From: Thermoplasmata archaeon
Lineage (GTDB): Archaea; Thermoplasmatota; E2; JACPAO01; JAHFTW01
DNA length: 64,000 nucleotides
Direction: 5' to 3'
Assembly: GCA_034667725.1 (NCBI GenBank)
Contig: JAXDQS010000005.1
Span: 32,001-96,000, forward strand
Numbering within the stretch: position 1 is the stretch's first letter; every line of letters begins with the position of its first letter. Made by a program: the position numbers and the translations under genes. Below the pieces are notes generated by a model, which was not told the DNA's origin, searched no databases, and worked only from the letters and a program-made list of their open reading frames with translations. Positions 1 to 64,000 of the stretch are shown here, piece after piece.

Positions 1-111
1 CCTCGCCCCCATCTTTAAGTATGGGTCCTGTGTCGGCCGAGCCTGCACACCCCTGTTTTGCAGGGGGAGGCACCGATCCTGGGCCCCTTCGAGGGCCCGG
101 GGGAGTCTACC

Positions 112-624
112 ATGGCGAACAAGCAAGAGGAATTCGGGCCGGACTTCCGGCACTTGGTCCGCATCCTGAACACGGACCTGGACGGCAAGAAGAGCGTCGG
201 GACGGCCCTGGCCTACGTGCCGGGCGTCGGCAAGCGGCTGGCCTACGTGGTCGCCCGCAACGCCAGCCTGGACGCGAAGCAGCGCATCGGCGACATTTCG
301 GACGCCGAGATCGCGATGCTGCACACGGTCATCACGGAGCTCACCGAGACGCTCCCCGTCTGGCTGGTCAACCGCCGCAAGGACCCCGAGTCCGGCGAAG
401 ACCGCCACATGGTCGGCCCCGAGATCACCATCATGCTGCGCGAGGACCTCAACCGCCTCAAGAAGATCCGCAGCTGGCGCGGCCACCGCCACGAGAAGCG
501 CCTGCCCACCCGCGGCCAGCGCACCAAGAACAACGGCCGCTTCGGCGCCGCCGTCGGCGTCCAGCGCAAGGTCGAGGGCCAGGCCGGCGCTCCCGCCAAG
601 CCTGCTGAAGGGGGCAAGAAGTAG
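112..624 (+). CDS. rps13: 30S ribosomal protein uS13
   Basis: FRHLVRILNTDLDG...SWRGHRHEKRLPTRGQRTKNNGR; first gene of the archaeal alpha-like operon; ATG 112 chosen inside ORF 58..624. Confidence 0.97.
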   Translation: MANKQEEFGPDFRHLVRILNTDLDGKKSVGTALAYVPGVGKRLAYVVARNASLDAKQRIGDISDAEIAMLHTVITELTETLPVWLVNRRKDPESGEDRHMVGPEITIMLREDLNRLKKIRSWRGHRHEKRLPTRGQRTKNNGRFGAAVGVQRKVEGQAGAPAKPAEGGKK

Positions 625-1224
625 ATGGGCCAGCCCAAGTTCCAGCGCAAGCACTTCGACACGCCCAGCCACCCGTGGCAGGGCGACCGCATCAAGGCCG
701 AGAACGAGGTCAAGACCAAGTTCGGCCTCAAGAACAAGACCGAGATCTGGAAGGCCCAGACCCGCCTGCGCGAGATGCGCGGCCAGGCCCGTGAGCTCGT
801 CGCCCGCACCCGCAACCCCGCGGACACGCAGGCCCAGCGGGAGGCCCAGCTCCTCATCTCCCGCATGCAGCGCCAAGGCTACCTCGGCGAGGAGCCGACC
901 CTGAACGACGTGCTCGGCCTCGACCTCGAGCGCATCCTCAACCGCCGCCTCCAGAGCCAAGTCTACCTGAAGGGCCTCGCCCGCACCCCGAAGCAGGCCC
1001 GGCAGTTCATCAGCCACGGCTGCATCAAGATCGGCGACCGCCGCGTCACCGTCCCCTCGTACGTGGTCCGCCGCGGCGAGGAGGAGCTCATCGCCATCGA
1101 CCCCACCAAGGCGCTGGCCGACGAGAACCACCCGGTGCGCCCCAAGGCCGCCGGCTTCGAGCCCCCGGCCCCCGCGGCGCCCGCCCCTGAGGCGGCGCCC
1201 GCCACCAAGGAGGTCACGGCATGA
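625..1224 (+). CDS. rps4: 30S ribosomal protein uS4
   Basis: [44 protein letters not shown]4 motif. Confidence 0.97.
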
Positions 1225-1607
1225 GCGACAAGAAGGGCATCGCGCACATCTTCGCGAGCTACAACAACGTCCTGATCACCGTGACCGACGCCACCGGCGC
1301 CGAGACCATCGCCAAGGCCTCCGGCGGCATGGCCGTCAAGTCCGACAAGGACAAGGGCGGCCCGTTCGCGGCCATGAGCGTTGCGCAGCGCATCGCCGAG
1401 GCCCTCAAGGAGAAGGGCTTCACCACCGTCGACATCCGCGTCCGCGGCTACGGCGGCAACAAGGCCCGCAGCCCCGGCCCCGGCGCCCAGGCCGCCATCC
1501 GTGGCCTGGCCCGCAACGGCATCCTGGTCGGCCGCATCGAGGACGTCACCCCGATCCCGCATGACGGCTGCCGCAAGAAGGGCGGCCGCCGCGGCCGCCG
1601 CGTGTGA
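1221..1607 (+). CDS. rps11: 30S ribosomal protein uS11
   Basis: [41 protein letters not shown]. Confidence 0.98.
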
Positions 1608-1620
1608 GCGGAGGCATCCC

Positions 1621-2409
1621 GTGAAAATCGAGATCAAGCACATCACCGACCGCGAGTGCAAGCTCGTCGTGGACGGCGTCCACCCGTACTTCGTCAACGC
1701 CCTGCGCCGCACCCTGCTGTCGGAAGTCCCGAAGCTGGCCGTCGACAAGGTGACGTTCTACGACAACACCTCCGCGCTGTTCGACGAGATCATCGCCCAC
1801 CGCATCGGCCTGCTCCCCGTCCCGACCGACCCGTCCACCCTGAACCTCATCGGCCAGGCGGACGCCGACGGCAAGCCGACGTACGTCGTGCGCTACACCC
1901 TCACCAAGGAAGGCCCGTGCACGGTGTACAGCGGCGACCTCGAGCCCGAGGACAAGAAGTTCGCCATCGTCGACCCCAAGGTCCCGATCGTCGAGCTCCT
2001 GGCCGACCAACGCCTCATCCTCGAGGCCGAGGCCGTCCTGGGCCAAGGCACGCAGCACGCCAAGTGGCAGGTCTGCTCCGCTGTCGGCTACAAGTACTTC
2101 CCGACGGTCACGATCGACGCCAAAAAGATCAAGCCGGAGCAGGCCCAGCTGGCGGTCCAGCGCAGCCCCGCCGGCATCCTCGGCGTCGACAACGGCAAGC
2201 TCGTCGTCCTCCAGATGGACGAGGTCAACCGCGCCGACGAAGCCGAGAAGATCCTCGGCGACGGCTTCCGCATCAAGTACGACGACCGGAAGTTCGTGTT
2301 CCGCTTCGAGACCGACGGCTCCCTCAAGGCCGAGGACGCCCTCATGAAGGCCCTCGACCTCCTGAAGGAGCGGTTCGAGCGCTTCCAGGAAGCCGCCAGC
2401 GACCTGTAA
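1621..2409 (+). CDS. rpoD: DNA-directed RNA polymerase subunit D (Rpo3)
   Basis: FVNALRRTLLSEVP, NTSALFDEIIAHRIGLLP, HAKWQ, FETDGSL; GTG start at 1621; conserved position after rps11. Confidence 0.96.
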   Translation: MKIEIKHITDRECKLVVDGVHPYFVNALRRTLLSEVPKLAVDKVTFYDNTSALFDEIIAHRIGLLPVPTDPSTLNLIGQADADGKPTYVVRYTLTKEGPCTVYSGDLEPEDKKFAIVDPKVPIVELLADQRLILEAEAVLGQGTQHAKWQVCSAVGYKYFPTVTIDAKKIKPEQAQLAVQRSPAGILGVDNGKLVVLQMDEVNRADEAEKILGDGFRIKYDDRKFVFRFETDGSLKAEDALMKALDLLKERFERFQEAASDL

Positions 2410-2505
2410 GGTTCATCAAGCGCGACTTTTCCCCTCCACCCACCCCCGGGACGGCTGACTAACCGCCCAGGGCCGGCCCGCCGCAAAAGGCGAGGCCGAA
2501 TCTCC

Positions 2506-2587
2506 GCACAGGTAGTCAAGTGGCCAACGACGGGAGGTTCAGGGCCTCCTTCTTCGTGATTCGCAGGTTCGAATCCTGTCCTGTGCA
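2506..2587 (+). tRNA. tRNA-Leu(CAG)
   Basis: Acceptor stem GCACAGG/CCTGTGC, anticodon arm GGAGG-TTCAGGG-CCTCC, long variable arm, T-loop GTTCGAATC, discriminator A; CCA not encoded. Confidence 0.93.
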
Positions 2588-2987
2588 CTAAGCAAGGGTC
2601 GCTGCGCGAAGCGCCAGCGCCCGGTCCTGGAGTGTTGGACAGGATTCGCCGAGCGATGCGAAGCGAGCGAGGAATCCCTGCGCGACCGAAGGGAGCGCAG
2701 GGTCGAATCCTGTCCTGTGCACTCCAACAGCCAGCGATGCGCAGCGAGCGGTGCTGCGGAGTCGCACAGGGCAGGATTCGCCGAGCGACGCGAAGCGAGC
2801 GAGGAATCCCTGCGCGACCGAAGGGAGCGCAGGGTCGAATCCTGTCCTGTGCACTAGAACAGACAGACGTGTGCGCGCAGCGCCACACGCTGGTTTCGAA
2901 GGGCTGGGCAGGATTCGCCGAGCGCCGCAGGCGCGAGGAATCCCTGCGCGACCGAAGGGAGCATAGGGTCGAACCCTGTCCTGTGCA
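2588..2987. repeat. Tandem array of three ~133-bp units (variable ~50-bp spacer plus conserved 82-85-bp core ending in a copy of the tRNA-Leu 3' end)
   Basis: Cores at 2637-2721, 2769-2853 and 2906-2987: GGRCAGGATTCG...CCCTGCGCGACCGAAGGGAGCGCAGGGTCGAATCCTGTCCTGTGCA; the third core is the most diverged. Confidence 0.95.
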
Positions 2988-3088
2988 CCTCGCCAACGTG
3001 CGTGGCCGCCCGCCAAGAGCAGGACCCACGGTTGAGGGCGGCGCCCCCCTTGGAGGAGACATTTTGTGCAGGACCCTGTGGCGCATCC

Positions 3089-3652
3089 GTGGCCTGGCTG
3101 GAGTTCGCCTCCGCGTTCCTTCTCGTGCTCGTCGCGGAGTTGGGCGACAAGACGCAGTTGGCCGTCGCCGTGATGGCGGTACGCGGCAGAGCCCTCCAAG
3201 TCTTCGCCGGCGCGGCCGCCGCGTTTCTCGTGTTGACGTTGCTTGCGGTGACGCTGGGCGCGGCGGTCGCGAGCGCCGTTCCGGCAAAGTGGACCAACCT
3301 CGCGGCGGGTCTGCTGTTCCTAGGCATGGGGGCGCTGGCCTTCTTGCGCAAGGATGACAAGGAGGCGGAAGAACTGGTCCGAGGCGCGACAATGGGCAGC
3401 GCGTTCTTGGCCGTGGCCTTGGCGGAGTTCGGGGACAAATCGCAACTGGCGACGAGCGCACTCGCCGCGCAAGGGGATGCCTTCCTCGTGGGCTTGGGCG
3501 TCCTGCTTGCCCTGTTTGTGAACGCCGCCTTGGCCGCGGTCTTAGGAGCCAAGCTCTTGTCCCGTCTGCCGGCGCGGACGTTGAAGGTTGTCTCTTGCGC
3601 TCTGTTCCTGGTCGCCGGAGCCTGGTTGCTTGCCGCGGCAGCCGCCGGTTAG
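3089..3652 (+). CDS. TMEM165/GDT1 (UPF0016) family Ca2+/Mn2+ transporter
   Basis: Two copies of the family motif, ELGDKTQ and EFGDKSQ; hydrophobic; GTG start approximate. Confidence 0.9.
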   Translation: MAWLEFASAFLLVLVAELGDKTQLAVAVMAVRGRALQVFAGAAAAFLVLTLLAVTLGAAVASAVPAKWTNLAAGLLFLGMGALAFLRKDDKEAEELVRGATMGSAFLAVALAEFGDKSQLATSALAAQGDAFLVGLGVLLALFVNAALAAVLGAKLLSRLPARTLKVVSCALFLVAGAWLLAAAAAG

Positions 3653-4010
3653 CCAGTTCCGGTCCTCGATTCTCTAGGCTTCGACTTGAAGTGGAATGAG
3701 GTGGCGCGGCTGGAGGCGGAGCGCTTCCGGATTCTGGCCGACCATGCCCACCTCGCAGCCACGCTGCGGCGCTGCCGCCCGTGCGGCCCAAATCCACCAC
3801 TACCCTCGTTGCTCAATCCGGCTTGGCCGCTGAACGCGAGGCGCGTCGTGGCCCCGCCGGGGGCTTAAGCCGAGTGGAGCAAGGGCGGGCAATGGTCTCG
3901 CCCCAACAGGAGGGAAAGCCATGTGCCCGCCATTGCTCCAAGGCGCTTTTCCCCGGTGGGGGAATCGTGTCCTTTGGCGGCTCCGGCTGCCAGAAAAACA
4001 GGTGAAACCC

Positions 4011-4253
4011 ATGAATACCACGAAACGCGTCATCGCCATCGGATTCGTCCTCGCCGTCTGCGCGGTCGCCCTCACCCCGTCCGCCACCGCCTGGACTGTC
4101 GTCGGCACCGGCACCAAGTTCTGCGACTCGGGGGCCGCCGTCGCGACCAACTGCACCTACTGTCGCGGCTACAGCGACAGCTACTGCCGCGACCACCCCG
4201 AGTACCAGTTCGTCTGCCAGTACATGGTTCTCGGGAACTGCATCCTGCAGTAG
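4011..4253 (+). CDS. Small secreted Cys-rich peptide
   Basis: AGGTGA RBS, signal peptide ending ATA-W, six Cys in a ~53-aa mature part. Confidence 0.75.
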   Translation: MNTTKRVIAIGFVLAVCAVALTPSATAWTVVGTGTKFCDSGAAVATNCTYCRGYSDSYCRDHPEYQFVCQYMVLGNCILQ

Positions 4254-4306
4254 CCCCGACTGCCTCGGCCCTTCTCCCCTCCACCTTCGCATCCAGGTGA
4301 CTTCCC

Positions 4307-4369
4307 ATGAGGTCCATGAAGCGCATCGTCGCCCTCGGCGTGGCCCTCGTGCCGTCTGTCACCGCATGA
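4307..4369 (+). pseudogene. Truncated paralogue of the signal-peptide region of 4011..4253
   Basis: Same CAGGTGA-N-CCCATG context; MRSMKRIVALGVALVPSVTA* versus MNTTKRVIAIG...TPSATAW, with TGA where the paralogue has TGG. Confidence 0.55.
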
Positions 4370-4410
4370 CCAGTCAGAAAACGCTCGGAATCTTCAGGAA
4401 CAGGGGCAAG

Positions 4411-4422
4411 CCTGTCCTGTGC
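4411..4422 (+). repeat. Distal copy of the tRNA-Leu 3' end (att-like)
   Basis: CCTGTCCTGTGC identical to 2575-2586, preceded by a degenerate T-arm CAGGGGCAAG. Confidence 0.7.
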
Positions 4423-4500
4423 GCCCAGCGCCAAGGCTCCGGTTGCTTTCTCTAGCCGCCCGGGTTCCAGCTTCGGCGGCGCGGCCGCGAGCGTGCATCC

Positions 4501-5034
4501 ATGGCCACGAAGAAGAGCGCAAAGAAGCCTGTCCGCAAGACCGCCAAGAAAGTCGCCCGGCGCGCCGTCGCCAAGCCCGCCAAGAAGGCCGCCGCCCGTG
4601 CGGGCGCCAAGGGCGAGCCCACCAAGATCTTCGTCAACCTGGCCGTGCAGGACTTGGCACGGTCGAAGGCGTTCTTCGGCAAGCTGGGCTACAAGTTCAA
4701 CCCGAAGTTCACGGACGAGAACGCGGCCTGCATGGTCATCTCGGACGACATCTACGCCATGCTTCTCGTGCCTAGGTTCTTCCAGAGCTTCACGTCGAAG
4801 GCCATCGTCGACGCCCGTGCCAGCGTGGAGGCCATCCTGGCCCTCAGCCTGCCGTCCCGCAAGGCGGTCGACGCCATCGTGGCCAAGGCCTACGCCGCCG
4901 GCGGCCGCAAGTACCGGGAGCCCCAGGATTTCGGTTTCATGTACAGTTGCGCCTTCGAGGATCCGGACGGCCACCTCTGGGAGTACGTCTGGATGGATCC
5001 CGTCGCGGCGGCGAACGGCCCGCCCAAGGCGTAG
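4501..5034 (+). CDS. VOC/glyoxalase family protein with a Lys/Ala-rich N-terminal tail
   Basis: KIFVNLAVQDLARSKAFF, FNPKFTDENAAC, GFMY..AFEDPDGHLWE. Confidence 0.9.
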   Translation: MATKKSAKKPVRKTAKKVARRAVAKPAKKAAARAGAKGEPTKIFVNLAVQDLARSKAFFGKLGYKFNPKFTDENAACMVISDDIYAMLLVPRFFQSFTSKAIVDARASVEAILALSLPSRKAVDAIVAKAYAAGGRKYREPQDFGFMYSCAFEDPDGHLWEYVWMDPVAAANGPPKA

Positions 5035-5042
5035 GGTCGCGC

Positions 5043-5945
5043 GTGGGCATCGCCGCGCTCAAGAAGCTGCTGCCGACGCAGCCCTTCGACCCAAGCGCGC
5101 TCCGGGGCAAGACCTTGGCCGTCGACGCGGACAACTTGATCTGGTCGTTCGCGACGGCGCTTGCGGCCTCCAGCGACTTCCCCAAGGCTCCGGACGGGCG
5201 GACGGTCACCCATCTTTACGGCCTGGTCGCGCGGCTGACGCAGTACGCGAAGTGGGGCGCGCGCAGCGTCTGGGTGTTCGACGGCGTGCAGCCCGAGTTG
5301 AAGGAGGCGACGCTGGTGGGCCGCGCGGAACGCATCGAGGCGGCGCGCGCCGCCGGCGACAACCCGCAGGCGATGGTGATGGTGGGCGAGCCGGAGTTGG
5401 CGGAGTGCCGCGACCTGCTCACCCTCCTTGGCGTGCCATGGGTGGTGGCGCCGGGCGAGTCGGACGCCCAGTGCGCGCACCTCGTGGAATCGGGCGCGGC
5501 GTGGGCGGCCGTGACGCAGGATTGGGACATCGCGCTGTTCGGCGCGCCGCGGGCGCTGCGGAACCTGACGCTGAGCAAGACGCGCACGCCGGAGCTGCTG
5601 GAGCTTGCGCCGGCGCTCGCGCACGCGGGCCTGACGCGGGCGCAACTGGTGGACGCGGCCATCCTCATCGGCACCGACTACAACGAGGGCGTGCGCGGCG
5701 TCGGGCCGGTCAAGGCCGTGGCGCTCGTCAAGAAGCACGGCGACCTGCCCAAGGCGCTCGACGCGCTTGGCGTCCGGATGCCGGACGCGGACCAGGTGCG
5801 GCGGCTGTTCCTCCATCATCCCGTCGACGCGGCGTTCGCGCCGCGCTTCGGCACGCCGGACGAGGCCGCGCTGCGCGCGTTCCTCGCCGGGCGTGGCCTG
5901 TCGGCGAAGCGCGGCGACGACCTGCTTGGCGCCATTCGGGCCTGA
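5043..5945 (+). CDS. fen: Flap endonuclease-1 (XPG/FEN1)-like nuclease
   Basis: MGI start, LAVDADN, WVFDG, APGESDAQ, TQDWD, LIGTDYN.GVRGVGP (H3TH). Confidence 0.88.
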   Translation: MGIAALKKLLPTQPFDPSALRGKTLAVDADNLIWSFATALAASSDFPKAPDGRTVTHLYGLVARLTQYAKWGARSVWVFDGVQPELKEATLVGRAERIEAARAAGDNPQAMVMVGEPELAECRDLLTLLGVPWVVAPGESDAQCAHLVESGAAWAAVTQDWDIALFGAPRALRNLTLSKTRTPELLELAPALAHAGLTRAQLVDAAILIGTDYNEGVRGVGPVKAVALVKKHGDLPKALDALGVRMPDADQVRRLFLHHPVDAAFAPRFGTPDEAALRAFLAGRGLSAKRGDDLLGAIRA

Positions 5946-6064
5946 GGACTTGGACGCCGGCCCCAGCGCCGCGCCGCATCGCGTGTTGTCCCCACCGTGG
6001 TAGGGCGGCTTGGCGGGGTGAGGGCAGGGCCGGCGACGCCCCAGTCGGCTTCCCGGCCAAGAGC

Positions 6065-6220
6065 CTACCGTCGAGCCCGGTCGATGCAGCCGGCCGCGCC
6101 GCAGCCGCACGGGGTCGCGTAGCTGCATTGGAACGGGCACAGGCCGCAGCCCCAGTCGAGGGTGTGGCCGGCGGTTCGCATCGCCTTGGCCAAGCATTGG
6201 GTGGGCAGGGTCGCCTGCAT
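6065..6220 (-). CDS. Possible small Cys-rich (metal-binding) protein
   Basis: WGCGLCPFQCSYATPCGCGAAGC in a 51-aa ORF filling an intergenic gap. Confidence 0.35.
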   Translation of the reverse strand: MQATLPTQCLAKAMRTAGHTLDWGCGLCPFQCSYATPCGCGAAGCIDRARR

Positions 6221-6296
6221 GGCGGCAGGCATTGGCTTGCGGGCTTTGGCCGCTTGCGCCAAAGACTCGTGGGGCCTCTTGCTCGTCCCGGAAAAG

Positions 6297-6599
6297 CTAG
6301 GCTGGCGGCACCAGGTCGGCAAGCTCGTCCAGGAGCGCCTCGATGCGGCGCAGGTCCTTGGCGCGGCCTTTCTCCGGCTTGAGGCGGACGGCGCGGAGGG
6401 CCTTGCGGACCTTGTCCGCGTCGGGGAGCTGGCGCGGCTTGCCCTTGGGCCCGGGGGCGCGCAGCGCGGCCAGGGTCTCCTGGAAGCGTGCCTCGACGCG
6501 CAGGCGGTGCTGGTCGCGGGCTTCCTTCCAGTCGCGGTGGAGGGTGGCAAGCTCGGCGGCCAGTTCCGCGGTCGGGTGCGGCTTGGGCTTGGGGGTCAT
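6297..6599 (-). CDS. Hypothetical basic helical protein, last gene of the polyphosphate operon
   Basis: ATG overlaps the upstream stop (ATGA coupling); Arg/Lys-rich, 100 aa. Confidence 0.7.
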   Translation of the reverse strand: MTPKPKPHPTAELAAELATLHRDWKEARDQHRLRVEARFQETLAALRAPGPKGKPRQLPDADKVRKALRAVRLKPEKGRAKDLRRIEALLDELADLVPPA

Positions 6600-7297
6600 G
6601 GGAGGGCTCCTTGCCAGTTGGCGAGCACGCCGACCATGCGGCGTTGCAGGTCGCGTTGGACGCTCTTGATGGTGCGGTTGGCGTTGACGACGTCGAAGCC
6701 GTGGCGTTCGGCGAGGGTGTCGAACTGGCGGCGCATCCGTTTCTGGTAGCCCAGGAACGAGGCCAGCCAGTCGCGGCTGAGGCCGAGGTCCATGCCGGAT
6801 TCCCAGTAGTCGAGCTCGGGGTGGTTCCCGAGGCGGTGGTCGAGGAGGGTGCGCGGGCTGGCCTGGAGGTAGAACAGCGCGTCGGGCACGATGGCCTTGG
6901 CGTACAGGTTCTCGACCCAGGCGGGGTCGGCGCCGCGCACCAGGTCGCGGGCCATGAGGGTGAAGACGTAGCGGTCGGCCAGCACGACGGCGCCGCTGCG
7001 GAGGGCGGGCACGATGCGGTTCTCGAGCTGGTCGTAGAAGTCGGTGGCGTAGAACAGGCTCATGGTGCGCGGGCTGAGGGTGTTGCCTTCGCGCGCGGCC
7101 GCAAGCTCTGGGGCGACGAGGTCGCTGCGGCGCAGGCCGGTCTCGACGACGGCGTAGCCTTCTTTCTGGAGCCACTTGGACAGGACGCCGACGTGGGTGC
7201 TGCGGCCGGAGTTGTCCTGCCCTTCCAGCACGACGAGCAGGCCGGTGAGGTCGCGCAGGTCGACGCCGGGCGGCGGCATGCCGTAGGCCTGCTTCAT
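6596..7297 (-). CDS. Thymidylate-kinase-like protein with degenerate P-loop (putative PPK3 partner subunit)
   Basis: LEGQDNSGRST, VLADRY, YWESGMDLGLS. Confidence 0.85.
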   Translation of the reverse strand: MKQAYGMPPPGVDLRDLTGLLVVLEGQDNSGRSTHVGVLSKWLQKEGYAVVETGLRRSDLVAPELAAAREGNTLSPRTMSLFYATDFYDQLENRIVPALRSGAVVLADRYVFTLMARDLVRGADPAWVENLYAKAIVPDALFYLQASPRTLLDHRLGNHPELDYWESGMDLGLSRDWLASFLGYQKRMRRQFDTLAERHGFDVVNANRTIKSVQRDLQRRMVGVLANWQGALP

Positions 7298-7974
7298 GGG
7301 GCGCCGCCGCGGTTGCGCTGGTAGCGCGACAGGTCGATGCGTTCCTGGACGACCGAGCGCATCCGTTGCTGCATCGTGTGGATGCCCTCGTTGGCGTCCA
7401 CCCGCACGAACGGGTACTGCCCCGCCATCTCGAGGTAGTGCGTCATGATGCGGCCTTGGAAGATCTTGAACGACTCGCGGATGTCGCTGTGCAGGTCGAG
7501 GTCCATGCCGGCCTCGTGGTACTTGAGGCGGGGGCGGCCGGAGAGGATGCGTTGCAGGCTGACGTCGAGCGGCACGTCGTAGTAGAACGTCAGGTCGGGC
7601 TCCTGCGCGAACGAGTAGAGCCGGGTCAGCCAGGCGGGCTCGCAGCCGCGGACGCGGTCGCGCGCGAACGCCGTGTACTTGTAGCGGTCGCACAGCACGA
7701 TCCATCCCGCTTGCAGGCGCGGCAGGATCTGGCGCTCGTAGCGGTCGGCGAAGTCGGTGGCGTGGATCAGGCTGAACGTCGTCGGCGTCAGCAGCTGGCC
7801 CTTCTTGCCGCGCTTGGTGGCGTCCTTGACCAGGTCGCTGGAGTTCCATTCGCTGAAGTGCACCTTGCAGCCGAGGCTCTGGAGCCAAGTGTGCAGCAGG
7901 CGAATCTGCGTCGATTTGCCGGAGCCGTCGACGCCCTCCACGGCCACCAGGAAGCCTGGCGTCCCGTCCGTCAT
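7294..7974 (-). CDS. Thymidylate-kinase-like protein with intact P-loop (putative PPK3 catalytic subunit)
   Basis: VEGVDGSGKSTQ, SEWNSS, LCDRY, YHEAGMDL. Confidence 0.88.
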   Translation of the reverse strand: MTDGTPGFLVAVEGVDGSGKSTQIRLLHTWLQSLGCKVHFSEWNSSDLVKDATKRGKKGQLLTPTTFSLIHATDFADRYERQILPRLQAGWIVLCDRYKYTAFARDRVRGCEPAWLTRLYSFAQEPDLTFYYDVPLDVSLQRILSGRPRLKYHEAGMDLDLHSDIRESFKIFQGRIMTHYLEMAGQYPFVRVDANEGIHTMQQRMRSVVQERIDLSRYQRNRGGAP

Positions 7975-9494
7975 GCCCGTCCCGCCTCCAGCTGCAAGCC
8001 CACCTTGAAGATCCGCTCGAACAACCCGCCCTTCTTCTGCAAGGCCCACTGCTCCAGCAAGAGGTCGCCCTCGCCGACCGCCTGCAGCGTGAGCTTGCCA
8101 CGGCCCCGCTTTACCCGCAGTTCCCGGACGGCGGCGTGGTGGCTGCGGTCGAGCGCGTCCGCCACCCGCAGCAGGGCGGCCATCCGCTCCACGCGGTCCT
8201 GGTCCTCCTTGGAAAGGGCGGCGAACGCCTCGTGGTCCGTCGTCGGCTCCTTGCGGCGGTGGTAGCGCGCCACTTGGCCCACCAGCCCGACGTCCTCCTG
8301 CGGGAAGCCCGGCAGCTCGGAGGCGGCGATGAGGTATTGGGAGTGCTTGTGGTGCTTGCGGCCCGACACGATGCGGCCCACGTCGTGCAGCAGGGCGGCG
8401 GCGTGAAGGATGCGCCGGTCGGGCGCGCCGAGGCCGTGCTCCTTCCGCAGCGCGTCGAACAGGGTCAGCGCCAGCCGCGCCACTTGGCGGCCGTGCGCCT
8501 CGTCGAACTGGTGGCGCCGGCCCAGGCCGATCGCGCCGGCCTCGACCACCTGCTCGGTGCGGCGGGGCGCGTCGCCGCCCAGTTGCCCGACCAGGTCCAG
8601 CAGCACGCCTTCCTTGAGGCCGACCTTGGGGACGTGGATGGCGGGCACGGCGGCCATGCGGGCGACGTGGAGGTAGACGTGCGCCGCGGGCAGGATGACG
8701 TCGGCGCGGTCGGGCCGCAGCCCGAGCTTCTCGACCCGCTCCTGCTCCGTCATGCCGGCGAGCTTGTCCGCCAGGCGCTCCAGCTCGCGCACCGGCAGGG
8801 GTCCGCCGCCGTCGCCGCCGGCCAGCCTGGCGAGGTCCTCGATGTTGCCGCCGGTCGCCGCCAGCCCGCCCAGCCGGCGGCCGTCGCGGCCCGGCAGCCG
8901 CAGCGGGCCAAGCACGTCGCCCACCAGGCGGGCGAACCGGGCGGGGTCGCGGGCGGCGGCGCGGAACTCCTCCAGCAGGCGGACGCTGCCCATCGGGTGC
9001 GACTCGGTCCAGGCGACCCCTTTGCGGTCGAGCAGGCTGACCTCGAGCGAGCCGCCGCCGAGGTCCATCACGAGCCACGGCTTGCCGTCAAGCTCGAGGC
9101 GGCCCGCGACCGCGAGCGCCACCAGGCGGGCCTCCTCGCCGCCGCCGATGGGCTCGACCCGCACGCCGGCCTCCTTGGCGGCGCGGCGCAGGAACGCCTC
9201 GCGGTTGGCGGCCTCGCGCACCGCGCTCGTGGCCACGATTCGCACGGCGCGCAGGTTGAGCGCGTCCATCTGCCCGCGGAAGCGCGCCAGCGCCTGGACG
9301 GCCTGGTCCATGGCGGCGGGCGCGAGGGCGCCGTCGCGGAACACCGACTCGCCGAGGCGGACGGGCGCGCGCTCCTGCAAGAGGACAGTGCTGTGGGCGG
9401 GGTCCGCGAACTCGGCGGCCATGCAGCGGACGCCATTGGAGCCGATGTCGATGCAGCCCACCCGCAGCGGGAACGGCGTGGACGCGCGAGGCAT
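7971..9494 (-). CDS. ppx: Exopolyphosphatase Ppx/GppA family with C-terminal HD domain
   Basis: IDIGSNG, VATSAVREA, GGEEA, DLGGGSLE, RADVI, LLHDVG..HHKHS. Confidence 0.95.
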   Translation of the reverse strand: MPRASTPFPLRVGCIDIGSNGVRCMAAEFADPAHSTVLLQERAPVRLGESVFRDGALAPAAMDQAVQALARFRGQMDALNLRAVRIVATSAVREAANREAFLRRAAKEAGVRVEPIGGGEEARLVALAVAGRLELDGKPWLVMDLGGGSLEVSLLDRKGVAWTESHPMGSVRLLEEFRAAARDPARFARLVGDVLGPLRLPGRDGRRLGGLAATGGNIEDLARLAGGDGGGPLPVRELERLADKLAGMTEQERVEKLGLRPDRADVILPAAHVYLHVARMAAVPAIHVPKVGLKEGVLLDLVGQLGGDAPRRTEQVVEAGAIGLGRRHQFDEAHGRQVARLALTLFDALRKEHGLGAPDRRILHAAALLHDVGRIVSGRKHHKHSQYLIAASELPGFPQEDVGLVGQVARYHRRKEPTTDHEAFAALSKEDQDRVERMAALLRVADALDRSHHAAVRELRVKRGRGKLTLQAVGEGDLLLEQWALQKKGGLFERIFKVGLQLEAGRA

Positions 9495-9557
9495 GGGGGC
9501 GGCCTGGGAAAGCCGGCCTTGCCTTTGGCTGTTCCTCCCGAGACAACGCGGCGGACG

Positions 9558-10445
9558 TCAGACGAACTTCATCAGCGTCGGGGTGACGTCGACGTTCCGG
9601 ATGTCCTGCTGGTAGAGCGGGACCTCGCCGGTCGCCATCGGGTAGGCGTCCTCCAGCGTGGCCAGCTTGTCGTTGCGGTAGAGGGTGCCGAGCGCGATGT
9701 TGTTCTGGCCCCACTCCAGCGCCTTCTCGAACGCCTTCACCTTGTTGGTGGGGTCCCAGTCGGCGGGCAGCTTGACGCTCTGCTCCTTGTACCACGCGTA
9801 GGTGTTGACCTTGTTGAAGGTGACACAGGGCTGCAGGATGTCGATGAGCGCGAAGCCCTTGTACTCCATGCCGGCGCGGATGGTCTCGGCCAGGTGCTTG
9901 GGGTCACCGGACGAGCTGCGGGCCACGAAGCCGGCGCCGCACGCGATGGCGAGCGCCAGCGGGTTGACGGGCGCCTCGAAGTTGCCCTTCGGCGTCGTCT
10001 TGGTCTTGTGGCCGAGGTCGGTCGTCGGCGACGCCTGCCCGGTCGTGAGGCCGTAGATCTGGTTGTTGTGCGCCAGCATCGTGAGGTTCACGTTGCGGCG
10101 GGCCGCGTGCACGAGGTGGCCGACGCCGATGCCGTAGCCGTCGCCGTCGCCCGAGATCACGATGAGGTCGTTCTTGGTGTTGGCCAGGCGCATCGCGGTG
10201 GCGATCGGCAGGGCGCGGCCGTGCAGCGTGTGGAAGCCGTAGGTGTTGAGCCAGTGGGGGAGCTTGCTGCTGCACCCGATGCCGGCCACGACGCTGACCT
10301 CGTGGGGCTGCTTCTGCAGGTCCACCAGGACCTTCTTGAGCGCGTTGAGGATGCCGAAGTCGCCGCAGCCGGGGCACCAGTCGGGCTTGCTCTCGGTGGT
10401 GAAGTCCTTGACGGTGAGCTTGGCGGCCTGGGCGGTCTCGGTCAT
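9558..10445 (-). CDS. korB: 2-oxoacid:ferredoxin oxidoreductase beta subunit
   Basis: WCPGCGDFG, GIGCS, HTLHGR, GDGDG..IG, NNQIYGLTTGQASPT, QPCVTFN. Confidence 0.93.
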   Translation of the reverse strand: MTETAQAAKLTVKDFTTESKPDWCPGCGDFGILNALKKVLVDLQKQPHEVSVVAGIGCSSKLPHWLNTYGFHTLHGRALPIATAMRLANTKNDLIVISGDGDGYGIGVGHLVHAARRNVNLTMLAHNNQIYGLTTGQASPTTDLGHKTKTTPKGNFEAPVNPLALAIACGAGFVARSSSGDPKHLAETIRAGMEYKGFALIDILQPCVTFNKVNTYAWYKEQSVKLPADWDPTNKVKAFEKALEWGQNNIALGTLYRNDKLATLEDAYPMATGEVPLYQQDIRNVDVTPTLMKFV

Positions 10446-12301
10446 CACTTGGCCTCCTGGGTGGCGTACGACTCGGTGGCGATCGCGAGCACGTCGCTGA
10501 AGCTGCCCTTCGTGACCTTCATGAGGTCGCGGTAGAGCTGGATCGGGTTGAACGGCCGGCCGTCGAGGCGGTGGATGCGGGCGTCGCAGCCCCGGAGCAG
10601 GTGCTCGCGGATGAGGCCCTCGAACTGGCCGAGGTGGTTGGCCTCGACCATGACGGTGCGCTTGCACTTCTCCAGCATCTCGCCCAGCACGGCCGGGAAC
10701 GGCCAGATGTACATCACGTGCAGCACGTTCGCCTTGATGCCGGCCTTGTGCAGCAGCTTCAGCGACTCGATGGCGGGGCCCTTGGTGCCGCCCCAGCACA
10801 CGATGGTCAGGTCGGCCGCCTCGGGGTCCTTGTCCTCGACGACCTCCAGGTGCTTGCCCTGCTGCGCCCAGGTGTAGAACTTGGGCGGCGGCAGCGCCTT
10901 GGCCATCGCCTCCATCTTGCGGAACCGCTTCAGCATGCGCTCGGTGCGGTTGGTCGGGTCCTCCGTGATGTCGCCGAACTTGTTCTGCTCGTCGGACGCC
11001 ATCGTGTGCAGGCCGCCGGGCTGGCCGGGAACGGTGCGGGGGGACACGCCGTCCTTGGTGAACTCCAGGCGCGCGAACTTGCGGTACTCGGGGTCCACCT
11101 TGGCCTCGCCGTGCTTCAGGAGCTTGCCGCGGTTGATGACCAGGCCCTTGGTGTTGTAGGGCTCCCAGGTCTGGTGGTGCTCGGCCAGGTTCTTGTCCGT
11201 CATCAGGATGACCGGCACCTGGAACATCTCCGCCAGGTTCAGCGCCTCGAAGGCCGCGTAGAAGCACTCCTTGGTGTCGCCGGGCGCGATCACGAAGCGC
11301 GGGAACTCGTCTTGGGACGCGTGCAGGATGAAGCGCAGGTCGGCCTGGCCGCTCCACGTCGGCAAGCCCGTCGCGGGGCCGGCGCGCTGCACGTCGACGT
11401 AGACCATGGGGACCTCGGCGATGGCCGCCAGGCCCAGGCCCTCGACCATGAGCGCGAAGCCGCCGCCCGAGGTGCCGCACGCGGCGCGCAGGCCCTGGTA
11501 GTTGGCGCCGATCGCCATCAGGCCGGCCGCCAGCTCGTCCTCGGTCTGCTTCGCGATGACCCCGTAGGGCTCGCCATACTGGATGAGCGTCTGGAGGATG
11601 GCCGTCGCCGGCGTCATCGGATAGGCCGAGTACCACTTCAGGCCGCCCTGCACGAACCCGATCGCCGTCGACTGGTTGCCCGTGATGAGCATCCGCTTCG
11701 GCGCGTCCTTGTGCTCGCCGACGAACTTGGCGACCTTGTCGGCGAAGTTCTTCTGCACGAACTCGAAGCCCGACCGGCCTGCCGTGACGTTCATCGTCAT
11801 GACGTCGCCGCCCTTCTTGCCGAAGATCTCCCCGAGACCCTCCTCGATGTAGTGGAACGGATAGCCGATGAAGGCCAGCATCGCGCCGACCGCCACCGTG
11901 TTCTTCGTGATGGCGCCGCCCGCCGCCTCGGACAGCTTCTTGAGCGGGATGCTGAGGAAGAACACGCCGCGCGCTTGGTGCTCTGCGTACGCCGGGTCGT
12001 TGGCCTGGACCTCGTCGCCGTCGTACACGATGACGCCGCCCTTGACGACGTCCTTGATGTGCAGGTCGATGGTCTCCTTGTTGAGCGCGATCAGGCACTG
12101 CAGCTCAGGATAGTACGACACGATCGGCTCGTCGGAGGCCGTGACGTGGATGGCGTTGTGCCCGCCACGGATGAGCGAAGGATACTCGATGTTCGTGTAG
12201 ACCCAGAGGCCGCCATGCGTGAGGCACTTGGCCAACAAGTCGCCCGAGGACATGATGCCGAAGCCAGCCTCGCCGCCGATCATCGCAGAGACGCGTCCCA
12301 T
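10445..12301 (-). CDS. korA: 2-oxoacid:ferredoxin oxidoreductase alpha subunit (gamma-alpha fusion)
   Basis: GGEAGFGI, YPSLIRGGHN, AYPMTPA, QTEDE, TSGGGFALM, QRAGPATGLPT. Confidence 0.93.
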   Translation of the reverse strand: MGRVSAMIGGEAGFGIMSSGDLLAKCLTHGGLWVYTNIEYPSLIRGGHNAIHVTASDEPIVSYYPELQCLIALNKETIDLHIKDVVKGGVIVYDGDEVQANDPAYAEHQARGVFFLSIPLKKLSEAAGGAITKNTVAVGAMLAFIGYPFHYIEEGLGEIFGKKGGDVMTMNVTAGRSGFEFVQKNFADKVAKFVGEHKDAPKRMLITGNQSTAIGFVQGGLKWYSAYPMTPATAILQTLIQYGEPYGVIAKQTEDELAAGLMAIGANYQGLRAACGTSGGGFALMVEGLGLAAIAEVPMVYVDVQRAGPATGLPTWSGQADLRFILHASQDEFPRFVIAPGDTKECFYAAFEALNLAEMFQVPVILMTDKNLAEHHQTWEPYNTKGLVINRGKLLKHGEAKVDPEYRKFARLEFTKDGVSPRTVPGQPGGLHTMASDEQNKFGDITEDPTNRTERMLKRFRKMEAMAKALPPPKFYTWAQQGKHLEVVEDKDPEAADLTIVCWGGTKGPAIESLKLLHKAGIKANVLHVMYIWPFPAVLGEMLEKCKRTVMVEANHLGQFEGLIREHLLRGCDARIHRLDGRPFNPIQLYRDLMKVTKGSFSDVLAIATESYATQEAK

Positions 12302-12326
12302 ACCAGGTGGCGACGATGGCAGGTTG

Positions 12327-12334
12327 TATCTAAA
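12327..12334 (-). promoter_or_regulatory. TATA box for a leaderless korA transcript
   Basis: TTTAGATA on the minus strand ~26 nt upstream of ATG 12301. Confidence 0.6.
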
Positions 12335-12475
12335 GGTAAGGGGGGCGGCGGCCTTCCCAGGCGTTGCGCTGCCGTCCGGCGGGCAGCGGTCGCTCACAAC
12401 CGCGAATTGGCTTTCCCCAAACGGCACCACCATTCGCCAATAACTCTAAGTCGAATCCATCAGTCAATCGCAACA

Positions 12476-14599
12476 ATGGGTTTCAGCGCATGGAAGGTGG
12501 CCAAGGTTTGCGCCGGCCTGTTGACCGTTGTTTCCCTTACGGGGTCCTTGTTACCGGTCCCGCCGCCCGCTCCAAGCCTTCCGCTGGATTCATGCGCAGG
12601 GGCCGCCGCCGAGGGCGCGACATTCACAAGAATCTCCACGGCCGACCTGCTGGCCGATGCCGCCGCTGGCGTTGCGCGGCTGACGCACCGCGGCAAGACC
12701 TACGAAGTCCCCGTCGAGCAAGTCTCCGTCCACGGGAACTTCACGGATGGCGTGGAAACCAAGACCTGGAACGAAGTCATCCCGATCCACTACGTTGGCG
12801 AGAACAAGACGACCGAGGTCCGCGCCTTGCTGGTCGGAACCGAGGACAACCTGGTCGTCATGTTCAGCAGTTGGCACGGCATGGTCCTCGCGACCGCCGC
12901 GTCCAGCATCGCCTCGACTTCCGCCGGCGACTGCTACCTCATCGGTGGCGCCGCCCGGGCGCCGCACACGGGAGGCGAGCTTCCAGGCGCCCATGTTCCA
13001 ACGATGACCCCCTTGGAGATTCCGTCCACTGCCCCCGTGCAGTGCATTCCCTTGGCAGACCGCGACGAGGTTTGCGTCCCATCCTGTGCGGGCGGCGTGC
13101 GCCAAGTGGAAAGCACCGTGGTGTTCTGCGGCGACGAGGTCGAGCCCTGCCCAGGCGGCATCAGCCTGAGCACCAACGGCGGCGCCTTGGTGTGCGGCCG
13201 GCCGGTCCAACCATGCCGCCGGGACCCGTGCGTCCCCATGCCCGAATGCCTTGAAGGAAACCCACAGGAGGACGAGCCGGAAATCTGCGGCTACCCCATC
13301 CCAGAATGCGACCTGGACGCGAGCCCGGGGACTCCTTGCGGCCTGCACCCCTGCCAGGGCAGCATCTGCGACAACCCCTGCGTAGAGGCCCTTGGCAGCA
13401 TCGTCGAGAACGGCCAACTGGCGTTCATCAGCAGCGAAGGCGAGGACGACGCGCCGGTCCTGCTTGACGAGTGCGTAGGAGGTTGCCCGCCCGCATCCCC
13501 GGAGTGCTGCTCTGCAACCGACCGCGCCTTGGGCAACTGCTGCGGCGACGCCAGCGACGACTGTTGCGACGGCGAGCTGGCGCCCATCCTCTCGGAGCTT
13601 CGGGACCTGGGCCTCCCCGGCATGTGCGAAGGCTGCGAAGGGCCGCTCGTGAGCGTCCGAGCCCTTGACGATGCGTGCCAGACGGGCGACCCATGCGGTT
13701 CAGGGTGCGACCTGTTCCTCCACACGTATGGCGACTCCAGGTTCTGCACCACGTACCACGATGACTTCTACTGGGCCTTCATGATGGGCGTCGGGACGGC
13801 CATCACGCAAGACGTATGGGACGCCACCGGGTTGAACACGCGGTTCTACCAGAACGGCGACTGCGGGACATGGAACCCCACCACGCACACTTCCACCACT
13901 CCGTGGCTGAACTCCACAACTTGTCCCACGGTGAACGACGCGGCAATCGACTTCGAAGACACAATCATGAACGATACTACCTCGACATACTACAATGACG
14001 AGCGGAACCACCTGTTCTTCCTCTACATGGCCCCCACGGCGCCCAACTTCTGCGGCGGCGGTTCGTTCTGCCCCGGCAACAAAGGCCACGCCGACATGCG
14101 CCCCCTAGGCGACCGCGGCTACGGCACCACCGATCCCGACCTCAGCGACTACGACCTGCACAACCGCCAAGCCGTGGACCTGACCTTCGTCCTGGCCCAC
14201 GAACTCGGCCACAACCTCTGGGGCACACACGACGGCTGCACACCCGGAATCAACCCACGCAACGAGGACAAACCCGAGTTCGAGCCGCCAGTGCCCCAGG
14301 CCGACCGGTTCGCAGGCGCTGACGGCTGCACCGAACTCTCAAGCAGCCCGGCCGTCATGTTCAGCGAGGCTTGCTATGACATCATGGGCAGCCGCCCGAC
14401 GGGTCCTGAATGGGACGACCGCGACACCATCCCCCGCTACTCGGACGGCTATCACAACGAGAACCCCTCGTTGAGCAACAAATACTACATGCAATGCGAG
14501 ATTGCGTGGAAAATCACTGGCGACGACCGCTACCACACCGCCGACGGATGCGCCCAAATGCATGGAGCCACTACTGCCTTCTCGCCGGCGCTCCCATGA
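12476..14599 (+). CDS. Secreted Cys-rich zinc metalloprotease (metzincin, reprolysin-like)
   Basis: N-terminal signal-like segment, ~40 Cys, AHELGHNLWGTHD zinc motif, downstream Met-turn-like DIMG; true ATG at 12476 inside ORF 10571..14599. Confidence 0.8.
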   Translation: MGFSAWKVAKVCAGLLTVVSLTGSLLPVPPPAPSLPLDSCAGAAAEGATFTRISTADLLADAAAGVARLTHRGKTYEVPVEQVSVHGNFTDGVETKTWNEVIPIHYVGENKTTEVRALLVGTEDNLVVMFSSWHGMVLATAASSIASTSAGDCYLIGGAARAPHTGGELPGAHVPTMTPLEIPSTAPVQCIPLADRDEVCVPSCAGGVRQVESTVVFCGDEVEPCPGGISLSTNGGALVCGRPVQPCRRDPCVPMPECLEGNPQEDEPEICGYPIPECDLDASPGTPCGLHPCQGSICDNPCVEALGSIVENGQLAFISSEGEDDAPVLLDECVGGCPPASPECCSATDRALGNCCGDASDDCCDGELAPILSELRDLGLPGMCEGCEGPLVSVRALDDACQTGDPCGSGCDLFLHTYGDSRFCTTYHDDFYWAFMMGVGTAITQDVWDATGLNTRFYQNGDCGTWNPTTHTSTTPWLNSTTCPTVNDAAIDFEDTIMNDTTSTYYNDERNHLFFLYMAPTAPNFCGGGSFCPGNKGHADMRPLGDRGYGTTDPDLSDYDLHNRQAVDLTFVLAHELGHNLWGTHDGCTPGINPRNEDKPEFEPPVPQADRFAGADGCTELSSSPAVMFSEACYDIMGSRPTGPEWDDRDTIPRYSDGYHNENPSLSNKYYMQCEIAWKITGDDRYHTADGCAQMHGATTAFSPALP

Positions 14600-15051
14600 A
14601 CAAGCTCTTGGTCGCGGCAGTGTTGCTGGCCAGCCTACTGGCGGGTTGCGGCTCCAGCGTCGAGGACCCCACGACGACCACCACCGCCACCATCCGGACA
14701 GGTCCACCGCCAACCGGACCCTGCAAGCACCTGTATCAGCCCTCCACACAAGGTCAGGTGCTGGTCGAGGTTAGTTTGAGCCAGGGGCCGGCGGAGGGGA
14801 TGGATATCAGTGGCCACCTCATCCGCATCGAGGGCTCGGACATGATTCCCGGCGGGGACGCGCAGGTCGCCGGCACCTGCATGCGCGCCGAAATCCCCCA
14901 AGCGGGGCAATATTTTGTCTCCGTCCGCACGCCGGACAACTACACCGGCGGGGAGAACTGCTACTGGCACGGGGGGACGGGTCGCTTCAATTTTGACCAG
15001 CAGGCCTACAAGGAACTGCACGCGACCCTCAATTTCCAGTGCACGCACTAG
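14596..15051 (+). CDS. Lipoprotein, paralogue 1 of 3
   Basis: Lipobox LLAGC, Thr-rich linker, four further conserved Cys; ATGA overlap with the protease stop. Confidence 0.85.
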   Translation: MNKLLVAAVLLASLLAGCGSSVEDPTTTTTATIRTGPPPTGPCKHLYQPSTQGQVLVEVSLSQGPAEGMDISGHLIRIEGSDMIPGGDAQVAGTCMRAEIPQAGQYFVSVRTPDNYTGGENCYWHGGTGRFNFDQQAYKELHATLNFQCTH

Positions 15052-15059
15052 ACGTGACC

Positions 15060-15512
15060 ATGAACAAGTTCTGGGTGACGGCAGTGTTGTTGGCCAGCCT
15101 ACTGGCGGGTTGCGGCGGCAGCGTCGAGGATTCAACGACGACCACCGCGGCGACAGTCCGGACTGGCCCACCCCCTACGGGGCCGTGCAAGCACCTCTAC
15201 CAACCCTCAACGCAGGGTCAGGTCTTGGTTGAAATACGGATGAGCCAAGGGACCACGCAAGGGCTGCAATTCACCAGCCAACTCATCCGTATCGAGGGTT
15301 CTACCCAGCTTGAGGAAGGGGATGCCCAAGTTCTAGGTTCGTGCATACGTGCCATCATCCCTCAGGCGGGGAAATACATGGTCTATGTGCGGACGCCGGA
15401 CAATTACAGCGGTGGGGAGAATTGCTACTGGCACGGAGGCAAAACCTTCGATTTCGCCGAGCAGGTCTATCTCGAACTCCAGGCGGTCATGAACTTCCAA
15501 TGCGCGCACTAG
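15060..15512 (+). CDS. Lipoprotein, paralogue 2 of 3
   Basis: LLAGC, TGPCKHLYQPSTQGQVLVE, VRTPDNY.GGENCYW, NFQCAH shared with neighbours. Confidence 0.85.
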   Translation: MNKFWVTAVLLASLLAGCGGSVEDSTTTTAATVRTGPPPTGPCKHLYQPSTQGQVLVEIRMSQGTTQGLQFTSQLIRIEGSTQLEEGDAQVLGSCIRAIIPQAGKYMVYVRTPDNYSGGENCYWHGGKTFDFAEQVYLELQAVMNFQCAH

Positions 15513-15520
15513 GCGTTGCC

Positions 15521-15979
15521 ATGAACAAACTCTGGGTCACGGCGGTGCTGGCCGTTCTCCTGGCGGGTTGCGGCGGCAGCGTCGAGGATTCAACGACAAC
15601 CACCGCGGCGACCGTCCGGACTGGTCCACCGTCCACTGGCCCCTGCAAGCACCTGTATCAGCCTTCGACGCAAGGCCAGGTCTTGGTCGAGGTCCGCCTG
15701 AGCCGAGAGGCCGAAGACCAACACTTCATCGGCCGGTTGGTGCGCATTGAGAACAACACCCCGATTACCGAGGCTGAGGCCGACGTGCAGGTCGCAGGCT
15801 CCTGCGTGCGGGCTGAAATCCCTCGGGCAGGGAATTACATGGTTTCTGTCCGAACGCCAGACAACTACACTGGCGGGGAAAACTGCTACTGGAGCGGAGC
15901 CACCAGTCGCTTCGATTTTGACGCGCAGGCATACAAAGAGCTACCCGCGACCCTCAATTTCCAATGCGCGCACACCTAG
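15521..15979 (+). CDS. Lipoprotein, paralogue 3 of 3
   Basis: Same conserved blocks as paralogues 1 and 2. Confidence 0.85.
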   Translation: MNKLWVTAVLAVLLAGCGGSVEDSTTTTAATVRTGPPSTGPCKHLYQPSTQGQVLVEVRLSREAEDQHFIGRLVRIENNTPITEAEADVQVAGSCVRAEIPRAGNYMVSVRTPDNYTGGENCYWSGATSRFDFDAQAYKELPATLNFQCAHT

Positions 15980-16012
15980 CCGGAGGCCAATCTGCGGGCC
16001 CCTGGGACGCCG

Positions 16013-16855
16013 TCAGGCTGCCTTCATCGTCGAGTGCACCACGACCTCGACCACGACGCTCTGGTTGGGGGCGCCCGAGTACACCGACACGAAGTAGCTC
16101 GCCGTCCCCTCAGGAACAGCAAGAACAACGCCGTCGTTGCTCTCCACGGTCCCTTCCGTCGCGGCTCCAGAGATCGCGGTCCCGTCGGGGGCGCACAAGG
16201 CGATCTCGCCTGTTCCCGAAACAAAAGTCGCCGTGATGTAGGTCGCCCCCTCGTACACGGGGAACAGCCGCGCCGCCCAGTTGGTGGCGTCGACCTGCGG
16301 GACGCCGGAGGCGCCTTCGCAGCTTTCGGCCTCGGCGACCGTCGACGGCAGGGCGCCTTGGAAGTTGGCGCCGGCGCCCAGGGTGAGGTTCAGGTCGACG
16401 TAGGCGTGGGTCCGCAGGTTGGTGAGGCCGTTGCGCTTGTCGACGGCGGACACGGTCACGTTGACGGGGCCGGGCACGCGCATCTGGAAGGTCTGGGGGG
16501 TCGAGGCGCCGCCCGAGTAGAGCAGGCGGGCGGGCATGGTGCCGTTGGCGTCCGTGAGCGCGATGGCGATGGCGGAGATGCCGTCGCCGTCGGGGTCGAA
16601 CGACTGGGAGGCGTCGAAGGTGAGGTTGCCGCCCACGACGGTGACGTTGCCGGCGGCGCCGTTGGCGGTGACGTTCAGGACGATGCGCGGGAACTCGTTC
16701 GGCCTGGCCGTGGTGGTCGGGCCCGTGGTGGTGCCCGTCGTGCCGTGGGTGTGGCCGGTGCCGTCGGTGTGGGTGTCGTCCGTGGTGCCGTCGTCGGAGC
16801 CGGAGCAGCCGGCGAGCGCCAGCAGGGCGGCAAGGAGGAGGGCGAGCTTCCGCAT
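16013..16855 (-). CDS. PKD/Ig-like domain lipoprotein
   Basis: LAGC lipobox, Thr/Gly linker, FDASQSFDPDGD. Confidence 0.8.
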   Translation of the reverse strand: MRKLALLLAALLALAGCSGSDDGTTDDTHTDGTGHTHGTTGTTTGPTTTARPNEFPRIVLNVTANGAAGNVTVVGGNLTFDASQSFDPDGDGISAIAIALTDANGTMPARLLYSGGASTPQTFQMRVPGPVNVTVSAVDKRNGLTNLRTHAYVDLNLTLGAGANFQGALPSTVAEAESCEGASGVPQVDATNWAARLFPVYEGATYITATFVSGTGEIALCAPDGTAISGAATEGTVESNDGVVLAVPEGTASYFVSVYSGAPNQSVVVEVVVHSTMKAA

Positions 16856-16950
16856 GGGCGCCGGCAAGGGCTCGTGGCTTAAGCCTCGCGGGTGGCGCGC
16901 GGTTGACTTGTGGCGGGGCAAATGCCCAAGAACGACGCCCCGGTCGCGCC

Positions 16951-19338
16951 ATGATGACGGGCCCTGCCGCCGCGAACCTGGAGAAGTGGTCGGTCGAGCT
17001 GGAGGCCCGGGTCGCCGCCGAGCTTGCCGCCCGGCCGGTGCGGTTCGTCGGCGACGGCGAGCGTCCCGTGTGGTCGATCGACACGCCGCCGCCCTATCCG
17101 TCGGGCAAGTGGCACATCGGCGCCGTTGCGGGCTATTCGCTCATCGACGTCATCGCGCGGGCGAAGCGGATGGAGGGCTTCGACGTGCTGTTCCCGTGGG
17201 GCGTGGACCGCAACGGCATCAACATCGAGCTGGCGCTGGAGAAGAAGGCCGGCAAGCGGATGCAGGACTGGCCCGGTGGCCGCGAGGCGTTCAACAAGGC
17301 GTGCGCGGAGGAGATCCAGAAGTTCTCGGACGACATGGTGCGCATCGCGCAGCGTGTGGGGCTGTCCGCCGACTTCACGGGGCCGCTGGCGTATGCGACC
17401 GACGCGCCGGAGTACCGCGCCTTCAGCCAAGCCTGCTTCTTGCAGCTGTTCGAGGCGGGGCTCGTCGTCGAGGACCTGCGCCCGAACGCCTACGACCCGA
17501 AGCTGGGCACGGCCATCGCGGACGCGGATATCTACTACGACGACCGCAAGACGCGCCTCAACCACGTGCGCTGGCGGCTGCAAGGGTCGGACGCGACCAT
17601 CGTCATCTCCACCACCCGGCCCGAGCTCTTGGGCGCCTGCCGCGCCGTCCTGGTCCATCCCGACAACGAGGCCACGCGCCACCTCGTCGGCAAGACCGCC
17701 ATCGTGCCTCTTGTCGGCCGCCCCGTCCAGATCCAGGCGCACCCGCACGTGAAGGCCGACTTCGGCTCGGGCATCATGATGGTGTGCAGCTACGGCGACC
17801 AGGCGGACGTGGCGTTGTTCCGGGAGCTGCGGTTGGAGCCCATCGCCGCCATCGGCCTCGACGGGCGCATGACGGAGGCCGCCGGCCCGGTGGCGGGCAT
17901 GAAGGTCGAGGAGGCGCGCAAGGCCATCATCGAGCAGCTCGAGAAGGACGGCCTCATGGAGGGCCACGCCGTGGTGGACCAGAAGTTCCCGATCAGCGAG
18001 CGTTCCGGCGCCGCGGTCGAGACCATCCTCCTGAAGGAGTGGTACGTCAAGCAGACCCACTGCACCGACGACCTGCGCCGCATCGCGGGCGAGATGGAGT
18101 TCCACCCGCCCAAGCACCGCCAGCTCTTGTTGGACTGGATCGACACGGTGACGATCGACTGGCCGGTCTCGCGCCGCCGCTACTACCACACCGAGATCCC
18201 GCTGTGGCACGTTGTCGGCCCGAACGGCGACGAGACCGACGCTGTCGTCGTGCCCCCGCCCGGCCCGTACCACCGCCCTTGGCTGGAGCAGCCGCCCGCG
18301 GGGTCGCGGGTGCTGTCGCGCGCCGCCCGCAAGCCGCTCGGCGACCTCGGCGCCTACCTCCAAGGCCACCCCGGCCACACCGTCGTCGGCGAGCAGAAGG
18401 TGTTCGACACCTGGATGGACTCCAGCGTCTCCAACCTCTACATCCTGCGCCAGTTCCGCGGCACGGCCTGGGGCAAGGACCACGTCTGCTCCGTCCGCCC
18501 GCAGGGCCGCGACATCGTGCGCACCTGGCTCTACTACACCACCCTCAAGACCTGGCTGCTGCGCGGCGAGAAGGCGTTCGAGCACGCTTGGATCACCGGC
18601 CTCGGCATGGACAAGCAGGGCCGCAAGATGTCCAAGTCGCTGGGCAACGTCATCGACCCCGACCTCATCGTCCAGAAGGTCGGCTCCGATGCGTTCCGGC
18701 TGTGGATCGCGGGCGAATCGACCGTCGGCGACGACTTCCGCATCAACGAGGAGAAGATCGCGGGGGCGGGCAAGTTCATGCAGAAGCTCGCCAACGTGGC
18801 GGCCTTCGTGGGCAAGTTCCCCCAGCAGCCCCTCCGCCCCGCCCGCCTCCAGCCCGCCGACGAGTGGATCCTGGGCGAGCTCGACGCCACCATCCGCACC
18901 GCTGTTGCCGCCTACAAGGAGCTGGACTTCTTCACGCCCGCCAACACGGTGCGCTCGTTCGTCTGGAACACGTTCGCGCCGCACTACGTCGAGATGGTCA
19001 AGGGCCGCGCCTACAACGGCGACCCCGCCGCCTGCTGGACGCTCCACGAGGTCCTGAAGTCGGTCTTGCTGCTGTTGGCGCCCATCACGCCGTTCGCCAG
19101 CCACTACTACGCCAACGGCATCTACGGCCTCGACGTCCACCGCGCCCCCTACCCGCACCCCGTCGGCGCCCAGCACGACCCCAAGCGCACCGAGGCCATC
19201 GTCGCGTTCAATTCCCAGGTGTGGAAGGCCAAGCAGGAGAAGGGCCTCAGCCTCGGCGCCCCCCTCGAGGGCCTGCCGGTCCCCGCCGACCTGAAGCCCT
19301 ACGAGCCAGACCTCAAGGACATGCACAAGCTGGCGTGA
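16951..19338 (+). CDS. valS: Valine--tRNA ligase
   Basis: IDTPPPYPSG, HIGA (HIGH variant), TTRPELL, DWPVSR, DTWMDSS, KMSKS. Confidence 0.96.
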   Translation: MMTGPAAANLEKWSVELEARVAAELAARPVRFVGDGERPVWSIDTPPPYPSGKWHIGAVAGYSLIDVIARAKRMEGFDVLFPWGVDRNGINIELALEKKAGKRMQDWPGGREAFNKACAEEIQKFSDDMVRIAQRVGLSADFTGPLAYATDAPEYRAFSQACFLQLFEAGLVVEDLRPNAYDPKLGTAIADADIYYDDRKTRLNHVRWRLQGSDATIVISTTRPELLGACRAVLVHPDNEATRHLVGKTAIVPLVGRPVQIQAHPHVKADFGSGIMMVCSYGDQADVALFRELRLEPIAAIGLDGRMTEAAGPVAGMKVEEARKAIIEQLEKDGLMEGHAVVDQKFPISERSGAAVETILLKEWYVKQTHCTDDLRRIAGEMEFHPPKHRQLLLDWIDTVTIDWPVSRRRYYHTEIPLWHVVGPNGDETDAVVVPPPGPYHRPWLEQPPAGSRVLSRAARKPLGDLGAYLQGHPGHTVVGEQKVFDTWMDSSVSNLYILRQFRGTAWGKDHVCSVRPQGRDIVRTWLYYTTLKTWLLRGEKAFEHAWITGLGMDKQGRKMSKSLGNVIDPDLIVQKVGSDAFRLWIAGESTVGDDFRINEEKIAGAGKFMQKLANVAAFVGKFPQQPLRPARLQPADEWILGELDATIRTAVAAYKELDFFTPANTVRSFVWNTFAPHYVEMVKGRAYNGDPAACWTLHEVLKSVLLLLAPITPFASHYYANGIYGLDVHRAPYPHPVGAQHDPKRTEAIVAFNSQVWKAKQEKGLSLGAPLEGLPVPADLKPYEPDLKDMHKLA

Positions 19339-19340
19339 CC

Positions 19341-19694
19341 ATGGCCTCCGACGCCGCGTTCCTCCAGGTCGCCTTGCTGGCCGCCCGGGCCGACGGCAAG
19401 CTCCAGCCCGAGGAGCTGCGCGCCATCGCGCAACGCATGGGGCACCCCGCCACCGAGGCGGCGCTGCGGGAGGCCGCGGCCTGGCTCGACCAGACTGACC
19501 CGGAGGACCTGTTCGACGCGCTGCCGCGCGAGTTCCCGACCCGCGCCGAGCGGATGCAGGCGCTGGCGCTGGCGTGCAAGGTCGCCGACGCCGACGGGAT
19601 GCTGGCGTGGAGCGAGACGGGCGTCCTGACCCGGATGGCGCAGGCGTTCGAGATGGACCCGCGCGACGTCCGCCGGGTGCTGGCCGGGCGATGA
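19341..19694 (+). CDS. TerB-like (tellurite resistance family) protein
   Basis: Two ADG..E motifs: AARADGKLQPEE and VADADGMLAWSE. Confidence 0.75.
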   Translation: MASDAAFLQVALLAARADGKLQPEELRAIAQRMGHPATEAALREAAAWLDQTDPEDLFDALPREFPTRAERMQALALACKVADADGMLAWSETGVLTRMAQAFEMDPRDVRRVLAGR

Positions 19695-20587
19695 CGCGCG
19701 CGACGACGGGCATCCTGCTGGCCTTCGCCGCCTACGCGTCGTGGGGCCTGCTGTCGCCCGTCGGCAAGCACCTCTTGGCCACCGAGGCGCCGATGGGGCT
19801 CAACGCGCTCCGCTTCACCCTCGCGGCCCTCCTGGTGCTCGCGGCCATCGGGCCGGAGGCCGTGCGCGCCTCGTTCGCCCTGCTGCGCGACCGCCGCCTG
19901 TGGTGGGCGAACCTGCTGGCCAACGTCAGCCTGACCTTGTTCCTCTACAGCCTGCAGCTGCTGCCGCTTGCGACCTACGCGACGCTCGGCTTCTTCACCG
20001 CGCCGTTGTGGACGGCGGCGCTGGCCCACCGGTTCCTGGGCGAGCGGGCGGGGCCGTGGTTCCTGCCGGCGTGCGGCGCCATGATGGCGGGCGGCTGGCT
20101 GGCGCTCTTTGGGCTGGCGGGGCCGCCCGCGGGCTTCGACGTCCTGGGCATGGCGCTCGCGGTCGCCTCGGGCCTGCTGTGGGCGGTCTACTCGGTCGAG
20201 CTTCGGAAGGCCGCCCCCTCGATCCCGCTGCGGCCGCTCATGGGCGCGTCGTTCGTGATGGCCGCCCTGTACTTCGTGGCGCTCGCCCTCGTCGTCGAAG
20301 GCCCGCCCAACCTCCTGCACCGGGACACCGCCACCTGGGCGTGGCTGGCGCTCTACGTCGCCGTGCCGACCCTGGCCTCGTTCGTCCTGTTCAACGCCGC
20401 CCTGCAACGCGCCGGCGCGGGGCCGGTCAACCTGCTGGTGGGCGCCGAGCTGGCCTTCACCGCCCTGTTCGCGTGGCTGCTGTTCGGGGACGCCTTGGGC
20501 CTCGCCCAGGCCGCGGGGCTCGTCCTCGTCCTCGGCAGCGTCACCGCCTACCTGTTCAGCAGGTCGGCGCCGGAGCCCGCCCTTTAA
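19691..20587 (+). CDS. EamA/DMT family transporter
   Basis: About ten TM helices in two repeats; FLGER and LFGD motifs. Confidence 0.88.
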   Translation: MTRATTGILLAFAAYASWGLLSPVGKHLLATEAPMGLNALRFTLAALLVLAAIGPEAVRASFALLRDRRLWWANLLANVSLTLFLYSLQLLPLATYATLGFFTAPLWTAALAHRFLGERAGPWFLPACGAMMAGGWLALFGLAGPPAGFDVLGMALAVASGLLWAVYSVELRKAAPSIPLRPLMGASFVMAALYFVALALVVEGPPNLLHRDTATWAWLALYVAVPTLASFVLFNAALQRAGAGPVNLLVGAELAFTALFAWLLFGDALGLAQAAGLVLVLGSVTAYLFSRSAPEPAL

Positions 20588-20613
20588 GCCCAAGGCGTCG
20601 GCTCCTGGCCTGC

Positions 20614-21894
20614 ATGGAGGAGCGCGGTGCCTGGGCCGACGGCCTGGCCTCGGGGCGCATCGAGGCCGCCGTGCTGCTGCGCGGCTACGAGCGGCTGCTG
20701 GACGCCGCGTTGGCGCACCTCCGCCTCGACGAGATGCTCCCCGAGCTGCTGCAGCGCACCCGGCAAATCCTCGGCACCGACGCCGCCGGCGTGCTGTTCC
20801 TGGAGGAGGACGGCCTGCTGCACCTGCGCGCGCTGGTGGGCATCGAGGGCGTGGACGCCGGCACGGTCAGGGTCCATCCGGGCGCCGGCTTCGCGGGCCG
20901 CATCGTTGCCTCCGGCAAGCCGCTCGTGCTGCACGACGTCCAGGCCGGCACCGTGGTGCAGCGCTTCTTCGTCACGGCCGGCTACCAGACCCTGATGGGC
21001 GTCCCCCTCGTCGTCGAAGGCCGCGTCCTCGGCGTCCTGGAGGTCGGCAGCGTCGACCACCGCCCGTTCAGCGACACCGACCTGCGCGTGCTGGAGCTGG
21101 TGGCCGACCGGGTCGCCGTCGCGCTCGACCGCGCCCGCCTGCTGGAGCGCGAGCAGCAGCGCCGCGCCGAGGCCGAGCAGGCCGCCCAGTTCAAGGGCGA
21201 GGTCCTGAGCATGGCGAGCCACGACCTCAAGACCCCGCTCACGGCGCTCAAGCTCCAGTCCGCCTTGCTGGGCACCGACCTGCCGCCGGAGCAGCGCGCC
21301 AAGGCCGCCGCCGTGGTGCAGCGCAACCTGCGCCGCCTGGAGCTGCTGCTCGACGACTTTCTGGACATGGCGCGCCTGGAGGCCGGCAGCTTCGTGCTGC
21401 GCGCCGGCCCCGTCGACCTGGCCCACCTGGCGCGCGACTTGGCCGAGACCTTCGCCGGCGAGGCCGAGGAACGGGGCCTGCGCCTCCTGGTGGACCTGCC
21501 CGGCGCGCTGCCGGCGGCCGGCGACGAGCGCCGCCTGGTGCAGGTCCTGAGCAACCTCATCTCGAACGCCATCCGCTACACGCCCGAGGGCGGCAGCATC
21601 GCCGTCTCGGGCCGGGACGCGGGCGGCTGGGTCGAGGCCGCGGTCCAGGACACCGGCCACGGCCTCACGCCGCGCCAGATGGAGCGCCTGTTCCAGCCGT
21701 TCACGCAGGTGCAGGGCGTGCGCGACAACCGCGCCGGCGCCGGGCTGGGCCTGTGGATCGCGCACCAGGTGGTCGCGCAGCACGGCGGCGAGCTCGTGGC
21801 CCACAGCGACGGCGAGGATCAGGGGAGCACGTTCACGCTGCGGCTGCGGCGGGCCGGGCCGGACGGCGTGGCCGTCAGGCCGCGCGAACCGTGA
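20614..21894 (+). CDS. GAF sensor histidine kinase
   Basis: GAF (GVPLVVEGRVLGVL), H-box SHDLKTPL, N-box NLISNAIRY, DTGHG, GAGLGL. Confidence 0.92.
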   Translation: MEERGAWADGLASGRIEAAVLLRGYERLLDAALAHLRLDEMLPELLQRTRQILGTDAAGVLFLEEDGLLHLRALVGIEGVDAGTVRVHPGAGFAGRIVASGKPLVLHDVQAGTVVQRFFVTAGYQTLMGVPLVVEGRVLGVLEVGSVDHRPFSDTDLRVLELVADRVAVALDRARLLEREQQRRAEAEQAAQFKGEVLSMASHDLKTPLTALKLQSALLGTDLPPEQRAKAAAVVQRNLRRLELLLDDFLDMARLEAGSFVLRAGPVDLAHLARDLAETFAGEAEERGLRLLVDLPGALPAAGDERRLVQVLSNLISNAIRYTPEGGSIAVSGRDAGGWVEAAVQDTGHGLTPRQMERLFQPFTQVQGVRDNRAGAGLGLWIAHQVVAQHGGELVAHSDGEDQGSTFTLRLRRAGPDGVAVRPREP

Positions 21895-22756
21895 CGGGCA
21901 GCATGCTGCGCAGCTGCTCGTCGCCCAGCGGCTTGCGGAGCACGCCGTGGACGCCGGCGGCGCGGGCGCGCACCTCGATCTCCTGCGCCACGTAGCTCGT
22001 CATGAGGTAGCGCTTGGTGCCGGGCTGGACCGTGCGCGCCATCCGCAAGAGGGCGATGCCGTCCAGGTCCGGCAGCCGCAGGTCGCACAGCACGGCGTCG
22101 TAGTGGCGCTGCGGCAGGGCCTGGATGGCGGCCTTGCCGTTGGCGGCCGTGACCACGTCGATGCCGGGGTGGCGGGCGCGCAGGTAGGCCTCGAAGCCCT
22201 CGCGGGCGTCCACGTCGTCCTCGACCAGCAGGATGGCGGGGCGGTCGCCGCGCGACTGGCGCCAGGCCTGCATCCGGTCGCCCAGGCGCTCCAAGAGCGG
22301 GCGGTGGTCCGCGTTGGCGCGCAGCGCGGGCTTGTCGGGGAACAGGTCGCGCACCGACTCGAGGCGGGTGCGCTGCATCTCGTCGCCGTGCTCCAGCACC
22401 AGCCAGCGGGCGGACAGGCGCATGCCGCGCCAGGCGTCCTCGACGGCGTAGTCGGCGTCCAAGACGTCGCCCTTGGCGTTGAGGAACAGCTCGCCGGCGC
22501 GCCGGCCGGCCATGCCGCAGGCGGCCATGTCCTGCAGGAAGCGCTGGGCGCGGCGCTCCAGCACCGCCAGCGCCAGCTTGTCCGAGACGGTCCACGGGCC
22601 GGGGCTGTCGGCGAGCACGGGCGGCGGGAAGGTGACGCGCAGCTCGCCGTCCGGGTCCGCAAGCCAGGCCAGGCAGTCCGCGAGGACTTCCTGTTGCTGG
22701 ACGATGCGCTCGCAGAGAGCCTCATAGGAGGCCGGCGGGGCGTCGGCGGCGCTCAA
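21875..22756 (-). CDS. Response regulator (unknown N-terminal domain plus C-terminal receiver)
   Basis: ILLVEDD, CDLRLPDLDG, MTS, LRKP. Confidence 0.85.
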   Translation of the reverse strand: MSAADAPPASYEALCERIVQQQEVLADCLAWLADPDGELRVTFPPPVLADSPGPWTVSDKLALAVLERRAQRFLQDMAACGMAGRRAGELFLNAKGDVLDADYAVEDAWRGMRLSARWLVLEHGDEMQRTRLESVRDLFPDKPALRANADHRPLLERLGDRMQAWRQSRGDRPAILLVEDDVDAREGFEAYLRARHPGIDVVTAANGKAAIQALPQRHYDAVLCDLRLPDLDGIALLRMARTVQPGTKRYLMTSYVAQEIEVRARAAGVHGVLRKPLGDEQLRSMLPVTVRAA

Positions 22757-22871
22757 CGGCCCAGCCTAGCGGGGACGGCCACTATCATCCACATGTCGCG
22801 TTACCCTCCTGCCGAACCGGTGCCAACGTTGTCCCTGAACCGCTATGGGCCGCCGTGGACGACGAACGCCT

Positions 22872-23765
22872 ATGGACCGGACCCCCACCCTCCTTCTCGG
22901 CTGCTTCACCGCCTTCGCCACCCTTCTTGCCATCCCTGTCGCGACCGCCCAGGACGCCGGCGCCGAGTGTGACGTGCACACGGAGCTCCTGGCCGACATC
23001 CAGTATTACCTCGACGGCGGCCTGGTCGCCTCCGGCACCGCGCTGCAAGGCAACGTCCAGACCGGCGGCAACCTCACCGCCCAGGTCACCGTCGCCGAAG
23101 GCTGCGAGGCCCAGGTCGCGCTCGTGGCCTACGACGTCGACGCCGCAAGCGACGTGGCCGCCGCCGTCTCGGTGGACGCCCAGCTGCTCGGCGAAGGCAC
23201 CCACAACCTGACCGTCGCCGTCCCCGACTGCCTGTTCGAGGTCACCCTGGTCGCCGGCGCCGTCCTCGAGGCCGCCACCAGCCCCGAGGTGCTCTACCAG
23301 GCCGAAGGGCGGCTGATCGCGTTCGCCACCGGCGGCCTCGACTGCACCGTCCAGGTGCTGCCCGACCTCCCCTGCCCCGGCAACGTGGTCGTGAGCGCCC
23401 AGGCGGACGGCACGGTGCTGCTGGAGTTCTTGGGCGCCATCGACGGCGACCTCGGCCTCGACCTGGACGCCACCGCCACCACCGAGACCGCCGCCTTGGC
23501 CGTCCTGCGCGCCACCCCCGGCGGCGCCTTCGAGACCATCGCCACCGTGTCCACGGGGACGACCTCCTACCTCGACACCACCGCCGCCGAGGGCGAGGTG
23601 TACCTGTACGCGGTCGTGCTGGTCCAAGGCGACCTCGTGCTCACGCTCGACTGCCCCGTGAACGAGGTCACCACCATCCCCGACCTGCCCACGGGCATCG
23701 CCGTCGGCGCCGCGGGCATCCTCGGCACCGGCGCCTACGCCCTGCTGCGCCGCCGCAAGGCCTAG
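22872..23765 (+). CDS. Secreted surface protein with PEF-CTERM-like sorting signal
   Basis: Signal peptide; C-terminal IPDLPTG, TM helix, RRRKA; paralogue of 26053..26892. Confidence 0.82.
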   Translation: MDRTPTLLLGCFTAFATLLAIPVATAQDAGAECDVHTELLADIQYYLDGGLVASGTALQGNVQTGGNLTAQVTVAEGCEAQVALVAYDVDAASDVAAAVSVDAQLLGEGTHNLTVAVPDCLFEVTLVAGAVLEAATSPEVLYQAEGRLIAFATGGLDCTVQVLPDLPCPGNVVVSAQADGTVLLEFLGAIDGDLGLDLDATATTETAALAVLRATPGGAFETIATVSTGTTSYLDTTAAEGEVYLYAVVLVQGDLVLTLDCPVNEVTTIPDLPTGIAVGAAGILGTGAYALLRRRKA

Positions 23766-23894
23766 GCCCGCCTCTGAAGCCTCCCTCCTTTTTCCCCCTC
23801 CCATAAGGGACAAGAACCGTGCACAAACCGGCCCCGCCGCCGCGCTTTCCGCCCCAAAGGACATTAACGATCCCGCCTCCTCTGCCCGTATCGG

Positions 23895-26024
23895 GTGTTT
23901 CTGGTGAAGGACCATCTCCTCCAACTTTACGAGGACGACCGGTTCCTGGTCGAACGGGTGGCGCGCCACCTCGCGGAGGGCGCGGCCTTGGGCGAGCCGG
24001 CCGTCGTCATCGCGACCCCCGCCCACCGCGCCGCCCTGGCGGGCCTGGCGCCGGCGGGCGTCCGCTTCCTGGACGCCGCCGACACCCTCGCGCAGTTCAT
24101 GGCCGACGGCACGCCCGACCCGGCCCGCTTCGAGGCCGTGGTCGGCGGCGTCGTGCGCGAGCTCGGCGCCGGCGGCCGGCGGGTGCGCGCCTTCGGCGAG
24201 ATGGTCGCCCTGCTGTGGGCCGACGGCCGCAGCGAGGCCGCCCTGGCCCTGGAGGAGCTGTGGAACGGCCTCGGCCAGCGCCACCAGATCCTGCTGCTGT
24301 GCGCCTACCCGATGGACGCCTTCGGCGGCGCCAGCCAGGCGGCGGCGTTCCTGCGCGTCTGCGCCGCCCATGGCGAGACCCGGCCGAGCGAGGCGTTCCC
24401 GCCCGAGGGCGCCGACCGCGGCCGCTACGTCGCCCACCTCCAGCAGCAGGCCCGGGCGCTCGCCGGCGAGGCCGGCCTGCGCGCCCGCCTCGCGGCGTCG
24501 CTGGCGGAGCGCGAGCGCGAACTGGCCGACTTCTGCGAGAACGCCGTCGAAGGCCTGCACAAGGTCGGCGCCGACGGCCGCATCTTGTGGGCCAACCAGG
24601 CGCAGCTCGACCTGCTCGGCTACACCCGCGACGAGTACGTCGGCCGCCCCATGGCCGAGTTCCACGCCGACCCCGCCGTCCTCGAAGGGGTCCTTGAGCG
24701 CCTGCGCCGCGGCGAGGCCGTCACGAACCAGCCCATCCGGCTGCGCGCCAAGGACGGCACCATCCGGCACCTCATGGTGTACTCCAACGCCCACCACGAG
24801 GACGGCAAGCTGGCGTACACCCGCTGCTTCATGCGCGACGTGACCGACTCGATGCGCCTGGAGCAGGAGCGCGTCCGCCGCATGGAGGAGCTGGCCGACG
24901 CCGACCGCCGCAAGGACCAGTTCATCGGCATGCTGGCCCACGAGCTGCGGAACCCGCTCGCCCCCATCCTCATGGCCTCCGAGCTGGTGCGCCGCAACCG
25001 CGCCGACCCCGACAAGGTGCTGGCCTGGACCGCCACCATCGAGCGCCAGGCCAACCAGATGCGCCGCCTCGTGGAGGACCTGCTGGACGTGTCCCGCATC
25101 ACCTCCGGCAGCTTCCGCCTCCAGCGCGCCCCCGTCCCGCTCCACCAGGTCGTCGAGACCGCCATCGAGCAGGCCCGCCCTGTCCTCGAAAGCCGCGGCC
25201 ACGCCTTCGCCCGCGACATCCCCCCCGACCCCGTCCTGCTGCTCGGCGACGGCGCCCGCCTCGCCCAGATGGTCGGCAACCTGCTGCACAACGCCGCCAA
25301 GTTCACCCCCGCCGGCGGCCGCGTCCGGCTGCTGGCCCGCGTCCACGAACACGACGGCGGCCAGGACCTCGCCCTCGAGGTCGAGGACTCCGGCATCGGC
25401 ATCCCGCCCGAGGCCCGCACCCGCATCTTCGAGCCGTTCGTCCAGGCCGCCGCCTCCCCCGACCAAGGCCCCAGCGGCCTCGGCATCGGCCTCGCCGTCG
25501 TGCGCCGCATCGCCGAGCTGCACGACGGCACCGTCGTCGCCGACAGCCCCGGCGCCGGCCAAGGCAGCACCTTCCGCGTCGTCATCCCCCTGCCCGCCCA
25601 GCCCGCCCCGCCGACGGCCGCCGACCCGCGGCGGCCGGCAGGCGCCGGGCGGCGCGTGCTGGTGGTCGACGACAACCCCGACGTCGCCGCCTCGCTGCAA
25701 GCCTACCTGGAGGCCGAAGGCCACCGGGTGCGGACGCGAGGCGACGGGGCGTCGGCGCTCGCGGCCGTGGCCGCCGAGCCGCCGGAGGTCGCCATCCTGG
25801 ACATCGGGCTGCCCGGCATGGACGGCCACGAGCTGGCCCGCCGCATCCGGATCGCCTGCCCCGAGACCGAGCTGGTCGCGCTGTCCGGGTACGCCCAGGC
25901 CGCCGACCAGGCACGCTCGCGGGCGGCAGGGTTCCAGCACCACTTGGCGAAGCCGCCGGACCTGGCACGGCTCTTGGGGATCCTGGCGCCGCGCCGGGCC
26001 CCGGCGATTGTCCCTGAAACGTGA
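23895..26024 (+). CDS. Hybrid histidine kinase (MEDS-PAS-HisKA-HATPase-REC)
   Basis: RAFGEMVALLW..LEELWN..LLCAY (MEDS), PAS, AHELRNPL, NAAKFT, GLGIGL, VLVVDDN..LDIGLPGMDG. Confidence 0.92.
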   Translation: MFLVKDHLLQLYEDDRFLVERVARHLAEGAALGEPAVVIATPAHRAALAGLAPAGVRFLDAADTLAQFMADGTPDPARFEAVVGGVVRELGAGGRRVRAFGEMVALLWADGRSEAALALEELWNGLGQRHQILLLCAYPMDAFGGASQAAAFLRVCAAHGETRPSEAFPPEGADRGRYVAHLQQQARALAGEAGLRARLAASLAERERELADFCENAVEGLHKVGADGRILWANQAQLDLLGYTRDEYVGRPMAEFHADPAVLEGVLERLRRGEAVTNQPIRLRAKDGTIRHLMVYSNAHHEDGKLAYTRCFMRDVTDSMRLEQERVRRMEELADADRRKDQFIGMLAHELRNPLAPILMASELVRRNRADPDKVLAWTATIERQANQMRRLVEDLLDVSRITSGSFRLQRAPVPLHQVVETAIEQARPVLESRGHAFARDIPPDPVLLLGDGARLAQMVGNLLHNAAKFTPAGGRVRLLARVHEHDGGQDLALEVEDSGIGIPPEARTRIFEPFVQAAASPDQGPSGLGIGLAVVRRIAELHDGTVVADSPGAGQGSTFRVVIPLPAQPAPPTAADPRRPAGAGRRVLVVDDNPDVAASLQAYLEAEGHRVRTRGDGASALAAVAAEPPEVAILDIGLPGMDGHELARRIRIACPETELVALSGYAQAADQARSRAAGFQHHLAKPPDLARLLGILAPRRAPAIVPET

Positions 26025-26052
26025 TGGGCCAGGCTGGGCAGACCCCAAGGCC

Positions 26053-26892
26053 ATGCAACGAATCTTGCTGGCGACGGCCGCCTTGGCCGTCCTTGCCTTC
26101 TTTGCCCCCACGGCGACCGCCACCGGCTCGGACGAGTGCCCGGACCACCCCGCGGACCTGCTGGCCGACGTGTCCTACACCGTCGACGGCACCACCTACG
26201 CCAGCCTCGACGGCAACGTCGTCGCCGGCGCCGTCGTCACGGTGACCTTCACCACCACGCAGGGCTGCGAGGCCCTCTACAGCCTCGTGTCCTACAACGC
26301 CGACGCCGACTTCGACCTCGAGTCCCAGACCGTGTTCGACAGCGAGACCGTGGAGACGGGCGTGGACACCTACACCCTCACCGTCACCGTGCCCGACTGC
26401 TACTTCCAGGTGGACTTCGTCGGCGGCGCCGTCATCGAGCACTTCACGCCCCCGGAGGGGACCTACCACGGCGAAGGCCGCTTCATCGCGGGCGACACCG
26501 GCGGCGACACCGAGTGCCTGCCCCCGCCCCCGGAGCTGGCCTGCCCGACCGACCTCGCCGGCTTCGAGGCCCCCCAGGGCTCCATGAGCATCTCCTGGAC
26601 CCAGGCCGAAGGCGCCACCGGCTACCGCGTCTACCTCGCGGTCGGCGACGGCGACCTGGAGATGGTGCACGAAGGCGACGCCACCCTGGCCGGCTACGGC
26701 ATCGCCCCCGTCGAGGCCGGCGTCGTCTACACCTTCAAGGTGACGGCGCTCTACGGCGACGCCGAGTCCGAGGGCTGCGAGACCCTCGAGCTGACGGGCA
26801 TCCCCGAGTTCCCGACCGGCATCGCCGTCGTCGCGGCCGGCGTGCTGGGCACCGTCGGCTACGCCGTGATGCTGCGCCGCCGGAAGGCGTAG
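26053..26892 (+). CDS. Secreted FN3-like surface protein with PEF-CTERM sorting signal
   Basis: Signal peptide; ISW..GATGYRVY..YTFKVTA (FN3-like); IPEFPTG, TM helix, RRRKA. Confidence 0.85.
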   Translation: MQRILLATAALAVLAFFAPTATATGSDECPDHPADLLADVSYTVDGTTYASLDGNVVAGAVVTVTFTTTQGCEALYSLVSYNADADFDLESQTVFDSETVETGVDTYTLTVTVPDCYFQVDFVGGAVIEHFTPPEGTYHGEGRFIAGDTGGDTECLPPPPELACPTDLAGFEAPQGSMSISWTQAEGATGYRVYLAVGDGDLEMVHEGDATLAGYGIAPVEAGVVYTFKVTALYGDAESEGCETLELTGIPEFPTGIAVVAAGVLGTVGYAVMLRRRKA

Positions 26893-26905
26893 GCACGCGT
26901 CAAAG

Positions 26906-26966
26906 TCCCTTTTCCCCTCCTCCAGAAAGAGCGGTTCGCAAAAAAGGAAGGAAAGGAGAAGGGAAG
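26906..26966. terminator. Probable bidirectional pyrimidine-tract terminator region
   Basis: T/C tract on + after stop 26892 and T/C tract on - after stop 26978; similar tracts near 23780, 28560 and 62940. Confidence 0.45.
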
Positions 26967-26977
26967 CGACCGTCGCG

Positions 26978-28471
26978 TCAGCACTGGCCCGAGTTGTAGG
27001 AGCCGGCGCCGCCCGCGGCGCCCGGCCCGCCGTTGGTCATGGTGCCGGTGCCGGCGCTGCCCGGCGAGCCGAGCGTCGAGGGGCCGGGCGCGCCGCCCGC
27101 CGCCGCCGCGACGCCGCCCAAGGCCGGCGCGCCGCCGGGCCCGCCGATCGACGGGCCGTTGCTGGGCGCTCCGCCGCCGCCTCCGGTGCCGCCGCTGCCG
27201 CCGGTGCCGCCGGTGGCCGTCGCCGTGCCGCCGTTGCCGCCGCTGCCGATGACCGCGGAGCCGCCGGCCCCGCCCTCGGCGTCCGCGCCGCCGCCGGCGG
27301 AGCCCGCGCCGCCGGCGCCGCCGGGGCCGCCCGGCGCGCCGCCGCCGAAGATGTTGCACGAGCCGGGGGTGCCGCTGCCGCCGTTGCCGCCGCGGCCGCC
27401 GCAGCCGCCGTGCGCGGTGGCGGAGCCGCCCGCGCCGCCGTTGTTGATGCCGGGGCCGCCGGGGCCGCCCTTGGCGGTGCCGGCGGTGCCGGGGGAGGGG
27501 GCGGGGGTGCCCGGCGAGCCGCTGCCGGTGGGCCCGTCGGAGCCGTTGGTGCCGCAGCCGCCGTTGGCGTTCACGCTGGGCCCGGGGAGGCCGTTGTAGG
27601 TCGTCGGGATGGAGTCGATGGTGTCGCAGACGTCCATGGCGGTGAAGGCGAAGCCGCCGTTGCCGCCGTTGCCCGACCCGGCCACCAAGGCCTCGGCCAG
27701 GCTGCCGCTCTTGTAGGGGGAGCCGCCGATGAGCACGACTCCGGACGAGCCGCCGCTGCCGCCGTTGGCGGCCAAGGCCGTGGGGGGCGTCTGGCTGGCG
27801 TACAGCGGCACCGAGGCGCCGCCGCCGCTGCCGCCGTTGCCCATGAACATGGTGCCAAAGCTGGTGGGGAACGCGGTCAGTTGCAGGTTGCCGCCCGCGC
27901 CGCCGTTGCCGCCGTTGGTGCTGCCTTGGTTGACGGCCATGCCGAGGCAGGCCGGCACGTTGGCGCCGCTGCCGCCGTTGCCGGTCCCGACGCACGAGCC
28001 GAAGCCCATGTTGACCGTGGGCGCCTGCAGCAGCACGTCGCCGCCGTCAAGGCCGTCGTTGCCATGCAGGAGCGAAGCCGATTGCACAGTGCCGCTGCCC
28101 GACGAGCCCGACGAGGCGGCCACGATGCCGTTGAGCTTGATGGTGTTCGCCTTCATCAGGATCGAGCCGCCGGAGCCGTCCTGGTTGGGGAGGGCCAAGA
28201 GGGCGCCGTTGACCGTGATCAAGGAGAGCGGGAAGCCCTCCGCGTTCAGGGTGAGGTCGCCCATGGCGAACCAGGCCTCGCCGGCCGGGATGGTGACCGG
28301 CCCGGTGAGGGTGTTGGTGAGCAGGAGGTTGGGCTTGTAACCGTCGGCGATGAGGGTGGACAAGAGGTTCTCGGAGGGACCGCACAGGGCGGAGGCCGCC
28401 CCAGTGGACGGCATCGGCAGCGAGGCTGCCGCGAGCATCAAGACTGCAAGCGCAAGTTTTCCGTTGGCCAT
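26978..28471 (-). CDS. Secreted glycine-rich PGRS-like repeat protein
   Basis: Signal peptide, then many GGNGG/GGxGGxGG repeats. Confidence 0.8.
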   Translation of the reverse strand: MANGKLALAVLMLAAASLPMPSTGAASALCGPSENLLSTLIADGYKPNLLLTNTLTGPVTIPAGEAWFAMGDLTLNAEGFPLSLITVNGALLALPNQDGSGGSILMKANTIKLNGIVAASSGSSGSGTVQSASLLHGNDGLDGGDVLLQAPTVNMGFGSCVGTGNGGSGANVPACLGMAVNQGSTNGGNGGAGGNLQLTAFPTSFGTMFMGNGGSGGGASVPLYASQTPPTALAANGGSGGSSGVVLIGGSPYKSGSLAEALVAGSGNGGNGGFAFTAMDVCDTIDSIPTTYNGLPGPSVNANGGCGTNGSDGPTGSGSPGTPAPSPGTAGTAKGGPGGPGINNGGAGGSATAHGGCGGRGGNGGSGTPGSCNIFGGGAPGGPGGAGGAGSAGGGADAEGGAGGSAVIGSGGNGGTATATGGTGGSGGTGGGGGAPSNGPSIGGPGGAPALGGVAAAAGGAPGPSTLGSPGSAGTGTMTNGGPGAAGGAGSYNSGQC

Positions 28472-28588
28472 AAGGACCACCGCGCCACACGCTGGGCTTC
28501 ACAAAACCCTTGGTGCTGTTTCGTTCCCCGCGGGACGCGAGGCGCCTGGCCGGGCCGGAGAGAAGAAAGGAAAAGGCGCCCAACTGCC

Positions 28589-29077
28589 CTAGAACCCGAC
28601 GCCGCCGGTCTCGGTGACACCCAGGTTGTTCTTGCCCTTGCGAGAGCCCGGGGAAATCTCCGAGCCGCTGGACGACGCGGTGTCGTCGCCGTATCCAGAC
28701 CCCTCGTGGCCGCCTTGGATGGCGCCCTTGGTGTTCTGGAACTGCTGGCGGGTCGTGCCCACGATGGTGGTCGCGGTCTCGCCGACCTTCTCGATGGCGT
28801 CCTTGGTGTTCTCGGCCACCTTGCTCTCGCGCATCTGGGTGGCGAAGCCCTCGACGGCGCCTGCCGCCGCGGCCACCGCCTTGGCGACCCTGTCGCTCAC
28901 GAACTTCTGGATCTCCTCCGGGGAGGACTCCTTGAAGTTCAGGTGGGAGCCGGCGCCCAGGTTGCTGGGGCGGCTGGGGCGGTAGGTCCGCACGCCGGCG
29001 CCCTTGTCGTGGGTCGCCAGGCCGGGGCTTTCGTGCTGCATCGTTCCGTAGTCGTTCGTGTTGTCGATGTTGTCCAT
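28589..29077 (-). CDS. Hypothetical hydrophilic (stress/LEA-like) protein
   Basis: GAGGTGA RBS; amphipathic helix AAAAGAVEGF shared with the upstream gene. Confidence 0.65.
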   Translation of the reverse strand: MDNIDNTNDYGTMQHESPGLATHDKGAGVRTYRPSRPSNLGAGSHLNFKESSPEEIQKFVSDRVAKAVAAAAGAVEGFATQMRESKVAENTKDAIEKVGETATTIVGTTRQQFQNTKGAIQGGHEGSGYGDDTASSSGSEISPGSRKGKNNLGVTETGGVGF

Positions 29078-29082
29078 GTCGT

Positions 29083-29847
29083 TCACCTCAGGTCGTTCAG
29101 GTCGCTGGGCCCGGGGCCCGCGCCTGGGTTGGAAAGAGTGGAAAGAGGGGTGGTGGGGGCCGGCGTCCAGGTGCGCGTGGCCGGGGCGCGGCCGCGGAAG
29201 GCGCGCCGGACGGGGCGCGCGACGCGGCGCACCTCCTCGCGGGCGTGCTCCAGCTTGTTGGCGGCGGCGTGCTTGCCGCGGGCCTGGGCGGCGCGGGCCA
29301 TTCCAATGGTGACGGCGACGCCGATGCCGTACAGGAGGGCGACCGCCAGCGCGCCCCACGGGGCGCCAAGGATCATGCTCAGGCCGTCCACCAGGAAGAC
29401 CGTGAGCACGACGAAGGCGGCGGCGCCGAGCGCGCCGGCCACGGCCCAGAGGCCGATGCTGGCGGCGAGCCCTTTCGCGTAGGCCCCCGTCGCCTCCTTC
29501 AGGTCGGTGGCGATGTGGCCCGGCGCTTCGCGGGCGCGGCGGGACGCCTCGCCGATGGCCTCGGCGCGCTCGCGCACGTCGTCGGCGACGTTGCGGACGG
29601 CGGCGCCGGTGCGCGCGATGGCGGCCTGCACCTTGCCGTTGGGCGGGGCGGCCGAGGCGGTCGGCTCCGTTCCGGTGGCGGCGTCGCGGACGCGCACCAT
29701 CTCGGTGTAGGCGTTGTTGGCGTGATGCTCCAGGCGCGAGCGGCGGATGCCGTCGGCCAGGCCTTCGGCGGCGCCGGCGGCGGCCGCGGCGGCGCGCTCC
29801 AGGCCCGTGGCGGGTTGCGTTGGTTGCTGCGTGTAGGGTTCGTCCAT
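29083..29847 (-). CDS. Membrane protein resembling the holin-X/DUF1469 family
   Basis: Two TM helices (GAPWGALAVALLY) flanked by Ala-rich coiled regions; adjacent to YihY. Confidence 0.6.
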   Translation of the reverse strand: MDEPYTQQPTQPATGLERAAAAAAGAAEGLADGIRRSRLEHHANNAYTEMVRVRDAATGTEPTASAAPPNGKVQAAIARTGAAVRNVADDVRERAEAIGEASRRAREAPGHIATDLKEATGAYAKGLAASIGLWAVAGALGAAAFVVLTVFLVDGLSMILGAPWGALAVALLYGIGVAVTIGMARAAQARGKHAAANKLEHAREEVRRVARPVRRAFRGRAPATRTWTPAPTTPLSTLSNPGAGPGPSDLNDLR

Positions 29848-29860
29848 TGTCAAGTCCTCC

Positions 29861-30868
29861 TCATGTGGTGCCCTTCCTTGCGGCCTTGCGGGTCTGGGCC
29901 GGCCGCGGCGGCTCGACGCCTTCCTTCTCCGGCGGCGCCTGGCGCTCCAGGACGGCTTGCGGCAGCGGCTCGCCGGTCTTGGCGGGCCGCACCTGGGCGC
30001 CGTGCCGGTTGGCGTAGACCTGGGTCAGCTCGGCGCCGTAGAGGAGCACGAGGCCCGAGTAGTACACCCAGAGCAGGAGCACGAGGACCGCGCCGGCGGC
30101 GCCGTAGCGGGTCGCGGTGGCGGCCTGGCCCAGGTAGAAGCCGATGCCGAGCTCGCCGACCACGAACAGCAGGCCGGTGACGGCGGCTCCGACGCTCACG
30201 TCGCGCCAGGCGACCTTGGTGTCGGGCAGGTAACGGTAGATGAGCGCGAACAGCAGCGACACGATGGCGACGCTGACCACGAAGTGCAGGACGGTCCAGA
30301 GCAGCTCCGCGCCGGGCATCAGGGAGCTTGCGTACTTGGCGCCCGCGGCGATGGCGGCGCTCACGGCGAGGCTCACGAGCAGCAGGAAGCCGACGCCGAG
30401 GACGCCCGCGAAGCCGAGCAGGTTGCGGCGGACGATGGCGCCGATGTTGGCCTTCCAGCCTTGCACGCGCTTGGCCTCGACCTCCCAGACGGTGTTGAGC
30501 GCCTCGCGCAGCTGCGCGAACACGCCGGCAGCACCCAGCAGCAGGGCGACGCCGCCGGCCACGAGGCCGAACAGGCCGGCCTTGGCGCGCACGCCGCCGG
30601 CCATCAGGCTCTCGATGGCGCGCTGGGCGTCGGCGCCCAAGAGCCGGCCGAGCTGCGACGTGACGGCCTCGCGGGCCGCGGTCTGCCCAAAGAGGAGGCC
30701 GGCCACGCTGACGGCGATCAGCAGCAGCGGGCCAAGCGCGAACAGCGCGTAGTACGCCAGCGCGGCCGCCTGCTTCGGGGCCTTGTCGGCCACCCATTCC
30801 TGGCCGGCGCCGCGCAGCAGGCTCCAGACCTGCTTGGGGCGCCCACGGAACCGCTCGCGTTCGGCCAT
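29861..30868 (-). CDS. YihY/BrkB family membrane protein
   Basis: AAALAYYALFALGPLL, ALNTVW, YRYLPD, YGAAGA..LLWVYYS...GAE. Confidence 0.93.
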   Translation of the reverse strand: MAERERFRGRPKQVWSLLRGAGQEWVADKAPKQAAALAYYALFALGPLLLIAVSVAGLLFGQTAAREAVTSQLGRLLGADAQRAIESLMAGGVRAKAGLFGLVAGGVALLLGAAGVFAQLREALNTVWEVEAKRVQGWKANIGAIVRRNLLGFAGVLGVGFLLLVSLAVSAAIAAGAKYASSLMPGAELLWTVLHFVVSVAIVSLLFALIYRYLPDTKVAWRDVSVGAAVTGLLFVVGELGIGFYLGQAATATRYGAAGAVLVLLLWVYYSGLVLLYGAELTQVYANRHGAQVRPAKTGEPLPQAVLERQAPPEKEGVEPPRPAQTRKAARKGTT

Positions 30869-30956
30869 GACACCCAAAACTCCTCCCCCGTTGGGCAAAA
30901 AGGGTTGGAAGCGTGGCGTCGGATGCGGGCCGCCCCCAGGCGCAGCCCAAAGAGCG

Positions 30957-31892
30957 CTACGGTAGGGGCGACCTGCACTCCCACTGCGCCATCACGTCGG
31001 GCGGGCAGGGGGCGTCCACGACGGCGACGGCCTTGATCAGGAACGTCAACGACTGGCCGTAGAGCGGGCTGGCCTCGTTGCCGGGGCGGGTGTAGGCGTC
31101 CTCGGGCGCCATGCGGACCACGCGCGTCGTGGACATGGGCAGGTCCTTCAGCGCCTCGTTGAAGCCGCGGATGGTGGCGAAGTAGCCGAGGCCCGCCTCG
31201 GCCTCCGGGCCGGCGAGCACGCCGCGGGCCGCGCCGAAGGCCGGCTCGGCGGGCGTGCCGCCGGGCAGGTTGCGCGACGGCGCCTTCCAGTAGGCGGGCT
31301 GCTCGCTGGCCTCCTGGTCGTAAACATAGACCGGCAGCGGCGCGTCCCCCTCCCAGACGTACCAGCTTGGCTTGGGGAACAGGAGGGACGCATCGATGTC
31401 CGGGATGTTGGTGTAGAACAGCGTGCCGTTGTCGAAGAAGCCGGCGGTCAGGACGTGGACGCCCTTGCCCGGCGCGGCGGTGGGCGGGAAGGCCGGGCCG
31501 CGTTGCAGGGCCCATTCCAGCGCGTGCGCCGGCTCGTTGGGGTCGGCGCACATGCGGCCAGGGCCCGAGCCCCAGCCGAACCAGGCGGTGCCCTGCGCGA
31601 AGACGCCGGGGACCGTGAGGTTGGCAAGGTGGCCGCCGGGGATTTCCGTGACGCCGACGGCCGTGCCGTTGCCGGCGCCGGCGCGCGGCAGGTCGGCGCC
31701 GAAGCCGTCGGGCGCGAACAGCAGCGTGTCCCACGGGCCCGCGACGGTGGACTCCAGGAAGCTCGCCGGCAGCGGCAGCGCGTGGACCGGGGCCGCGCAG
31801 TCGGCGTCGGGGGCGGGCTCCTGGGGAAGGTCGGCGGGGGCGCTGCAGCCGGCGGCCAGCAGGGCGACGGCAAGGAGGCAGAGGGCACGCAT
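30957..31892 (-). CDS. Lipoprotein with C-terminal FKBP-type PPIase-like domain
   Basis: AAGC lipobox; FDNGTLFYTN, TIRGFNEAL, APEDAY, LYGQSLTFLI. Confidence 0.7.
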   Translation of the reverse strand: MRALCLLAVALLAAGCSAPADLPQEPAPDADCAAPVHALPLPASFLESTVAGPWDTLLFAPDGFGADLPRAGAGNGTAVGVTEIPGGHLANLTVPGVFAQGTAWFGWGSGPGRMCADPNEPAHALEWALQRGPAFPPTAAPGKGVHVLTAGFFDNGTLFYTNIPDIDASLLFPKPSWYVWEGDAPLPVYVYDQEASEQPAYWKAPSRNLPGGTPAEPAFGAARGVLAGPEAEAGLGYFATIRGFNEALKDLPMSTTRVVRMAPEDAYTRPGNEASPLYGQSLTFLIKAVAVVDAPCPPDVMAQWECRSPLP

Positions 31893-31934
31893 GGCGAGCC
31901 GGAGGGCGCGCGGGCTTTCTGCGTTTCCGGCCGC

Positions 31935-32333
31935 CTATTCGAACGAGTACGACCAGGTCACGAAGGCCGGATCGTTGACGGCGTTGAACGGCGGCGTGGC
32001 CTGGCCGGCGTTGGTGTTGTCGAACACGATGTGCCATTCGCCGGCGTCCAGGGGGCAGGTCCCGCCGCCCGCCCGCGCCGGCGCCTCGCTGCACCCAAGG
32101 TAGGTGAACGAATGCTGGCTGGAGAACTGCTGGAAGTTCGCCGCGTCCATCACGAGGGCGTCGATGTTGTGCGCCTGCGTCGAGGAGAAGCTGTAGGTCA
32201 GCGTGCCGGCCCGCTTCGCCTCGAAGGCGATCTGGTAGTATTGGTCCTCGTCGATGCCGATGGAGCCGGAGTCGCTGATGCCCGCGCAGCCTGCAAGCAG
32301 CACGGCAAGGACCGGCAGAAGTGCCGCACGCAC
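31935..32333 (-). CDS. Small lipoprotein
   Basis: LLAGC lipobox, WHIVFDNT; TATA-like TTTTATC ~25 nt upstream. Confidence 0.75.
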   Translation of the reverse strand: MRAALLPVLAVLLAGCAGISDSGSIGIDEDQYYQIAFEAKRAGTLTYSFSSTQAHNIDALVMDAANFQQFSSQHSFTYLGCSEAPARAGGGTCPLDAGEWHIVFDNTNAGQATPPFNAVNDPAFVTWSYSFE

Positions 32334-32367
32334 GCGGCTGCAGCCGCAGGCCGGGATAAAACGGTGC

Positions 32368-32940
32368 CTAGCCCGTCGTGCCCAGCTTCTTGCCCTGGAT
32401 CAGCTCGCCCGTCCACGGGTTGCGGAGGCGGCCGGGCTGGACGACCTCGAGGGGCGTCTCGGCCTTGGGAACCCAGCGCTCGCCGTTGACCAGCAGGCCC
32501 AGCACGTCGTCGTGGCCCAAGAGGTAGTCGCCGTGCAGCACGGTGGTGCGGCGGGGCACGGGGATGACGGCGTCGCAGCACTGGCAGCGCCAGCGGGCGA
32601 AGCGGTCGTTGAAGATGGTGGCTTCGCGCTCCAGCTCCTTGGCGATCTCCGCCATGAAGAACTCCTCGAAGGTGGCGGGGTCGAAGGCGCCCTTCTGGGC
32701 CTCGGCCGGCTTGAACTCGAACTTCTGGTGGCGCAGTTCGCGCAGGATCTCGGCGGCGCGGCGCAGCGACGCCTCGAGCGCGTCGTGCTTCTTCTCGACG
32801 GTGGCCGGCTTGGCGCCCTTGAGGATCTGCTTCGCGGTCTGCGGGGCCTTGCTGCGCGTCTTGGGCGTGGCGGCGGGCGCGTCGTGCTTGGCCTCGACCT
32901 TCGGCTTGGCCTTGCCCTTCGCGGCCTTCTTGGCGGCCAT
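32368..32940 (-). CDS. Hypothetical protein with Lys-rich N-terminus and CxCC motif
   Basis: Host-like codon usage; start overlaps the upstream stop. Confidence 0.7.
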   Translation of the reverse strand: MAAKKAAKGKAKPKVEAKHDAPAATPKTRSKAPQTAKQILKGAKPATVEKKHDALEASLRRAAEILRELRHQKFEFKPAEAQKGAFDPATFEEFFMAEIAKELEREATIFNDRFARWRCQCCDAVIPVPRRTTVLHGDYLLGHDDVLGLLVNGERWVPKAETPLEVVQPGRLRNPWTGELIQGKKLGTTG

Positions 32941-33308
32941 CAGGCGGCCTCCTTGGAGCCGAGGTAGACCTTCAGGGCCAGCTTCATGCCGCGCACGTAC
33001 TCGGGGTCGGCGTGCGGGACGGCGTGCTGGTACTGGGTGACGAAGTTGGTGACGGCGGCGCGGACGTCCCATTCGTTGGACAGCTCGCGGCGCTTGGTGC
33101 GGACGGCTACCAGGACACGGCGGACGCCGTCGGCGACGGGGCCCTCCTCATGGAGGAAGGTCTTGATCTCGTCCTCGTCCTCGAGGGACTTGGCGCCGGC
33201 GGCAACCTGGCCGGGCAGGGGGGGCGTCGTCGGGGGACCCATCTCGATGCGGTTCTGGAAGAACCTGTTGTCCTTGACGCGCCGGCTCGCGGCCAGGGGC
33301 GTATCCAT
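32940..33308 (-). CDS. Hypothetical protein
   Basis: Host-like codon usage; CTTAATG ~25 nt upstream. Confidence 0.7.
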   Translation of the reverse strand: MDTPLAASRRVKDNRFFQNRIEMGPPTTPPLPGQVAAGAKSLEDEDEIKTFLHEEGPVADGVRRVLVAVRTKRRELSNEWDVRAAVTNFVTQYQHAVPHADPEYVRGMKLALKVYLGSKEAA

Positions 33309-33441
33309 GTTGCGCGGGACGGTGGGCCTCCATTAAGGTTTGGTGCCGAGGGCCGAGGCGCGAACGGGTCCCTTTATCCCGAAAAACGTCCCGTGGAAAC
33401 TATCCGCACCAGACATGTTTGCAAGGGGAAAGCAGCCGGCG

Positions 33442-33681
33442 TCAGTGCAGGTTGACGACGATGACGTCGCGCACGGCCTTGATGGCGGTGAAGGCGAACT
33501 GGAGGCGGCCTTGGCTGTCCAGGTGGAAGCCCTTGGTGTCCAGCTCCTGGGAGGGCTCGACGTGGATGCCGACCAGGTCGCCGGTCTCGACATTGGCCGA
33601 GATGTTGCGGAGGATGCCAAGGTAGCCGCCCTCGGAGGACATCACCGTCTTCCCGCGCAGCTCGGACTCGAAGACCTTCAT
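33442..33681 (-). CDS. PRC-barrel domain protein
   Basis: ELRGKTVMSSEGGYLG..N..ETG..IKAVRDVIVV. Confidence 0.88.
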   Translation of the reverse strand: MKVFESELRGKTVMSSEGGYLGILRNISANVETGDLVGIHVEPSQELDTKGFHLDSQGRLQFAFTAIKAVRDVIVVNLH

Positions 33682-33727
33682 GGGCCGCTCCAGGAGGGAG
33701 GCCGAGATAAGGTTGGCGAAACCAGGC

Positions 33728-34075
33728 TCAGGAGGCGGCCACGCGGACGACCTGGCCCTTCCACGCCACCGTCCACTCCGGGCCGTCCTGCCCCGTCAGG
33801 CGCCGCAGCGCGTCGTGCATCCCCTCCACGCGCCGCCCGAGGGTCTCCTCCGACCCGCCGCGCTCCAAGGCGGTGTCGAGGTGGTCCTCCAGGATCTGCG
33901 ACACGGCGTGCAGCTCGCGCGCGTCGAGCGCCGTGGCGTTGGCGAGGTCGCCGCCCTCGACCCGGGCGAACGCCATGCGGCCGGGCGGGGCGGTCATCTG
34001 GTAGAAGGCGGCGACGAGGAGGCCGAGGGCGAGGACCGCGCCGATGGTGGCTGCGACGACCTTGCCGGACGCCAT
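33728..34075 (-). CDS. Hypothetical membrane-anchored protein
   Basis: N-terminal TM helix; start coupled to the GTPase stop. Confidence 0.6.
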   Translation of the reverse strand: MASGKVVAATIGAVLALGLLVAAFYQMTAPPGRMAFARVEGGDLANATALDARELHAVSQILEDHLDTALERGGSEETLGRRVEGMHDALRRLTGQDGPEWTVAWKGQVVRVAAS

Positions 34076-34905
34076 CAGATGGGCTCCCGCTCGGTGTTCT
34101 CCTCGTCCTCGGGGCCCAGGAAGGTGTCGTACTCCGGGGTCGCGTCCTCGGACTGGCCGACGGCGCCTTGCACGAGGGTGTAGAGGTCGTCGATGCCGGT
34201 GCCCGTCATGCTGCTGACCGGGACCAGGACGTTGTCCAGTTTCAGGGTGTCCAACAGGCGCGTCACCTGGGCGGCGAACTCGCGGCTCATGTTGGGCTCC
34301 TCCGAGACGATGTCGGACTCCAGGGCGCTGGTGTCGGCGGCCCAGCCCCGGATGGTCTCCAGCGACTCTGGGTCGACGCGGTCCGACTTGGAGAGCAGGT
34401 AGACCATGGGCTCGTTGAAGCGGAACATGGTGGTGGCGCCCAGCATCAGCTGGCTCGCGAACCCGGTGGCGGTGCGCGCCAGGAACGGATCCATGAGGTA
34501 GGCCAGCACGCTGCGGCCGGGGTTCAGCGACTCGACGATGAACTTGCCCGAGTGCCGGAACACGAACAGCTCGATCTGGCCCGGCGTGTCGATGAGCACC
34601 TGCTCGCCGCGGAAGGCGTTGATCTCCTCCTTGACCTCCTCCAGGTTGAGCGCGATCATGTCGGCCGCCGCGATCTGCGCGCCGTTCGGGCCCAGGCCGT
34701 GCTCCTCCATGATCTCGTCCAGGCGCACCCACTCCCGGATGTCCACGTCCGGCGTGTAGGGCAGCTTCTCCGCGCCGGGGTCCAGGTTCACCAGGACGGT
34801 GCCGATGCCGTGCTGCTTGGCCCACCGGTCGTAGGCCGCCACCATGGTCGACTTGCCGGCGCCGGCGGTGCCGACGAAGTAGATGGTGGTCTCGTTGCCC
34901 GACAT
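34075..34905 (-). CDS. GPN-loop GTPase
   Basis: GTAGAGKST, NLDPG, GLGPNG, DTPGQIELF, SKSD. Confidence 0.95.
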   Translation of the reverse strand: MSGNETTIYFVGTAGAGKSTMVAAYDRWAKQHGIGTVLVNLDPGAEKLPYTPDVDIREWVRLDEIMEEHGLGPNGAQIAAADMIALNLEEVKEEINAFRGEQVLIDTPGQIELFVFRHSGKFIVESLNPGRSVLAYLMDPFLARTATGFASQLMLGATTMFRFNEPMVYLLSKSDRVDPESLETIRGWAADTSALESDIVSEEPNMSREFAAQVTRLLDTLKLDNVLVPVSSMTGTGIDDLYTLVQGAVGQSEDATPEYDTFLGPEDEENTEREPI

Positions 34906-34956
34906 CGCGGGCGCGGACGCGGTGGGGGTTTTCAGGGATTGGGCCCGAGAGGACCG

Positions 34957-37221
34957 TCAGTGCATCGCCGTCTGCCCGCCCTTGACCTCGGCCATGTGCG
35001 CCACGCGCCGCTCCAGCAGCGCCTGCGTGCCGATGTCGTGGCGGACGTAGAGGCGGTCGCCGTGGACGTGCTGCAAGCTCGCCTCGCACACGGTGTTGGC
35101 GGCCTCGATGGTGGGGCCCTCGCCCAGCACGGCCAGCGTGCGGCTCGCCATCGTCACCAACGGCCCCGACATGTGCTGCTCAATGGAACCCAAGTAGACA
35201 GCGCCGCCGCTGCGCTTGATGTTGAAGTCGTCCACTTGGATGAACTGCCCCGCCGCCGGGGTGGGGCCGCCGTAGCCCTGCGGCACGACGTACTTGACGA
35301 CGGTGGCGACGCCGCGGAAGCGGGCCTGGTGCTGGGACAGGGTGCCGGTGGCCATGCCTTCCAGGATGCCGAGGTAGTCGGACTGGAGGGTGTGCAGGAC
35401 GTTCATGGCCTCGGGGTCGCCGAAGCGGGCGTTGACCTCGATGATCTTGGGGCCGTCGGCGGTGAGCATGAACTGGCCGTAGATGGTGCCGACGTAGGGC
35501 GTGCCGTCGTTGCGCAGCGCGTCCACGATGCCTTGCAGAATCTGGGCTGCCGCGGAGTAGTCCTCGACCGCCAGGAACGGGAGCAGGCCGTCGGCTTGGG
35601 TGTAGCTGCCCATGCCGCCGGTGTTGGGGCCTTGGTCGCCTTCCAGCAAGCGCTTGTGGTCCTGGACGGCGGGCATCGGCAGCAGGGTCGTGCCGTCGGT
35701 GAACGCCATCAGGGTGAACTCCTCGCCGCGGGCCAGCTCCTCGAACTGGACGGCGCCGCCTTGGGGGCCGAACAGGGTGCGGACGTAGGCCTTGGCCCCT
35801 TCGACGTCGGCGAAGTGGTCGCCATGGACCTGGACGCCCTTGCCGCCGGTCAATCCCACCGGCTTGACGGCCCAGACGGGGCCGTGCTGGTCGAGGAAGG
35901 CGAGCGCCTCCTCCAGCCGGTTGAAAGGGTGGAACGCGAGCGAGCCCGGCAGGCCGTGACGGCGCATCAGGTCGCGCATGAACACCTTGGAGGTCTCGAT
36001 GCGCGCGGCCGCCTGGGTGGGCGAGGCCACCGCGATGCCGGCGGCCCGGAGCCCGTCGGTCACGCCCGCCTCGAGCGGGGTCTCGGGGCCGACGACGGCG
36101 AGGTGGATCTTCTGCATCCGGGCCCAGGCCACGATGCCGGCGACGTCGCGGTCGTCGAGGATCTTGAACCCGGTGGCGGACTTGGCGATGCCCGGGTTGC
36201 GGTGCTTCATCACCACGAACACTTGGGCGCGTTGGCTGCGGCGGATGGCGAGCGCCATGGCGTGCTCGCGCGCGCCCGACCCGACCAGGAGCACGTTCAG
36301 GACCTGGCCCTTCGGCAGCGGCGCGGCGTGGACCTGGCTCGGCGGCGCGGTGGCCGGCGAGGACCGGGGAGCCACGGTTGGCGACGACGGGCGGGCGCTC
36401 GGGTCGTGGATCTCGGTCTTGCCCGAGGGCCGCGCCGCGGGCGGCAGCGCGGAGGCCGCCATCGGCGTGATGCCGCCGTAGAGCTTCTGCTGGCCGGCCG
36501 GCGGCGCGGCCGTGCCGGCGGCGCCGGCGGGCGGCAGGCCGAGCGACGAGCCGAAGCCGGCCGTGGCCGACGGCTTCTGGTAGGAGATGGAGTCGGAGGT
36601 GTCCTTCTGCGGCAAGTCCCACGGGGCGCGCTTGACGGTGTTGTACTCGGCGAAGTCCTGGCCTTCTTTGCCTTGCTTGGCGGCGCCCAGGCTTCCGCCC
36701 GTGCGCGGCGCGCCGGCCTTCGGCTCCGGCGGCAGCACGCGCTTCGGGGCGGTGATGACCTCGGTGTCGTCGTCGGCCTCGACGGTGGGGCCTGCGGGTT
36801 CGGCGGCCTTCTTGGCGACCGCGGCGATGCCGTCCTCGACGCCGGGGGCGAGGTTCTCCTTGCGGCCGCTCGGGGTCGTCCAGCCGACGGCGGAGTCCCA
36901 GACCTCGGCGTCCTCCTCGACCGACTTGGGGGCCTGGCGGCGGAACTCGGCGTCCGACGCGCCGGCGGGCTCGCCCTTCGGGTTCTCGGAGGTCGGGCCG
37001 CCCTTCTTGGGGCGCGGGCTGCCGGGCAGCTCCATCGTGCCGTCGGCGGCGTGGGCGGGCGGCTGGGTGGCCGGGGCGCCGGCGGCCTTCTTGGTGGAGG
37101 TGTAGATTTCGGCGCCGTCCGGGGCGCGGGCGGCCTCGGCCTTGGCGCGCTCCGCGGCGGCCTTCGTCTTGGGGCTGGTGTACTCCTCCCAGCCGTCGCC
37201 GCCGGTGATGCCGGCGCTCAT
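34957..37221 (-). CDS. purD: Phosphoribosylamine--glycine ligase with long N-terminal extension
   Basis: VGSGAREHA, VGPETPL, GGKGV, QDHKR..GPNTGGMG, EVNARFGDPE. Confidence 0.92.
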   Translation of the reverse strand: MSAGITGGDGWEEYTSPKTKAAAERAKAEAARAPDGAEIYTSTKKAAGAPATQPPAHAADGTMELPGSPRPKKGGPTSENPKGEPAGASDAEFRRQAPKSVEEDAEVWDSAVGWTTPSGRKENLAPGVEDGIAAVAKKAAEPAGPTVEADDDTEVITAPKRVLPPEPKAGAPRTGGSLGAAKQGKEGQDFAEYNTVKRAPWDLPQKDTSDSISYQKPSATAGFGSSLGLPPAGAAGTAAPPAGQQKLYGGITPMAASALPPAARPSGKTEIHDPSARPSSPTVAPRSSPATAPPSQVHAAPLPKGQVLNVLLVGSGAREHAMALAIRRSQRAQVFVVMKHRNPGIAKSATGFKILDDRDVAGIVAWARMQKIHLAVVGPETPLEAGVTDGLRAAGIAVASPTQAAARIETSKVFMRDLMRRHGLPGSLAFHPFNRLEEALAFLDQHGPVWAVKPVGLTGGKGVQVHGDHFADVEGAKAYVRTLFGPQGGAVQFEELARGEEFTLMAFTDGTTLLPMPAVQDHKRLLEGDQGPNTGGMGSYTQADGLLPFLAVEDYSAAAQILQGIVDALRNDGTPYVGTIYGQFMLTADGPKIIEVNARFGDPEAMNVLHTLQSDYLGILEGMATGTLSQHQARFRGVATVVKYVVPQGYGGPTPAAGQFIQVDDFNIKRSGGAVYLGSIEQHMSGPLVTMASRTLAVLGEGPTIEAANTVCEASLQHVHGDRLYVRHDIGTQALLERRVAHMAEVKGGQTAMH

Positions 37222-37772
37222 GCCAGCGCCCCCAGCGCCTTGCGGGCCTCGGGCGTCTGCAAGAGCTGCGAGACGCGGGCCAGCGGGTGGAGATGCACCT
37301 GGAGGTTGGCGAGCGCCTGCAGGCCGCCGGCCTCGCGGTCCACCACGACGCAGGCGTGCGCCACCTGGGCGCCAGCCTCCCGCAGGACCTGGACGGCCTC
37401 GACGGTGCTGCCGCCCGAGGTGGTGACGTCCTCGACCACGAAGACCCGCAGCCGGGCCGGGTCGCGGCCCTCGATGCGCTTGCCGGTGCCGTGCTTGCGC
37501 TCGCCCTTCCGGATGATGAGCATCGGCAGGCCGGACTCCAGGCTCACGGCGGTGGCGAGCGGGACGGCGCCCAGCTCCATGCCGGCGACGGCGTCGAACG
37601 GGCCGTGCTCACGGGCCACTTCGGCCATGCGGCGCCCGATGACCCGGAGGGTCGCGGGGTCCGTCATGGCGGCCTTCACGTCCACGTAGTACTTCGACTT
37701 GGCACCGGAGGTCAGGGTGAAGTCGCCGAACCGCACAGCGCCGCACGCCAAGAGCGCCTGGGCCACGTCCAT
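37218..37772 (-). CDS. pyrE: Orotate phosphoribosyltransferase
   Basis: FGDFTLTSG..YYVD, RKGERKHGT, VVEDVTTSGGS. Confidence 0.95.
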   Translation of the reverse strand: MDVAQALLACGAVRFGDFTLTSGAKSKYYVDVKAAMTDPATLRVIGRRMAEVAREHGPFDAVAGMELGAVPLATAVSLESGLPMLIIRKGERKHGTGKRIEGRDPARLRVFVVEDVTTSGGSTVEAVQVLREAGAQVAHACVVVDREAGGLQALANLQVHLHPLARVSQLLQTPEARKALGALA

Positions 37773-37815
37773 GGAGGCATCCAGGAGGGCGCACGATAAA
37801 GCGGCTCCCCTTTCG

Positions 37816-38580
37816 CTACGCGGCGAGGTAGGTGGCGGCATGGCCGGCGGTGCCGCAGTCGACGAAGTGGGCGTAGGCCGCGCCCTCGGGCACGTCGCCC
37901 GTGACGATGGCGGGGCTGGTCGAGACGAAGTCGCCGCCCTCGACGCGCATGCCGTCGGCGTCGTAGAAGTCGATGGCGACGAACAGCGCGCCGTCGAGGT
38001 CGCCGAAGTCGGCGGTGAACGGCAGGGCGATGGTGGCCTGGTCGATGGCGAGCTCGGCGTACAGGACGCCGGCGGCGGGCGAGCCGGGGATCATGGCGTC
38101 GTAGGGGTCGCCGCAGCCGTAGACGCCGTTGTCCCAGCTCACGGAGGCGGACTGGGACGGGCCGACGACGCCTTGGGGCAGCGCCTTGACGGGGAAGGTG
38201 CGGTTGGCCTGCTTGTCGCCGTCGGAGACGGTGGCGCGGACGGTGAAGTTGCCCGCGCTGGCGAAGGTGTGGCTGAAGGTGGCGGGCAGGGTGCTGCCGG
38301 TCTTGGCGGCGGCGCCGTCGCCGGTCTCCACGGTCCAGGTCAGGGGCTTGCCTTCGGGGTCGCGGGCGTCGAGCGTGAAGTTGACCAGCAGCGGGACGTT
38401 GCCGCCGGCGGTCGAGCCGGTGAAGGTCAGGGTGGGCGCCTTGTTGGCGGCGGGCGGGCCCGTGGTGGTGGGGCTGGTGCCGGAGGTGGTGGTGTCGGAG
38501 GCGCCTGCGTCGTCGCCGGAGCAGCCGGACAGCAGGGACAGGAGCAGGAGGGCCAGGAGGCCGAAGGCGGTGGGTTTCAT
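37816..38580 (-). CDS. PKD domain lipoprotein (tandem copy 3)
   Basis: LSGC, PLLVNFTLD..DPEG, HTFASAGNFTV. Confidence 0.85.
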   Translation of the reverse strand: MKPTAFGLLALLLLSLLSGCSGDDAGASDTTTSGTSPTTTGPPAANKAPTLTFTGSTAGGNVPLLVNFTLDARDPEGKPLTWTVETGDGAAAKTGSTLPATFSHTFASAGNFTVRATVSDGDKQANRTFPVKALPQGVVGPSQSASVSWDNGVYGCGDPYDAMIPGSPAAGVLYAELAIDQATIALPFTADFGDLDGALFVAIDFYDADGMRVEGGDFVSTSPAIVTGDVPEGAAYAHFVDCGTAGHAATYLAA

Positions 38581-39242
38581 GGTGGACCTACGGGAGGGGA
38601 CAGGACGAGCTGGAAGTCGGCGGCGCCGGCCGGGACGGGACAGACCGCGACGCTGTCGGCGCCGGCGGGGATGGTGCCTTCGGCGCCCATGGTGGCAAGC
38701 AGCGTTTCGCCGTCCCACCACTCCGTGGCGAGGGTCGCCTGGGGCGTCGTGGTGGTGGCCTGGAAGGCCCAGGTCCCCGACACGGCCGGGTCGAACCGGA
38801 CGTAGAGCTCAGGGTCGGCGACGAAGCACGCGGCGACCCCGGCCTGGACGCCCACGCCCGAGAACGTCTGGGGCTCGCCGCCGACGGGAGGCGGGGCCGA
38901 CACGAGCACGCGGACGGTCTGGTTGACGGTGGCCTGGCCGTCGCCCAGGACGGCGGTGACGTTGTAGTCGCCGGGCGCCGCGAACGTGTGCGCCACGGTG
39001 GCGGGCAGGCCCGAGCCCGTCTGGGGCGGCGCGCCGGGCACCTGGACGGTCCATTGGAGCGTGCCGTTCTCGGGGTCGCTGCCGCCGAGGGTGAAGTTCA
39101 CCTGCAGCGGCGCCACGCCGGCGGCCGTGTCGGCGGCGAACGCCAGGACGGGCGGCTGGTTGGGCACGGCCGGCGGGGCGTCGTCTTGCGCGCAGCCTGC
39201 AAGCAGGGCGGCAAGGACGATGGCGCCGGCCTGGAGCCTCAC
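38577..39242 (-). CDS. PKD domain lipoprotein (tandem copy 2)
   Basis: LAGC, APLQVNFTL..DPE, HTFAAPGDYNV; GTG start approximate. Confidence 0.82.
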   Translation of the reverse strand: MRLQAGAIVLAALLAGCAQDDAPPAVPNQPPVLAFAADTAAGVAPLQVNFTLGGSDPENGTLQWTVQVPGAPPQTGSGLPATVAHTFAAPGDYNVTAVLGDGQATVNQTVRVLVSAPPPVGGEPQTFSGVGVQAGVAACFVADPELYVRFDPAVSGTWAFQATTTTPQATLATEWWDGETLLATMGAEGTIPAGADSVAVCPVPAGAADFQLVLSPPVGPP

Positions 39243-39252
39243 GCGCCCACCC

Positions 39253-40101
39253 CTACGCGACGATCTTGCTGCCCGACTGGTAGGTGACCTCGATGTTGGC
39301 GCCGCCGGTCGAGAACATGTACCCGAAGTCCGATCCCGGAGGGACGACACCCTCGATGACGCCGTAGCCGTCGGCGGTGAAGGTGCCGGCGTACTCCGAG
39401 CAGTCGGAGAGGTTGAAGAAGATGGTCCAGTCGACGACGCCCGCGGTGGAGGCGTCCGTGATGGTCGCCTTGAACGGCAGGCCGATGGTGGCCGGGTCGG
39501 TGGTGAAGGTGTCGTGCGTGACGCCGGCGCCGGGGCCGGGCTCGCAGTTCAGGAACTCGGGGAAGGTGCCCGCGTCGAGGGAGCCGCCGACCCACGCCAG
39601 GTTGATCTCTTGGCCGGGGCCCTCGGAGCCGGGGCCGGTGGCGGGCAGCACCGCGATGACGACGGTCTTGTTGACGTTGTTGTTGCCGTCGGTGACGACC
39701 GCCTTGGCGGTGTGGTTGCCGACGACGGTGTAGTTGTGCGAGAACTTGCTCGGCAGCGTGGTGCCTGACATGGGAGGGCTGCCGTCGCCGAGGTCCACGC
39801 TCCAGGAGATCGACTCGCCCTCGGGGTCCTTGCCGTCGATGGTGAAGTTGACCAAGAGGGGCGCCTGGCCGCTCACGACGGAGGGCAGGAACGTGATGGT
39901 GGGCGCCGGGTCGACGCCGCCGGGCCCGGTGCCGGTGCCCGTGGTGCCCGTGCCCTTGGTGGTCGTGGTCGTCGTCTTGCCGGTGGTCCCGCCGCCGGAG
40001 GTGCCGGTGCCGGAGGTCGAGGACGAGGTGCCGTCGCCCGAGTCGGAGGAGCAGCCGGCAAGCAGGAGGGCCGCGACCAGCGCGGCGACCAAGAGCTTCA
40101 T
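39253..40101 (-). CDS. PKD domain lipoprotein (tandem copy 1)
   Basis: LAGC, APLLVNFTID..DPEG, WSVDLGDG, HNYTVVG. Confidence 0.85.
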   Translation of the reverse strand: MKLLVAALVAALLLAGCSSDSGDGTSSSTSGTGTSGGGTTGKTTTTTTKGTGTTGTGTGPGGVDPAPTITFLPSVVSGQAPLLVNFTIDGKDPEGESISWSVDLGDGSPPMSGTTLPSKFSHNYTVVGNHTAKAVVTDGNNNVNKTVVIAVLPATGPGSEGPGQEINLAWVGGSLDAGTFPEFLNCEPGPGAGVTHDTFTTDPATIGLPFKATITDASTAGVVDWTIFFNLSDCSEYAGTFTADGYGVIEGVVPPGSDFGYMFSTGGANIEVTYQSGSKIVA

Positions 40102-40126
40102 GGGGCTCGGGGGGGAGCCACGGCCC

Positions 40127-40387
40127 TTAATCCTTGTGCTGGCCACCGATCGCCCGCGCAGCCACGTCCGCCAGGCGCACGAGGCCATGCAGCGCGGCGC
40201 GCAGCGTCGACAGGTCCGAGGCCGCGACCTCCAGCACCACCGCCGCGCCGTCGGCCGCCACCGAGGCGGCGGCCCCCTCGGGGCCGTCCGCCGCCTCGGG
40301 GGCGAGGGCCGCGGCGACGGCCTGGGCGGCCGCCGCGTCGCGGGCGGCCAGGCGCAGGCTGGCGCGGTGCGTCGGGGGGACGATCAC
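40127..40387 (-). CDS. pcc1: KEOPS complex subunit Pcc1
   Basis: ALAPE, LEVAASDLSTLRAALH; conserved position after rpoP. Confidence 0.8.
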   Translation of the reverse strand: MIVPPTHRASLRLAARDAAAAQAVAAALAPEAADGPEGAAASVAADGAAVVLEVAASDLSTLRAALHGLVRLADVAARAIGGQHKD

Positions 40388-40521
40388 TCGGAGCGCAGCG
40401 ACTTGGCGACGGTCGGGCGTTCCTTGTAGAATAACTTCGAGCCGCAGTAGGGGCAGCGGATGCCGATGTTCTGGGCGTTGAACTCGACGCGCTTCTTGCA
40501 GACGCCGCACTTGTAGGCCAT
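40384..40521 (-). CDS. rpoP: RNA polymerase subunit P (Rpo12); absent from the ORF track
   Basis: Translated by hand: MAYKCGVCKKRVEFNAQNIGIRCPYCGSKLFYKERPTVAKSLRSE. Confidence 0.93.
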   Translation of the reverse strand: MAYKCGVCKKRVEFNAQNIGIRCPYCGSKLFYKERPTVAKSLRSE

Positions 40522-40527
40522 GCCGCC

Positions 40528-40827
40528 TTACTCCTGGGCGGGGGCGGTGGACGGGGTCGCCAGCTTGTCCTGCACGGCGCGCAGGGCCTTGTCCGCGCCC
40601 TGGCCGGCGCCGGTCTGGGGGCTGTAGGCGCCGCCGGCGAAGGTGAAGCCGCACTTCTGGCACTCCCAGATGGCGGTGTGGATGCGGTAGACCGAGACGG
40701 CGCCGCAGCGGCTGCAGGCGTGGGCGCCCTTCTGGACCTTCTCGATGTTGCCCACGGTGCGGCGGTGCAAGGCGCCGTAGCGGGGACCGAAGCGGCCTGC
40801 GGATCCGACCTTCTTGGTGTGCGACAT
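40528..40827 (-). CDS. rpl37ae: 50S ribosomal protein eL43 (L37Ae)
   Basis: [33 protein letters not shown]. Confidence 0.96.
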
Positions 40828-40972
40828 GGATGGGTCTCCAGGGTGGCGACAGGGATGGCCCTGTCCCCGGTGCAGGGCGGGCCACGCCGGTTTCGATTTA
40901 AGCCCTTTGGCGAGAGGGCGAGGCTGGGCACCGAGCGAGCGGTCCAAGTGGCGGGCGGGGGGTCGGGGCCTC

Positions 40973-41314
40973 ATGCAGCCGCTCACGGTCCTCATCGACG
41001 GCGAATGCGCCCTGTGCAAGCGGGCCGCCGCGTACGGCATGGGCAAGGGCCGGCCGGGGGCGCTGCGGTTCGTGGCCAACACCGACCCGGAGGCCGATGC
41101 CATCCTGGAGCGGTTCCGCCTGCTGCACATCCGCGAGGAGACCATGGTGGCGTTCGACGGAAACCGCGCCTACACGCACTCGGCGGCGGCCGTGCAGGTC
41201 GCGAAGCGGCTGCGGTGGCCGTACCGGGCGCAGGCGGCGGTGTGGCTCGTGCCCAAGCCGGTGCGGGACGTGGGGTATCGGTGGGTGGCGAGGCGGCGGA
41301 AGCGGACGGACTAG
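40973..41314 (+). CDS. DCC1-like thiol-disulfide oxidoreductase (DUF393)
   Basis: [20 protein letters not shown]. Confidence 0.88.
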
Positions 41315-41315
41315 G

Positions 41316-42668
41316 TCAGTCCAGCAGCACCGCGTCCGTCCTGCTTCCCCGCAACTGGGAATCCAACTCTCGCCCATCGACGGCGTCCACGTCCACGTAG
41401 CCGTTGTCGCCGTGCAACCTCCAAGCCGGGCGGAAGAACACGCCGAGGTGGCGCAGCCGGACCTGCTCGGGCTTGGGCTCGACCTTGCGGCGTTCGGTGT
41501 AGAACAGCGAGTTGTTGGCGTCGGGCACGCGGACCTCGACGGTGCGGGTGTGGCGGGCGACGACGTGGGCCAGGGCGGCGGGATTGGCGCGTTCTTCCTG
41601 GATGCGCAGCACGCGCTCGGTGGACTGGTACGGGTGGTCGGGGGCGAGCAGGCTGGGGCCGTCCGGGTTGCATTGGTCGGGGTCCACTTCGAGCGCGGAC
41701 TTGTCGGAGCCGTGGACCTGGACGCGGCCGTCGCGGGTGTCGCAGGAGATTTTGCCCTCCTGGAGCACGTCGACCTCGTAGTCGAACAGGTGGACGGGGT
41801 GCAGCAACACTTCCGTCATCCGCACCGAGAACAGGCGGTCCTTGACCTTGCGCTTGGCGTCCTCGAGGGTGACGCGGGCCGGCAGCACCGGCCGGGTCGG
41901 CGCCTTGCGCGCGGGCTTCGCCGGCGCGGCGGCGACCGTCGGCGGGCTCCACGGCGCCGCGAAGGGGGTGGCGGGAGCGGCAGCGGGGGCGGGTGCCATC
42001 GGGGGCGCCATCGGGGCGGGCATGGGCATGGCGATCACGGGGGCCGGGGCGGCGACGGGGGCAGCCATGGCCACGGGCGGTGTGGCCAGATGGGGGAACG
42101 GCGCGATGGGGTCCGGCTCCGGCATGGGGGGCAGCTCGGGGATGTCGAGGTCGAGGCGGGGGCTGGCGGCGGTGGGTTCGGCGACCTCCAAGATGGCCTC
42201 CATGGCGTAGGCCGGCTCGGGGTCGGGCGCGGCGGCGCGGAACGCTTCGGGCAGCAGCTCCTCGAAGGTCTCGGCCACGCGGTGGGGCTGTTCCAACGGC
42301 ATCTCGGGGAGCGGGTCGCCGAGGGCTTCGGCGAGGCGGGTCTCGCCCAGGAGGCGCACCAGGGTGGCGCGGTCCCACAGCACGACGTGGCCGGCGGGCT
42401 CGGCGGCCTCCTCGCCCAGGTGCAGCAGGACGCCGCGGTCGGCGCCGACGTCCGCGACGCACCGGGCGAACTCGTCGATGGCGTCGCGCTCCAGGGGGGA
42501 GCCGTCGAGGTGGCCGGACACCACGATGGTGCCCGACTCGGACTCGGCGAGGATGGGGACGGTGTAGACGGCGCCGCTGCGGCCTTCGAGCGCGGCCTCC
42601 GGCGAAACGGTGTACCCGTGCAGGCCAAAGAGCCCGCTCAGGAGGTCGGCGACAGTGCCCATGTGCAT
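41316..42668 (-). CDS. Mrr/restriction-endonuclease-like N-terminal domain protein with Pro-rich linker
   Basis: GYTV..LEGRSG..Y, VVLWDR resemble Mrr_cat-type folds; catalytic motif not evident. Confidence 0.6.
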   Translation of the reverse strand: MHMGTVADLLSGLFGLHGYTVSPEAALEGRSGAVYTVPILAESESGTIVVSGHLDGSPLERDAIDEFARCVADVGADRGVLLHLGEEAAEPAGHVVLWDRATLVRLLGETRLAEALGDPLPEMPLEQPHRVAETFEELLPEAFRAAAPDPEPAYAMEAILEVAEPTAASPRLDLDIPELPPMPEPDPIAPFPHLATPPVAMAAPVAAPAPVIAMPMPAPMAPPMAPAPAAAPATPFAAPWSPPTVAAAPAKPARKAPTRPVLPARVTLEDAKRKVKDRLFSVRMTEVLLHPVHLFDYEVDVLQEGKISCDTRDGRVQVHGSDKSALEVDPDQCNPDGPSLLAPDHPYQSTERVLRIQEERANPAALAHVVARHTRTVEVRVPDANNSLFYTERRKVEPKPEQVRLRHLGVFFRPAWRLHGDNGYVDVDAVDGRELDSQLRGSRTDAVLLD

Positions 42669-42758
42669 CCCGTCGCCTCGACCGGCTCCATCGGAAATGA
42701 ACCCTTCGAGTCGGTTTCGTCCGGCAAACTCCATCCCCATGGCCCGGGTCCAGCGGCC

Positions 42759-43622
42759 GTGGAGGGCTGGGATGACGCGGTGGCCCTGCTCGCGCGTTCC
42801 GCGGGGCGTCGTTCCACGCTCCTCCCGCCAAGCCCTTTGTTCGAGCCCGTTTCCCCGCTCGATCCCGGCCCGGTCGCCGCCGTCGACGGCAGCCACGCGG
42901 TGCTGGTCGACAACGGCGCCGTCTGGGTCGCCGCCGTGCGCGCCGCCGCAACACCTTGGCCCGGGGCCCCCCGTGCCGAGGTTCCCGTCCGGCTGGTCGC
43001 GGCGGCCGCCGCCGACGGGCCCGACCAGGTCGCGCGCGCCTACGAGGCCGCCGGCCTGCTGGCCCCGACCGTGCGCAACGCGGAGGCGTGGGCCGAGGCG
43101 CACCGCGCCCTTGCCGAGCTGGACGCCGCCCACGCCGCGCTCGACGCGCTGCCGACCGGTGGCCTTCTCCTGATGGACGGCGCGCTCCACCAGTTGCCGC
43201 GCGGCCCGCAGCAGGCGGCCGACCGGCTCCTGGCCCAAGCCGGCACGCGCGGCGTCCGCGTGCTGGGCGTCGCCAAGCGCAGCGGCCTCTTGGACCCGGC
43301 CGACCCCGCCCTCGCCGCGGCCCCCCGCTCGGCTTGGCGCCTTCGCTTGGCCGACGGCATCCACGCCTGCCGGCTTCATGGCGCCGCGCCGCACGTGTTC
43401 CGCGTCGATGGCGACGCCGCCGACCTCGGCCGCCTCCTTCCCCTGTCGCGCGACGCGGTCTATGCGGGCTATCCGTACCCGTTGGCGCTGGCGCACAACC
43501 GGGTCGCGATTGCGCAGGCGCACGCCCGCGAGCTTGCCGCCGCGCTCGACGCGCGGCTGCGCTCGGCGGGCGCCTTGCGGGCCATCGCGGACTTCCACGA
43601 GGTCCTGGACCGGAACACTTAG
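42759..43622 (+). CDS. nurA: NurA-family nuclease
   Basis: AAVDGS, LLMDGAL, GVAKRS, GYPYPLALAH. Confidence 0.82.
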   Translation: MEGWDDAVALLARSAGRRSTLLPPSPLFEPVSPLDPGPVAAVDGSHAVLVDNGAVWVAAVRAAATPWPGAPRAEVPVRLVAAAAADGPDQVARAYEAAGLLAPTVRNAEAWAEAHRALAELDAAHAALDALPTGGLLLMDGALHQLPRGPQQAADRLLAQAGTRGVRVLGVAKRSGLLDPADPALAAAPRSAWRLRLADGIHACRLHGAAPHVFRVDGDAADLGRLLPLSRDAVYAGYPYPLALAHNRVAIAQAHARELAAALDARLRSAGALRAIADFHEVLDRNT

Positions 43623-43628
43623 GGGCCG

Positions 43629-45029
43629 CTAGGGGCCGGTGTAGCGCAACACCACGAGGCCGCCGGAGGTCTCGGCGCCGACGACGTGGGTCGGGTCGGC
43701 CCACCAGGCGTCGAAGGCGCTGCCGCCGCCCAGGCCTGCAAGCGGGCCAGGCAAGCCGGTGCCCGCGCCGGCCAGGGGCTTGGCGTAGGCGGTGGTGCGC
43801 GGGTGCAGCAGGTTGGCTTCGTCGTGAACGTCGACGACCCAGAAGCCGCCGGCGTAGTGGGCGAGCGCGACCTTGCCGTGGGCAGCGTCGAGGTAGTGCG
43901 GCCCGCCGGTGGCGCCGCTGGGCGAGTCGCCCGGGATTTTCCAGCTCGAGATGTAGGTGGGGTGCGCGGGGTCGGTGGTGTCGAAGAAGGTGAGGTAGCC
44001 CGAGTCGGGCTGGCCGCTGATCTCCGGCTCCGCGACCGTGACGTGGCGGCCGCCGACGAGGTCGGGGAAGGGGCGCGCCATGTGGATGTCGCCGTAGGGC
44101 GCGGGGCCGAAGTCGTTGGCCTGCCCGACGCGCACAGGGTGGGCGGGGTCGGTCACGTCGAGGATGACGACGCCGAGGTCCCAGTAGGCGACGTAGGCGA
44201 GGGTCCGGCCGGTGATGGGATGCACTTGGACCGAAACGTCATGGGGGAACAGCTCGCCGCTGGCCGGATAGACGTCCGCCTCGGTGGCCTGCGGGTCGCG
44301 GTATTCCGCCAGGGTGTTGAGCCGGGCGACCGGGCCGGAGGCGTCCAGTTCCAGGATCACAAGGCGCTGCTGCTCCGGCGGCGCCACCTGGGCGTAGGCG
44401 TAGGCGAAGGCGTAGGCGCTGGCGAACACGATGTGCCGCCCCGTGATGTTGGCGTAGGTGATGGAGTGCGGGCCGTCGGGCGCGATGGGGGTGAAGCCCG
44501 CCCAGCGCGGGTTGGCCTTGTCGGAGATGTCCACGATGTGGATGCCGTGCGGCAGGTTGGCGCCGGGCTCCATCACGTTCGGGCCTTGCGCGGAGGTGGG
44601 GAAGCGCTGCGTCTCCCAGAACGCCCAGTTGCCGTCGGCGCTGACCTCGATGTCGGGCTCGAAGCCGGCGTCGAGCGCGATGTGGCCCACTTCGACCGGG
44701 TGCTCCACGTCGTGCACGTCGAAGATGACGAGGCCCTGCTCCGGCCCGGTGCGGCACAAGTAGGCGTAGCCGTCCAGCACGGCGCTCTCGACGTAGCCTT
44801 CCGTCGGCTGCGGCGTCCGCCCGGCGGCCCCCGTCACGGCGGCGACCCGCTCCAGGTTCACCTGCTCCGGCACGCCCGGCTCCCAGCCGTCGTCCCCGAT
44901 GGGCCGCCCAATGGTGGCCTCCAAGGCGTCGTAGTCGAAGCGTGGCGCCGGCTCGTCGCAGGCGCACGCCTCAGGGGCCGTGCAGCCCGCCAAAAGGAGA
45001 AGCCCGAGGACAAGAAGCACGCCGCGCAT
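43629..45029 (-). CDS. LVIVD-repeat beta-propeller lipoprotein
   Basis: LLAGC; repeated GLVIFDV/GIHIVDISD/GVVILDVTDP. Confidence 0.85.
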   Translation of the reverse strand: MRGVLLVLGLLLLAGCTAPEACACDEPAPRFDYDALEATIGRPIGDDGWEPGVPEQVNLERVAAVTGAAGRTPQPTEGYVESAVLDGYAYLCRTGPEQGLVIFDVHDVEHPVEVGHIALDAGFEPDIEVSADGNWAFWETQRFPTSAQGPNVMEPGANLPHGIHIVDISDKANPRWAGFTPIAPDGPHSITYANITGRHIVFASAYAFAYAYAQVAPPEQQRLVILELDASGPVARLNTLAEYRDPQATEADVYPASGELFPHDVSVQVHPITGRTLAYVAYWDLGVVILDVTDPAHPVRVGQANDFGPAPYGDIHMARPFPDLVGGRHVTVAEPEISGQPDSGYLTFFDTTDPAHPTYISSWKIPGDSPSGATGGPHYLDAAHGKVALAHYAGGFWVVDVHDEANLLHPRTTAYAKPLAGAGTGLPGPLAGLGGGSAFDAWWADPTHVVGAETSGGLVVLRYTGP

Positions 45030-45101
45030 CGGATTGCCGACCCCGGGGCGCGTCATGGAGTTTGCCGCCCAGTTGAAGACCGGCGGCCCGGTGCGCGGGG
45101 C

Positions 45102-46020
<919 letters not shown>

Positions 46021-46028
<8 letters not shown>

Positions 46029-46848
46029 CATGGGCAGCATCCTGCATGTGGCCCGCACCCCCGCGGCGCCCAACCGGCCGCCGATGGACGTCTCGTGGCG
46101 CGGCTCGTGGGCGATGGTGCAGCGCAACCGCGACGTGTACCTCAAGACCTGGAAGACCAACTTCCTGCCCCCGCTCCTAGAGCCGCTCTTGTACCTGCTG
46201 TCGATGGGCTTCGGCGTCGGCGCCCTGGTGCGCGAGATCGGCGGCGTCTCCTACGCCCAGTTCATCGCCCCCGCCATCCTGGCCATCACCATGATGCAGG
46301 GCGCGTTCTTCGAGACCACCTACAACTCGTTCGTGCGGATGTATTTCCAGAAGACCTGGGACGCCGTCACCGCGACGCCGACCTCGATCGACGACGTGCT
46401 CTGGGGCGAGATCGTCTGGGCGGCCGCCAAGTCCACCATCAACGCCACCCTGATGGCCGTCGTCATCGCCGCCTTCGGCCTGCTGCCGTGGGCCATGCTC
46501 CTCTTGGTGCCTGTGGTCGCCTTCGTCGCCGGCCTTGCCTTCGGCGGCATCGGCCTCGCCGTGTCCGCCTTGGTGCGCGGCATCGACGGCTTCAGCATCG
46601 CCATCTACCTGTTCGTGACGCCGATGATGCTGTTCTCGGGCACGTTCTTCCCGCTCGCGAACCTGCCCGCCGCCGCGCAGTACGTCGCCAAGGCGCTGCC
46701 GCTCACGCACACGGTCGAGACGGTGCGCGCGCTGGCGGCCGGCGACCCGCTCGCCATCCCGGCCTTCGCCGTGGCGTACCTGCTGGCGGCGGCGGTGCTG
46801 TGCCCGCTGGGGGCGATGCTCCTCATGCGCCGCAAGCTCATCGTGTAG
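46021..46848 (+). CDS. ABC-2 type permease (NodJ-like)
   Basis: LEPLLYL, SYAQFIAP, FSGTFFP, PLTH. Confidence 0.92.
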
Positions 46849-46853
46849 GCTAA

Positions 46854-48902
46854 ATGACGGCGCCCCCGTCGTCCCGCGTGGCTGCCGGCCGCAACGCCCC
46901 TGGGGACGAAGACGCGCCGTTCGTGCCCGCGAACGTCAGCCTCGCGGAGGTCACCGTCAAGGCCGTCCTCCTCGGCATGGTGCTCTCCGTCGTCCTGGGC
47001 GCCGCCAACACCTACCTGGGCCTCAAGGCGGGCCTGACCGTCGCCGCCGCCATCCCGGCCGCCGTCGTGAGCCTGGGCGTGCTGAAGCTGTTCCGCAAGC
47101 ACAACGTGCTCGAGAACAACATGGTGCAGACCATCGCGTCCGCCGGCACCGCGGTCGCGTCGGGCATCCTGTTCACCATCCCGGCGCTACTGCTTCTCAA
47201 GACCGCCAACGGCCAGCCGGTCTGGGACCACGTCCACTACATGGAGACCACCATCATTGGCCTCGTGGGCGGCATCCTGGGCGTCTTGTTCACGGTGCCG
47301 TTGCGCAAGGCTCTCATCGTCGAGGAGCGGCTGGCGTTCCCCGAGGGCGTCGCGACGGCGGAGGTCCTCAAGGCGGGCACGTCGGGCGGCGGCATCGCGG
47401 CCCTGCTGCTGGGCGGTGGCCTTGGGGCAGCCTACAAGTTCCTCCAGAGCGGCATCAAACTGTTCGACGACTCCATCCTGCACGTCCAGCAGTTCGGCGG
47501 CCGCGTCGTGACCGGCATCGGCACCGTCCTCAGCCCGGCCCTCATGGGGGTCGGCTTCATCATCGGCCTCCGGATCGCGACCCTCGTCTTCGCGGGCGGC
47601 GTCCTCGGCTGGCTCGTTGGGCTTCCCCTTATCACCGGCCTCCTCACGCCGGAGCAGATCGCCGCCGACATCCCCGCCACGAGCGCCTGCAAGGCCGACA
47701 TCCTCTCCGGGGTCGCCGAGAAGGTGGCCGCCTGCGCCGTCGGCTTCGAGGTCCGCTACCTAGGTGTTGGCGCCATGCTGGTGGGCGGCGTCTGGTCGCT
47801 CGTCAAGCTGCGCGGCCCCCTCGTCCGCGCCGTCAAGCAAGGCGTCCAGAGCGCCAAGGGCAGCGCGGGCCCGAAGCAGGAGGTCGTGCGCACCGAGGTC
47901 GAGCTGTCCCCGCTCACGACGTATGCCGGCATCGCCCTGATGCTGGTCCCGATGTTCTTCTTCTACGCCTTCGTCACGGAGTGGAACTGGGGCGTCGCCG
48001 CCATCATGGCGCTCATCATGGCGATCACGGGCTTCCTGTTCTCCGCCGTCGGCGCCTACATGGCCGGCCTGGTGGGCAGCAGCAACAACCCGATCTCCGG
48101 CGTCACCATCCTCACGCTGCTGGTGTCCGCGTTCACCCTCAAGGCCCTCGGCCTGCTGCCCGACATCGGCGCCGCCGCCACCATCTTCGTCGCCGCCATC
48201 ATCGCGGTGGCCGGCAGCATCGCGAGCGACAACCTGCAGGACCTCAAGGCGGGCTACATGCTGGGCGCGACGCCGCGCAAGCAGCAGGCGATGATCGCCA
48301 TCGGCGCCGCCGTGTCCGCCTTCTTCATCGCCCCGGTCATCCAGATCCTGGTCGATGGCTCCACGTGCAAGGTCGGGGACCAGATGATCGCTGGCATCGA
48401 GTGCCTCAAGGCCCCCCAAGCCAACCTGATGGCGAGCATCTCGGGCGGCATCTTCAACCCGGACGTGGCCGGCCTGCCCTACCCCATCATCGGCTTCGGG
48501 ATGCTCATCGCCGTCGCCCTCATCGTGGCCGACATGGTCCAGCAGCGGCGCGGCAGCAGTTTCCGCATCCCCGTCATGGCGGTCGCGGTCGGCATCTACC
48601 TCGGCATCGAGACCACCGCCCCCATCTTCCTCGGCGGCCTGTTCGCCTGGTTCGCCGGCCGCGCCTTCCTTCGCCGCACCGGCACCGAGATGCCTGAAGG
48701 CAACAACCCGGGCGTGCTGTTCGCGTCGGGCTTGATCGCCGGCGAGGCCTTGGTCGGCATCCTGGTGGCGGCGCTGGTCGGGACCGACGTGGTGCTGCGG
48801 ACCCCGGGCGCCCCGTTGCTGGGATTGCCGGGCCTCGTGCTGCTGCTCTACCTTGGGTACGTGATGTACCATGTGGTGATGCGGACGGCGCGGAAGGCCT
48901 AG
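46854..48902 (+). CDS. OPT-family oligopeptide transporter
   Basis: YLGLKAG, ENNMVQT, FPEGVA, SNNPISG, QDLKAG..GATP, APQA. Confidence 0.94.
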   Translation: MTAPPSSRVAAGRNAPGDEDAPFVPANVSLAEVTVKAVLLGMVLSVVLGAANTYLGLKAGLTVAAAIPAAVVSLGVLKLFRKHNVLENNMVQTIASAGTAVASGILFTIPALLLLKTANGQPVWDHVHYMETTIIGLVGGILGVLFTVPLRKALIVEERLAFPEGVATAEVLKAGTSGGGIAALLLGGGLGAAYKFLQSGIKLFDDSILHVQQFGGRVVTGIGTVLSPALMGVGFIIGLRIATLVFAGGVLGWLVGLPLITGLLTPEQIAADIPATSACKADILSGVAEKVAACAVGFEVRYLGVGAMLVGGVWSLVKLRGPLVRAVKQGVQSAKGSAGPKQEVVRTEVELSPLTTYAGIALMLVPMFFFYAFVTEWNWGVAAIMALIMAITGFLFSAVGAYMAGLVGSSNNPISGVTILTLLVSAFTLKALGLLPDIGAAATIFVAAIIAVAGSIASDNLQDLKAGYMLGATPRKQQAMIAIGAAVSAFFIAPVIQILVDGSTCKVGDQMIAGIECLKAPQANLMASISGGIFNPDVAGLPYPIIGFGMLIAVALIVADMVQQRRGSSFRIPVMAVAVGIYLGIETTAPIFLGGLFAWFAGRAFLRRTGTEMPEGNNPGVLFASGLIAGEALVGILVAALVGTDVVLRTPGAPLLGLPGLVLLLYLGYVMYHVVMRTARKA

Positions 48903-49225
48903 CGTTCTAGCGTGTCCAAGTGTTGCTGAAGGACGTTGAGGGCAGCCTGCGCCTCGCCAGGGTTCTTGGGGATGAAGTCGCGGGGCGGCCAGGCGGGACG
49001 AGGCGGCGCCGGCATCCGAGTCTCTTGGACCAAGCGTGCCACCAAGGCTTCCCGGACCGAACGCTCTCCCACGCCGCCATCGAGGGAATACTGGATTCCC
49101 TCCAAGGCTTTCGCCATGCGGAAGAAGGTGCGGATGAACAGCACCCACAGGATGAACGCGGCGACCCCGGCCGCCAGCCACAAGATCACGGGCAGGCCCA
49201 AGCTTTCGAATCCGTTGCTTGCCAT
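48899..49225 (-). CDS. Hypothetical small membrane protein
   Basis: N-terminal TM helix; atypical codon usage. Confidence 0.55.
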   Translation of the reverse strand: MASNGFESLGLPVILWLAAGVAAFILWVLFIRTFFRMAKALEGIQYSLDGGVGERSVREALVARLVQETRMPAPPRPAWPPRDFIPKNPGEAQAALNVLQQHLDTLER

Positions 49226-49334
49226 GGAAATCGGAACGGGGTTTGAAGAAATCATTTCGCGTTTCCCATGCGGGAGGACGCCCGGGGTCGGCCGCGCCGA
49301 ACAGGCTTAACGCGCCCCCGCCGCTCCCCGCCCC

Positions 49335-50723
49335 ATGCAGGCCGTCCAGGTCCCCGCCACCGTCCTCGAGCACCTCCGCGCCCACGAGGCCCAGCACCTC
49401 AAGGAGCTCCAGGAGCTGGTGCGCATCCCCAGCGTCTCCGCGGATCCAAAGCACGCCCCTGAGGTGCGGCGGGCGGCGGAGTGGCTGATGGCGCGGCTGC
49501 GGAAGGCGGGCATGGAGAACGTGCGGCTCGTCCCCACCTCCGGCCATCCCGCCATCGTGGCCGACTGGCTGCACGCGGGCGCGAACGCGCCGACGCTCTT
49601 GGTGTACGGCCACTACGACGTGCAGCCGGCGGCCAAGTCGGACGGCTGGAAGTACGAGCCGTTCGACGCGCACGTGGCCGACGGCCGCATCTGGGGGCGG
49701 GGCACGACGGACGACAAGGGCCAGCTCATGTGCCACGTGTTCGCGGCGGAGGCTTGGCTCCAGACCCAGGGCAAGCTGCCGGTGAACCTGAAGCTGGTGT
49801 TCGAGGGCGAGGAGGAGGTCGGCAGCCTGCACTACAACGAGGTGCTGCAGCGCGCGGGCAAGGACCTGAAGGCGGACCTGTTGATCGTGAGCGACTCCCC
49901 GATGCGCGGCGAGGACCAGCCGGCGTTGACGCACACCCTCCGGGGCCTGGCCTACTTCCAGGTGGACGTGCAGGGCCCTAAGTCCGACCTCCATTCGGGC
50001 ACGTTCGGCGGCATCCTGTGGAACCCGAACGAGGCGGTGGCGCACATGCTGGCGGCCTGCAAGGACCCCAAGACGGGCCGCGTGCTGATCCCGGGCTTCT
50101 ACGACGACGTGGTGCCGGCGAGCCGCGACGAGCGCGCCCGGCTTGCGACGGTGGCGGAGTCGGACCAGGCCCTGATGGCGCAGACCGGCGTCGACGCGTT
50201 GTGGGGCGAGCAGGGCTGGACCCCGTACGAGCGCATCGGCGTCCGTCCCACCTTCGAGGTCAACGGCATCTATGGCGGCTACACAGGGGAGGGCGCCAAG
50301 ACCGTCATCCCGGCCCACGCCCACGCGAAGGTGTCGTGCCGCCTCGTGGCCAACCAGGACCCGAAGAAGATGGCCGCCTTGGTGCAGCGCCACCTGGAGT
50401 CGTTGGCGAAGCCGGGCACCAAGGTGACCGTCACCGTCCTGTCCGCGGGCAGCCCTGTGCGCGCCGACCCCGAGCATCCGTTGGTCAAGGCGGTGGAGCG
50501 CGCGCTGGAGGCGACCTGGGGGAAACGGCCGGTGCTGATTCCCGAGGGGGGCAGCATCCCGCCGGTGGCCGACATGCAGCGCGAGCTGGGGGTCGCGGCC
50601 ATCCTGTGCGGCTTCGGCAACCGCGACGAGAACATGCACGCCCCGGAGGAATCGTTCCGCCTGTCGAGCTTCAACAAGGGGCGCGAGGCGTGTGCGCGGA
50701 TGCTGGCGGAATTGGCGCGGTAG
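49335..50723 (+). CDS. M20 family dipeptidase
   Basis: YGHYDVQP, GRGTTDDKGQ, EGEEE, DLHSG, GGSIP, HAPEE. Confidence 0.94.
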   Translation: MQAVQVPATVLEHLRAHEAQHLKELQELVRIPSVSADPKHAPEVRRAAEWLMARLRKAGMENVRLVPTSGHPAIVADWLHAGANAPTLLVYGHYDVQPAAKSDGWKYEPFDAHVADGRIWGRGTTDDKGQLMCHVFAAEAWLQTQGKLPVNLKLVFEGEEEVGSLHYNEVLQRAGKDLKADLLIVSDSPMRGEDQPALTHTLRGLAYFQVDVQGPKSDLHSGTFGGILWNPNEAVAHMLAACKDPKTGRVLIPGFYDDVVPASRDERARLATVAESDQALMAQTGVDALWGEQGWTPYERIGVRPTFEVNGIYGGYTGEGAKTVIPAHAHAKVSCRLVANQDPKKMAALVQRHLESLAKPGTKVTVTVLSAGSPVRADPEHPLVKAVERALEATWGKRPVLIPEGGSIPPVADMQRELGVAAILCGFGNRDENMHAPEESFRLSSFNKGREACARMLAELAR

Positions 50724-50802
50724 ACGGCAGGCCTGCCGCGCGGGACCGAAGGTCCCGCATGGTCGTCCAGGGGTTCCAAGGGGCGTAGCCCCTGGGACTG
50801 GG

Positions 50803-50895
50803 AACATGCACGCGCCCGAGGAGTCGTTCCGGCTGTCGAGCTTCAACAAGGGGCGCGAGGCGTGTGCGCGGATGCTGGCGGAGCTGGCGGGCTAG
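50803..50895 (+). repeat. Duplicate of the last 93 bp of the M20 peptidase gene (50631-50723)
   Basis: 85/93 identical by manual alignment; ends in its own TAG. Confidence 0.95.
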
Positions 50896-51022
50896 AAAGA
50901 CTTGGGACCGTTTGGCAAGGGTGAGAAACCTTCGCCGTTCGGACAGGCCAACGCCTGTGCGAATCCGCCCTCCTGCCGCCATTCCTGATGCGGCTGGCGG
51001 CGTTGCCCGCCTGGAACCGCCC

Positions 51023-51217
51023 ATGCCGCACGACGTCCTATTGGAGTACGACCCCGCGACCCGCCACTACACGGCCACGGTCCCAGGGATGCCAGGCATC
51101 CTTGCCGACGCGCGCACCGAGAAGACCGCGCTCAAGATGGCGGCCGAGGCCATCGCCGCCCACCGGGCCGCGGGCCGGCCCGTGCTGGCCTACCGCATGG
51201 TGCAGGTGGACGCATGA
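51023..51217 (+). CDS. hicB: HicB-like antitoxin (short form)
   Basis: YTATVPGMPG..A.T...AL..AAEAI. Confidence 0.75.
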   Translation: MPHDVLLEYDPATRHYTATVPGMPGILADARTEKTALKMAAEAIAAHRAAGRPVLAYRMVQVDA

Positions 51218-51450
51218 CGCCGGCCAGCCTGCCGCCCACGCTGGAGGCCGCCGCCTTCGTGCGGCTGCTGGCCCGTGCCGGCTGGCAGGTGCGCGGCTGC
51301 CGCAACAGCCACCATCACCTGGTGCATCCGGCCACGGGCCGCCTCCTGGCGGTGGCGTTCCACCAGCGCGTCGGGCGCGCCTCGGCCGAGCGGGCGCTGG
51401 CCCGCGCCGGCGTCCCGCCGGACGCGGGGCCGCGCACCGGCACGGCTTAG
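51214..51450 (+). CDS. hicA: HicA-like mRNA interferase toxin
   Basis: LARAGWQV...NSHHHLVHP...VAFH; ATGA-coupled to hicB. Confidence 0.7.
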   Translation: MTPASLPPTLEAAAFVRLLARAGWQVRGCRNSHHHLVHPATGRLLAVAFHQRVGRASAERALARAGVPPDAGPRTGTA

Positions 51451-51473
51451 GGCGCCGCGCCGTTGCAGCCCCA

Positions 51474-53246
51474 ATGCAAGTCCGCGTGGCCTTCGACGTC
51501 CGGCGCCCCGAGACCCATCTGGTGCGGGTGGCGCTGAAGCTGCCGGCGGCGGCGCAGGACCGTCGCAGCCTGCGGATGCCGGCGTGGGTGCCGGGCTCCT
51601 ACAAGATCCGCGACTTCGGGCGGCACGTGCAGGACCTGAAGGCGACGGTGGGCGGGCGGCCGGCGCAGGCCGAGCAGGTCGGCAAGGACGAGTGGGTCTT
51701 GCTGGGCTGCGCCGGCAAGGCAGTGGAGCTGACCTACGACGTCTATTGCCGCGAGCTGACGGTGGACACGAGCCACGTCACGGCGGACCACGCCCATTTG
51801 TTCCCGGTGACGCTGGTGCTGTACGACGCGCACACCCGGGGCTTGCCGCACGTGGTGGAGCTTCGGCTGCCGCGTGGGTGGAAGCATTGGACCGGGTTGG
51901 AGACGGACAAGCTCGACGGCACGTTGGAGGTGGCGGCGGACTACGACCACCTCATCGACTGCCCTATCGAATGCGGCCCGCCGGCGGACTACCATGTGGG
52001 CACGTTCGAGGTGCGCGGCCACACCCATCGCCACGTGGTGTGGCGGCCGCCGCAGGGCGTGGACTGGCGCCGCATCGACCGCGACATGCAGGCCGTGTGC
52101 CGCGAGGCCGTCAAGGTCTGGGGTGAGGCGCCCTATCGGCACTACACGTTCCTGACCCACGTGGCGGCGGACTACGCCGGCGGCCTGGAGCACCGCAACT
52201 CCACCGTGCTGGGCGCAGACCCCGCGCACCTGCAGAACGACGAGAAGGTGATGACGCGCTTCCTGCCCCTGGTCGCGCACGAATACTTCCACGCCTGGAA
52301 CGTCAAGCGGGTGCTGCCGGCGGCGTTCCAGCCGTACCAGTTGCAGACCGAGTCCTACACCGACCTGCTGTGGCTGTTCGAGGGCTTCACAAGTTACTAC
52401 GAGCTGCCCATCCTGCACCGTGCCGCCGTGGCGGACCAGGAGGCGTTCGCCAAGATGGTGGGCGAGGACCTGGAGATGTACGAGAAGGCCTTGGGACGCA
52501 CGCGCACCAGCGTCGCGAAGGCGAGCCGCCTGACCTGGACGCTGCTCTACCAGCCGCACGAGCACAACGTCAACCGCAACGTCAGCTACTACACCAAAGG
52601 GATGTGGGTCGGCCTCTGCCTGGACGCCGAGCTGCGCCGCCGCGGGGTCGCCGATGGCCTCGACGCGGTGATGCGGCACCTGTGGCGCAAGCACGGCCGC
52701 ACCGGCATGGGCCTCACCGAGGACGCGTTCCCCGACGTGGTCGAGCAGGCCACCGGCATCGACCTGCGCCGCACCTTGGAGCACTGGATCCATGGCACGC
52801 AGGAGCTGCCCATCGACAAGGCGCTGCGGACCTTGGGCTTCGACCTGAAGCGCGACTGGAAGGAGCCGAAGAAGAAGGTCGGCCTCGGCGTCGAGTTCAA
52901 GCCCGGCACCAGCGCCATCGCGCGCATCTGGGAGGACGTGCCGGCGTTCAAGGTGCTCCAGCCCGACGACGAACTGGTGGCCGCGGAGGGCTACAAGTGG
53001 AAGGCCGAGCACTTCCACGACCAGGTCGCTGGGCGCAAGGCGGGCGACACCGCCGAGGTCGCCGTGTTCCGCGAGGGCCGGCTGCGCGTGCTGCAAGTGC
53101 CGCTCACCCAGCTTCGTCCCGACAAGTTCGTCATCATGCCGCACAAGGGCGACGCGGTCGCGACCAAGCGAAGGAAGGCGTGGCTGGGCGAGGGCAAGAA
53201 GCCCAAGAAGCCGGTGAAGACCGCGAAGAAGAAGCGGGCCGCCTAG
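51474..53246 (+). CDS. M61 glycyl aminopeptidase with PDZ domain
   Basis: PAWVPGSY, GGLEHRNS, AHEYFHAWNVKR, LWLFEGFTSYY, SYYTKG. Confidence 0.94.
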   Translation: MQVRVAFDVRRPETHLVRVALKLPAAAQDRRSLRMPAWVPGSYKIRDFGRHVQDLKATVGGRPAQAEQVGKDEWVLLGCAGKAVELTYDVYCRELTVDTSHVTADHAHLFPVTLVLYDAHTRGLPHVVELRLPRGWKHWTGLETDKLDGTLEVAADYDHLIDCPIECGPPADYHVGTFEVRGHTHRHVVWRPPQGVDWRRIDRDMQAVCREAVKVWGEAPYRHYTFLTHVAADYAGGLEHRNSTVLGADPAHLQNDEKVMTRFLPLVAHEYFHAWNVKRVLPAAFQPYQLQTESYTDLLWLFEGFTSYYELPILHRAAVADQEAFAKMVGEDLEMYEKALGRTRTSVAKASRLTWTLLYQPHEHNVNRNVSYYTKGMWVGLCLDAELRRRGVADGLDAVMRHLWRKHGRTGMGLTEDAFPDVVEQATGIDLRRTLEHWIHGTQELPIDKALRTLGFDLKRDWKEPKKKVGLGVEFKPGTSAIARIWEDVPAFKVLQPDDELVAAEGYKWKAEHFHDQVAGRKAGDTAEVAVFREGRLRVLQVPLTQLRPDKFVIMPHKGDAVATKRRKAWLGEGKKPKKPVKTAKKKRAA

Positions 53247-54139
53247 CGGACCTGGAACTCCTTGTGCCAAGCCTCGAAGCGGAGGCGGCTGGCGGCGAGT
53301 GCGGCGGCGGGGTCGCCGGCGGCTTCGATGGGGCCCAAGGCACCGGCGTCGGGCTTGAGCGGGTGGCTCATGTCCTCGAAGGTGGGACGGCTCGCCTGGA
53401 ACAGCAGGCCGGTGGGGACCTTGCTGCGGTCGTTGGCGACCCGCATCGCGGCGTCCCAGTCGGAGGGGTCGTGGCCGCCGACGGCCTGGGCGTGCTCCTT
53501 GAACCAGTCGTAGGTGTTGACGAGGTTGTAGGTCACGCAGGGGCTCTGGACGTTGACGAAGCTGAAGCCGCGGTGGCGGACGGCCTGCTCCAAGAGGTCG
53601 ACCAGCTCCTTCTGGTTGGCCGAGTAGCCTTGCGCGACGAAGGTGGCGCCAGCCGAGAGCGCGAGGGCGAGCGGGTTGAGCGGGGCGGCAAGCGGGCCGA
53701 GCGGGCTGGCGCGGGTCGTCATGTCGGTCGGCGTCGTGGGCGAGGTCTGGCCCTTGGTGAGGCCGTAGACCTGGTTGTCCATGACGATGTAGGTGAGGTC
53801 GACGTTGCGGCGGGCGGCGTGCAGGAAGTGCCCGAGGCCGATGCCGAAGCCGTCGCCGTCGCCGCCGGCCGCGATCACCGTGAGCGCGGGGTTCGCGACC
53901 TTGACGCCGGTGGCCAGCGGCAGGACGCGGCCGTGGATGCCGTGGATGCCGAAGGTGCGGAAGTAGGCCGTGATGTTGCCGGAGCAGCCGATGCCGGTCG
54001 CAAGCACGGTGCGGTCCGGGTCCAAGCCCAGGTTTGCCGCGGCCTTCTGCATCGCGGTGAGGACGCCGTAGTCGCCGCAGCCGGGGCACCAGTTGGGGTC
54101 CTTGCCCTTGAGGTCCTTCCAGGACTGCACTTGGCTCAC
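53243..54139 (-). CDS. 2-oxoacid:ferredoxin oxidoreductase beta subunit (second copy)
   Basis: WCPGCGDYG, GIGCSG, GDGDG, DNQVYGLTKGQTSPT, SPCVTYN; GTG start. Confidence 0.92.
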   Translation of the reverse strand: MSQVQSWKDLKGKDPNWCPGCGDYGVLTAMQKAAANLGLDPDRTVLATGIGCSGNITAYFRTFGIHGIHGRVLPLATGVKVANPALTVIAAGGDGDGFGIGLGHFLHAARRNVDLTYIVMDNQVYGLTKGQTSPTTPTDMTTRASPLGPLAAPLNPLALALSAGATFVAQGYSANQKELVDLLEQAVRHRGFSFVNVQSPCVTYNLVNTYDWFKEHAQAVGGHDPSDWDAAMRVANDRSKVPTGLLFQASRPTFEDMSHPLKPDAGALGPIEAAGDPAAALAASRLRFEAWHKEFQVR

Positions 54140-54363
54140 GGCTCCTCCTCCAAGTGCTTCGGCCAAGGCCCGGCGACCGCGAACTTGTAGCACAAGGCGC
54201 CCGTCACGATGACCAGGACGCCGGCGCTGCCCACGAGGTAGCCCAGCATCGGCTGGTCGATGCCGGCCGCGACCAGGCTGCCGACCAGCAGCAACGCCAA
54301 GCCCACGGGGAGCTGCACGATGGCCCACAGCCGCATCCGGCGCGACCACTCGCGGCGCGTCAT
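54136..54363 (-). CDS. Small two-TM membrane protein
   Basis: Two hydrophobic helices; 4-nt overlaps with both flanking OFOR genes. Confidence 0.7.
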   Translation of the reverse strand: MTRREWSRRMRLWAIVQLPVGLALLLVGSLVAAGIDQPMLGYLVGSAGVLVIVTGALCYKFAVAGPWPKHLEEEP

Positions 54364-56126
54364 TGCGCGGCCTCCACGGCGTGGACAACCGGGTCGCTCG
54401 ACATCGTCCGCCCGTCGTACTGCAGCACGCTCTTGGTGCGCGCGTGCACCGGGATCTCGGACTTCAGCAGGCGGGCAAGCTGCCCGAGCGCGTTGGCCTC
54501 CACCACGAACACCGGCAGGCTGGAGCCCAGCGCGGCCTCGACCGCCTCGCGCGGGAACGGCCACAGCAGCCGGATGGCGACGACCCGCACCGGGAGGCCC
54601 CGGCCCGCGAGCCGCTCGGCGGCCTCGCGGCAAGCCTCGACGGTGCTGCCCCACGACACCAGCACCGCCTTCGCAGTTGCAAGGTCGGCGCCCTCGACGA
54701 CGACGGGGCGGTCCACGTCGGCGGGGATCGCGGCCAGGCGGGCGAGGCGGCGCTCCACCATCTGGACCCGGAGCCGCGGCTCCTCGGTGGTGAAGCCACC
54801 AGGCGAATGCTCGGTGGAGTTGTTGTAGTAGCGGCCGCCAGGCTCGCCCGGCAACGCGACGCGATGCGGCTGCGCGCCGGGGTCGCCGTACGGCTTGTAG
54901 GTGCCTTCCCAGGAAGTGGAGCCGGGCGCGGCGGGGCTCGGGCCGCGGGGAACGTGCTGGGCCGCCAAGGCGTCGAGCGCAAAGGGCGGCACGGTCTGCT
55001 TGAACAGGCTCGCCTGCTGGTCGAGCGCGACGAACACCGGCGACCGCCACCGCTCCGCGAGCCGGAAGGCCTCGCCGGTCGTCGCGAACGCATCGGCCAC
55101 GTCGGTCGGCGCCAGCACGATGCGCACGAACTCGCCATGGCCGCCATGCACCAGGTGCCAGAGATCCTCCTGGCCGTGCTTCGTCGGCATCCCGGTCGAA
55201 GGGCCAGGGCGCTGGCAATCGACGATGACGCACGGAGTCTCGCACGAACCCGCCATCCCGATGGCCTCCGTCATCAGCGACAAGCCCGGGCCCGACGTCG
55301 CCGTGATCGCCTTGGCGCCCGCGAAGCCCGCGCCTGCCAGGACGTTGACCGCCGCCAGCTCGTCCTCCATCTGGAGCGCCGTGCCGCCCAACTGCTGAAG
55401 TCGCGGCATCAGATACTCAAGAATGTCGCTGGCCGGAGTGATGGGATACGCGGCGGCGACCCGGCAGCCGGCCGCCAACGCGCCAAGGGCCGCGGCCTCG
55501 TTGCCCGAGAGGAACAACGCAGGCGCGGCGCGGGGCCGCGGCATCGCGAAGCGCGGCTCCACGCCGAAACGCGCCACCGCCTCCTTGTGGCCCGCGTGCA
55601 GCGCCGCCCGGTTCTGCTCCACCACCTTCTCGCCCTTCGAAAGGAACTGGTCCGCGACGCTGCGGTCCAGCGCGGCGAGGTCGACGCCGAGCAGGGCCGC
55701 GGAAGCGCCGAGCGCCACCATGTTCTTCGCCCGCTCGAACCCCACCGACTTCGCAAGGCCCGTGAACGGAAACGCCTCCAGCCTCGCGCCCGACGCGGCC
55801 ACGTACTTGCTCGCGACCGACTCGTCGACCAGGAGGAGGCCTTCCGGACCCATGCGGGCGTCGACGCGCGGCAACACCGTCTCGTTGAACGCCAACGCCA
55901 ACTCGATCCTTTCTGGCGGAACCAAGCGGCCGTCCGGGGTGAGGCGCACGGTGAAGGTGGTGTCCCCACCCCTGATCCGACTCGGGAAATCACGCTGCGT
56001 GGTAGGCCGGAAGCCAAGGCTTGCCAAGGCGCGCGCGAACGTCTCCCCGCCCGCCTCAAGGCCCTCGCCCGCGGTGCCCGCGATGAGCCACGCGACCCCA
56101 TGGCGGGACAACGGCAGACGCGGCAC
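54360..56126 (-). CDS. 2-oxoacid:ferredoxin oxidoreductase alpha subunit (second copy)
   Basis: FPSRIRGG, AYPITPAS, QMEDE, TSGPGLSLM, QRPGPSTGMPT. Confidence 0.93.
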   Translation of the reverse strand: MPRLPLSRHGVAWLIAGTAGEGLEAGGETFARALASLGFRPTTQRDFPSRIRGGDTTFTVRLTPDGRLVPPERIELALAFNETVLPRVDARMGPEGLLLVDESVASKYVAASGARLEAFPFTGLAKSVGFERAKNMVALGASAALLGVDLAALDRSVADQFLSKGEKVVEQNRAALHAGHKEAVARFGVEPRFAMPRPRAAPALFLSGNEAAALGALAAGCRVAAAYPITPASDILEYLMPRLQQLGGTALQMEDELAAVNVLAGAGFAGAKAITATSGPGLSLMTEAIGMAGSCETPCVIVDCQRPGPSTGMPTKHGQEDLWHLVHGGHGEFVRIVLAPTDVADAFATTGEAFRLAERWRSPVFVALDQQASLFKQTVPPFALDALAAQHVPRGPSPAAPGSTSWEGTYKPYGDPGAQPHRVALPGEPGGRYYNNSTEHSPGGFTTEEPRLRVQMVERRLARLAAIPADVDRPVVVEGADLATAKAVLVSWGSTVEACREAAERLAGRGLPVRVVAIRLLWPFPREAVEAALGSSLPVFVVEANALGQLARLLKSEIPVHARTKSVLQYDGRTMSSDPVVHAVEAAQ

Positions 56127-56205
56127 AGGCTCGGCACCACCGGTTGGTTCTTATGAACAACCCATGTGGCGCGACTGCTAAGCCGGGTGCAAGCCCGGTC
56201 CATCC

Positions 56206-56280
56206 AGCGGGGTGGGGTAGCCAGGAGATCCCGACGGGCTCATAACCCGTAGATCAGTCGTTCAAATCGACTCCCCGCTA
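56206..56280 (+). tRNA. Initiator tRNA-Met(CAT)
   Basis: AGCGGGG/CCCCGCT acceptor with A1-U72, three G-C pairs closing loop CTCATAA, T-loop TTCAAAT. Confidence 0.95.
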
Positions 56281-56673
56281 TTCAGTCTTCGGGCGACTTG
56301 TTCGTGATCGTTGCTGCGCTGGGGCCAGTCGAACGCCCGAACGCGAGCGCTTGGTCGGCGTCTCGTCGCGCAACACCTGGTCCAGTCTTGCGAAGTTCTC
56401 GTCCCATTGGCGCTGGAACTCGGTCAGGTACGCGACTGCCTTCTCGATGGGCTCCCCCCTCAACCTGGCGTACCGCCTTGGCATGGCGCGGCGCCGCACG
56501 ACGATCCCGGCGTCCTCAAGCACCTTCAGGTGCTTCGATACGGCAGGCTGCGAGATTGGAAGGGGATTGGTCAACTCCTGCACCGTCGCCTCCCCTTGCG
56601 CCAACCTGGCCAGGATGAGTCGCCTGGTCGGGTCCGCGAGGGCACGGAACGTCAGGGTGAGAGCATCAGGCAT
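56278..56673 (-). CDS. ArsR/SmtB family transcriptional regulator
   Basis: FRALADPTRRLIL, SQPAVSKHLKVLEDAG. Confidence 0.92.
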   Translation of the reverse strand: MPDALTLTFRALADPTRRLILARLAQGEATVQELTNPLPISQPAVSKHLKVLEDAGIVVRRRAMPRRYARLRGEPIEKAVAYLTEFQRQWDENFARLDQVLRDETPTKRSRSGVRLAPAQQRSRTSRPKTE

Positions 56674-56678
56674 GCGTG

Positions 56679-57161
56679 TCAAGCCATGTTCGACAGGAAG
56701 CTGTCCAAGCGCGCGAAGCCCTCGTCCATGCCGGCCTGCACGTCCATCCCCAGGAGTTCGTCGCGCAGTTGCTTCGTGGCCGTCGTGATGAGGATGGTGA
56801 CCGTTGTGCGGCCGCCCGCCTCGGTGAAGGTGTGGCTGCGGACTTCGGGGGTCGGGTCCGGGTCGCGGCTTTCCATGACAAGGAGGCGGGGTTTCTCGAC
56901 GTCGTGGAACACGCCGCCCGTCATGAAGGTGGAGCCGTTGGGCCCCCAGCCCCAGCGGAACTTGCCATTGGGTCGGACGTCCATCTCGCAGATTGTCATC
57001 GGGTGGGCAGCGAGGCCGTACCACTTGGGGACGAGCTTGGGGTCGGTGAAGGCGCGCCACACAAGGTCGCGTGGGGCCGCGAAGGAGCGCACGAGTTGGA
57101 TGGTGGTGTCGGAAGGCAGGGTGAGGGTGGAGCCGACGGGGGAGACCGTGGGGCGGGCCAT
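56679..57161 (-). CDS. SRPBCC/AHSA1 domain protein
   Basis: RSFAAPRDLVWRAFTDP, CEMDVRPNG, GMDEGFARLD. Confidence 0.92.
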   Translation of the reverse strand: MARPTVSPVGSTLTLPSDTTIQLVRSFAAPRDLVWRAFTDPKLVPKWYGLAAHPMTICEMDVRPNGKFRWGWGPNGSTFMTGGVFHDVEKPRLLVMESRDPDPTPEVRSHTFTEAGGRTTVTILITTATKQLRDELLGMDVQAGMDEGFARLDSFLSNMA

Positions 57162-57184
57162 GCTGGTGGATGGGGCGCTTCAAT

Positions 57185-57202
57185 CATAACCGTTTGGTTA
57201 TG
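57185..57202. promoter_or_regulatory. Palindromic operator, probably for the ArsR regulator
   Basis: CATAACC-N4-GGTTATG, 24 nt upstream of the SRPBCC start. Confidence 0.75.
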
Positions 57203-57270
57203 GTTGGGCGGTTCACGAGGCACGACCGTTTCCGATTTCGGCGCCCATTTTCTAGGCGAGGGGTCCAACA

Positions 57271-57284
57271 CGACTCCCCGCTAT
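57271..57284 (+). repeat. Copy of the tRNA-iMet 3' end (att-like)
   Basis: CGACTCCCCGCTAT identical to 56268-56281. Confidence 0.85.
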
Positions 57285-57484
57285 GCACGAAGTGCGACAG
57301 GCTGGAGGGCCTCCGCGAGCAGACCGCGGTCGAGTTCCTGGTCGAGTTCCTGCTGGGAGACGAGGCCGCGCCGGAACTGGAGGTACAGCCCGCTGATGCG
57401 CTCCGTGACGCTCCGCGAGGCCGCCTCGGGCCCCCACCAGGAGGTCGCGGGGTCGACTTGCGTGATCGCGACGAGCTTTCGCAC
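57281..57484 (-). CDS. Possible small hypothetical protein
   Basis: GTG start after a G-rich RBS-like run, directly downstream of the DUF1801 gene. Confidence 0.4.
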   Translation of the reverse strand: MRKLVAITQVDPATSWWGPEAASRSVTERISGLYLQFRRGLVSQQELDQELDRGLLAEALQPVALRA

Positions 57485-57494
57485 CGTCCCCCCT

Positions 57495-57830
57495 CTACGT
57501 GGCCGCCTTGCGCACCATGGCGGCCCCGTGCGCTTCGGCGGCGGCATCGAGCCCTTCGAAGGCCCAAGCCACGGGCACCATGGTCTCCTTGCCTTGCCGC
57601 ATGCGTGCGGCGTCTTCGTTGGTGCCGAAGATCATGGCCTTCTCGCTGGACTTGAGGTAGCAGGCGTCCTGGCCGTCCTTGCGGTAGAACGCGAGGCCCC
57701 AACGCCAGACCGGTTCGAGGTCGGGGGCCGTCTTGAGGATCAAGTCGTGCAGGCGTGTTCCCATCTCGTTGTGGGGGGCGCGCATCTTGGCGATCTTGCT
57801 GCGGACCTTGGCGGACGCTTTCTCGTTCAT
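57495..57830 (-). CDS. DUF1801 (YdhG-like) protein
   Basis: RLHDLILKTAPDLEP..WG..Y.KDG. Confidence 0.78.
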   Translation of the reverse strand: MNEKASAKVRSKIAKMRAPHNEMGTRLHDLILKTAPDLEPVWRWGLAFYRKDGQDACYLKSSEKAMIFGTNEDAARMRQGKETMVPVAWAFEGLDAAAEAHGAAMVRKAAT

Positions 57831-57840
57831 GGTGTGGCCT

Positions 57841-58233
57841 CTACATCCGCTTGGGCTGGAGCATGCTGACGCGGTTGCCCTCGGAGTCCGCGAACGAGAC
57901 CCAAGTGCCGATGCCGGGAATCTCGTCGGGGTCGCGCAGGATCTTGCCGCCGTTCTTCGTGACGGCCTTCATGCTGGCCTGGATGTCCTTCACGGCGATG
58001 ACGACGGACGGGCGCTGCGACAGCGGGTCTTCCGTGGGGCTGTAGAAGCCGCCGTTGATGTTCCCCGGCGTCTTCACCATGCCTTGCGCGTCGGTCTCGG
58101 TCGTGTGCGCGATGAGGTATTCGCCCATCTCGGGGCCCAGTTGCTGCAGCTTCCATCCGAAGACGGTGGAGTAGAACTTGCTGGCGCGCTTCTTGTCCTT
58201 GGCAGGCATCTCGAAGTGGGTGACGGGGTCCAT
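57841..58233 (-). CDS. VOC/glyoxalase family protein
   Basis: VTHFEMPA, FYSTVFGW, INGGF, IPGIG...FADSEGNRV. Confidence 0.92.
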   Translation of the reverse strand: MDPVTHFEMPAKDKKRASKFYSTVFGWKLQQLGPEMGEYLIAHTTETDAQGMVKTPGNINGGFYSPTEDPLSQRPSVVIAVKDIQASMKAVTKNGGKILRDPDEIPGIGTWVSFADSEGNRVSMLQPKRM

Positions 58234-58627
58234 GTCGGGCCTCGGCCCCGACACGGGTTGCGCCACAAAAAGCAAGGGGTGGACCCGTGGAGCGAAGTCC
58301 CAAGCCTCTGGCCGTTGCCATGGGCGCCGAACGCCTCAGCGCGGCTCCTGCGCGAGGCGATGAGGATTCCTATGCGCCTGTGCTTGGCGTCCGGAGACCT
58401 GGAAATAGAGGAGAGGGGAAAGGGTCGATTTCGCCTCGGTTTCGTCCGCGATGTCGCGCTCGATTTCCGGGGAAACTACCACGTGCAGCGGCTCGCGGCG
58501 GCGGGGCAGGTGACGGTGGTGCGGGACGGCCGCGCGGTGCGGCTGCATCCGGCTGGAGCGGCGTGACGCAGGGGTCTCAGCTTCGGGATGCCTGCCAGGT
58601 CGCGGCTGCGTTGGGCGAGGGCGCCGT

Positions 58628-61600
58628 CTAGCCGACCACCCGCAGCACGCCCCATGCCCCCGCTTCCTGGAAGGCAAGCCGCTGGTTCCCCCAGAGGTAG
58701 TCGCCGGCGCCGCCGGGCCCTGCCGCCGGAATCCAGGCGTTGTGGGCTTCGCCGGGGCCGAGGGGCGTGGTGGCGGCGAGGTTCCGGCCGCAGGCGGGGC
58801 CGAGGGGCCGGCAGCCGGGCTGGAGGGCGTCGTCGGCCCACCAGTGGCCGTCGATGCCGTGGGCTGCGAGCTGGTCGCCGGCGCCGCCGAGGGTGCGCAC
58901 GACCAAGGGTTGGCCGCGCGTGGCGAGCAGGACCGGGGTCTCGGGCTCGCGGAGGGCTTGCGCGAACGGCAGCGCAGGGTGGCGGACGTCGAGCTGCGCG
59001 AGCTGGAGGGTGCAGGCGTTGGGGTCTTGGGCGCAGCCGTCCACCAGGAAGGCCTGGAGGGGCTCCGTGCGGTAGTTCACCATCGTGTTGCCGCCCACTT
59101 GGCGCTTGTAGCTCATGGCGCTGGCGTCGTAGAGCGGGTCGTTGCTGGCGTAGAGCAGCACGTGCTCCGTGGCTTGGGTGCCGTCGGCGAGCGTGAGGGT
59201 CGCGTGGGTCCCGGTGGCGGGCGCGAAGGCGGCGCCGGCGGGCTCGACGACGATGGCGCCGTAGAGGCCGCGGAGGCTGGGGTCGGTGGCGGCGAACGGG
59301 GTCTGGAGCGCCGCGTGGGACGAGACGCGGGCGATGCCCAGCTCGCGGTCGGCGCGGTACTGGTAGGTCGCCGTGCCGCCTGGCGGGACCGTGGTGCCGT
59401 TGGTGTCGCCGACCCGGATGCCGAGGTCCGCCGCCGTCTCGGGCAGCAGGAGGCCGGCGTGGAACGCCACGGGGATCGGCAGGTGGTTGGCAAGGTTCAC
59501 GGTGAGCCGCTCGCCGGCGGCCATGCGCAGCACCAGCGGCTCGGGGCGCAGCGTGCCGGCCAGGATGGCGGCCTCGTCGCTGGCGAGCGCGTAGATGTCC
59601 ATGGTGGCCGTGAGGCCGAGGCGTTGGTTCAGGGTCACGGGGACGCGCAGCGCCACGACGTCGTAGGCGCGCACCGGGCCGGCCGCCACCGGGGCGGGCG
59701 CCCGGTTGCTGGGCAGGGGCGCCACGCCGGCCGTGCCGTTGGGCAGGACGCGCAGGATGCCCCAGGCGCCGCGGTCGCGCACCTCGGGCTGCGTCATGCC
59801 GTACAGGTAGTCGCCGGGCGTGCCGAGGCAGCCGCCGGCGCCGCACTCCAGCACCAGGCTGTGCTGGTCGCTGATGCCGAGGCTCAGCGTGTCCAGCGGC
59901 TGGGCGGCGGGGTCGTGGTGGCCGAGGGTGAAGCGGTGGCCGGTGACGCCGAAGGTGGCCAGCCCGCGGCTCATCGTCTGCCCGGCGTAGAGCAGGCGGA
60001 GGGTCGTCGGGTCGCCGGCGTGCGCCACCAGCATGGGCGTCTGCGGGTCGCCTTGCGGGACGCCGTCGGCGAGCGCGTCGCTCAGGAACGGGTCTGCCAC
60101 GGCGCGGCTGCGCAACGGGGCGCTCCGGAGGTTGAAGGCGGCGGGCTCGCCGAACCGGCTGGGCACCAGCGGGAAGGGGCCGCCGGAGGTGCAGGACGGC
60201 GTGCAGGCGCGGTCCTGGAACTGCAGCACCATCTCGCGGAAGGTGTGGTCGCCGGCGGCCATGTGGGCGGCGTGGCTGGCGACGATGTCGGCGACGTGGC
60301 CTTCCGCCATCGTCCAGCCCGTGCAGTCGGCAAGGGCGGCAGCGGGGCGGTCGGGGCGGCACCATTGGGAGCCGTTCGGCTCCACCACGAGGCCGCCGAA
60401 CAGGCCGTGCGCCCAGGAGTGGAGGCCGTCGACGTGGTCGTGCCAGTACACCATGCCGAGCTCGACGTCGGCGAACCAGCGGTAGCGCACGAACTCGGCG
60501 CCGACGCGGGCGCCGGCCGGATGCGCTTGGGCCAGCGGCGCGTCCAGGGTCGCCGTGGCGCCGGTGACGGCCAGGACCTTGCGGATCTCGGCGCCCGGCC
60601 CGGTGAGGCCGATGCCGACCAGGGTGCCGACGCGGACGGCGGCGGGGTCTGCGAGGGTGACAGTGGTGGCGCCTGGGGCGACGGCCGCGGCCAGGGCGGT
60701 GCCGGTCGCGGTGGCGGGGCGGACGCTCTGCTCGTAGTTGTGGCCGGTCACGACGCCGTCGGAGCCCTGCACGTCGAACTGCACGAGGTGGATGTGCATG
60801 TTCACCTTCTCGTCGAGCCGGCTGGTGAGCAGGACGTCCACGCAGTCGCCCTGGTTGGCGCGGATGTTGAGGCTGGTGGCGGGCTTGGTGCCGGAGGCGA
60901 TGGCGGCGACGTCTTCGGCCAGCGCGAAGACGCGGCCGTTCGGGTCGGCGTGGGTGGAGTCGTAGGCGACGGCGGTGGGCATGGCGACGACGTCGTAGGC
61001 GATGCCGCGCGCCGAGGCGGGGCAAAGGGCGTCGGGGCCGCCGGGGCCAAGGTGCGGGGCGGGCCCGTGGCCCGGAGCGAAGGGCGGCCGCTTCGCCAGG
61101 TGCGGCTCCAGGAAAGGGTACGCGAGGCGGCCGTCGCGCGGGTCGAAGCCGACCGCCGGTCGCGAGGACGCGCTGGCGGCATGGTTCGGCCATGCGACCG
61201 GGTCGCCCGGCTCGCCGAGGGCGGTGAGCCCCTTCCACGCCCAGTCCCACACGGCGGCCTCGCCGGGCGCGGGGACTCCTTGGGGCGGGAGGTGGGCCTC
61301 CACCCACGGCTTCAGGTTCGTGGCCGTGAGCAGGGTGCCGTCGGGCATGGTGCGGCCCAGGAGCCCTTTGGAGTCCACGGCCCGCGGCGGCGGGACCCGG
61401 TCGGGCAAGGGGGCAAGGCCGGGCTGCCGCGTGTTGTGGACCCGCCAGATGCCCCACATGCCGGCCAGGTAGTGCTCCACGATGTGGCAGTGGTAGAGGA
61501 AGTCGCCGACGGACTGCTGCACGCCGCCCGCGCCGCCCTCGATCTCGGCCGTGAAGGCGTCGCCGGGCGCGAGGTCCTGGACGTCCACGCGGCGGCTGTC

Positions 61601-62893
61601 GCTTTGCACGTGCGGATTGGCCTTGACGAGGCCGTCGTCGAACTGGGTGTCGTCCGTGTGCGGGTCGTGGCGCCACCGGTCGCCGCCGCCGTGCAGATGG
61701 TGGACGTGCCCTTGGCCGGGGCCGGCGTTGACGAGGCGGAACTTGGTGGGGTCGCCCAGGTAGGCGCGGGGCAGGAAGGTGGCGGGGTCGCCGTAGGCGT
61801 AGCTGCTGAGCGCCAGCGACTTGTCGTAGGGCCGGTCGGTGCGGTTGGCCGCGAAGGCCGCCTCGGCGAACGCCTTGCGGTCATGGAACGGCTCGGTGCG
61901 CAGGTTCACGGCCTTCGTTCCCGGCCCATACTCGTTGCTATGGGTGCCCAGGATGGGCATCGGCTTCAGGAGGTGGGTGTAGAGGAGCGCCTCGTCGTGG
62001 TACAGGACGACGAACTCGCGGAAGTCGGCGCCGTGCGGGTCCGCCACGATGGCCTCAGGCCCCGACGTGGCCGGCGTGCCGGCCGGGGTGAGCCAGCGGG
62101 TGTGCCGCGGCTCCGCGACGATGGCGCCGAACAGGCCGTGGCTGGTCTGGCGGCGCGCGTCGGCGTGGCTGTGCAGGAAATGCGCCCCTTCCATCCCGGG
62201 CAGGTCGGGGACGAAGAAGCGGAATGGGACGGCCGTGCCCGGCATCGCGTAGTCGGGCGCCTGGGTGCCGAGCGCCATGCCCTGCCCTGGCTCCGTCTGG
62301 AGGCCGTGGGCGTGCAGGCCCACGGGGGCCGCCAGCAGGTTCAGCACCCGCACCTCCACGCAGTCGCCCAAGTGGGCGCGCACCACGTACGGCCGTGCCA
62401 GCGGGCTGGGCGCCAGCCGCGGCGAGGCCAGGCCAAGGACGTTCTCCACGACGGCGTCCCGCGCGCCGACCTGCGCCGGCGTCCGGGCAAGGTCGGCGGC
62501 GAAGGCGTCCAGCCGCGCCTGGAGCGCGGCGGCCGCCTCCTGCGGGTCGCCGGCGGCGAGGTCCGAGGCCAGGGCGGCCACGGCGGCCGACAGGCCCGCC
62601 TGGCCGGCCTGCGCCAGCTTGCCGGCCACGTCCGCCAGCAGGGCGGGCAGCTCCTCGTCCGGGACAAGAAGCTGGCCGAGCGGGTCGAAGTCGCCCCAGG
62701 CGTTGTAGCTCACGGGGAGGCCGACGGCGGTGGCGGCGTAGTGGCGCAGCGGGGCGCCGGCGGGGCAGGGGCCGGCGAGCGCCTCGGCCACCAGGCCGGG
62801 AAGGGGCCCGCCTTGCGCTTGCAGGCCGCCCAGGAGGGCGACGACGAGGAGGGCGGACACGCTGAGGGGAGCGGAACGGGACGGGGAGACCAA
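58628..62893 (-). CDS. Large multidomain multicopper oxidase, MnxG-like
   Basis: LHAHG, LHSH, HVHHLH, HCHIVEHYLAGM, MHIH, YWHDH; start uncertain (62860-62902), followed by a signal-like segment. Confidence 0.85.
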   Translation of the reverse strand: MVSPSRSAPLSVSALLVVALLGGLQAQGGPLPGLVAEALAGPCPAGAPLRHYAATAVGLPVSYNAWGDFDPLGQLLVPDEELPALLADVAGKLAQAGQAGLSAAVAALASDLAAGDPQEAAAALQARLDAFAADLARTPAQVGARDAVVENVLGLASPRLAPSPLARPYVVRAHLGDCVEVRVLNLLAAPVGLHAHGLQTEPGQGMALGTQAPDYAMPGTAVPFRFFVPDLPGMEGAHFLHSHADARRQTSHGLFGAIVAEPRHTRWLTPAGTPATSGPEAIVADPHGADFREFVVLYHDEALLYTHLLKPMPILGTHSNEYGPGTKAVNLRTEPFHDRKAFAEAAFAANRTDRPYDKSLALSSYAYGDPATFLPRAYLGDPTKFRLVNAGPGQGHVHHLHGGGDRWRHDPHTDDTQFDDGLVKANPHVQSDSRRVDVQDLAPGDAFTAEIEGGAGGVQQSVGDFLYHCHIVEHYLAGMWGIWRVHNTRQPGLAPLPDRVPPPRAVDSKGLLGRTMPDGTLLTATNLKPWVEAHLPPQGVPAPGEAAVWDWAWKGLTALGEPGDPVAWPNHAASASSRPAVGFDPRDGRLAYPFLEPHLAKRPPFAPGHGPAPHLGPGGPDALCPASARGIAYDVVAMPTAVAYDSTHADPNGRVFALAEDVAAIASGTKPATSLNIRANQGDCVDVLLTSRLDEKVNMHIHLVQFDVQGSDGVVTGHNYEQSVRPATATGTALAAAVAPGATTVTLADPAAVRVGTLVGIGLTGPGAEIRKVLAVTGATATLDAPLAQAHPAGARVGAEFVRYRWFADVELGMVYWHDHVDGLHSWAHGLFGGLVVEPNGSQWCRPDRPAAALADCTGWTMAEGHVADIVASHAAHMAAGDHTFREMVLQFQDRACTPSCTSGGPFPLVPSRFGEPAAFNLRSAPLRSRAVADPFLSDALADGVPQGDPQTPMLVAHAGDPTTLRLLYAGQTMSRGLATFGVTGHRFTLGHHDPAAQPLDTLSLGISDQHSLVLECGAGGCLGTPGDYLYGMTQPEVRDRGAWGILRVLPNGTAGVAPLPSNRAPAPVAAGPVRAYDVVALRVPVTLNQRLGLTATMDIYALASDEAAILAGTLRPEPLVLRMAAGERLTVNLANHLPIPVAFHAGLLLPETAADLGIRVGDTNGTTVPPGGTATYQYRADRELGIARVSSHAALQTPFAATDPSLRGLYGAIVVEPAGAAFAPATGTHATLTLADGTQATEHVLLYASNDPLYDASAMSYKRQVGGNTMVNYRTEPLQAFLVDGCAQDPNACTLQLAQLDVRHPALPFAQALREPETPVLLATRGQPLVVRTLGGAGDQLAAHGIDGHWWADDALQPGCRPLGPACGRNLAATTPLGPGEAHNAWIPAAGPGGAGDYLWGNQRLAFQEAGAWGVLRVVG

Positions 62894-62982
62894 CGGGACC
62901 ACCGGGACCAGACGGGACGGCAAAGAGAAGGACGACCCGACGAGGAAGAAGGGGAAAGGGGAGAAAGGATGGGGCGAGGGGC

Positions 62983-63702
62983 CTAGATGCAGCCGACGCC
63001 AATGGGCCCGCCGACCGGCAGCGGGATGGGCAGCAGGTTGGGGCCGACCAGGGGGAAGACCTGGATCTGGCCGAAGCCGTAGGGCATGGTGGCGGGCGGG
63101 TACACGATGGTCGAGTACGACTCGAGCAGGGGCAGCGAGCCCGGGTCGGGGACGTTGGTCCAGGCCATGCCGCCGAGCGTGCCGCCGGCGAAGTGGTCCC
63201 ACTGGTCGATGTTGCCGTCCGGCGGGCCGACGAAGCCGGGGGAGCCGGGGATCGAGGAGGGCATGGCGCCCCAGGGCGGGGCGCCGCCGCCGGGCGGCGC
63301 GCTGGCGAGGTCCCAGCCGGCGACGATGCCGGTCAGGTTGACGCCCAGGTTCTCGTACACGGTGCAGATCCACATGCCGCCCGTGGTCGGCGACGTGGGG
63401 GAGGTCGTGACGGGGCCGCACCATTCTCCCGGCTGGGAGACGGTCATGAGGGGCACCGGGCACGGCGCGAGCGTGTTGAAGACGAAGTCAGGGCCGGAGC
63501 AGTGGTCGACGCGCTGCTCCTTCACGGTCGTCGGGTAGGGGCCGACGATGACGTCCTGCTGGGGCGCCTTCATCGGGGCAGGCCCGGTCGGGGGGTAGCC
63601 ACAGACCTGCGCTGCCGCGCCGGCGGGGCCAGGCAGCAGGACGGTCAGGGTGAGCACGGCGGCGGCTAGGATTGCGGGGAGTTTGGTGTCGATGGGGACC
63701 AC
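62983..63702 (-). CDS. Secreted Pro/Gly-rich hypothetical protein
   Basis: Signal peptide, several Cys; co-oriented immediately upstream of the oxidase. Confidence 0.7.
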   Translation of the reverse strand: MVPIDTKLPAILAAAVLTLTVLLPGPAGAAAQVCGYPPTGPAPMKAPQQDVIVGPYPTTVKEQRVDHCSGPDFVFNTLAPCPVPLMTVSQPGEWCGPVTTSPTSPTTGGMWICTVYENLGVNLTGIVAGWDLASAPPGGGAPPWGAMPSSIPGSPGFVGPPDGNIDQWDHFAGGTLGGMAWTNVPDPGSLPLLESYSTIVYPPATMPYGFGQIQVFPLVGPNLLPIPLPVGGPIGVGCI

Positions 63703-63758
63703 CCGGCGTGCGATTCACCATCCCCCACTTAGCCTGGCCCGCGATTTTGCAGAAATCA

Positions 63759-64000
63759 CTACGGCTGCCCGTCGGGAGGGCTCCGCACCTGCTCCCGCAG
63801 ACGCGCCGCCTGCGCCGGCTCCAGGCGGACCGCGTAGCGCGAGTTGCGGCGGGTGAGCTGCAGGTAGCCTTCGTCGCCGAGGCCGCCCAGGATGCGCTTG
63901 ACGACGCCGAAGCCCAGCCCGGTCGCGCGCGCCACCTGGTTCAGGCTCAACCCGTCCAGCGGGCCCTCCACGAGGAACGCCAGCAGGGCCCGCCGTCGCG
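63759..64000 (-). CDS. Winged-helix DNA-binding protein (5' part outside the window)
   Basis: SLNQVARATGLGFGVVKRILGGLGDEGYLQL. Confidence 0.65.
   Translation of the reverse strand, partial: RRRALLAFLVEGPLDGLSLNQVARATGLGFGVVKRILGGLGDEGYLQLTRRNSRYAVRLEPAQAARLREQVRSPPDGQP

Follow-up and report, generated by a model that had tools for sequence, protein, structure and literature searches.

The DNA that follows the tRNA-Leu(CAG) gene of an uncultured Thermoplasmata archaeon is probably an array of three non-autonomous mobile mini-cassettes, each of about 133 nt and without genes, belonging to a family whose members follow many tRNA genes and also some essential genes for proteins. The family is widespread, structurally conserved and matched to its targets, and it behaves as mobile DNA. 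The source is assembly GCA_034667725.1 (2.32 Mb in 26 contigs, 90% complete), called G000 in the genome comparison, with relatives numbered in the same way. By the window I mean the whole stretch of 64,000 nucleotides that was analyzed, positions 32001-96000 of contig JAXDQS010000005.1 (C5:32001-96000), with a G+C content of 71%.

The array behind tRNA-Leu(CAG)

The genes for S4, S11, RpoD/Rpo3 and tRNA-Leu stand in the window in archaeal order, followed by the array and then by a gene for a GDT1-family transporter. The long open reading frames that overlap the array match no protein family and are GC-rich noise. The parts of the array are listed below, where X-Y denotes the tRNA 3' end and H1 and H2 the two hairpins of a unit.

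2506..2588, + strand: intact tRNA-Leu(CAG) (ARAGORN; Rfam tRNA, 47.8 bits)
2569-2588, + strand: X-Y copy 1, the last 20 nt of tRNA-Leu(CAG), from T-loop position 55 to the base past the discriminator
2589..2636, + strand: spacer S1, a hairpin with a GCGAAGC mini-hairpin as its cap (DNA fold; spacer identities)
2637..2648, + strand: inverted arm of unit 1, GGACAGGATTCG, which is the reverse complement, without mismatch, of 2570-2581 in the tRNA
2649..2672, + strand: H1 of unit 1, a hairpin of GAGC/GCGA repeats with tandem GA mismatches and a GAA loop
2676..2702, + strand: H2 of unit 1, with the stem CCCTGCGC/GCGCAGGG and a C-GAA-G loop (fold; compensatory stem variants in relatives)
2703..2722, + strand: X-Y copy 2, an exact copy of the tRNA 3' end (repeat positions)
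2723..2768, + strand: spacer S2 (fold)
2769..2834, + strand: unit 2, with its arm at 2769-2780 (one G:T relative to the tRNA), H1 at 2781-2804 and H2 at 2808-2834
2835..2854, + strand: X-Y copy 3, an exact copy of the tRNA 3' end (repeat positions)
2855..2905, + strand: spacer S3, a hairpin with a GCGCAGCGC cap (fold; spacer identities)
2906..2968, + strand: unit 3, with its arm at 2906-2917, a short H1 at 2918-2938 and a decayed H2 at 2942-2968
2969..2988, + strand: X-Y copy 4, the most distal, with a T-to-C change in the T-loop (repeat positions)

The array lies far beyond chance, and all that the sequence-only reading described of it is borne out. Exact copies of TCGAATCCTGTCCTGTGCAC stand at 2569, 2703 and 2835, and a copy with a single mismatch stands at 2969 (none expected in shuffles); the 12-nt inverted arm GGRCAGGATTCG is found at + strand positions 2637, 2769 and 2906 (0.01 expected). 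The repeat periods, 134/132/134, are those that had been read from the sequence alone, and TRF reports the array as a repeat with a period of 132 bp and a score of 480. The cores of the three units are 88-98% identical to one another, as compared to 56-63% for the spacers, which are 46-51 nt long and gene-less; shuffled spacers give 50 +/- 4%. The most diverged parts are the distal core and the last repeat (H2 GCATAGGG; T-loop GAACCC). The sequence-only reading had seen just this, spacers different in sequence and a distal core more decayed than the rest, and it had named as contrary evidence spacers that align as ordinary diverged tandem duplicates, which these do not. Its core of 82-85 bp takes in the regenerated tRNA end. 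The 3' part of S2 lengthens the arm of unit 2 into a 20-nt complement to the entire tRNA 3' end (2761-2780).

A search of Rfam 15, including its self-cleaving ribozymes, passes only the tRNA, all other matches being miRNA-like and at the level of chance. A hammerhead or other ribozyme was rejected for want of an Rfam match and because the junction sequences are unsuitable. A diversity-generating retroelement was also rejected, since the differences among copies are not adenine-specific and there is no reverse transcriptase.

When folded as DNA, units 1 and 2 form an outer stem of 12-17 bp around H1 (GAA loop) and H2 (C-GAA-G loop), with z scores of -4.7 and -5.4, as compared to -1.4 for the decayed unit 3. 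Folded as circles, the three units give z scores of -4.4, -5.3 and -2.7. The Y shape with two hairpins and tandem GA mismatches that had been described for this DNA is therefore confirmed for the first two units, by their DNA fold. The folds are also strand-specific. In the minimum-energy DNA folds of 13 tRNA-linked units of this genome, the tRNA-sense strand carries 13 GNA triloops against 2 TNC, the complementary strand shows the mirror image of this bias, and the sense strand is the better folder in nine units. The G:T pairs of the arms and of H2 are located on the sense strand as well. DNA is known to be stabilized by C(GNA)G triloops, by the GCGAAGC mini-hairpin and by tandem sheared GA pairs. 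Loop bias, G:T placement and loop types stable in DNA together favor a functional form that is the sense strand, single-stranded and more likely DNA than RNA, and so the earlier suggestion of an element that folds as single-stranded DNA gains support from the bias in loop type.

One further repeat in the window may be recorded here. At 14587-15690 there is a tandem repeat with a 464-bp period (2.4 copies, 76% matches) that opens with a signal-peptide-like coding start and looks like tandem paralogous genes of the lipoprotein type.

Cassettes behind other genes and in other genomes

A BLAST search of the assembly with one core found a second array, 3' of tRNA-Leu(TAG) on contig C4. Its arm, GGGGCAGGATTCG, complements the end of that tRNA, CGAATCCTGCCCC; the arm has therefore changed along with the tRNA. 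Its inner core (H1, linker and H2) is identical to that of window unit 3 at 51 of 54 positions, and the short H1 of that unit is identical to the H1 of the C4 cassette. When all 47 tRNA genes of G000 were scanned, ten proved to have their own 3' end copied 80-160 nt downstream: Leu-CAG, Leu-TAG, Asn, Tyr, Pro-GGG, Gln-TTG, Lys-CTT, Arg-CCT, Lys-TTT and Thr-CGT. A stem made by the upstream arm and the regenerated 3' end is present in 11 of the 13 tRNA-linked units that were folded, with clear cases at Pro-GGG, Thr-CGT and Arg-CCT (arms of 18-19 nt at the latter two); the units at Tyr and Lys-TTT have no clear arm.

Three cruder scans served less well. The architecture itself, an arm with an upstream direct copy, is no commoner across the genome than in reversed sequence, because the DNA is GC-rich and of low complexity, and it is not usable as a census; a loose regular expression for H1 is as noisy, and a degenerate H1 pattern run across genome contigs found chance matches in GC-rich bacteria only.

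Several other repeats of G000 resemble the cassettes in part. The tRNA-Gly(TCC) gene (G000:C3:372600-373065, minus strand; inspected by eye) is followed by an array with a period of 107 bp, in which a different type of cassette is present as three units and part of a fourth; in the relative G005 the same tRNA is followed by three Leu-type cores in its place. The tRNA-Met(CAT) gene of the window (56206-57284) is followed by an islet of about 1 kb with small minus-strand open reading frames, closed by a second copy of CGACTCCCCGCTAT. The islet is bounded by 14-bp repeats and has neither an integrase nor the arm and hairpin module; it was considered as a cassette bearing cargo and rejected for lack of that module. 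A second, unrelated family of dispersed repeats, TGTGGAATCTGTG / GTCTGTGGGAATCTTC with the inverted partner TTCCACAGAC, is found on contigs C3, C5, C6, C7 and C10. Repeats of the TGTGGAATCTGTG type often form units of about 133 bp in local clusters, for example at C10:124272-124405, C6:36315-36525 and C3:57580-57817.

The same layout occurs at the ends of protein genes. After the end of secY (at the start of contig C5 and the end of C8) come a spacer, an antisense arm and hairpins, and then the gene end is repeated, a case that I inspected by eye in G000, and the gene for a KH-domain protein (C7) ends in the layout of the tRNA cassettes, further gene-end copy included. The spare secY end differs from the resident end by eight changes and the third KH copy by five, all of them synonymous, and the spare ends must therefore once have worked as gene ends. 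In other species the secY cassettes begin their repeat at different codons, each with its own matching arm. H1 of the secY cassette of G004 is nearly identical to H1 of window units 1 and 2; since H1 is common to secY and tRNA-Leu cassettes, one core family serves unrelated targets.

Simpler hairpins are found in two relatives (L031 and L039 in G019, L032 and L038 in G010). These REP-like sequences have variable outer arms around GGGTTCC-GAGCGAGCG...CGAGCGAGG-AATCCC, carry the H1 motif of the cassettes and lie directly 3' of stop codons, without a duplicated gene end.

To follow the family beyond G000, a covariance model (R1) was built from 12 Leu-type cores. It finds full-length cores in 14 of 32 genomes, representing 5 of the 11 genera of the taxonomic family. 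The matches lie directly 3' of tRNA-Phe, Val, Arg(TCT), Arg(GCG), Arg(CCG), Gly(TCC), Lys(CTT), Ala(CGC), Leu(GAG) and a Leu(CAA)-like gene, and at each of these the outer arms reproduce the sequence of the local tRNA and its complement. Pro tRNAs are also among the hosts of full-length cores, and altogether one core family stands 3' of at least 12 tRNA species. In an alignment of 35 matches, 93% of the cells are paired, as compared to 73.6% in shuffles, and both sides have changed in 19 of 21 pairs, including 11 of 12 arm pairs, figures to be read with the understanding that the alignment was fitted to R1 and that units of one array are related rather than independent. Sliding the partner by one to three columns lowers the pairing to 26-51%. 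The covariation of arms with their tRNA that the sequence-only reading had proposed to look for is thus present, as are related cores behind many other tRNAs, their arms swapped to match. An arm may nonetheless resemble that of another tRNA, as at tRNA-Leu(TAG) of G004 and tRNA-Arg(TCT) of G010.

The number of units is not constant. At the rpoD-tRNA-Leu locus of congeneric species it ranges from none (G001, G019) through one (G010) and two (G007) to three (G000 and G012), which disposes of the thought that copy number might be invariant; G005, G004 and G006 have one or two units in slightly different contexts. The two units of G004 are identical to each other. Judged by their first 4-6 nt, types of spacer are common to several species: S1 is shared with G004, S2 with G010 and S3 with G005. 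Scans of metagenomes gave no close strain, only a single match within a bacterial kinase gene.

Two of these relatives (L025 of G006, at 1165-1444, and L040 of G004) have the 5' part of a pseudo tRNA-Leu (positions 1-53) between rpoD and tRNA-Leu(CAG). It has a hairpin-rich insert of 55-75 nt in its anticodon loop and is cut off precisely at the T-loop; about 50 nt of other sequence and then an intact tRNA-Leu with cassettes follow. The arrangement suggests that larger replacement events, too, have their left junction at the T-loop.

Polarity, enzymes and rival explanations

In the window, the copies of the tRNA end upstream and downstream of an arm are identical, and the arm can therefore pair with either. 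In eight cases, however, the two flanking copies differ and allow a choice, and in all of them the better fit of the arm is to the upstream copy, in none to the downstream one; three further cases are ties. The informative cases are, in G000, Pro-GGG, window unit 3 and the KH gene, and elsewhere unit 1 of tRNA-Leu and tRNA-Val in G012 and secY in G001, G005 and G004. The co-adapted block is therefore the 3' end X-Y, the spacer S and the arm, followed by H1 and H2, and the natural unit is best read in this permuted order. For the same reason I would draw it as a circle, which would take the shape of a dumbbell, with the X:arm stem in the middle, joining the part made up of Y and S to the H1/H2 fork at the opposite end. 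The Y shape and the long hairpin across the spacer are one structure viewed from two sides.

Such a unit suggests a tentative mechanism, a natural DNA-guided insertion in which a single-stranded dumbbell circle of about 130 nt would find its site by means of an antisense arm of 12-20 nt and might be inserted by a nuclease or ligase from outside the known families, possibly one supplied by the host. A circle of this form that locates its site by the arm and renews the gene end is the model with the best support. The arm would pair with the sense strand of the target gene where that strand is exposed, aligning the site 5' of X (T-loop position 54/55 in a tRNA) with the cassette's H2|X junction, where one strand would be exchanged. 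The incoming X-Y would complete the tRNA, and the former 3' end would be displaced downstream to decay there. Each insertion would renew the target and so make stacking possible, and the cores may be homogenized by local duplication or gene conversion. A fold-back (snap-back) synthesis of the arm was rejected, since it would also invert the spacer and Y, which is not seen.

Exchange at H2|X with the old end pushed downstream would make copy 4, at 2969..2988, the oldest displaced tRNA end. This polarity agrees with the decay of the distal unit and repeat, with the distal tRNA ends of relatives, most of which are nearly compatible with the resident 5' acceptor strand, and with secY of G005, whose distal end shows the codons usual in the genus, the rare codons AGA and GGA being found, together with a matching arm, at the resident end. 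One case speaks against it. At tRNA-Leu(CAG) of G012 (L206 / L029, C22) the acceptor strand of the distal copies, CTCGTGC, does not pair with the resident 5' GCCCAGG and is one base from that of tRNA-Leu(CAA) of the same genome, which suggests that here the proposed order would need whole-gene replacement or entry from another tRNA-Leu locus. The polarized insertion that had been proposed from the sequence alone is plausible, given the decayed distal unit and the arm that fits the upstream copy.

The same proposal had invoked a trans-acting recombinase and had named a tyrosine recombinase or an HUH/RAYT gene as what to look for. No tyrosine recombinase is found near the array, and no HUH/RAYT gene in 32 related genomes. 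PF01797 (Y1 HUH, the family of IS200 TnpA and RAYT) has no match in any of the 32 family genomes, as compared to 6 of 14 positive controls. TnpB (PF07282), the IS110 DEDD recombinase (PF01548), reverse transcriptase (PF00078) and Cas1 (PF01867) are absent from the 90% complete G000, and PF02407 (Viral_Rep) and PF01446 (Rep_1) have no match in the genus, although the control genomes were silent for these two as well. The only match to PF00589 in G000 is weak and integrase-like (27 bits), on another contig. This tyrosine-integrase-like open reading frame lies at G000:C10:27530-28234 (L044). Its 3' end overlaps that of tRNA-Pro(TGG), which is encoded on the opposite strand, and about 250 bp beyond it is an apparently intron-containing tRNA; this region is probably an integrated element. 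Open reading frames on the small contigs encode a DDE transposase, an HNH nuclease and housekeeping functions. The gene for this HNH nuclease (G000:C8:4030-4551, minus strand; 175 aa) is single-copy and is a conserved neighbor of secY, present in 25 of the 32 genomes; it was considered as the cassette enzyme and dismissed, since its distribution does not track that of the cassettes.

It may be asked whether the units act instead as RNA, the array being co-transcribed with tRNA-Leu as its 3' trailer and the modules having spread by ordinary duplication and selection. The units might then serve as substrates or decoys in processing by RNase Z or the CCA enzyme, protect the 3' end by their structure, or supply a spare 3' half when the tRNA is repaired or spliced. 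There is indeed no T-run between the tRNA and the units, the first TTTT 3' of the tRNA lying near 3060; the fold is strand-specific, contains pairs of the G:U type and covaries strongly; and the upstream tRNA-Leu part of G006 and G004, ending exactly at the T-loop, is reminiscent of split tRNAs. I nevertheless think this unlikely, for no Rfam family matches, C(GNA)G triloops and GCGAAGC mini-hairpins are typical of stable hairpins of DNA and not RNA, and an arm antisense to the T-arm of the same tRNA would impede the folding of the tRNA rather than aid it, while differences of 0-3 copies between close species, distal decay and duplicated protein-gene ends with synonymous-only differences are the behavior of mobile DNA. 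At about the same low level, if anything a shade lower, I would place an explanation without any dedicated mobility, in which the cassettes pass between genomes only by homologous recombination through conserved flanks and multiply within arrays by unequal crossing-over, their hairpins being selected as REP-like stabilizers or terminators. Highly conserved host genes provide the flanking homology, cores are homogenized within a genome, spacer types are common to several species, and G019 and G010 do have simple H1-type hairpins after stop codons with no copy of a target. It leaves unexplained how a single core could come to stand behind protein genes and a dozen unrelated tRNAs, each time with an arm that fits the locus, and why the arm tracks the upstream copy (eight to none).

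The units could also be scars of tyrosine integrases, the deleted attL-attR remnants of a plasmid or provirus that entered at the tRNA T-loop. The block of identity does run from the T-loop to the 3' end, a regenerated gene with a displaced fragment is the signature of tRNA islands (PMC4383910), an integrase-like frame abuts tRNA-Pro(TGG) in G000, and the tRNA-Met of the window has its integrase-less islet between 14-bp repeats. One homologous inner core of 55 nt behind at least 12 tRNAs and protein genes would, however, require as many integrase specificities, a target-matched inverted arm is foreign to att sites, the genome offers one weak integrase match, and the arm and hairpin module is missing from the tRNA-Met islet, so that scars of this kind are quite improbable. 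Least credible of all is a purely local tandem duplication of the tRNA trailer with fast divergence of the spacers and no relation to other loci. The 132-bp tandem array reported by TRF and the two identical units of G004, which fit a recent duplication, are what it would predict, but it is at odds with cores 98% identical beside spacers 56% identical within one array, and homologous cores at many other loci and genomes contradict it. Non-autonomous mobile cassettes are the reading I retain.

Comparison with known mobile systems

The cassettes point to an undescribed mobile element. A full-text search of the literature found no description of them, which does not prove that none exists. If the reading is right, then a gene-less element renews the end of an essential gene and carries its own address as an antisense arm, a combination present in no family compared here. 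It would account for the spare gene ends and tRNA 3' fragments that are stacked in these uncultured archaea and make the cassettes fast-evolving markers of strain history. It would also imply a new enzyme activity on folded single-stranded DNA in archaea and give a natural precedent for sequence-programmable insertion, akin to IS608 with a long guide but without TnpA.

Integron attC sites and the forked hairpin of CTXphi attP(+) that is used by XerCD are recombination sites made by folding a single strand. As with the cassettes, the folded strand rebuilds a duplex chromosomal site, and arrays build up through regeneration of the site. The duplex rebuilt by a cassette is, in contrast, the local gene and differs at every locus; a sequence-specific recombinase therefore cannot explain it. 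The cassettes also lack a dif-like site and the conserved R''/R' boxes of attC (RYYYAAC/GTTRRRY), and neither IntI nor Xer is encoded near them. The likeness to an integron that had been drawn from the sequence does not hold, there being no attC-type signature: the arms are tRNA sequence, the spacers are gene-less, and the array has rpoD and the GDT1-family transporter gene as neighbors and no intI-attI. The inverted terminal repeat of AAV, acted on by Rep68/78, is alike in shape only, a T/Y hairpin of single-stranded DNA with two small palindromes in a long stem, although it has GAGC-type tetranucleotide repeats in common with the H1 of cassettes. The Cas1 casposase of casposons, elements that also have TIRs and a TSD of 14-15 bp, and the DEDD recombinase of the IS110 elements with their bridge RNA are features without a counterpart in G000, from which PF01867 and PF01548 are absent.

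REP/BIME sequences (REPINs), mobilized in trans by RAYT (TnpA-REP), are likewise short, gene-less, GC-rich hairpin repeats that follow gene ends, often in arrays (PMC8266576, PMC3479197). The cassettes differ in having neither a RAYT nor a GTAG-type head, in outer arms that copy the neighboring gene rather than a fixed consensus, and in duplicating the 3' end of the target. The islands that tyrosine integrases place in tRNA genes (Islander; PMC4383910) are inserted between T-loop and 3' end, regenerate the tRNA, leave the displaced fragment as a direct repeat and may be stacked, all as in the cassettes. In contrast to islands, the cassettes are 133 bp long, contain no gene or integrase, have many targets for one core family and possess an antisense arm and a forked hairpin. 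REP/RAYT, attC, the Xer phages, tRNA islands, casposons and IS110 each match one or two traits of the cassettes and fail at least one defining feature that was tested.

The nearest concept is IS608, which recognizes its target through base pairs formed by a guide that adjoins a hairpin and which has been engineered for sites of 12 or 17 nt (PMC5934647; PMC3201880 and PMC5027513 also treat the IS200/IS605 family to which it belongs, its gene-less PATE derivatives and engineered IS608). The loop bias of the cassettes is compatible with the strand-specific folded DNA of IS200/IS605 elements and PATEs, and a circular single-stranded intermediate is common to both in so far as it is proposed for the cassettes; choice of the target by pairing with a sequence carried beside a hairpin is another likeness on the same proposal, and the engineered pairing of 12-17 nt is close to the 12-20 nt of natural cassette arms. 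Differences are equally clear. The cassettes have no Y1 HUH transposase in any of the 32 genomes and no TnpB in G000. IS608 makes no duplication and inserts 3' of a target of 4-5 nt, whereas a cassette brings with it a 20-70-nt copy of the gene end and so comes to be flanked by long direct repeats, from 20 nt (tRNA) to about 66 nt (secY). Finally, a single cassette arm appears to serve both junction and target, and the targets of the cassettes lie inside essential genes.
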